In this document: positions 1 to 32,962 of the stretch, piece after piece
Position numbering within the stretch: position 1 is the first letter of the stretch
Layout: the number at the start of each line of letters is the position of its first letter
Source of the DNA: Acidimicrobiia bacterium
Lineage (GTDB): Bacteria > Actinomycetota > Acidimicrobiia > Spongiisociales > SHLN01
Direction of reading: 5' to 3'
DNA: 32,962 nt
Assembly (NCBI GenBank): GCA_041619515.1
Contig: JBFKDW010000027.1
Coordinates: 1 to 32,962, forward strand
Notes under the pieces: generated by a model
What the model was told of the DNA's origin: nothing
Databases searched by the model: none
What the model saw: only the letters and a program-made list of their open reading frames with translations
Made by a program: the position numbers and the translations under genes

Positions 1-64
1 CAGACCTATAGCCAATTTGCCGATTGCGGCCGATCATGGAGGTTGTACACCGGGAGGTAGCCAT

Positions 65-238
65 ATGGTGACTCAGTGGGTCCGCTTCCAGAACTGGTGG
101 GACTCCGAGACGGGCGCCAGCCTCGTCGAATACGCCTTCCTGCTGCTGCTCATCGCCGTCGTCGCCATTGCCGTCATCACACAGGTCGGTGGCAACGCCT
201 CGAACGCATTCGAAAAGGCCGACAAGGGGTTCAACTAG
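65..238 (+). CDS. flp: Flp family type IVb pilin
   Basis: GGAGG RBS before ATG65. Protein MVTQWVRFQNWWDSETG/ASLVEYAFLLLLIAVVAIAVI has the Flp prepilin cleavage motif G|xxxxEY followed by a hydrophobic helix; 57 aa. Confidence 0.9.
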   Translation: MVTQWVRFQNWWDSETGASLVEYAFLLLLIAVVAIAVITQVGGNASNAFEKADKGFN

Positions 239-308
239 CCCACCGGGTGGCGGCTCGCCGCGCAGACTCCTCTCCGAGTAGATTTCGCTCATCGACGGAG
301 GAGACAAC

Positions 309-662
309 ATGACGAACCAGGGGCCGTCCCCGGCGCGGCGAAACGCCAAGCTGTACAAGGACCCGGCCAACAAGAAGATCGGCGGCGTGGCGGCCGGGGT
401 CGCCAACTACTTCGAGATCGACGTCACCCTGGTGCGTGTCGTGTGGGCCCTCGCCATCCTGGTCGGCGGATTCGGGCTCCTTCTCTACCTGGTCTTGTGG
501 GCCATCCTCGAGGATGATCCCGGCGCCTACGCCGATCCGGCCCGGCCCGTTGAAGCCACCGCCGTGCACGGCGGTGACGACGGCTCCCTCGAGGACGCTC
601 ACGAGGAAATCGAGGCCGAGACCTTCGCGTCGGACCTCGGGGATACCCCGACCGAGAGCTAG
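309..662 (+). CDS. PspC domain-containing membrane protein with acidic C-terminal tail
   Basis: KLYKDPANKKIGGVAAGVANYFEIDVTLVRVVW...LLLYLVLWAIL matches the PspC pattern. GGAGGAG RBS upstream. Confidence 0.88.
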   Translation: MTNQGPSPARRNAKLYKDPANKKIGGVAAGVANYFEIDVTLVRVVWALAILVGGFGLLLYLVLWAILEDDPGAYADPARPVEATAVHGGDDGSLEDAHEEIEAETFASDLGDTPTES

Positions 663-667
663 CCCCG

Positions 668-1192
668 TCACAGGGCGAACACGCCGTCGACGATCCGGTC
701 GACGGCCAGAACGATCAACAGCGTCGAGACCACCATTCCGAGTCCCGGGAGGTAGCGAGCCCGCGCCGTTCTCATCAGGCCGAGCAGGAGCAGGAAGGCG
801 CCGGCTGCCCCCACAGCCATGGCACCGAGCCCGGCGTCGACCGCGACCGCAATCGCCACCAGCCCGACCTCGGGACGAAACAGCACCGGGAAGAACACGG
901 GGACGAGGGGGCCGTCGCTCCCCGCATCCCCGGGCCCCGGATCGGCCGGCGCGGTGACGAGGTCAACGGCGGCCCGGACGAACAACACCAGGCCGACCCC
1001 AACCCGAAAGGTGGGGGCGGTGATGTCGAGGGCCGCCAGCAGCGTGTCCCCTGCCAGGCCGAGTCCGATGAGGGCGAGCAGCGTCACGAGCGCACCGGCG
1101 GAAACCGCCCTCGCGTCCGACGAGAGCTCGAGGCGCCGCCGGGGTGGGTTCACCGCCGCCACTACCAGCAGGACCGCCAGCCATGCACTCAC
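668..1192 (-). CDS. MarC family integral membrane protein
   Basis: VAAVNP, LLAALDITAPTFRVGVGLVL, LVPVFFPVLFRP and DRIVDGV are MarC-like. The GTG1192 start overlaps the TGA of the upstream gene (GTGA). Confidence 0.75.
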   Translation of the reverse strand: MSAWLAVLLVVAAVNPPRRRLELSSDARAVSAGALVTLLALIGLGLAGDTLLAALDITAPTFRVGVGLVLFVRAAVDLVTAPADPGPGDAGSDGPLVPVFFPVLFRPEVGLVAIAVAVDAGLGAMAVGAAGAFLLLLGLMRTARARYLPGLGMVVSTLLIVLAVDRIVDGVFAL

Positions 1193-2382
1193 GTCGCCGA
1201 CTCCAGGATCGGGAGCGTGCCGAGCAGAGCCGACAGAGCGTGCTGCTGATCGTCCATCTGGGTCACTCCGAACTGAAACCAGGCGCCGCTCGTGCGAAGC
1301 GGATCGTCGAACTCGGCGGCTTCTCCTGCGTCGACCTGCCGCTCGACCAGCATCCAGGCAACGCACTGTGTGCGGGCGGCGGCGGCGTCCCGCAGTCCGG
1401 CGGAGCCGGCATCCAGCTGCGAAACCACCCACAGGCTCATCGAGCCCTCGCCGAGCGTCCCCAACCCGGCGCCCAGGGTCTGGCGTCCCCTGGTGCGGTG
1501 CGTGAACCACGATTCGGTGCGCTGGGAGGCGTAGCGCACCTGGGGACCGAAGATGGTTCCGAGCCGCGCGGCATACTCGCGCTCTACCGGGGTCAGGCTG
1601 CGTCGCACGGCAGTTTCCGCCAGGCCGTAGGCGGCCCAGTGATCGCTCACCGGCGGGAACCGATCCTCGGCCTGATCGCGATCGGTGGCGAGATACGCTC
1701 CGATCCGATCAGCCGACTCGCCCCATCCCTCACCGGGAAACAACCGCTCGAGGCGGGCAAGGGCAAAATAGGCCTCCCCGGTGAAGAACGGCGAATATGC
1801 ACCGAGCACCGGGCGATCCGCCTGCCGGTCCCACCGCTCCGACACCGCGCCGTTCTGCTCGATCTGTGACTCCAGGAAACGGCCGAGCCCGCGCAGCTCA
1901 CGGTCGTAGTCGCCGTCTCCGGTCAGCAGCCGCCGCTCACTCAGGGCTACCGCCCACAGGGCGGACCCGCCGATCGGTACTTCCGAGGAGCCCCGGCTGT
2001 CGACTGCAAGGCCCCCGCCGGCGGGGATGAGCTGGTCTTGCAGCCACTCCGATCCCCGATCGGCGGACGTCATCGCCCCGGGAATGTCCGCCGCCGCCGC
2101 CGCGTAGAGCGAAAACGTCACTCCGGAGTGGCGGCTGTTGTTGTACCCACCCACGTCCCGGTCGTCCTCTGCGTCGTAGCGATACAGCCAGCGCCCATCG
2201 GATGCCTGGTTCCGGACCAGCCACTCAACCGCCGAGGTCGCCGAGGCCAGCACCTCGGCCCGGCTCACGTCGCCGCATCGCTCCGGCTGCAGAACGAGCA
2301 ATCGCAGGGCTACCAGGACGGCGACCCAGGCGGCGGCTCCCACCCGGACGCGTCGGCCGGTCGTGTTCCTGTGTGCAGTCAC
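1189..2382 (-). CDS. Membrane-anchored or secreted alpha/alpha-barrel (terpene-cyclase/six-hairpin-like) hypothetical protein
   Basis: N-terminal hydrophobic segment. QW-like repeats (WLVRNQASDGRW, FLESQIEQNGAV) and conserved-looking motifs YNNSRHSG, FFTGEAYFAL, DHWAAYG, QMDDQQHALSA. Confidence 0.6.
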   Translation of the reverse strand: MTAHRNTTGRRVRVGAAAWVAVLVALRLLVLQPERCGDVSRAEVLASATSAVEWLVRNQASDGRWLYRYDAEDDRDVGGYNNSRHSGVTFSLYAAAAADIPGAMTSADRGSEWLQDQLIPAGGGLAVDSRGSSEVPIGGSALWAVALSERRLLTGDGDYDRELRGLGRFLESQIEQNGAVSERWDRQADRPVLGAYSPFFTGEAYFALARLERLFPGEGWGESADRIGAYLATDRDQAEDRFPPVSDHWAAYGLAETAVRRSLTPVEREYAARLGTIFGPQVRYASQRTESWFTHRTRGRQTLGAGLGTLGEGSMSLWVVSQLDAGSAGLRDAAAARTQCVAWMLVERQVDAGEAAEFDDPLRTSGAWFQFGVTQMDDQQHALSALLGTLPILESAT

Positions 2383-2406
2383 GGTCCTGCAATCTACGCT
2401 TGCCCC

Positions 2407-2823
2407 ATGCGCAAGTGGGCCAGATGCACGTTTTCGGCCGTGGTGGTGCTGCTGGTGGCGGCCCCGATAGTCCGCTCTCCTGCCGACGACGGCTTCCCGC
2501 TCTCCACTTATCCGATGTTCAGCCTGGCTCGCCCTCAGGAGACGACCGTCAGCTCGGCTGCCGGATACGACGGTGCCGGGAGGCGGCTGACGCTCTCACC
2601 CGGGCTGGTGGGCGGCACCCGCGAGGTGATACAGGCGGCCGGAACCGTCGCCCAGGCAATCAACAGCGGAGCGGCTCCGGAGTTGTGTCGCGAGATACTG
2701 GACAGAGCCCCCGACCAGGTGGTGGCCGTCGAGATCGTCACCGAGACCTACGACGTGATCGCATACTTCGACGATCGCACCGAGCCGCTGCGCCAGACCG
2801 TCCACGCCCGGTGCGAATCGTGA
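2407..2823 (+). CDS. Hypothetical exported or membrane-anchored protein, partner of the HTTM protein
   Basis: ATG2407 MRKWARCTFSAVVVLLVAAPIV followed by DGFPLSTYPMFS, a motif type seen in or next to HTTM proteins. Its stop overlaps the next start (GTGA). Confidence 0.7.
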   Translation: MRKWARCTFSAVVVLLVAAPIVRSPADDGFPLSTYPMFSLARPQETTVSSAAGYDGAGRRLTLSPGLVGGTREVIQAAGTVAQAINSGAAPELCREILDRAPDQVVAVEIVTETYDVIAYFDDRTEPLRQTVHARCES

Positions 2824-3758
2824 CCGCCTGCAGCTCCTGGCTCTCCGAGGAGGCACCGGCCGCCCGGCTGGGGACGGTTCGCATCCTCGTCGGCGGCTAC
2901 GCCGTCATGTTCGTCGTCATCAGGAGCTTCCACTGGCTGGACGTGGCGCGACTGCCGCGTCGCCGGTTCGACCCGGTCGGCGTCCTGAGTTGGCTCACCG
3001 AGCCGTTGTCGCCGAGCCTGGTGCTCATCCTGTCTGTGGGGACGGCAGCCGCCGGCCTGGCATTCCTCCTGGGGTGGCATTTTCGCATCAGCGCCCCGAT
3101 ATTCGCCGTCCTGCTGCTGACGCTCACCACCCACGGCAACTCGTGGGGACAGATCCTTCACACGGAGAACCTGCTCGTCCTCCACGTGATCATCCTCGCC
3201 GTCAGCCCGGCAGATGCTGCCTACGCACTCGGAGCGAGGCGGCCGGCCGGGGATACCTTCAGCCACGCCTACGGGTGGGCGCTGCGGGTCATGACACTGG
3301 TGGTCGTCATCACCTACGTGATTGCCGGCCTCGCCAAGTTGCGCAACGGCGGGATCGACTGGCTCACCGGCGACGTCCTCCGCAACCAGATTGCCCACGA
3401 CAACCTCCGCAAGATCCTCCTCGGCGACATCCACTCCCCCATCGGCGCCTGGCTCGTCAGATACGGATGGCTGTTCCCTCCTTTGGCGGTCGGGAGTGTT
3501 CTGGTGGAGCTGGGAGCCCCTGCGGTCCTCTTCGGCGGGCGCTGGCGAACGACGTGGGTGGCGGCGGCCTGGTCGTTTCACCTCGGAGTGCTCGCCCTGA
3601 TGGCGATCTTGTTTGCGTACCCGATTTCCGGCGTTGCGTTTGTCTCGATGCTTCCTGTGGAAAAGCTGTCGAAACGGGTGGTGGATCGGCGCCGTCGGGC
3701 GCGCCGCGCCCTGACAGGCGGCACCCCGGGCGGAGAGCAGCCTCTGCCGGGAGCCTGA
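2820..3758 (+). CDS. HTTM domain (vitamin K-dependent gamma-carboxylase-like) membrane protein
   Basis: LGTVRILVG, LLGWHFR, WGQILHTENL, YVIAGLAKLRNGGIDWLTG, VELGAP, SFHLGVLALM follow the HTTM pattern, including the conserved AKL lysine and FH. Confidence 0.8.
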   Translation: MTACSSWLSEEAPAARLGTVRILVGGYAVMFVVIRSFHWLDVARLPRRRFDPVGVLSWLTEPLSPSLVLILSVGTAAAGLAFLLGWHFRISAPIFAVLLLTLTTHGNSWGQILHTENLLVLHVIILAVSPADAAYALGARRPAGDTFSHAYGWALRVMTLVVVITYVIAGLAKLRNGGIDWLTGDVLRNQIAHDNLRKILLGDIHSPIGAWLVRYGWLFPPLAVGSVLVELGAPAVLFGGRWRTTWVAAAWSFHLGVLALMAILFAYPISGVAFVSMLPVEKLSKRVVDRRRRARRALTGGTPGGEQPLPGA

Positions 3759-3774
3759 GGGCCCGGCCGCGGGG

Positions 3775-5019
3775 CTAGTCGGAGAGGAGCATGCCCCGAT
3801 CACGGCGGTCGCTACGGGCCGCCCAGGCGTAGAGCGCAACCGCCGGCATCAAGAACACGCCGGCGACGACGAACGCCAAGCCGATCGAGACGGCGGTGGC
3901 GAGCCAACCCAACAACGGCCCGCCCGCGATCTGGCCGAACGCGTCACTTTGCCCCTGCATCGAAAGAACGGTTGCCCGCGAACGCGACTCCAGTTGCTCG
4001 TTGAGCCACGCCATGAGCAGGGGGCCGTGGACGATGCGCAGGAGCAGAGCGGCCTGGTACAGCCCAACGGCGAGGGCGAAGCTGCCGGCCAGGCCGAGGC
4101 CGACCACCGACGCACTGATGAGCAGGGCCAGGAGCGTGAGGATGATGGGGATGTGTCTCATCGAGCCGGCACCGATCCGCCTTCGTATCAAACCCGCCGC
4201 CACCACCGAAAGCAGCACGGCAACGGCGTCGATGAGCCCAAACCACACCACCGCCGACCAATCCGGCGTCGCCGGGAACTCGAAGCTGGTGAGTATGAGC
4301 GCCTCCCACAGCCGGTCGAATGTCTCCGAGAACGCGCCCAGGAACATGACGGCCCCGAATAGGGCCAAAAGCGCCCGCCGCCGGCGGATCAGCGCCACCC
4401 CGTGGGCGAGGGTGGCTTTCATGTCGGTCCAGGTTCTTCGCTCCGACCGTGGAACGGCGGCAAACCCGGTCTCGGGCATCCATACGGCGAGGGCGGCAGC
4501 AACGACAAGGTATCCGGCTCCGCCCACGATGAGCGGCAGACGGAGATCCACCGACGCCAGTGCCATAGCCGCCAGGATCCCCGCCAGCGAGGCGAACTGG
4601 CTCACCTGGGTGCCCCGCAGCAGGGCCCGGGCGGTGGCCACGTTGTCGCCAAGCTCATCGGCCAGCCATGCTTCGGTGGCGCCGCTCGTGAATGTGTACC
4701 CGAAACCCCAGATGACCTGGGCGGCCAGCACCGTTCCGAACATGGAGACGGAGCCTTCCAGAATGAACCCGGCACCCATGATGGCGGTGCCGATGATCAC
4801 CGAGAGCCGGCGGCTGATCGTGTCGGCGACGACACCGGTTGGAATCTCAAACACGAAGGCGCTGACTTCGAGCGCGGTTCCGACCAGCACCAGCTGCAGC
4901 GGGTTGAGGCCGACGTCCTGGATGCGATACAGGGCGTTGAGGGCGCCCCAGGTCCAGAAGAAGAACCCGGTCGTACCCACCAGCCACAGGTAGATGCGGT
5001 AGGCGGAGCGGTCGGGCAC
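3775..5019 (-). CDS. MFS efflux transporter, TetA(P)/Tet(40)-like subfamily
   Basis: About 12 TM helices. LNPLQLVLVGTALE...FEIPTGVVADTISRRLSVIIG...GFILEG...AQVIWGFGYTFTSGATEAW is closely similar to the TetA(P) N-terminus as I recall it. Confidence 0.85.
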   Translation of the reverse strand: MPDRSAYRIYLWLVGTTGFFFWTWGALNALYRIQDVGLNPLQLVLVGTALEVSAFVFEIPTGVVADTISRRLSVIIGTAIMGAGFILEGSVSMFGTVLAAQVIWGFGYTFTSGATEAWLADELGDNVATARALLRGTQVSQFASLAGILAAMALASVDLRLPLIVGGAGYLVVAAALAVWMPETGFAAVPRSERRTWTDMKATLAHGVALIRRRRALLALFGAVMFLGAFSETFDRLWEALILTSFEFPATPDWSAVVWFGLIDAVAVLLSVVAAGLIRRRIGAGSMRHIPIILTLLALLISASVVGLGLAGSFALAVGLYQAALLLRIVHGPLLMAWLNEQLESRSRATVLSMQGQSDAFGQIAGGPLLGWLATAVSIGLAFVVAGVFLMPAVALYAWAARSDRRDRGMLLSD

Positions 5020-5173
5020 TTCGATCTCCAGGAGGGTTTCCGACGCAGGCTAGATGGTGGCCCGGTCCGGGGTGATGATCGAGCTCCGGCGCGAGCGGGT
5101 AGCCCGGCACCCAGCGTGCCCGCTTCGACGGAAGGTCGTAGGCTCAGGACGTATTTCTCGAAAGGATGTTGTC

Positions 5174-5596
5174 ATGGCCCTCGATTCCACCGCCCAGGCC
5201 CATTGGGAAGGCGATCTCATGTCCGGCTCCGGGACGACCACGCTCACCTCCGGAGCCGGCGGTCCCTTCCCGGTCGACTGGAAGGCGCGCGCCGAGGAGC
5301 ATGCAGGCAAAACGAGCCCGGAGGAGCTGATCGCCGCCGCCCACGCGGCCTGCTTCTCGATGGCGCTGTCCAACGGACTCGGGAAGGCCGGCACGCCTCC
5401 TGCCTCACTCGACGTCACCGCCACCGCCACCTTTGTGCCCGGCCAGGGCATCACCGGCATGCGCCTGGTGCTGGCCGCCGACGTTCCGGGACTGGGTGAC
5501 GAGGGTCTGCGGGCGGCCGCCGAAGACGCCAAGGCGAACTGCCCCGTCTCCCAAGCCCTCAGCGGCAACGTGCCGATCACCCTCGAGATCAGCTGA
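5174..5596 (+). CDS. osmC: OsmC family peroxiredoxin
   Basis: AHWEGDLMSGSG, TSPEELIAAAHAACFSMAL and AKANCPVSQAL, with both catalytic Cys. AAGGA RBS before ATG5174. Confidence 0.92.
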   Translation: MALDSTAQAHWEGDLMSGSGTTTLTSGAGGPFPVDWKARAEEHAGKTSPEELIAAAHAACFSMALSNGLGKAGTPPASLDVTATATFVPGQGITGMRLVLAADVPGLGDEGLRAAAEDAKANCPVSQALSGNVPITLEIS

Positions 5597-5636
5597 CCAC
5601 ACCGGTCCGGCCGGGCGGGAGCGAAGGAGGACGAGG

Positions 5637-6635
5637 CTAGAACTGGAGGGCGGCGCTGGCCCAGTGAAAGCCTGCTCCGAAGGCCGTGAGCACCACCAGG
5701 TCGCCCTGCCGGATGCGTCCTTGCTCGTAGGCCTCCCACAGGCCCAGCGGCACGGTGGCAGAGCCGGTGTTGCCGTAGCGGTCGACGTTGACGAGCACCC
5801 TCGACTCATCGATGCCCAGTTTGTTGCCGACGGCGTCGATGATCCGCTTGTTGGCCTGGTGGGGAATCAGCAGGGCCACATCGGAGAGGTCCCTGTCGAG
5901 CCGCTCGAGGAGCTCGAGGGTGACGCTGCTCATACGCCGGACCGCCTCCCGGAAGACCTCGCTGCCGTTCATGTCGAGCCGCTGATGATCGCCGGCGGCG
6001 GCCGAATCGACGGTGAAGGGATGGCGGGTGCCTCCGGTTCGAAGCGTGAGGATGTCGGCCTTGCTGCCGTCGGTGCCGGAGATGGCGTCGAGCACTTTGG
6101 CCTTGCCGCCTTCGGGCCCCAACACCACTGCGCCGGCGGCGTCGCCGAAGAGAACACAGGTAGCGCGATCCTCCCAGGAGATGAGGCGGGAGATCAGCTC
6201 GACGCCGACCACCAGGATCTGTTTGGGCTCGAAGGAGATGCGGGCCCTGGCGACGTCCACGGCTTGAATCCAGCCCGCGCACCCGCTTCCGCCCAGGTCG
6301 TAGGTCGGGACGTTCCGGCAGCCCAGCCTGTCCTGCAGGAGGGAGGCCGTATCGGGGGTATAGACCTCAGGGGTGTCGGTGGCCACCACGATCTCGTCGA
6401 TGTCGGCCGGACCGAGCCCGGCATCCTTGATGGCAGCGAGGGCGGCTTGCTCGGAGAGATCGAGCGTCGATTGATCGTCGGAGGCGAAGCGGCGCTCCTT
6501 GATCCCGGTTCGGCTGGTGATCCACTCATCGGTGGTATCGACGATGGAGGCCCAATCGTCGTTCGTCATGACCCGATCGGGGACGTATCCCCCGAAGCCG
6601 AGTACCGCTGTCACTGTGCTCCTCTGTCCGGTCAC
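5637..6635 (-). CDS. fabH: 3-oxoacyl-ACP synthase III
   Basis: DTTDEWITSRTGIKERR, catalytic Cys (GSGCAG), PHQAN, YGNTGSA and AFGAGFHW. Confidence 0.92.
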   Translation of the reverse strand: MTGQRSTVTAVLGFGGYVPDRVMTNDDWASIVDTTDEWITSRTGIKERRFASDDQSTLDLSEQAALAAIKDAGLGPADIDEIVVATDTPEVYTPDTASLLQDRLGCRNVPTYDLGGSGCAGWIQAVDVARARISFEPKQILVVGVELISRLISWEDRATCVLFGDAAGAVVLGPEGGKAKVLDAISGTDGSKADILTLRTGGTRHPFTVDSAAAGDHQRLDMNGSEVFREAVRRMSSVTLELLERLDRDLSDVALLIPHQANKRIIDAVGNKLGIDESRVLVNVDRYGNTGSATVPLGLWEAYEQGRIRQGDLVVLTAFGAGFHWASAALQF

Positions 6636-6688
6636 CCGGAGAGTAGACGCTCATCTGCCCCGGGGCAGCGATCACGTACACTCCCCGG

Positions 6689-8104
6689 ATGCACGCACCG
6701 GTGTTCTCCGAGGCATACGCCGACGATGCGCCGCGCCCTCACTATCGGGAGCTGGTCGAGCGCCTCGAAAAGCTCGGGACCGAGGAGCTGGAGCGGCGGT
6801 CTCGCCTCGTCGAGTCGACGTTCCGAACCCTGGGAATCACCTTTGCGGTCACAGGCCGGGAAGAGGGGCTGGAGCGGACCTGGCCGATGGACCTGGTTCC
6901 CCGCATCATCCCGGCTGCCGAGTGGGCCACCATCGAGGCCGGGCTCAAGCAGCGGGTCAGGGCTCTCAACCTCTTTCTCGAAGATCTGTATGTGGGCCCG
7001 CAGGCGGCCCTGGCCGAGGGCGTCGCTCCGCGCTGGCTGGTGGAGTCGGCCGACGGCTACCTGCGCCAGGCGCAGGGTATCGAGGCCCCGGAGGGGGCGA
7101 GATGTGTGGTGGCCGGCATCGATCTGATCCGGGACAGTGAAGGTGTCTATCGCGTCTTGGAAGACAACCTGCGGGTCCCGAGTGGTATCTCCTACGTGCT
7201 GGAGAATCGGGTGGCGATGACCCGCGCCCTCCCTACCGCCTTCGCCAATCACGACGTCCGCCCGGTGAACCACTACGGCGCGATGCTGCTCACCGCTCTC
7301 CGGTCGATCGCCCCGCCCGCGAGCAGCGACCCCACCGTGGTGGTGTTGACGCCCGGAATCGCCAACTCGGCCTATTTCGAACACGCTTTCCTGGCCCGCC
7401 AGATGGGGGTCGAGCTGGTGGAAGGACGAGACCTGGTGGTCGAGGACCATGTCCTCTATATGCGGACCACTCGCGGATTGCATCGGGTGGACGTGGTCTA
7501 CTCGCGCGTCGGGGACGAGTTCCTCGATCCGGTCGTGTTCCGGGCAGACTCCCTGCTCGGTGTCCCGGGACTGCTGACCGCCTACCGAGCCAAGAACCTC
7601 ACGATTGCGAATGCGGTTGGGAACGGGGCGGCCGACGACAAAGCCGTGTACGCCTACGTTCCCGACATGATCCGCTTCTTCCTGGCCGAGGAACCGATCC
7701 TCCCGAATGTGACCACGTACCTGCCGTGGAATCCCCAAGACATGACCCTCATACTCGATCGCCTCGACGAGCTGGTCGTGAAGCCCGTTGCCGAAGCCGG
7801 AGGATATGGGATCGTGATCGGGGCCGACGCCGACCGGCAGACCCTGGACCGCCTCCGCCGGACTCTCCTCGACAACCCGCGGGGCTACATAGCCCAGGAG
7901 ACCATCCAGCTCTCGACCCACCTCAGTTTCGTCGATGGAAAGCTCGCCGAGCGCCACATCGACCTGCGCCCGTTCGTGCTGACCGGCTCGCAGATGGAGG
8001 TTGTTCCCGGCGGGCTCACCCGGGTGGCACTCCCGGAGGGCTCCCTGATCGTCAACTCGTCCCAGGGGGGCGGCTCCAAAGACACCTGGGTGCTGGAGGT
8101 CTGA
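6689..8104 (+). CDS. Circularly permuted type 2 ATP-grasp protein
   Basis: WPMDLVPRII, GLKQRVRALNLFL, VLEDNLRVPSGISY, LTPGIANSAYFEH, NGAADDKAVY, DLRPF, VNSSQGGGSKDTWV. Confidence 0.93.
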   Translation: MHAPVFSEAYADDAPRPHYRELVERLEKLGTEELERRSRLVESTFRTLGITFAVTGREEGLERTWPMDLVPRIIPAAEWATIEAGLKQRVRALNLFLEDLYVGPQAALAEGVAPRWLVESADGYLRQAQGIEAPEGARCVVAGIDLIRDSEGVYRVLEDNLRVPSGISYVLENRVAMTRALPTAFANHDVRPVNHYGAMLLTALRSIAPPASSDPTVVVLTPGIANSAYFEHAFLARQMGVELVEGRDLVVEDHVLYMRTTRGLHRVDVVYSRVGDEFLDPVVFRADSLLGVPGLLTAYRAKNLTIANAVGNGAADDKAVYAYVPDMIRFFLAEEPILPNVTTYLPWNPQDMTLILDRLDELVVKPVAEAGGYGIVIGADADRQTLDRLRRTLLDNPRGYIAQETIQLSTHLSFVDGKLAERHIDLRPFVLTGSQMEVVPGGLTRVALPEGSLIVNSSQGGGSKDTWVLEV

Positions 8105-9063
8105 TGCTGTCGCGCCACGCCGAAGACCTGTACTGGACCGGACGCTACATCGAGCGGGCAGAGGACACCGCCCGTCTCCTCGACGTCACCTACCACGGGA
8201 TGCTCGAATGGTCGGACAAGGACGTGCCCCAGGCCCAGCGCGACCTGCTGGAGGTGCTGTTCCTCGACGAGACGTTCGACGGTGACCTGAGCGATACCGC
8301 AGCCGTGACCGAGTTCCTCGTGCTCGACACCGACAACCCCGGCTCGATCACCGCCGCCGTAGAACGAGCCCGGCTCAACGCTCGCGGCCTCCGGGACCGC
8401 ATCTCGAGCGAGCTGTGGGAAGCCATCAACACCTTCTACCTCGACCTGCGAGCCCGGGACCTGCGCGCCGATATCGAGCGCCAGCCATACCAGGTGTATC
8501 GCTGGGTGCGCAATGCCTGCCAGACGGTGACCGGCGTGGCGGCCGAGACGATGCCACACGACGACGGGTACCGGTTCCTGGTCATGGGACGTCTCCTGGA
8601 ACGGGCGGAGATGACGTGCCGGCTGCTCGACGTGCGCTATCACCGCCTCGTCGATTCGGGGGGTGCGGCCACCGCCTTCAACCGGTGGGCGGCGCTGCTC
8701 AAGTCGGTCTCGGCCTACGAAGCGTACCTCAAGGAATACCGCGCGGCCGTTGACCCCATCAAGATGCTGTCCTTCCTGCTGCTATCTCCGAACTTCCCCC
8801 GCAGCGTGCGATACTGCCTGCGCGGAACCGAGGAGCAGCTCGCCGAGTTGCTCGAGCCCGACCGGCTCACCGATGCTCAGCGTCTCCTCGGCATGGTCGG
8901 CGCCAAAGTGGAGTATTGCGACATCGATTCACTGGTGAATGCGGACCTGGGCGGCTTCCTCGACGAGCTCCAGCGCGACATATCCCAGGTCGGCGTGGCG
9001 ATCGACCGACATTTCTTCCACCATGCCACCGATCTCGACCTTCATTTCTACATCTCCCGATGA
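8104..9063 (+). CDS. Alpha-E domain-containing protein
   Basis: MLSRHAEDLYWTGRYIERAEDTARLL, NARGLRDRISSELWEAIN, GRLLERAEMTCRLL, FPRSV. ATG8104 overlaps the upstream stop. Confidence 0.92.
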   Translation: MLSRHAEDLYWTGRYIERAEDTARLLDVTYHGMLEWSDKDVPQAQRDLLEVLFLDETFDGDLSDTAAVTEFLVLDTDNPGSITAAVERARLNARGLRDRISSELWEAINTFYLDLRARDLRADIERQPYQVYRWVRNACQTVTGVAAETMPHDDGYRFLVMGRLLERAEMTCRLLDVRYHRLVDSGGAATAFNRWAALLKSVSAYEAYLKEYRAAVDPIKMLSFLLLSPNFPRSVRYCLRGTEEQLAELLEPDRLTDAQRLLGMVGAKVEYCDIDSLVNADLGGFLDELQRDISQVGVAIDRHFFHHATDLDLHFYISR

Positions 9064-9944
9064 TGCGGCTCGAGATCCGCTACCTGACGACCTTTGAGTA
9101 CCCGCAGCAGGTGCGGGATTCCCACAACGTCCTGCGAGCCTGTCCTACCACCGACGACTTTCAGGCCCTCCTGTCCTACACACTGACCACCGACCCGGCA
9201 GCCCGGGTTCTCTCCCACATCGACTACTGGGGCACCAGGCTCGATGTGTTTGGGATCCGCCACCCCCACGATCGACTGTCGGTGATTGCCGACTCCACGG
9301 TGGAAACGTACCCACGGCCCGCTCCTGAGCCCGACGCCTCCACCGACCCCTACCGGGACGACGCTTACCGGACGGAGCACCGCGAGTATCTGGCCGACAG
9401 CCCCCATACCATCGCCGGCTCGTCCCTCGGCGACCGTGCCCGCCAGCTCGTCGGGGACCGAGCGCAGGCGGTGGCGGCGGTCGAGGCGCTCATCGACGAG
9501 GTGCGGCGGCTGCTCGCCTACGAGCCGGGCACCACCTACGTCGGGATGAACCTGGACGAGGTGGTGAAGCAAGGCTCGGGTGTCTGCCAGGATTTCGCTC
9601 ACACCCTCATCTCCATGGCCCGGAGCGCAGGCATCCCGGCTCGCTACGTGTCCGGCTATCTGTACGCAGCCGACCAATCACTCGGCCGCCCGCCGGAGGA
9701 GGCGGAGATCGAAGTGCAGACCCATGCCTGGGCTGAGGTGGCCATCCCCGGCTGGGGGTGGTGGGCGGTGGATCCGACCAATCGCGAACCGGTCGGTGAG
9801 CATCACGTCAAGATCGGGCACGGCCGCGACTACGACGACGTCGCTCCCCTGCAGGGCGTCTATCACGGCCCCGCCAACCATCGGCTTGGAGTGAGCGTGC
9901 GCATCTCCCGCGAGCAGATGAGTGAATACCAGTCACAACAGTGA
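9060..9944 (+). CDS. Bacterial transglutaminase-like protein
   Basis: Catalytic triad motifs GVCQDFAH, THAWAEV and DPTN, plus GRDYDDVAP. ATG9060 overlaps the alpha-E stop. Confidence 0.93.
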   Translation: MMRLEIRYLTTFEYPQQVRDSHNVLRACPTTDDFQALLSYTLTTDPAARVLSHIDYWGTRLDVFGIRHPHDRLSVIADSTVETYPRPAPEPDASTDPYRDDAYRTEHREYLADSPHTIAGSSLGDRARQLVGDRAQAVAAVEALIDEVRRLLAYEPGTTYVGMNLDEVVKQGSGVCQDFAHTLISMARSAGIPARYVSGYLYAADQSLGRPPEEAEIEVQTHAWAEVAIPGWGWWAVDPTNREPVGEHHVKIGHGRDYDDVAPLQGVYHGPANHRLGVSVRISREQMSEYQSQQ

Positions 9945-10075
9945 TGGCGCCCGCCGGGAAGAGGCAACACAGAACGTGGCAGAAACAAGCCGGAACCCCA
10001 CCCTCTGTGCTGAACGTCTCACCACCGAATCCTCAAAATAGGCGTATTCTGAAGAGGAAAGGGAAGGTTGGTTCC

Positions 10076-10318
10076 ATGCTGGCAGGACTCCTCACCATGG
10101 GGGTCGGCGGATTCCTCATCTTCGTCGGATACGATGCCTCGAGCTGTGAGAACGTCACGTTCGGGGGTCGCTTGCTCTTTTGCACCGGGAGCCCTTCGGC
10201 GCTCGAATCCTCGAGTGGCGTGTCCGGAGCCCTCATCGGCGGCGCGCTCATGTTCGTCGGCGTCATGTTGATCTTCCTGGGACTGACCCGGCTGGCAAGC
10301 GGAAAGGGCCTCCGCTGA
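10076..10318 (+). CDS. Small two-TM hypothetical membrane protein
   Basis: Purine-rich RBS region (GGAAGG) before ATG10076. Two hydrophobic helices flank a loop containing two Cys (SCENVTFGGRLLFC). Confidence 0.65.
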   Translation: MLAGLLTMGVGGFLIFVGYDASSCENVTFGGRLLFCTGSPSALESSSGVSGALIGGALMFVGVMLIFLGLTRLASGKGLR

Positions 10319-10398
10319 ACGCACCGGGTGAACTGGACTTCCGGCCCTAGCCGGCGCCCGACCGCTCTCTCATACTCCCCGCCAAAGAAGGACGGGGC

Positions 10399-10590
10399 AT
10401 GGAAGGCACCAAGCCTGATCTCGAGGAACTGCGAATTGGCCCAGCAGAAAGACCCGACGATCCACTCGTCACATCCCGACGTCACGCCTCCACCGCCCGG
10501 CCCGCCACCCCCCGGCCCCCATCCACCGACCACGCCAAGGATCGTCACCATCCCGCTCCCGACGTGCAGGGGTGCTACTTCCTCGGCTGA
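10399..10590 (+). CDS. Small hypothetical protein (63 aa) ending QGCYFLG
   Basis: AAGAAGGA RBS before ATG10399. Fills an otherwise empty intergenic gap in the same orientation as its neighbours. Confidence 0.5.
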   Translation: MEGTKPDLEELRIGPAERPDDPLVTSRRHASTARPATPRPPSTDHAKDRHHPAPDVQGCYFLG

Positions 10591-10644
10591 GTCATGCCTC
10601 CCGGGCGGACACCGCCCGGATCGACGACGGGTGCCTGCCGGAGC

Positions 10645-11442
10645 ATGGGAGGGGCACTGACCCTGGATGGGAAGACGCTCCGGGCGGTTGCATTGCCGAC
10701 CGAGCACGGCGGCTGGAGCCTCACCCTCGAGCCGGTGCTGCTCGGCCTGCTGGTCGAGCCGGGCTGGTCGGGAGCGTATATCGGGCTCGCAGCGCTCGTT
10801 GCCTTCCTGGTCCGGACACCTCTCAGAATCGCTCTCGTCGACGGTTACCGCGCCCGCTCCCTCCCCCGCACCGGGCCGGCACGCCGGATCGCCGCCCTCG
10901 AGCTGACCCTGCTGGCGGGCCTCGTGCTGCTGGCGGCGGCGACTGCCGAGCGCTCGTTCCTGTGGCCCGTGATAGCAGCGGCACCCCTGGTGCTGATCGA
11001 GCTGTGGTACGACGTGCGCAGCCGCAGCCGCCGGCTGGTGCCTGAGCTGGCCGGTGCGACTGGGGTTGCGGCGGTCGCCGCCATCATCGCCCTCGCCGGT
11101 GGCAGCACCGGGCGGCTGGCGGTGGGGCTGTGGTGCGTAGCGGCCGCCCGAGCGGTGGCGGCGATCGCCTTCGTGCGGGTCCAGTTGCGCAGGTCCAAAG
11201 GACAGGCGCACTCGGTGCGTCGCAGCGATGGATTTCAACTGCTGGCCGTGACCGCTGCCACGATCGGCTGGCTGCTCGACGCAGTATCCGCAGCGGGCGT
11301 GGTCGCCATCAGCGCCCTGGCGCTGGTCCATGCGGTACTGGCTCGTCGACCGGTGCCGGCTACGCCGATCCTCGGCGCCCAGCAAGTGGTTCTCGGCCTG
11401 GGGGTCGTGCTGACGGCCGCCCTGGGAGCTTTGGCGCCCTAG
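10645..11442 (+). CDS. YwiC-like family membrane protein
   Basis: LPTEHGGW signature followed by multiple TM helices. Start uncertain (10594 or 10645). Confidence 0.8.
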   Translation: MGGALTLDGKTLRAVALPTEHGGWSLTLEPVLLGLLVEPGWSGAYIGLAALVAFLVRTPLRIALVDGYRARSLPRTGPARRIAALELTLLAGLVLLAAATAERSFLWPVIAAAPLVLIELWYDVRSRSRRLVPELAGATGVAAVAAIIALAGGSTGRLAVGLWCVAAARAVAAIAFVRVQLRRSKGQAHSVRRSDGFQLLAVTAATIGWLLDAVSAAGVVAISALALVHAVLARRPVPATPILGAQQVVLGLGVVLTAALGALAP

Positions 11443-11473
11443 CGGGCGCGACGGATGGCGCGTGGTCGGGCTC

Positions 11474-12247
11474 TCAGGCCCGCCTGCCATGGTGGCGGCC
11501 GAGGAAATAGGTTCCCACCGCCAACCCGACCGCGCCTGCCGTAGCGGTCGTGGTCCCGATCACTCGTTTGGCGGTCCGGCTGAACTCGACGATGGGCCAA
11601 CCCCGCGCCCGGGCAATCCGCTCCAACTCTCGATCCGGATTGACGGCAACGGGATGGCCTACCAGCTCGAGCATCGGGAGATCGCTGACCGAGTCGCTGT
11701 AGCCGTAGCTGAGTGCCAGGTCGTAATCCTTCCGGGCTGCCAGTTTGGCAATCGCCTCGGCCTTGCCGGGCCCGTAGCAAAACGGCTCGGACAGCCGGCC
11801 CGAGTACCTTCCATCTACGATCTCCGCCACCGTGGCGATGGCCCCGGTCATGTCCAATTCGTCCGCCAGCGGCTGCACGATCTCGATCGGCGAAGCGGTG
11901 ACCATGTAGGTGTCGCGGCCCGCTTCGCGGTGGAGCTCGAGGAAACCCTGTGCCTCGCGGCGAACGTCGTCGACCAATCGCGGGATGATCTCGTCGCCGA
12001 GGCCGGTCAACTCGGCGACGGTAACACCAGAGATCGCGTCGAGCACCCGGTCGCGAACCCGGGCGGCCGAGTCGTCCGTGCTCCCGGAGAACCGAAATGT
12101 GATGGCGTTCTTGAGGTCACTGAGGAGCTGGCGGGTCGACACCATGTCGTTGCGCCACGCTGCCCGGCCGAAGGTGTACAACGACGAGCCGCTGATCAGG
12201 GTCCTGTCGAGGTCGAAGAACGCCGCCGAGTTCCGGTGTCCCTCCAT
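11474..12247 (-). CDS. HAD-IB family hydrolase (SerB-like)
   Basis: AAFFDLDRTLI (motif I), VTAS (II), GPGKA (III), YSDSVSDLPML and AVNPD (IV). AAAGGA RBS before ATG12247. Confidence 0.9.
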   Translation of the reverse strand: MEGHRNSAAFFDLDRTLISGSSLYTFGRAAWRNDMVSTRQLLSDLKNAITFRFSGSTDDSAARVRDRVLDAISGVTVAELTGLGDEIIPRLVDDVRREAQGFLELHREAGRDTYMVTASPIEIVQPLADELDMTGAIATVAEIVDGRYSGRLSEPFCYGPGKAEAIAKLAARKDYDLALSYGYSDSVSDLPMLELVGHPVAVNPDRELERIARARGWPIVEFSRTAKRVIGTTTATAGAVGLAVGTYFLGRHHGRRA

Positions 12248-12307
12248 AGTCCAATCCTTTCGTCTGTCGGGCCGAACGGTATCGCGTTCTTCGGTGCACA
12301 CGAGACG

Positions 12308-12333
12308 GAGCGAGGGCGGCGGCGCCCTCGCTC
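12308..12333 (-). terminator. Perfect 11-bp GC-rich hairpin downstream of the 30-aa peptide gene
   Basis: GAGCGAGGGCG-gcgg-CGCCCTCGCTC, starting about 26 nt after the peptide stop. No clear U-tail, which is common in actinobacterial terminators. Confidence 0.55.
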
Positions 12334-12359
12334 ACGAACCGATGCCACACGGACCGGCG

Positions 12360-12452
12360 CTACCGGATGTTCACCACCGCCGCGAATGCGGACTGGGCGA
12401 ACAGCGCCATCGCCGTGGCCAATGCCAGGGCAAATGTCACGAGTCGTCTCAT
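12360..12452 (-). CDS. 30-aa secreted pre-peptide MRRLVTFALALATAMALFAQSAFAAVVNIR (putative signalling peptide precursor)
   Basis: AGGAGG 8 nt before ATG. n-region MRR, hydrophobic h-region and A-F-A signal peptidase I motif leave only AVVNIR (or VVNIR). Below the ORF-track length cutoff. Confidence 0.8.
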   Translation of the reverse strand: MRRLVTFALALATAMALFAQSAFAAVVNIR

Positions 12453-12530
12453 ACGTAGCCCCTCCTCTCGGGGTTCAATCGTTGAGGAGGAGATCGGCAA
12501 AGATCGAAATTCCTACAGTTTGCGGCAGCC

Positions 12531-15500
12531 TCAGCGGGGGCCGGCCGGGTCCCGGCTGCCCCGGGTCACCACCGCCACCCCCGCCCGCCGGAGAACCTGC
12601 AGATCCCTGCGGATCGTCCGAACGCCGGCCTCGAGAGCGGTCGCGAGGTCGACGACGGTGGCCGCCCCATCGGCGGCCTCCGTCTCGGCCAACAATCGTG
12701 TCAGGCGATGCCGCCGCCGCTCGGCGGAATCGGCGATCTCGGCATCGGCCGGATCGTCGACGGTCCAGGCCACCTCGACGAAATCCTCCTGGCGCAGGGG
12801 CCGGCCGGTGGGAACATCCCGCCGCGCCAACCGGACGACTACCTGCCTGGGCCGGCTACGGGCAGCGGCGTCTTCTATGGCGCGGTGCTCGGGAATGGCC
12901 AGAGCCGAGGCCAGCTGGTCCGACGGCAGGTCCACCAGACGTTCGGCCAGCAGCACCTGAGCCTCGAGGAACGCCCGTCCTGCGTCCTCGATCAACCCGG
13001 CCGCCTCGAGCACCAGCCCGCGCCGGAACGGCACCAAGTAGCCCTGATCGGTCCCGGGACTGAGGCGGCGAACGGCATCCGATGTTGCGGCCATGGCTCC
13101 GGCAATATCGTCCTGGCCCAGCCGGGCAAGACCCACCACCGACAGCAGGCCGCCCTCGAAGTTGGATAGCCCCAGATCGCGGCAGATCGAGAGACCGCGG
13201 TCGGCGGCCGTGGCGGCTTCCGCCTCCTTGCCCATCGCCAGGAGCAGTTGCGACTGGGCATACAACAGCTGCACCTCCATCCATCGGTTCCCGGCCCGCT
13301 CGACCGCCGCCAGTCCCTTCCGAATGTGGTGGGCGGCCTCGTCGAATCGCCCGGCCCGCCTCTCGATCTCGGCGAGATTGCACAACACCTGGGCGGCACC
13401 GTCCTCGTTGTTGACCTCGACGAAGTATTCGAGCGCGGACCGGCAATACTCGCCGGCCACCACATCGTCGCCGACCACCGAGTGGTGGATCGAAGCAGCA
13501 TTGGCCTGCACCAGCGCCTGGCCCCGCCGATTGCCCATCGAGCGGAACAACTCGATCGCCTCGGCAAAGGAGCTGAGAGCTTCCGAGATACGCCCGGCGA
13601 ACCAGAGCGCATTCCCCCGATTGGCCGTGTTCACCGCCTCACCGTGCCGGTACCCGATCCTCCTGCTCAGCACGACTGCCCGGTCGTAATAGTCGACGGC
13701 CCCATCTGACTCACCGCGTTCCATCGTGATGATTCCAAGCAGGCCGAGCGCCTCGGCCTCGCCGCGGGCATCGTCTGCGCTGCCGAACAACTCGAGCGCC
13801 GTCTGTGCCTCGACGGCGGCTTGCTCGTATTCCTGCACGGCGCTGAGGGCGCTGCCGAGGGCCCGGCGGGCATGGGCCTGCTGCTGCGTGCTGGTGGCCA
13901 GCTCCGCCCCTTCACGGAGGTGCTCGACGGCGAGCGCGAGATCTCCGGACCATAACCCGATTGTCCCCAGTGCCATCCGGTCATCCGCCATGCCCGCCCG
14001 GTCCTCCGCTTCGGTGTCGGAGGCCAGAGCCGCCTGAGCGGCCCGTTCGGCTTCCTGGAACCGGTCGGTATGTGCGAAATGCCAAGCGGTGCGCCGCAGC
14101 ACGGCCGCCCGGCGGTCACTCGCCCCTTCGACCAGCGCCTCCATGTCCGCGAGTGCGCCGGCCTGCTCGTCCCGACGCCCCAGCACGTCGAGGACATGCT
14201 CATAGCCGAACAGCAGGTTGAGACGCTCGTTGTCCTCCAACTCTTCCACCTCCAGGGCCGTCTGGTAGTGGGAAGCGGCGGTGGCGTAGGCCCGCATCGC
14301 AACCGCCCGCTCGGCTGCCAGCACGGCGTACGGCTTGGCTGCCCTGCCGAGGCCGGCCTGGACCAGATGGTGGGCGATGGACTCGGAATCCTCCGGGTGA
14401 AGCTGTTCGAGGGCGGCTGCAATCGCCCGGTGCCAGCGGCCGGCCTGACCTGGGCCGAGCTCGCGGAGGGCTACCCGCCGCACCTGCTCATGGCGGAACC
14501 GGTACCGGTTGCCCCGCTCGTAGAGGATGCCGCGCGAGACGAGCAGATCGAGACCCTCGAAGAACTCGGGCCGGGGGCAGTCGAGTGCCACCAGCATCAC
14601 CTCGGCTTCAGCTTCGAGACCGGCCACGGAGAAGACCTCGAGAATCGCGCGATCGGCGGCGCCGAGCGACTGGAGGCGCCTGGAGATCAGCTCCTGGACG
14701 GTGGCCGGAAGCGGGAACTCCCCGACAACGCTCTGGGAGCCGGCCGCTGCCACGTTGTGCTCGTGCATGGCCCGCAGGGTTTCCAGCACGAACAGGGGAT
14801 TGCCTCCGGTTTCCGCATGGATCCGGCCCACCATTTCGGCTTCTCCCCGGGTGGCCGAGCTCACCCGAATCAGCTCGGAGGTTTCTTCACGCGACAGCGG
14901 ATCGAGAATGAGACGGCTCGAACGGTTGAGTGCGTCGATGCTGCGGAGACCGTCCCACACCGCACTGCGATCACGTGCCTCGTGGGCGCGATAGGACAGG
15001 CACACGACGATCGGCTCGTCGGCAATCACCGCCGCCAGATGGGACACTGCCGCCACCGTGTCGTCGTCTGCCCATTGGAAGTCGTCGAGGATGAGCAACT
15101 GTGGGGTGGCACGGGCAAGGCCGATCACGGTGCGGGCAATGGCTTCCCTCATCCGGCCGGCTTCTTCCGACGGCTCCAGCGCGGCCACCGGCGAAAGGGT
15201 CGGCAGCCACTCGCGAAAATCGGGGATGAGTCGCGAAAGCTCGCTGAGCCATATCGGATCGACCTGGGCGGCGAGCTGCTCGGACCGCAGCCCGGAAACG
15301 GAACCCCGGAGCGCCGAAGACAGCGGGTGATAGGAGCGGGCGGCGTCTCCCTGCAAGCCCTCTCCCCACAGCACTCCCAGGCCCCGCCAATTGGCATCCT
15401 CGGCAACCGACTCGAGCAGCCGGGTCTTGCCGACGCCGGGCTCACCCTCCACCAGCAGCACGGCGCCGCGTCCCGTCAGAGCCGCCTCGATGGCGGACAC

Positions 15501-16352
15501 CGCACGCGAGCGCGGGCCGTCCCTGCCGACCATCGGCACCGGGGTAGCCAGATCGAACAGCGGCGAGCGGGCCACCGGGACGAATGGTTGGCGCCCGGCG
15601 CGGCGCTGCGATGCGATCGACTCCATCAGCTGGGTGGTAGCCGTTTCCGGTTCGGTGCCGAGCTCGTCGGCCAGCGCCGAATAGCACACCTCGTACTGGA
15701 GCAGCGCCTCGTTTGGCCGGCCCGCCAGTTGAAACAGGCGCATCACGTCGCGATGAGCGTCCTCACGCAGTGGCTCCAGCAGCGTCAAGCGGCGAGCGTA
15801 GACCAGGGCATCCTCGAACTCGCCCCGGCTCTTGTGGAGGGTTGCCAGGTGAGACAAGGCCCGGTAGTAGATCTGGCGCAGCCGCTGCTGATCCATGAGG
15901 AGCCAGTCGTCGTAGAAACCGGCGAGCAGGTCGCCCCGGTACAACTCAACGGCCCCGGCCAGCTCCCCCGGATCCCTCACCCCGCCGGGACCGGCGCCGG
16001 CTTCTTTCAGCGACGCGGTAGCCGTTTCGAAGGCCTCGACGTCGAGCCAATAATCGGAAGCCGGATTGAAACGGACGGCGTTCGGGGTCGGGAGCAAGTA
16101 CGAGCCGGCCAGCCCGGCCTCGGAGAACAACGTCTGGATCTGCCACAGAGCCTGGCTCAGCCGTCTCCGCGCCTGGTTGTCGGGCATGTCCGGCCAGAAC
16201 ACCCCCGCCAGCAGGTCGCGACCTATCTGGCGGTCCCGGTTGAGCACGAGATAAGCGAACAGGGAACGCCCGGGGCGCGAGGGAATACGAGGAAGTATCC
16301 GCCCGTCGCTCTCCAAGAGCAAGCCCCCCAGCAGCCGGATCTGGAGGCTCAC
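12531..16352 (-). CDS. Large AfsR/SARP-type STAND regulator: wHTH-BTAD-NTPase-TPR with C-terminal DUF1670-like HTH
   Basis: LQIRLLGGL...SLFAYLVL...RDLLAGVFWPD (wHTH); ELYRGDLLAGFYDDW...EPLREDAHR...ELGTEP (BTAD); GEPGVGKT Walker A; LILDDFQWAD Walker B; TGGNPLF; many TPR-like repeats; C-terminal DLATALEAGVRTIRRDL HTH. Start uncertain (16352, 16361 or 16424). Confidence 0.9.
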   Translation of the reverse strand: MSLQIRLLGGLLLESDGRILPRIPSRPGRSLFAYLVLNRDRQIGRDLLAGVFWPDMPDNQARRRLSQALWQIQTLFSEAGLAGSYLLPTPNAVRFNPASDYWLDVEAFETATASLKEAGAGPGGVRDPGELAGAVELYRGDLLAGFYDDWLLMDQQRLRQIYYRALSHLATLHKSRGEFEDALVYARRLTLLEPLREDAHRDVMRLFQLAGRPNEALLQYEVCYSALADELGTEPETATTQLMESIASQRRAGRQPFVPVARSPLFDLATPVPMVGRDGPRSRAVSAIEAALTGRGAVLLVEGEPGVGKTRLLESVAEDANWRGLGVLWGEGLQGDAARSYHPLSSALRGSVSGLRSEQLAAQVDPIWLSELSRLIPDFREWLPTLSPVAALEPSEEAGRMREAIARTVIGLARATPQLLILDDFQWADDDTVAAVSHLAAVIADEPIVVCLSYRAHEARDRSAVWDGLRSIDALNRSSRLILDPLSREETSELIRVSSATRGEAEMVGRIHAETGGNPLFVLETLRAMHEHNVAAAGSQSVVGEFPLPATVQELISRRLQSLGAADRAILEVFSVAGLEAEAEVMLVALDCPRPEFFEGLDLLVSRGILYERGNRYRFRHEQVRRVALRELGPGQAGRWHRAIAAALEQLHPEDSESIAHHLVQAGLGRAAKPYAVLAAERAVAMRAYATAASHYQTALEVEELEDNERLNLLFGYEHVLDVLGRRDEQAGALADMEALVEGASDRRAAVLRRTAWHFAHTDRFQEAERAAQAALASDTEAEDRAGMADDRMALGTIGLWSGDLALAVEHLREGAELATSTQQQAHARRALGSALSAVQEYEQAAVEAQTALELFGSADDARGEAEALGLLGIITMERGESDGAVDYYDRAVVLSRRIGYRHGEAVNTANRGNALWFAGRISEALSSFAEAIELFRSMGNRRGQALVQANAASIHHSVVGDDVVAGEYCRSALEYFVEVNNEDGAAQVLCNLAEIERRAGRFDEAAHHIRKGLAAVERAGNRWMEVQLLYAQSQLLLAMGKEAEAATAADRGLSICRDLGLSNFEGGLLSVVGLARLGQDDIAGAMAATSDAVRRLSPGTDQGYLVPFRRGLVLEAAGLIEDAGRAFLEAQVLLAERLVDLPSDQLASALAIPEHRAIEDAAARSRPRQVVVRLARRDVPTGRPLRQEDFVEVAWTVDDPADAEIADSAERRRHRLTRLLAETEAADGAATVVDLATALEAGVRTIRRDLQVLRRAGVAVVTRGSRDPAGPR

Positions 16353-16524
16353 GGGGCCCACGCTACCCCCGGCGGTGCCCGGTCGCCAGCCGTAGGCGCT
16401 GCCTGCGTCCGACCCACCACTCATGGTGATGGCCGCAAGGTTGGCGGCGGAGCTGCCGGGGGCCGAGACAGCAGCAATAGACCCTATTCGTATGGTTTTG
16501 CCAGCTAACACCCGGAGGCACGCC

Positions 16525-17505
16525 ATGTCATGGTTCGGAACACCACCAAAGGGATCGCTTCGCTCGGCTCTCATCCCGGTGCCGGCGGTTCTGAACGGCT
16601 CATCTCTTCTGCTGTCGGCGACCCCGTTCCCGGGCACTTCGGCAGGAACGGGGCGTCCCTCCGCCGGCCGGGCTCGTGGCGCCCGGCACAACCCACGCGG
16701 ACCGGGGGCGAGTCGCTATGCGCTGCTCGACCGCGTGCGGGGCAAGCGGTGGGGCGAGCTGCCGGCTGCTCCGCCAGCCGGGCGCCACACCTCTCCGGTG
16801 CGGTTCGTCACCGAGCGTGCCGGGCGTGTATCGGCGCCGGGAGTTCCCGCCCGCCCGACGAGCCGGCCCGGAGTGGTCATCATCGCCCGTCCCTGCGACC
16901 TGCTGGCCCAGCTGGTTGCCACCAGCCTCATCTATGCCCACGTCCCCACCTGCCAGCTCGACCCTTCGGACCTGCCCGACGTCGAGCTCGAGTGGCATGG
17001 TGATGTGATCACGATCACAGGCCAGCCCGTGCGAGGACTGCTGTGGCGAACCCTTACCTGTCCCGGCCCCGACCGGCCCGCCACGGCCGAGACCGATTCG
17101 GATTCCTACGATCCGCCGGTCACCGCCAGCTGGTTGGCCGCGGCCAGCTTTCCCTCGATGCGGGCGGTCAACGCCTACGATGCGGAGGCCTGGCGGCGCG
17201 GCGCAGGGTGGCGGGTATGGAAGGACCGGCTCAGCAGGTGCGGGGTGCCCGTTGAGTCACCGGAGCAGCCCTCCGAGTCACCCGGGGTTGCCAGCCTGGT
17301 GGTGTGCGGGCGGGTCGTGTCCGGGCCCGAGACGCCGGCGGTGGAGGCGGCCGCCGAGGCACTCGAGGCGTCCGGCGTCCGCCTTGCTTCCGTCACCTCC
17401 CTACCCGACGGGCGGGTCAGCGACGTGGATCCTCATCCGCAGGCGTTCCAGTCGGTGGCGGTCCGCAGGGCCGCCACCCGCATCGCCGACTACCTCGCCG
17501 CATGA
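16525..17505 (+). CDS. Hypothetical protein with a degenerate RimK/MvdD-like ATP-grasp C-terminal region
   Basis: GGAGG RBS before ATG16525. VVIIARPCD, VRGLLWR, SWLAA..RAVN, SLVVCGRVV and VSDVDPHP loosely echo peptide-maturase ATP-grasp motifs, but the central ATP-binding part looks missing. Confidence 0.5.
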   Translation: MSWFGTPPKGSLRSALIPVPAVLNGSSLLLSATPFPGTSAGTGRPSAGRARGARHNPRGPGASRYALLDRVRGKRWGELPAAPPAGRHTSPVRFVTERAGRVSAPGVPARPTSRPGVVIIARPCDLLAQLVATSLIYAHVPTCQLDPSDLPDVELEWHGDVITITGQPVRGLLWRTLTCPGPDRPATAETDSDSYDPPVTASWLAAASFPSMRAVNAYDAEAWRRGAGWRVWKDRLSRCGVPVESPEQPSESPGVASLVVCGRVVSGPETPAVEAAAEALEASGVRLASVTSLPDGRVSDVDPHPQAFQSVAVRRAATRIADYLAA

Positions 17506-17642
17506 GTACCTCCGATGACCGGAGGAATCCGGACCGGGTCGTGGGCGCGGGATCCTCTGCCCGAGAGTATCCCGACGCCCACTTCACCGAACGCCACTCC
17601 ACCCGGGGCTATACCAGCCTTTCCCAACGCCGCTGCGCTTGA
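17502..17642 (+). CDS. Possible 46-aa small ORF translationally coupled to the upstream gene
   Basis: ATGA overlap with the stop at 17505; MSTSDDRRNPDRVVGAGSSAREYPDAHFTERHSTRGYTSLSQRRCA. No recognisable family. Confidence 0.25.
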   Translation: MSTSDDRRNPDRVVGAGSSAREYPDAHFTERHSTRGYTSLSQRRCA

Positions 17643-17818
17643 CGGAACATCGGGTCAGGCGTGATTGCAACGGCGTCACGGTTGACCCCGGGAGGAGTGG
17701 CGCGAGGTGAGCAGTCCGGCCTGCGACGGTCTCCGTCTCTCGCCGGGGGCCGGCGGCGGCCGGTTCGGTGGCCGAGAAAGGAACCGAAACTCGACGGCGC
17801 CTTCCTATCGTGCCGGGC

Positions 17819-18943
17819 ATGATCGTGCCGCCCAGCACCCTGATCGGTGCCACGCTGACGGACGCCTGCGGTGCCGACCCGGGATTCCTGTGCGAGCTGG
17901 TGTTCGACAACACCGACAGCGAGATGCTCGCCGAGCTCTCCGACCTGCTGGTGCGCCCGGCCAAGGTGCTGCTCATCTTCCTGGCAGCGTGGATTGTCAG
18001 CCGCATCGCCAGGCGGCTCATCGGTAGAGGCATCCGACGGGTGATCGATCGCCATCTGGACGAGACGGTCGAGCCCGTCACCGTCCCCGAGGAGGAAGAG
18101 GAGGAGGCGGGACGCCTCGAACTGCTCGTCGAGCTGACACAACGGCGGGCCGAAAAGACCGCCATCCAGGCCGAGCGCTCCCGGCGGAGGACCGAGACGC
18201 TCGGCACCGTGCTGAAGTCCGCGGCCAGCCTCGTGATCTATACGGTCGCCACCCTCATGGCCCTCAGCGAGTTCGACGTCAACCTTGGGCCCCTGATCGC
18301 CGGAGCCGGCATCGTCGGCATTGCATTCGGGTTCGGTGCCCAGAGCATGGTCAAGGACTTCTTGTCGGGGATCTTCATGCTCCTCGAGGATCAGTTCGGG
18401 GTGGGAGACATCGTCGACGTCGGCGCCGCCTCCGGGCTGGTCGAAAAGGTCAGCCTGCGGTCGACCCGCATCCGCGACGTCAATGGAACCTTGTGGCACG
18501 TCCCAAACGGTGAGATCGTCCGGGTCGCCAACAAGTCTCAGCAGTGGGCACGAGCCGTGCTGGATATCGAGGTCGCCTACGACACGGACATCAAGCACGC
18601 CATGTCCGTCATCAAGCAAGTAGCGGACGGCGTGTGGCGCGAGGCCCTACCCAACGCCACCATCATCGAGGAGCCGGAGGTATGGGGGGTCGAGAACTTC
18701 GGGGCGAGCGCAATCGTGCTCCGGCTGGCGATCAAGGTCGAACCCGGCGAGCAGTTCGCAACCTCTCGCATCATACGACAGCGGCTGAAGGAGGCTTTCG
18801 ACCGGGAGGGGATCGAGATCCCCTTCCCGCAGCAGACGGTGTGGATGCACCAGATGCAGCCCGACAACGACAGGCCCGCTCGGACCACGGCAACCGAAGT
18901 CGAGGTTCTCCCGCAGTCGGCGCCGGAGGGTGAAAGCGACTGA
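17819..18943 (+). CDS. Small-conductance mechanosensitive channel (MscS family)
   Basis: GPLIAGAGIVGIAFGFGAQSMVKDFLSG, EDQFGVGDIV, GLVEKVSLRSTRIRD, VPNGEI, GIEIPFPQ. Start 17768 or 17819. Confidence 0.92.
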   Translation: MIVPPSTLIGATLTDACGADPGFLCELVFDNTDSEMLAELSDLLVRPAKVLLIFLAAWIVSRIARRLIGRGIRRVIDRHLDETVEPVTVPEEEEEEAGRLELLVELTQRRAEKTAIQAERSRRRTETLGTVLKSAASLVIYTVATLMALSEFDVNLGPLIAGAGIVGIAFGFGAQSMVKDFLSGIFMLLEDQFGVGDIVDVGAASGLVEKVSLRSTRIRDVNGTLWHVPNGEIVRVANKSQQWARAVLDIEVAYDTDIKHAMSVIKQVADGVWREALPNATIIEEPEVWGVENFGASAIVLRLAIKVEPGEQFATSRIIRQRLKEAFDREGIEIPFPQQTVWMHQMQPDNDRPARTTATEVEVLPQSAPEGESD

Positions 18944-18948
18944 TCCGG

Positions 18949-20646
18949 TCAGGCGGGCCGATACGGGAGGTACTCAGGCCACCAGATCAGCTCGTCGACC
19001 CGGTCGGCAATCTCGGACCGTTCGGCGGCGACTCCTTCGGCAATCGCCTGCTCGGCAACTGCGATTGCCACCGTCCGGGACACTTCTCGCACCCTGGTGA
19101 TGGGGGGAAACAAGGAACCGCCGGCTGCGACCTCCGGATCGACGCAATCCGCCAGGGCAGCGGCTGCGGCCAGAAACATGCCGTCGGTGATCCGGCCCGC
19201 CCGTGCTGCAAGGGTGCCGAGGCCCATCGCAGGGAATATGTACATGTTGTTGGCCTGCCCGATGTGACGGAGCCGCCCGTTGTACTCGACCGGCTCGAAT
19301 GGGCTGCCGGTCGCCACGATGGCCCGCCCATCCGACCAGTCGAGCGCGTCGGCGGGATCCACCTCGGTGCAGACGGTTGGATTGGACATCGGCATGATCA
19401 CCGGCCGTTCGACTGCGTCGGCCATGTCACGGATCAGTTCCTTGGTGAACAGCCCACCCCTTCCGGACAGGCCGATGAGCACGGTGGGATGGGCACGCCG
19501 CACCACCTCTCCCAGCGTCGGTGAGCCGGGCGTATCCCAATTGCTGATACGTTCCTCCTCCACCGCCCAGGCTCGTTTCACATCGGTGATGTCGGAGCGG
19601 TCATGGGTGACGAGGCTCTTGCTGTCGACCAGGAACATCCGAGCACGCGCCTCGGTTTCGCTCAGCCCGGCCGATCGCATGGCGGCAGTGATGGTCCGGG
19701 CCAGGCCGATGCCGCCCGATCCTGCCCCCGCGATCACGACCCGCTGATCTGCCCAGGTGGTATCGAGCTCCCGCATCGCCACCAGCAGGCCGGCAACCGT
19801 GGTAGCAGCCGTGCCCTCGATATCGTCGTTGAACGAGGCGAGGCGCCCGCGATACCTGTCCAGGTTGCGGAAGCTCGTCTTGTTCCCGAAGTCCTCCCAC
19901 TGCACCATGCTGTTGGGAAATACCCTCACCACCGCTTCGACGAACTCGTCGATCAACGACCAATAGTCGTCGCCTCGCAGACGCGGCTCCCGCAGCCCGA
20001 GATAGAGCGGATCGGCAAGCAGATCCTCGTTGTTGGTGCCCACATCCAATGAGATCGGGAACGTGTTGCTCGGATGGATGCCCGCCCCGGCGGTGTACAA
20101 CGCCAGCTTCCCGATGGGAATGCCCATGCCGCCGGCTCCCTGATCGCCGATGCCGAGTATCCGTTCGTTGTCGGTGACGACGATCACAGCCGGCTCCCGA
20201 GTGGGACGGTTGGCGAGCGCCTGTGAGATCCGGCCGCGGTCCCGGGGAGTGATGAACACGCCCCGCGCCCGCCGGTACAGGCGGCTCCAATACCGGCAGG
20301 CATCTGCCACGACCGGGGTGTACACCAGTGGGACCGTCTCGGCGAGGTTCTCGACGAGGAAACGGTAGAAGAGCGTCTCGTTGCGATCCTGCAGGCCGCT
20401 CAGATAGATGTTCTTCTGGAGCAGGTCCGGTTTGGAGTCGAGCTGGGTGCGGGCGCGTGCAAGGTGATCCTCCATTGTGCTGACGTGGCTGGGCAGCAGG
20501 CCCCGCAGGCCGAACGTGTCGCGCTCCTCCAGGGTGAACGCCGAGCCTTTGTTGAGCACCGAGTCCTGGAGCAAGTCCTGGCCGCGCACCGACACCGCCA
20601 CATACCGCTCACCGGTGTTGGGATCGGTCTGGAGTGAGTAGTTCAT
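18949..20646 (-). CDS. maeA: NAD-dependent malic enzyme
   Basis: LNKGSAFT, LQDRNETLFY, VYTP, VTDNERILGIGDQG, QWEDF, FNDDIEGT, GAGSGG, MSNPT, GQANN. Confidence 0.93.
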   Translation of the reverse strand: MNYSLQTDPNTGERYVAVSVRGQDLLQDSVLNKGSAFTLEERDTFGLRGLLPSHVSTMEDHLARARTQLDSKPDLLQKNIYLSGLQDRNETLFYRFLVENLAETVPLVYTPVVADACRYWSRLYRRARGVFITPRDRGRISQALANRPTREPAVIVVTDNERILGIGDQGAGGMGIPIGKLALYTAGAGIHPSNTFPISLDVGTNNEDLLADPLYLGLREPRLRGDDYWSLIDEFVEAVVRVFPNSMVQWEDFGNKTSFRNLDRYRGRLASFNDDIEGTAATTVAGLLVAMRELDTTWADQRVVIAGAGSGGIGLARTITAAMRSAGLSETEARARMFLVDSKSLVTHDRSDITDVKRAWAVEEERISNWDTPGSPTLGEVVRRAHPTVLIGLSGRGGLFTKELIRDMADAVERPVIMPMSNPTVCTEVDPADALDWSDGRAIVATGSPFEPVEYNGRLRHIGQANNMYIFPAMGLGTLAARAGRITDGMFLAAAAALADCVDPEVAAGGSLFPPITRVREVSRTVAIAVAEQAIAEGVAAERSEIADRVDELIWWPEYLPYRPA

Positions 20647-20717
20647 GTGCCTCCGATCTCACTTCCCAAGCCTACGTCCCGGCTGGACGCCGGGAGGGGC
20701 CGGCTCGCAGCGGTGGG

Positions 20718-21641
20718 CTAGCCGCGGGCAAAGAGGTTGCGGGCAACGAAGACCAGATTGGCCGGCCGCTCGGCCAGCCGTCGCACGTACCAGGGGTACC
20801 ACTCCTCACCATACGCAGTGAGGTCGCGCATTCGGTAGCCGTCGGCGGCGTACCGATACTGGTCCTCCATGCGAATGCCGTAGAGCATCTGAATCTCGTA
20901 GGCATCCTGGCCGAGCCCGGCGGCCCGGGCCACTGCCCCGAGACGGTCGAGGAGAGCGACGTCGTGGCTCGCCAGCGCCAGACGCACACCATCGGTGGTG
21001 AGCAGATCCGAGCCAAGGCGAAAGAACGCCTCGTCTATCTCGGCTCGCTTCGTTAACGCCAGCGAGGCCGGCTCCTTATAGGCCCCTTTCACCAGCCGGA
21101 TCCCCGGCCGGAGCGGCACGAGGTCCCGCACGTCCTGGGGCGTGCGATGCAAATAGGCCTGCAGGCAAATGCCCACCGGGGAGTAATCGGCCTTGACCCG
21201 CTTGTACAGGTCGATGGTGGGCTGGACGTAGTCGCTGGCTTCCATGTCGACCCACAACCAGTTCCCAAGACTGTCTGCCTTGGCGGCCAGAGTTGCCAGG
21301 TTGCGGGCGGCGTGGTCGAAGTCGAGATCGAGGCCCAGCTGGGTCGGCTTCACCGAGATTTCAGTGTCGAGGCCCAGGGCGGCAATACGCTCGTAGGCAC
21401 CCAGATAGTGCTCGACGACGGCGTCGGCCTGACCGAGATCGGTGAGGTTCTCCCCCAGCTTGGTGAACATGCTGGTGACGCCCTTCCCGGCAAGCATCGT
21501 GGCAGCCTCCAGGGCATCCTCGAGCCGCTCCCCCGGCATGAACTGGCGCAGCGCTCGCGTGACGAAGCCCCAGCGAGGGACGTGAGTCCGCAGCGTCTGG
21601 TTGCGTGAGGCCCACAGCAACACGTCGCGCATCACGGTCAT
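20718..21641 (-). CDS. Monofunctional proline dehydrogenase
   Basis: ISVKPTQLG, WVDME, GICLQAYLHRT, IRLVKGAYKEP, ASHD, QMLYGIR, YVRRLAERPAN. Confidence 0.93.
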   Translation of the reverse strand: MTVMRDVLLWASRNQTLRTHVPRWGFVTRALRQFMPGERLEDALEAATMLAGKGVTSMFTKLGENLTDLGQADAVVEHYLGAYERIAALGLDTEISVKPTQLGLDLDFDHAARNLATLAAKADSLGNWLWVDMEASDYVQPTIDLYKRVKADYSPVGICLQAYLHRTPQDVRDLVPLRPGIRLVKGAYKEPASLALTKRAEIDEAFFRLGSDLLTTDGVRLALASHDVALLDRLGAVARAAGLGQDAYEIQMLYGIRMEDQYRYAADGYRMRDLTAYGEEWYPWYVRRLAERPANLVFVARNLFARG

Positions 21642-21698
21642 AGGCGGCAAGCTAGCACTGCCGGAGTTGCCCCAGGTCACGGCCCAACCGGGTGGCAG

Positions 21699-24392
<2,694 letters not shown>

Positions 24393-24493
24393 GCGACTCC
24401 TTTCGATCGGACCCGAGACTACCGGAGGGACCGGCTCAAACCGCCTGGAAGCGGCCGGAACCGGCGGCCGGGGCGAGCAACTGCCGCCCGCTT

Positions 24494-24532
24494 TGCGTCC
24501 TTTTGGCCCGTGTCACGTCTCCAGGTGTGACA
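24494..24532 (+). promoter_or_regulatory. Candidate ECF-type promoter and overlapping palindrome upstream of arsM-sigZ
   Basis: TGCGTC-N16-CGTCT (ECF -10 elements often contain CGT) and an inverted repeat TGTCAC-N10-GTGACA (24511-24532), about 20 nt before the start. Confidence 0.35.
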
Positions 24533-24553
24533 GACTTCAATGGAGGAAGAACC

Positions 24554-25303
24554 ATGACCACAGCCAAGGCACACGACGTGAAGGAAGCGGTCAAGCAGCG
24601 CTACGCGGCGGCCGCCCGCCAAGGCTCGAGCTGCTGCGCACCGGCGGACGGCGCCGGCGACGCCTGCTGCGCCCCAACCGAGGTGCTGTTCACCACCAAG
24701 AACCAGGCCGATGCCGTAATCGCCGAGGCCGACCTCGGGCTCAGCTGTGGCACTCCGACCGCCTTCGGAGACATCAGCCCGGGTGACACCGTGCTCGACC
24801 TCGGCAGTGGAGCCGGTGTCGATTGCTTTCGAGCCGCAAAAGTCGTCGGCTCCGAGGGACACGTCATCGGCGTCGACATGACACCCGACATGATCGACCT
24901 GGCATCGGCCAACGCCGTCAAGGCGGGCCTGGATACCGTAGAGTTTCGGCTCGGCGAGATCGAGAGCCTCCCGGTGGCGGATGGCACCGTGGATCTCGTG
25001 CTATCGAATTGCGTGATCAACCTCGTGCCCGACAAGCCGCGGGCCTTCGCCGAGGTCTACCGGGTGCTCGCTCCCGGTGGACGCTTCGTGATCTCCGACA
25101 TCGTGACGACGGGCACCCTCTCGCCGGAGGCCCGCGCCGACCTCGACCTGTGGGCGGGGTGTGTCTCGGGCGCTATCGATCGAGACGAATACCTCGGCAT
25201 CATCACAGACGCCGGCTTCACCGGTGTCGAAGTGATCACGAGCCACGCCTACGGTGACGGAGTGCCGACCGAGAGCATCACGGTTCGAGGCTCCAAGCCG
25301 TGA
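24554..25303 (+). CDS. arsM: Arsenite S-adenosylmethionine methyltransferase
   Basis: VKQRY, CC pairs, GLSCGTP, VLDLGSGAGVDCF, GVDMTPDM, SNCVINLVPDK, LWAGCVSGA. GGAGG RBS. Confidence 0.9.
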   Translation: MTTAKAHDVKEAVKQRYAAAARQGSSCCAPADGAGDACCAPTEVLFTTKNQADAVIAEADLGLSCGTPTAFGDISPGDTVLDLGSGAGVDCFRAAKVVGSEGHVIGVDMTPDMIDLASANAVKAGLDTVEFRLGEIESLPVADGTVDLVLSNCVINLVPDKPRAFAEVYRVLAPGGRFVISDIVTTGTLSPEARADLDLWAGCVSGAIDRDEYLGIITDAGFTGVEVITSHAYGDGVPTESITVRGSKP

Positions 25304-25863
25304 CCATCACGACCGAGAGCGTCTGGCGGGAGTTCAGCGACCGCCTGCGCGGCTTCATCGGCAGGCGGATTCCGTCCGCAGCCGACGTCGACGATGTCCT
25401 CAGCGATGTCTTCGTGAAGGTCCACAGTCGCATCGACACGCTCGAAGATGAAGCACGGCTCGCCCCGTGGCTGTATCAGGTCACACGCAACACGGTCACC
25501 GATCACTACCGGCGGCTCCGCCCATCGGCGGGAACGAGCCTCGAAGGCGTCGAGGCACCCACCGGTGAGGACGACGAGGAGGCGGCAGCCGTCATCGCAG
25601 AGTCGCTGCGCGATCTCGTCGACCGCTTGCCGGCCAAATACCGGGAGGCGCTCGTCCTGACCGAATTCGAGGGTCGCACCCAGGCGGACATGGCCGCCAG
25701 TCTCGGCCTGTCGGTGAGCGGGGCCAAGTCCCGGGTGCAGCGGGCCCGCACCATGCTTCGCGACGAGCTGCTCGAGTGCTGCCACTTCGAGTTCGACCGG
25801 CGGGGCCGGGTGATCGACTTCGAGCCACGACCCCGCTGCTGCGAGACCGCCACCACCTCCTGA
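25300..25863 (+). CDS. sigZ: ECF RNA polymerase sigma factor, SigZ family
   Basis: VWREFSDRLRGFI, WLYQVTRNTVTDHYR, LPAKYREAL, SGAKSRVQRAR, and the SigZ-type ECCHFEFDRRG tail. GTGA overlap with arsM. Confidence 0.88.
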   Translation: MTITTESVWREFSDRLRGFIGRRIPSAADVDDVLSDVFVKVHSRIDTLEDEARLAPWLYQVTRNTVTDHYRRLRPSAGTSLEGVEAPTGEDDEEAAAVIAESLRDLVDRLPAKYREALVLTEFEGRTQADMAASLGLSVSGAKSRVQRARTMLRDELLECCHFEFDRRGRVIDFEPRPRCCETATTS

Positions 25864-25943
25864 GACGGCGCATCCGGCCCACTCCCGCCTTCAGGATGCT
25901 TTCAGGTGTCCGGGAACACAATGGAGATGCATCTGGAGGAACA

Positions 25944-26189
25944 GTGGTCACGGTCTTGCTTCTGTCGATTGTCCCGGCGCTGCTGGCAGCGGGGCTCGGC
26001 TCCGCCGGCCTGGCGTTGATCGCCGCCGCCGGCCTGTTGTGGGCCGCCGCCCTCTTCGCCTGCTCGCGAGCTCCCGTCGTGGAAGGGCGCGCCGCCTCCC
26101 TCAACGAGTCTTTCAGCACCGGGCTGTCGGTGCTGGCGACGGCCGCGGCCGCAGCCGGCGTGATCCTCGTCCTGCTCAATACGCTCTGA
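25944..26189 (+). CDS. Small hydrophobic membrane protein
   Basis: GGAGGA RBS before GTG25944; about 3 hydrophobic segments. Confidence 0.55.
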   Translation: MVTVLLLSIVPALLAAGLGSAGLALIAAAGLLWAAALFACSRAPVVEGRAASLNESFSTGLSVLATAAAAAGVILVLLNTL

Positions 26190-26249
26190 GCGGGCCTGCC
26201 CCCGCCTGTGGCCGTCACGCCGCAGGCTGCTCGCTAGCGTTGAGCGCCG

Positions 26250-26696
26250 ATGACATATCGCCATACCCAGACGAGCCCTGCCCCCCTGCGCATCGGAGTG
26301 CTGGCCTTCCTCCTGGTGATCCTCGCCGTCACCCTGGCAGCCCGGGCGTGGGCCGGAGCAGTCGTTGTGGCCGTGACGGCCGCCATCGTCGGGACGGCCA
26401 TGTTCGTGTTCAGCCGCATCACCGTGGAGGTGACCGAGGAGCGCCTCCAGGCCTTCTTCGGGTGGGGCTGGCCCCGCCGGGTGCTGCCCTGGGATCAAGC
26501 CGCCTCGGCCCGCATCGTCCGCAACCGCTGGTGGTACGGGTTCGGCATCCGGTGGTTTCCGGGCGGGACGCTGTGGAACGTCTGGGGGCTCGACTCGGTT
26601 GAGTTCGACCTCGTCTCGGGCAGCAAACTTCGCATCGGAACCGACGAGCCCGAGGCGCTGCTGGCGGCGGTGAGCGGTCGCGTCACAGTCGGGTGA
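26250..26696 (+). CDS. Hypothetical membrane protein (2 TM plus PH-like domain)
   Basis: Two TM helices, then WWYGFGIRW...LWNVWG...RIGTDEPEAL, a motif set typical of a conserved small membrane protein family. Confidence 0.75.
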   Translation: MTYRHTQTSPAPLRIGVLAFLLVILAVTLAARAWAGAVVVAVTAAIVGTAMFVFSRITVEVTEERLQAFFGWGWPRRVLPWDQAASARIVRNRWWYGFGIRWFPGGTLWNVWGLDSVEFDLVSGSKLRIGTDEPEALLAAVSGRVTVG

Positions 26697-26732
26697 CGCG
26701 GGCGGCTCCGGCAGTCTCTGGTTCGGCAGCGT

Positions 26733-26966
26733 TCACGACCGGCGAGGCCGCCATTCCATCTTCATGTACACATCGCCCTGCCCGAGCTCGGCGAGCATCT
26801 GGTCGATCCGCTTGCGGCGAGTGTCCTCGCGCTTGGCCCCCGTGATCCAACCGATGTAGTCGTTGCGCTGATAGGGCGGGCGCTCGTCGTAGGCGGCGGT
26901 CAGGCCTGCACGCTCGAGAGCCCGCCGGACATCGGTCGGCATCGGGTGGCGTGGCCGCCGGTTCAT
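26733..26966 (-). CDS. YdeI/OmpD-associated family protein
   Basis: MPTDVRRAL...AYDERPPYQRNDYIGWITGAKREDTRRKRIDQMLAEL. Confidence 0.85.
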   Translation of the reverse strand: MNRRPRHPMPTDVRRALERAGLTAAYDERPPYQRNDYIGWITGAKREDTRRKRIDQMLAELGQGDVYMKMEWRPRRS

Positions 26967-27015
26967 GCCATCAAATCTACGCCCCGCGTGGGTCTCGCGC
27001 CCGGTGAGTGCCCGA

Positions 27016-27546
27016 TCAGGACAACACCGCCAGGACTTCGTCGAGGTCGGCGTGGTCCCCGGCGTAATCTTCAAAATCCTCGTACAACAGCTGGTCGCCG
27101 GGCCCGATCACCAGCGTCGCGCCCAACTGCATCGGGCGCCGGCCGGTCTTGTGCTGCCGATGGCCTCCAGTCAATGACCGCAGCCCGGCCGCGTACGCCG
27201 ATGGCTTCAGCAGCGCCCCCGCTCCCAGCGAGTTGGTTCCGACGATCTCGGCCGCCGACCCGTCCTCGTCGAGCAGGACCGGAAAGGGAACCGATTCGTC
27301 CTCGATGAACGCCTTGGCGTAGCGCTTTCCACCGGTACCGACGGCGGTCACGTCGGAGCCGGCCGCCAGGATCTCCTGGTATCGATCGCGGACCTGACCG
27401 GCCCGCTCGCGACACGTCAGTCACCCGAAATGGCGCAGGAAGAGAACCACGTGGGGGCCGTCGGCCCACGCATCGCCCAGACGGTGCTCGGCGCCGTCGG
27501 GGTCGATCAAGACGTGGTCGGCGAGCTTGGAAACATCGAAACCCAT
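27016..27546 (-). CDS. Peroxiredoxin-like (AhpC/TSA_2, PRXL2/SelU-like) selenoprotein, Sec at codon 42
   Basis: MGFDVSKLADHVLIDPDG...VVLFLRHFG-TGA-LTCRE...VTAVGTG...QLGATLVI...AGDH. The in-frame TGA (27421-27423) sits at the first position of the CxxC motif, and the frame continues into the annotated 111-aa ORF. Confidence 0.88.
27380..27414 (-). other. Candidate bacterial SECIS element
   Basis: After the UGA: UGUCG-cga-GCGGGCC-[GGUCA]-GGUCCGC-gau-CGAUA. The apical loop starts with G, 21 nt downstream of UGA. Confidence 0.65.
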
Positions 27547-27630
27547 GCCGGCAACCCTAGGGCGCCGCCGCCCGCTGAAGGAAGTCGGCACTCGCCGGCG
27601 ACGGCGGCGAACCGGCGTCGCCGTTCCCGG

Positions 27631-28512
27631 TCAGCCGCCGTCCGCCTCGTCTTCGGCCTGCGCAGCCGTGCTCCGAAACGGCGTCGGCCACAGCCGCATC
27701 GGCCCGGTGAAATAGTCGGCAGGGTCGAAGTCGACCCAGTCGCTGCGGTCCTGTGCGAGTCGATCAAGGACGGCCAGAATCACGAATGGATTGACGGCCA
27801 TCCCGGTATGGGACGCCACAATCGAGATGTTCTCGCGCGGGGCCCGTCGGCTGCTCTTGTCGATGACGTCCTGCGGGATGGCGGCCAGTTCCATCGGAAC
27901 CACCCGGTCGACCGGGCTATGGATCGAAACCAGCGGCATGGGGGGACGGTTGGCCTCCCAGTGGGGGAGAATCTGGTCCGGGCTCATGTCGATCAGGCGC
28001 AGCCCGGCGATGCGGCGGCCGACCAGCCGCAAGAGCTTGTTGAGTTTGTGAGCGCGATCCGGGTCGATGGCAGGGGAGCCGAAGGTGATGACGCGATCGA
28101 CGAGGTCGGGCATGCGCTCGGCAACTTCGCGGGCATACACTCCTCCCAGGCTCTGCCCTACCAGGGCCACTGCATGATCGTGAACCTCGGCCAGCTGGCG
28201 AATCTCGCGTCCCAGCTCGGCTTCGACCTGCGCAACGTGCTCGAAGATCGACATGCCGCGCGGGCCGAGGTTGGCGCCCAGTCCCCAGCTCTTGGCGGGA
28301 AACCCATGCTCGGTGAGGGTTCGATTCAGGCGGTTGAGGCTCAACTCGGGGGCGAGAAAACCCGGCAGGGTCAGGACCGGCATCGTGCCGTCACCGTTCG
28401 GAAGTATGCGGTCGCGTACCGGACGTCCCAGCAGTCCCGCCAGCCGCTCCCCTCCGCCCCACAGCAGATCGAGGTTGAGTCGAAGCACGTCGGTGGGTGT
28501 TGACCTGGACAC
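27631..28512 (-). CDS. Alpha/beta hydrolase (esterase/lipase-like)
   Basis: VLTLPGFL oxyanion region, GQSLGG nucleophile elbow, SPVDRVV Asp, ASHTGM His. Start uncertain. Confidence 0.85.
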   Translation of the reverse strand: MSRSTPTDVLRLNLDLLWGGGERLAGLLGRPVRDRILPNGDGTMPVLTLPGFLAPELSLNRLNRTLTEHGFPAKSWGLGANLGPRGMSIFEHVAQVEAELGREIRQLAEVHDHAVALVGQSLGGVYAREVAERMPDLVDRVITFGSPAIDPDRAHKLNKLLRLVGRRIAGLRLIDMSPDQILPHWEANRPPMPLVSIHSPVDRVVPMELAAIPQDVIDKSSRRAPRENISIVASHTGMAVNPFVILAVLDRLAQDRSDWVDFDPADYFTGPMRLWPTPFRSTAAQAEDEADGG

Positions 28513-28629
28513 CGCTACTTCAGTTGATCCTGCATCGTGTATTTCGCACGGACACCCCGAAGGGTAGGGCGCGGCGGCAAAAGACCGCGACAAAGCGGAC
28601 GACCACCCCGCCGGCCCCGGACGGCGGGC

Positions 28630-30000
28630 TCATCGGCGGGGGACGAACACTCCCCGGCCCGGGCGGGTCGCATCGGCCGACCCCCCGGCCACCGTCTCGC
28701 CTGCCGCGATCACCGCAGCCGGCCGACCGGCAAGCTCGAGCCCTTCGTAGGGGGTGTAGCCGACGTTGTCGTGGAGATCCTGCCACCGGATCAGGGAGAC
28801 AGACTCGTCCCACACGACCAGGTCGGCGTCGGCGCCGATCTCGAGCGATCCTTTGCGAGGGAACATGCCACACGCCCGGGCCGGGTTGGTGGATACCAGG
28901 CGGACGAAGTCGGTGACGTCCAGCACGCCGGTATACACGCCCGCGGTGTATAGGAGCCCGGGCCGCAGCTCGATCCCCGGCAGCCCATTGGCCGCCTCGG
29001 TGAAGGCAGTCTGCGGGCCCCGCGGGAGCTTCTGCGCCAGGGTGTACGGTGAATGATCCGAAGCGACGATGTCGATCTCGCCGGCCGCGAGTTGCTCCAG
29101 CAGGGCCCCCCGCTCCAGCCCGCCCCGCAACGGCGGGCTGCACAGATACGGTGCGGCGGCCTCCATCGGCTGATTCAGCCTGCTCTCGTCGAGCAGCAAG
29201 TAGTGGGGGCAGGTCTCGGCTATCACCTCCACCCCCCGCGCGCGAGCGGCGACCGCCAGCTCGATCGCCCCGGGTATCGAGACGTGGGCCAGGTACACCG
29301 CGGCACCCACCGTTTCGGCGAGCGCAATCGCCTCGGCCACTCCGGACCACTCGGCGGCCCGGCTGTGGGAGAAGGCGTGCGAGGCTGCTCCCAGTTTCCC
29401 AGCAGCCAGCCGCTGCTCCCGGCCCCAGGTGACGATGCTGTCGGACTCGGCGTGCACCATGACCGGGAGCCCGGCCCGGCGAGCCGCGTTCATCACCTCG
29501 AGAGCGGCCATCCCCTCCAGTTTGAGCCGGTCGTAGGTGAGGTAGATCTTCACCGCGGCGATGCCGTCGGCCGCCACCGAGGCCAGCTCGTCGGCGGCAC
29601 TGCCGGAGAAGTCGGTGACGATGACGTGCAGGCCGTAGTCGATGGTCATCTGGCGGGCGGCCCGCTCGAGGGCGTCGTCAACCACCGACCGGATCGACTG
29701 GCCCCGGTGCTGGGCGGCGAACGGCACGACGGTGGTGGTTCCCCCGAAGGCTGCCGACCGGGAGCCCGTCCAGAAATCATCGGCGGTGACGTCACCTTTC
29801 GACGAGATCTGGCCAAGGTGAACATGGCAGTCCACACCCCCCGGAAGCACGTAGCGGCCGTCGGCATCGAGCTCGGCATCACCGCCGGCGAGCGACGGGC
29901 CGATGGCGGCGATGCGCCCGTCTTTCACGCCCAGATCGCCTTCGGTCACGGCGTGGGAGTCGGCGAGCCGTCCCCGGCGGATCACCAGATCGAAGCTCAC
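28630..30000 (-). CDS. hydA: Dihydropyrimidinase / D-hydantoinase (cyclic amidohydrolase)
   Basis: PGGVDCHVH, AAFGGTTT, KIYLTY, VHAE, HVS, AETCPHYL, SPPLR, SDHSP, GADADLVVWD. GTG30000 overlaps the upstream stop. Confidence 0.88.
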   Translation of the reverse strand: MSFDLVIRRGRLADSHAVTEGDLGVKDGRIAAIGPSLAGGDAELDADGRYVLPGGVDCHVHLGQISSKGDVTADDFWTGSRSAAFGGTTTVVPFAAQHRGQSIRSVVDDALERAARQMTIDYGLHVIVTDFSGSAADELASVAADGIAAVKIYLTYDRLKLEGMAALEVMNAARRAGLPVMVHAESDSIVTWGREQRLAAGKLGAASHAFSHSRAAEWSGVAEAIALAETVGAAVYLAHVSIPGAIELAVAARARGVEVIAETCPHYLLLDESRLNQPMEAAAPYLCSPPLRGGLERGALLEQLAAGEIDIVASDHSPYTLAQKLPRGPQTAFTEAANGLPGIELRPGLLYTAGVYTGVLDVTDFVRLVSTNPARACGMFPRKGSLEIGADADLVVWDESVSLIRWQDLHDNVGYTPYEGLELAGRPAAVIAAGETVAGGSADATRPGRGVFVPRR

Positions 30001-30929
30001 ACCGACCGTATCTCGGTGATCGGCCGTCCGGTGGCGCGCTCCAGCCTCCCCAGCAGTGCATCGAGCTCGGCGAGGTCTCGCTCGCTCAGCGGGCCGGCCG
30101 GGAACCGCGCCCTGGCGGTGCCGATGGCTCCCCGACGGCGCAGGATCTCCTTGCGGGTTGCGATGCCGGTCCGCAGCTCGTGCCGGTTGACCGGCAAGTA
30201 GCGATCGAAGAGGTCTTCGGCCTCTTCGGCTCGTCCTCGCCGGAACAGCTCGATGACCCCCACCAGGACGTCGGGGAAGGCAAAGCCGGTCATCGCCCCG
30301 TCCGATCCGCGGGCCAGCTCCTGCACGAGGTGGATTCCGTTGTTCCCGGTGAAGATGGTCACGGCGCGCATCCCTGCCTGCTCGGCTTCCCGAATCGCCG
30401 ACAGCTTGCCGAGACCCGGCTCGTCCTCCAGCTTCAACATCACCACGCTCGGACATTCCTCGAGCACCATTCGCCAGGCATCGAGAGAGATGTGCACGCC
30501 GTTCGCTTTTGGGAAATCCTGCACGCAGATCGGGACGTCGTGCCCCAGAGCGGCGGCGGCGGCCCGGAAGTACCCGGCGACCGCACGGTCTCCCAACAGC
30601 CCGGCCAGAGGCTGCAGCAGCACTCCGGCGCCCCCGAGCTCCATCGCGTGCGCACCAAGCGACTGCACGCGCTGGAGCGAAGCATCGGACACTCCGACAA
30701 TGACCGGTACCCGGCCGTCGATGGCGGCGACCGCCTGCTCGACCACGGTGCGGGCATCGGCGTCGGTCATGCGGTTTGCCTCACCCATCACGCCGAGCAG
30801 AGCCACCCCGTCCGCGCCACAGTCGAGGTAGAACTGCATCAGACGGCCAAGGTCGTCGAAATCGACGTTGCCGGTGTCGTCGAGCGGCGTGACCGAAATA
30901 GCGACGAATCCGCCGTCCGGCAAGGTCAT
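29997..30929 (-). CDS. Dihydrodipicolinate synthase (DapA/NAL) family aldolase or dehydratase
   Basis: VTPLDDTGNVDF, LGVMGEA, GRVPVIVG, QDFP, Schiff-base Lys in MLKLED, GAMTG. Lacks the GTTGE of true DapA. Confidence 0.85.
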   Translation of the reverse strand: MTLPDGGFVAISVTPLDDTGNVDFDDLGRLMQFYLDCGADGVALLGVMGEANRMTDADARTVVEQAVAAIDGRVPVIVGVSDASLQRVQSLGAHAMELGGAGVLLQPLAGLLGDRAVAGYFRAAAAALGHDVPICVQDFPKANGVHISLDAWRMVLEECPSVVMLKLEDEPGLGKLSAIREAEQAGMRAVTIFTGNNGIHLVQELARGSDGAMTGFAFPDVLVGVIELFRRGRAEEAEDLFDRYLPVNRHELRTGIATRKEILRRRGAIGTARARFPAGPLSERDLAELDALLGRLERATGRPITEIRSV

Positions 30930-31558
30930 GTCTCTCCCCGTCCCAGGGCCCGACGGGCGGCGTCGACCGCCGCCCGACATGGATCCACGACGGGCGTGCC
31001 GAGCTCCCGTTCCAGCCGCCCCTGCATGTGGGTCATCCCGGTACAGCCGAGGACGATCACGTCCGCCCCCGCCGCCACGAGATCACGGCCCGCCTGCAAC
31101 GCCCGGTCGAATGCCTGCTCGGTGTCCAGTTCGAGCACCCCGAGCCCGAGGGCAATGTCGGCGACCACCCGGTCCTCGACCCCCAGCCTCGCCCAGTAGC
31201 GAGCGTGGCGGGGCAGCGAATCCTGGACACTCGAGATGACTCCCACCCGGCGTCCCAGTTCGAGCGCCCGGGCAACGGCAGACTCGGCGATTCCGAACGC
31301 CGGGGCCGTGCTCTCGGCGCGCAATGCATCCAGGCCGGGATCGGAGAAGCAGGCGACCACCACCGCGGACGCATCGTGCGAGCGGGCCACCTCCAGCATG
31401 GGATCGACCGCTGCGGCCACGTCCCGGTCCGTCTCGATGGCCGCCGGGCCTGCTCGGGACGTGACCACCCGAACCCCGGCGCGTGAGCCGACCGCGTGGC
31501 GAATCTGGACCGAGATTGCCTCCGAACTGTTCGGGTTGATGACGAGAATCGGTTCGAT
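30926..31558 (-). CDS. Asp/Glu/hydantoin racemase family protein (apparent ATC start)
   Basis: EPILVINPNSS N-terminal signature, ACFSDPG, GIAES, LGCTGM, PVVDP. AGGAG lies 7 nt before ATC31558. Confidence 0.85.
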   Translation of the reverse strand: MEPILVINPNSSEAISVQIRHAVGSRAGVRVVTSRAGPAAIETDRDVAAAVDPMLEVARSHDASAVVVACFSDPGLDALRAESTAPAFGIAESAVARALELGRRVGVISSVQDSLPRHARYWARLGVEDRVVADIALGLGVLELDTEQAFDRALQAGRDLVAAGADVIVLGCTGMTHMQGRLERELGTPVVDPCRAAVDAARRALGRGET

Positions 31559-31694
31559 GGCCGCGCTCCTGTGTCTTGCGGGCTCCCCACACTACGCAGG
31601 CCGTCGGCCGCCCCGACCGCACGACCGGAGATCTCAACGCCCCCGCCTCGAGGCGTAGGCTGGGGGGCGGAGCGCGGACGGAAGTCTGGCCGAG

Positions 31695-32962
31695 ATGAAA
31701 CAGGTTTCGAACGGCACGTGGGCGAGACTGGAGCCTCCCGGGCCCATGCGGCAGAGCGAAGCTGTCGCCGAGGCCAACCGGTGCCTCATGTGCTGGGACG
31801 CTCCCTGCACGCGGGCCTGCCCCACCCACATCGACGTCCCCCGGTTCATCAAGCAGATCGCCACAGACGATCTCCTCGGATCGTCCCGCACCATCCTCGG
31901 GGCCAACATCCTCGGTGCCTCGTGTGCGCGGGTGTGTCCGACCGAGGTGCTCTGCGAGGGAGCATGTGTCCTCCACGACCTGCACGAGCGTCCCATCGAG
32001 ATCGGCCGCCTGCAGGGCTACGCCACCGATCCGGTGGTATTCGGGGGCCGGCAGATCTTCCAAGCAGGTCCGCCGAACGGTAGGAAGGTGGCGGTCGTCG
32101 GAGGCGGGCCGGCCGGGCTGAGCTGCACTGCCGAGCTCACCAGGCTCGGTCACCGGGCGGTCATGTTCGACGCCGCCGACGCCCCGGGAGGGCTCAACAC
32201 CTACGGCGTCGCCGACTACAAGATGACGCCTCAGACCTCACTAGCCGAAATCGACTGGGTGCTCTCCCATGGGGGCGAGCTGCGGTCCGGCGTGCGGGTG
32301 GGGGTCGACGTGACGGTGGATGCGCTGCTGGAGGAATACGACGCCCTGTTCATGGGCACCGGCCTGGGAGGAGTGCCTCCGCTCGGCATCCCCGGAGAGG
32401 ACACTCCCGGGGTCGAGGACGCGCTCGATTTCATCGCTGCGCTGAAGACACGACCACGGGTGGAGACAGGGTTGGAAGGTGAACGAGTGGCGGTCATCGG
32501 CGGCGGCAACACCGCCATCGATGCCTGCACCCAATCATCGCGACTGGGGGCCGACAAGGTGTATCTCGTCTACCGGCGGGGCCGGGAGCACATGCGCGCC
32601 TACGACCATGAGATCGCCAAAGCACGGTCGGACGGGGTCGAGTTCGTCTACTGGGCCGTGCCGGTCGCCGTCCACGGCGGATCACACGTCTCGACGCTCA
32701 CCTGCCGGCGCACCGAGCTCGGTGAGCGGGGGCCGGATGGACGGGCGCGGGTCGAGCCGGTGGATGGGACCGACTTCGGCCTGGACGTATCTCGCGTGCT
32801 CCGGGCCACCGGCCAGGCCACGTACAGGTCGTTCTATGAATCAATCCCGGGCATTCAGCTCGATTCCGGCGGGCGGGTCGTGGTCGACGATGGTTACCAC
32901 ACCGGACATGCCCGAATCTGGGCGGGGGGCGATTGCGTGAACGGCGGCAAAGAGGTCGTGAA
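31695..32962 (+). CDS. preT: Dihydropyrimidine dehydrogenase subunit A (PreT)/GltD-like Fe-S flavoprotein, truncated by the window end
   Basis: My translation from ATG31695: EANRCLMCWDAPCTRACPTHIDVPRFI, SCARVCPTEVLCEGAC, VAVVGGGPAGL, VIGGGNTAIDA, YRRG, WAGGDCVNGGKEVV. It is absent from the ORF track because there is no stop in the window. Confidence 0.85.
   Translation, partial: MKQVSNGTWARLEPPGPMRQSEAVAEANRCLMCWDAPCTRACPTHIDVPRFIKQIATDDLLGSSRTILGANILGASCARVCPTEVLCEGACVLHDLHERPIEIGRLQGYATDPVVFGGRQIFQAGPPNGRKVAVVGGGPAGLSCTAELTRLGHRAVMFDAADAPGGLNTYGVADYKMTPQTSLAEIDWVLSHGGELRSGVRVGVDVTVDALLEEYDALFMGTGLGGVPPLGIPGEDTPGVEDALDFIAALKTRPRVETGLEGERVAVIGGGNTAIDACTQSSRLGADKVYLVYRRGREHMRAYDHEIAKARSDGVEFVYWAVPVAVHGGSHVSTLTCRRTELGERGPDGRARVEPVDGTDFGLDVSRVLRATGQATYRSFYESIPGIQLDSGGRVVVDDGYHTGHARIWAGGDCVNGGKEVV

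Follow-up and report, generated by a model that had tools for sequence, protein, structure and literature searches.

A large AfsR-like STAND regulator and an adjoining 30-codon signal-peptide gene form a conserved pair in uncultured marine actinobacteria that looks like a peptide-signalling system

The stretch of DNA analysed here (the window, 32,962 nt from an Acidimicrobiia bacterium) carries a gene for a large transcriptional regulator and, directly downstream, a very short gene whose product resembles a signal peptide with a six-residue tail. The question that this locus raises is whether that tail could be a secreted signal sensed by the neighbouring regulator. The regulator gene (12531..16352, minus strand, stop codon TGA at 12531–12533) was delineated from its open frame, Pfam and PDB matches and the orthologue-aligned start. 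Judging from the alignment, translation most likely begins at GTG 16352 to give 1273 aa plus stop: GTG-AGC-CTC-CAG is kept in 8/8 family-f1 orthologues, and in orthologue L002 a stop codon comes after the counterpart of an alternative in-frame GTG, that at 16361. The protein opens with a SARP DNA-binding and activation module (OmpR-type wHTH plus BTAD, 15609..16352, minus strand, BTAD E=4.9e-21), of which residues 3–251 match EmbR (PDB 2fez, E=1.1e-12) and AfsR (8k60, E=2.3e-7; also 8hvr) by sequence; Pfam Trans_reg_C was not reached, the match of the regulator lying above E 0.01. Further along the same strand come the P-loop NTPase core of a STAND module (15009..15533, AAA_16 E=2.2e-21, Walker A GEPGVGKT), a TPR superhelix that is the presumed sensor (residues 655–1170, 12852..14399; Pfam TPR_12, TPR_1 and TPR_2, with TPR matches in the PDB as well) and a C-terminal DUF1670/HTH_11-like helix-turn-helix domain (12549..12851; DUF1670 1.6e-6, HTH_11 0.002). 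This last domain, which also gives a weak NCBIfam match to an ArsR/DeoR-type HTH, is kept in all 40 aligned members of the regulator family. With wHTH and BTAD, a central P-loop NTPase and C-terminal TPRs all in place, the protein has every feature of a large SARP/AfsR-like STAND regulator, and the original prediction of a wHTH-BTAD-NTPase-TPR regulator of some 1270 aa was correct. The minus strand and the C-terminal DUF1670/HTH_11-like domain were absent from that earlier description. Assignment as AfsR proper was considered and rejected: with 70.3 bits the regulator lies far below the cut-off of the NCBIfam equivalog NF053617 (1430), and it carries the extra C-terminal HTH.

The small ORF runs from ATG 12452 to TAG 12360–12362 on the minus strand and encodes the 30-residue product MRRLVTFALALATAMALFAQSAFAAVVNIR. 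It starts 78 nt past the regulator stop on the same strand, is preceded at 8 nt by a Shine-Dalgarno AGGAGG (12461..12466, minus strand) and is followed by a terminator-like hairpin (12308..12333, minus strand) in which GAGCGAGGGCG and CGCCCTCGCTC form an 11-bp stem around a 4-nt loop; ORF, perfect ribosome binding site and 11-bp hairpin are thus all found where they had been predicted. The consensus fold of nine orthologues supports the hairpin with 12 pairs, 6 of which show compensatory changes, and a Shine-Dalgarno-like site precedes the small ORF in all 42 loci of the order-wide set. The first part of the product, MRRLVTFALALATAMALFAQSAFA (12381..12452, minus strand), combines a basic n-region, a hydrophobic core and an A-x-A motif, leaving the tail AVVNIR (12363..12380, minus strand) as the presumed mature hexapeptide. 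Across the pre-peptide family the alanine at −1 is invariant and that at −3 is kept in at least 90% (39 aligned sequences), two or three basic residues fall within the first seven in 66/66 distinct pre-peptides, and proline occurs at −7 to −4 in 55/66. By rule-based criteria the product has a signal-peptide architecture with a putative Sec/SPI-type export signal; the RR and RK n-regions found in the family may make the Tat route conceivable. The source genome holds two matches to signal peptidase I and four to SBP_bac_5. Against a secreted signal it may be counted that translation of a 30-aa product terminates before it emerges from the ribosome, so that export would necessarily be post-translational.

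Is the small gene real, and does it belong to the regulator? It was found downstream of the regulator at every orthologous or paralogous locus of the source organism's order for which downstream DNA is available (42/42, at spacings of 56–211 nt), at 5/5 further loci, at 48/53 named MAG loci (in part the same as the 42) and behind 4/4 full-length homologues from a second actinobacterial class, which represent one class-level family. The detector that returned these ORFs gave 1 chance match in 880 random 500-nt windows. Conversely, no adjacent ORF was seen at any of 21 shorter AfsR-like regulators without the C-terminal HTH, two of which (L147 and L152) come from the unpublished genomes G300 and G347, and at five full-length regulators the flanking 1.5 kb on each side lacks an ORF of this build. 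When a profile of the peptide family was run against the 39,924 small ORFs of the source genome, it matched the two ORFs that adjoin its two regulators and no third copy, the next best hit standing at E=1.2. Regulator and mini-gene are thus nearly always found together in uncultured marine actinobacteria, and the small gene is one-to-one with this regulator subfamily, that is, the full-length proteins with the C-terminal HTH. Neighbouring genes vary from clade to clade, so that the pair alone is conserved; no permease gene linked to the pair was present among the flanking genes across clades. The expectation that homologous regulators would have an adjacent small ORF was thereby borne out, and the possibility that the ORF is the truncated 5′ end of a longer gene could be dismissed: family members span 29–34 aa, and 42/48 library representatives end 5–8 residues past A-x-A. 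Selection points the same way. In the last 13 codons of the eight genus-g1 copies, 11 of the 13 vary synonymously and the sole amino-acid change is R30L in L012, cleavage site and tail being the part under strongest selection in that genus. We conclude that the small gene is genuine and subject to purifying selection.

The tails vary between clades while A-x-A stays conserved, and one genome can hold two or three systems with distinct tails, AVVNIR and NGNWGS in the source genome; many tails carry aromatics or Asn/Asp at fixed positions, as in xxxWGx and xxRPGH. A receptor for such tails might be expected in the TPR region, which in the AF2 model forms 27 helices (pLDDT 93.4). This model resembles superhelices that hold extended peptides, the best Foldseek matches being LGN/Pins, SPY, OGT and TSK bound to the H3 tail; no RRNPP receptor was among the top matches listed. 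These matches are to generic TPR proteins. In seven genomes that share a variable-tail and an invariant-tail system, and hence for a single pair of clades, the variable-tail system is the better conserved of the two in wHTH, BTAD and NOD (ratio 1.02–1.12) and lower by 0.10–0.24 mean identity in TPR residues 800–1040. Over 26 non-overlapping nearest pairs, TPR divergence divided by N-terminal divergence has a median of 0.86 for identical tails (n=9) and 1.27 for different tails (n=17). The predicted co-variation of tail and TPR domain accordingly appears as a trend that falls short of significance (one-sided Mann-Whitney p=0.066), with counter-examples in both directions: in L094/L101 the tails differ at a ratio of 0.51, and three SISDMS pairs combine identical tails with ratios of 1.25–1.89. 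These comparisons are suggestive of TPR divergence tracking tail divergence.

Promoter architecture indicates what the regulator might act on. The pattern AGAyR-N6-AGAnR occurs 51–70 nt before the peptide ATG in 24/42 loci, against 3/5000 random genome windows, and in those loci the peptide promoter consists of two 7-mers 11 bp apart, 8 nt and then a −10-like hexamer, an AfsR/afsS-type arrangement. The clade of the window shows this direct repeat at the peptide promoter in 0/13 f1 orthologue loci, so that positive feedback is unsupported for this locus. The peptide gene there is instead preceded by a clade-specific promoter-like motif, CTGTAGGAATT (12508..12518, minus strand), present in 9/9 f1 orthologues; its pattern matches the genome twice, at 12508–12518 in conserved promoter context and at C2:22775–22785. 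Between this motif and the start codon, the stretch CTCCTCCTC (12484..12492, minus strand, with a conserved CCTCC) is predicted to pair with the Shine-Dalgarno in a hairpin of −21.6 kcal/mol, which with z=−1.36 is not significant on its own. A SARP-box-like repeat does occur on the other side of the regulator, where GAGACAG, 4 nt, AATAGAC, 8 nt and a −10-like TATGGT (16465..16496, plus strand) precede a divergent gene. The repeat is present in 7/7 genus-g1 orthologue loci with upstream DNA, and this promoter shares its build with the peptide promoters of other clades. The divergent gene (16525..17505, plus strand) encodes a 326-aa orphan protein, MSWFG..., whose C-terminal 220 aa are kept in six orthologues; it matched no Pfam or NCBIfam family, and its homologues are hypothetical proteins restricted to the genus. 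On the strength of its promoter, this gene is a probable target of the regulator.

The signalling interpretation first proposed for the locus is thus supported in part, and we give an even chance to a two-gene signalling cassette in which a self-made, secreted hexapeptide would be sensed by the neighbouring regulator. The 30-aa pre-peptide made from the small gene would leave the cell, probably via Sec, and signal peptidase I would cut after A-F-A, which would free AVVNIR in its final form. With rising cell numbers the hexapeptide would re-enter, probably through an Opp/Dpp-type permease, and bind the adjacent AfsR-like STAND regulator on the concave side of its TPR superhelix. Ligand binding would turn the NTPase module on, upon which the N-terminal SARP module would activate promoters with two 7-mers 11 bp apart: in the window that of the divergent orphan gene, and in most other clades the peptide gene's own, which would close a positive feedback loop. 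These steps, from export and cleavage through re-import and binding to the direction of the effect, are what we infer.

The peptide could also be an output of the regulator. Here the regulator would activate the small gene and the exported hexapeptide would act elsewhere, its target being perhaps a membrane sensor, the envelope, or other cells or species; the TPR domain would sense another ligand or protein. We consider this unlikely, yet it draws on several of the findings above: the AfsR-type activator promoter before the peptide gene in 24/42 loci recalls AfsR activating afsS, the tail/TPR co-variation is suggestive and the pair comes without a linked permease; in addition, bioRxiv 10.64898/2026.09.02.748808, in its available part, treats the signal that naturally acts on AfsR from upstream as unknown. 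On the other hand, strict one-to-one pairing and separate tails of same-genome paralogues would be expected of a cognate receptor, the variable-tail system is more variable specifically in its TPR region, and in the clade of the window, where the peptide gene has no activator repeat, the peptide is not obviously an output.

A different fate for the product is that it remains uncleaved and membrane-bound, a small signal-anchor protein that might tether or modulate the regulator via its basic N-terminus, act as a small hydrophobic type I toxin-like peptide or represent a pre-export AfsS-type partner. A basic N-terminus, one hydrophobic helix and a short polar end are presumably also what small membrane peptides look like, the possible SD-sequestering hairpin in the 5′ UTR would suit this reading, and AfsS binds AfsR via short repeats according to the accessible text of PMC10832544. 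We nevertheless regard it as improbable: the invariant alanine at −1, the near-invariant one at −3 and the upstream proline are hallmarks of a signal peptidase I site that an anchor could do without, the part facing the cytoplasm would comprise only 3–4 residues, and selection in genus g1 is strongest on cleavage site and tail. Still more doubtful is a RiPP-like precursor, whose signal-like part would be the leader and whose tail would be the substrate of modifying enzymes from genes elsewhere. The aromatic or Asn/Asp residues at fixed tail positions and a weak NCBIfam match of the regulator to a RiPP-associated TPR protein (57 bits; cut-off 1125) could be read in this way, but no conserved maturase adjoins the pair, whose flanks vary between clades, and AVVNIR lacks a usual modification target. 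The hairpin between the ORF and the HAD hydrolase gene downstream might, finally, suggest that the frame is fortuitous or serves that gene as a leader ORF in cis, its product being without function. The chance of this is negligible, as it is already contradicted by the synonymous change with which the ORF is kept, by 42/42 loci against 1/880 in controls and by the downstream gene, which is a HAD hydrolase in genus g1 only and other genes elsewhere.

Returning to the cassette with the hexapeptide as ligand of the adjacent regulator, a close parallel lies in the RRNPP quorum-sensing pairs known from Firmicutes and from phages of these bacteria (Rap-Phr, NprR-NprX, PlcR-PapR, PrgX-PrgQ, Rgg-SHP, AimR-AimP). 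RRNPP mature peptides have 5–8 residues and paralogous systems have distinct peptides, both of which match the pair described here. Of the five signature features given for RRNPP systems in the available part of PMC10075063, four have a counterpart here, namely a small propeptide (10–100 aa and directly adjacent; here 30 aa at 78 nt spacing), an export signal (putative here, by sequence rules), a TPR-bearing presumed receptor and adjacent genes; the fifth, a receptor of 250–500 aa, differs from the 1273-aa regulator with its STAND NTPase and SARP output. Signal peptidase cleavage by itself would free the mature peptide here, unlike in RRNPP systems, and the host is a lineage of Actinomycetota, a phylum whose signals are typically small molecules (PMC10075063, same portion). 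AfsR-AfsS of Streptomyces is close as well. The order wHTH-BTAD, P-loop NOD, TPR recurs with a small same-strand gene directly downstream, and the direct repeats of 11-bp period in the 24/42 peptide promoters resemble the AfsR site at afsS, the small gene just downstream of afsR, where AfsR binds a repeat of 22 bp (bioRxiv 10.64898/2026.09.02.748808; PMC10832544, as far as their available text goes). AfsS, which interacts with AfsR through short repeated sequences (PMC10832544, likewise), is a 63–87-aa cytoplasmic repeat protein, whereas the product here is a 30-aa signal peptide including its six-residue tail and has no repeats. AfsR itself differs by the extra C-terminal HTH domain of the present regulator.

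We found no description of the regulator/mini-peptide pair in print, and it looks like an undescribed peptide-signalling system outside Firmicutes. Its broader interpretation, to which we give slightly less than an even chance, is that Actinomycetota would possess a peptide pheromone family of their own, in which an AfsR-lineage, NLR-like STAND factor is switched on by a self-released hexapeptide, with dozens of 'pherotype' tails and two to three orthogonal systems per genome. If true, this would be a case of convergence with RRNPP systems and a natural instance of a bacterial NLR-type sensor whose peptide ligand is made by the cell itself, and it would give a hint as to what is sensed by the TPR domains of regulators of the AfsR type. 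In MalT and further transcription factors of the STAND class, a helical-repeat sensor comes after the NOD, and ligand binding probably licenses the NTPase switch. The regulator shares this NOD and helical-repeat layout, and departs from MalT in that the proposed ligand would be a gene-encoded, self-secreted peptide, not a metabolite, and in that its output module is a SARP.

The small open reading frame (ORF) lies on the minus strand and runs from an ATG at position 12452 to a TAG at 12360–12362, giving the product MRRLVTFALALATAMALFAQSAFAAVVNIR, with the ATG 78 nt past the stop codon of the AfsR-like regulator gene. It is preceded by an AGGAGG Shine–Dalgarno (SD) site (12461–12466, minus strand, 8 nt 5′ of the ATG) and followed 3′ by a hairpin with an 11-bp stem (12308–12333, minus strand), the latter being kept across nine orthologues, where 6 of its 12 pairs show compensatory changes. 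Distance, AGGAGG site, tail and hairpin all proved to be as first described from the sequence. A conserved CTCCTCC stretch in the region 12461–12492 (minus strand) can pair with the SD of the peptide gene; the predicted pairing energy of −21.6 kcal/mol (z = −1.36) is not significant alone, and such pairing might gate translation of the peptide gene.

A search of 61 related genomes with the regulator gave a match at E ≤ 1e-30 in 45, and the locus set comprises 28 of the 30 loci returned by this search together with 15 lower-scoring paralogue loci, 43 in total. At L023 and L027 the sequence stops at the regulator, and the L029 match is split, its true end being represented by L103, which does carry the ORF. 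All 42 loci (of 43) with downstream DNA carry an ORF of the same build, 29–32 aa long with an SD-like site and starting 56–211 nt past the regulator stop, so that homologous regulators lacking an adjacent small ORF, which would have spoken against the original prediction, did not appear in this set. The same detector run on 880 random 500-nt windows returned two matches, one being the true ORF with another start. Among eight copies from the window's genus (g1), synonymous variation affects 11 of the last 13 codons (FAQSAFAAVVNIR), and the only amino-acid change is R30L, in L012. A family profile run over the 39,924 small ORFs of the window's genome matched just the two ORFs adjoining its two regulators, the next best match having E = 1.2; as these two match by construction, the informative result is the absence of a third copy from the genome. 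Among 1.84 billion representative proteins, 48 match the profile at E ≤ 0.001, of which 37 are 29–32 aa long and end 5–8 residues past A-x-A, five end likewise and are longer through an upstream start call, and six are longer proteins matching by their N-terminus alone. The idea that the ORF is the truncated 5′ end of a longer secreted-protein gene is ruled out, with pre-peptides of 29–34 aa and 42 of the 48 representatives ending 5–8 residues past A-x-A. The ORF is present in public gene calls, the best annotation in any source being "hypothetical protein". At the level of sequence comparison, these data show the small ORF to be a real, selected mini-gene with an exported-looking product, in one-to-one association with a distinct AfsR-like STAND subfamily.

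All 66 distinct pre-peptides (29–34 aa) have two to three basic residues within the first seven, and 55 have Pro at −7 to −4; in a 39-row alignment Ala is invariant at −1 and present in at least 90% at −3. This pattern is that of a predicted Sec/signal peptidase I substrate, with the RR/RK n-region leaving a possible Tat route open. A lipoprotein reading is ruled out, there being no lipobox and Cys in just 2 of 66 pre-peptides. Signal peptidase I (two matches) and SBP_bac_5 peptide-binding proteins (four matches) are encoded in the window's genome; both are common among bacteria and therefore merely permissive evidence. Past A-x-A the tail comprises 5–8 residues in about 50 distinct versions, the splitting rule being crude for a few, and an ESM Atlas look-up with the peptide gave no usable match. 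The sequence of the family representative P0066, MRRRLTVFVVALMSALAVAAPALASVSDMT followed by 29 more residues, suggests an SVSDMS-type peptide gene that has lost its stop codon or contains a sequencing error.

The second regulator in the window's genome (contig C4, 40% identity) is followed by MRRRIYVFSVSLLTFLAVSAPALANGNWGS, and the same two systems occur in the other six g1 genomes. In the first system AVVNIR is constant although the regulators drop to 63–75% identity; the tails of the second are NGNWGS, NGDWGV, DGIWGG, NGNWGR, DGVWGG, NVNWGT and DANWGN, and another genus, g2, has an extra clade with the tail AHGNWG. Nearly all named relatives are MAGs of uncultured Acidimicrobiia, their sources being marine sediment, sand, mud, groundwater and soil, and the ORF is present at 48 of the 53 MAG loci that extend 250 nt or more past the regulator. 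Among the genomes carrying the pair, G042, G237 and G251 each consist of a single contig. At L092, L107, L117, L122 and L123 the full-length regulator has no mini-ORF on either strand out to 1.5 kb; two of these loci come from bins labelled Anaerolineae or Anaerolineales, and the five could represent orphan receptors or cases of a displaced peptide gene. Of 151 genomes sampled across the class, 18 have regulator matches at E ≤ 1e-100, all within the window's order, with the ORF at five of five new loci. A phylum-level sample of 201 genomes added full-length homologues (37–39% identity) in one further family outside the class, namely in five of its nine genomes, with the ORF at all four loci having downstream DNA (tails GVRNLGL, GIKNLGL, GIKNMGL and GGSNLGF). 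Shorter AfsR-like regulators (about 900–1180 aa, matched only to about residue 950) have the mini-ORF at 0 of 21 loci, two of these from unpublished genomes (G300 and G347). A HAD hydrolase gene flanks the pair in g1 only; elsewhere the flanking genes are, by clade, EamA, hydantoinase B, MFS, LPG-synthase TM, PFK, nitroreductase and LacI. Judged by this gene order, the conserved unit is the regulator–peptide pair, with neighbours varying among clades, and since the gene downstream of the small ORF differs between clades, a leader ORF or attenuator for the HAD gene is ruled out. Elsewhere in the window, three consecutive genes at 6689–9944 (plus strand) encode a circularly permuted ATP-grasp (CP_ATPgrasp_2), an Alpha-E domain protein and a transglutaminase-like protein, a recurrent, conserved trio that seems unrelated to the pair.

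The regulator gene is a long open frame (1273 aa, minus strand) ending with TGA at 12531–12533 and most likely starting with GTG at 16352, because the context GTG-AGC-CTC-CAG is kept in eight of eight orthologues from the window's family (f1) and, in L002, a stop codon comes after the alternative in-frame GTG that lies nine bases further 5′. Pfam assigns BTAD, AAA_16, several TPR families and a C-terminal DUF1670/HTH_11-like domain. By sequence, residues 3–251 match the SARP modules of EmbR (2fez, E = 1.1e-12) and AfsR (8k60, E = 2.3e-7) and residues ~790–1068 match TPR proteins; with 70 bits against the equivalog cut-off of 1430, the regulator is not AfsR proper. The second HTH-like domain (12549–12851, minus strand) is absent from AfsR, and its presence coincides with the mini-peptide gene in the phylum-level sample (4/4 vs 0/21). 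A confident AF2 model of residues 655–1170, built from 40 family members, has 27 helices at pLDDT 93.4, and its Foldseek neighbours are generic TPR superhelices (LGN/Pins, OGT, SPY and TSK with the H3 tail), several of them solved with an extended peptide in the groove. Co-folding this region with the 30-aa pre-peptide scored 0.01 against a mark of 0.32, which weighs neither way on binding.

The expectation that the tail co-varies with the TPR sensor was borne out in direction and fell short of significance. Within the same seven genomes, in a single contrast of two clades, wHTH, BTAD and NOD are better conserved in the system with variable tails than in the AVVNIR system (ratios 1.02, 1.08 and 1.12), and TPR residues 800–1040 less well, by 0.10–0.24 mean pairwise identity. 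From 64 de-duplicated regulators we drew 26 non-overlapping nearest pairs (N-terminal identity 0.50–0.95), for which the median ratio of TPR(800–1040) to N-terminal divergence is 0.86 with identical tails (n = 9) vs 1.27 with different tails (n = 17; one-sided Mann–Whitney p = 0.066, counter-examples present). This direction fits a putative cognate ligand. Specificity-determining columns over four tail classes number nine, scattered through all domains and confounded with phylogeny, and were set aside.

At 24 of 42 loci two 7-mers with an 11-bp period (consensus GAGAyAn-N4-sAGAyAn) lie 51–70 nt 5′ of the peptide ATG, compared with 3 of 5000 random genome windows and 33 of 5000 drawn from the loci, true sites included. 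Eight bases beyond this repeat stands a −10-like hexamer (CATACT, CATCCT, GATACC, etc.), and an 8-bp spacing to the −10 is the rule of SARP promoters. The simplest mechanism covering all features, to which we give about an even chance, is that the secreted 6–7-mer would return and act on the TPR sensor of the regulator, which in most clades would also drive the peptide gene. The main rival, in which the peptide is output only, we consider improbable; the repeats in front of the peptide gene speak for it, the tail-dependent trend in TPR divergence against it. Less likely than action of the returning peptide on the sensor are also a peptide that stays uncleaved in the membrane, against which the near-constant A-x-A motif speaks, a peptide acting in modified form, and a non-functional ORF, against which the synonymous variation of its last codons speaks.

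Peptide signalling through TPR receptors in the cytoplasm counts as a Firmicutes trait, and a full-text literature search, with most subscription journals outside it, returned neither an account of secreted mini-peptides paired with STAND/SARP regulators nor such peptide quorum sensing in Actinomycetota. Nearest by logic are the RRNPP pairs, with which the present pair, counting its predicted export signal, agrees in four of five published criteria, differing in receptor size; that large survey covers Firmicutes and viruses only, with receptors of 250–500 aa only, and describes Actinomycetota as typically signaling by small molecules (PMC10075063). Nearest by homology is AfsR–AfsS, sharing the regulator plan, a small downstream gene and, at 24 of 42 loci, a direct-repeat promoter. 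AfsR is reported to bind a 22-bp repeat in the afsS promoter, afsS being the small gene right 3′ of afsR (bioRxiv 10.64898/2026.09.02.748808; PMC10832544), and the repeat at our 24 loci resembles that site; AfsS in turn binds AfsR via short repeats (PMC10832544), and the natural upstream signal of AfsR is called unknown (bioRxiv 10.64898/2026.09.02.748808). Occurring in Acidimicrobiia as well as in a second class of actinobacteria, the pair would carry peptide-signaling logic to a new phylum and to a receptor class new for it, the STAND/NLR-like regulators, and bears on the open question of what AfsR-type regulators sense. As the candidate ligand is genome-encoded, six residues long and cheap to synthesize, binding and activation are directly testable, and the many tail variants would give ready-made orthogonal peptide–regulator pairs for specificity studies.

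In the window's own clade the direct repeat precedes the peptide gene at 0 of 13 family-f1 orthologue loci; family-f1 loci share CTGTAG(G/T)TTTTT...GCCGAT...CCTCC 5′ of the peptide-gene SD, and a loose genome-wide scan for this window-type motif was too unspecific for defining a regulon. A SARP-box-like repeat of two 7-mers with an 11-bp period, GAGACAG-N4-AATAGAC (16465–16482, plus strand), faces the divergent gene, followed after 8 nt by TATGGT (16491–16496), and is found at seven of seven g1 loci. This orphan gene (MSWFG..., 326 aa) runs on the plus strand from an ATG at 16525 to 17505 with a GGAGG site at its start, which some public gene calls put at about residue 120. Its product matched no known family in a domain-family search; the C-terminal 220 residues are conserved, the homologues being genus-level hypothetical proteins only, and an AF2 model from a 6-row alignment (pLDDT 36.8) is unusable. 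The gene is the best candidate direct target of the regulator in the window's clade. The paralogue-type direct repeat has a second good copy, TCTGAGACACATGTGAGACACC, in the window's genome (G000) at C14:4392–4407 (minus strand); this copy precedes an ORF at C14:3565–4332 (minus strand) for an acidic, helical-looking protein of 256 aa, a possible additional target of the second regulator of this genome.
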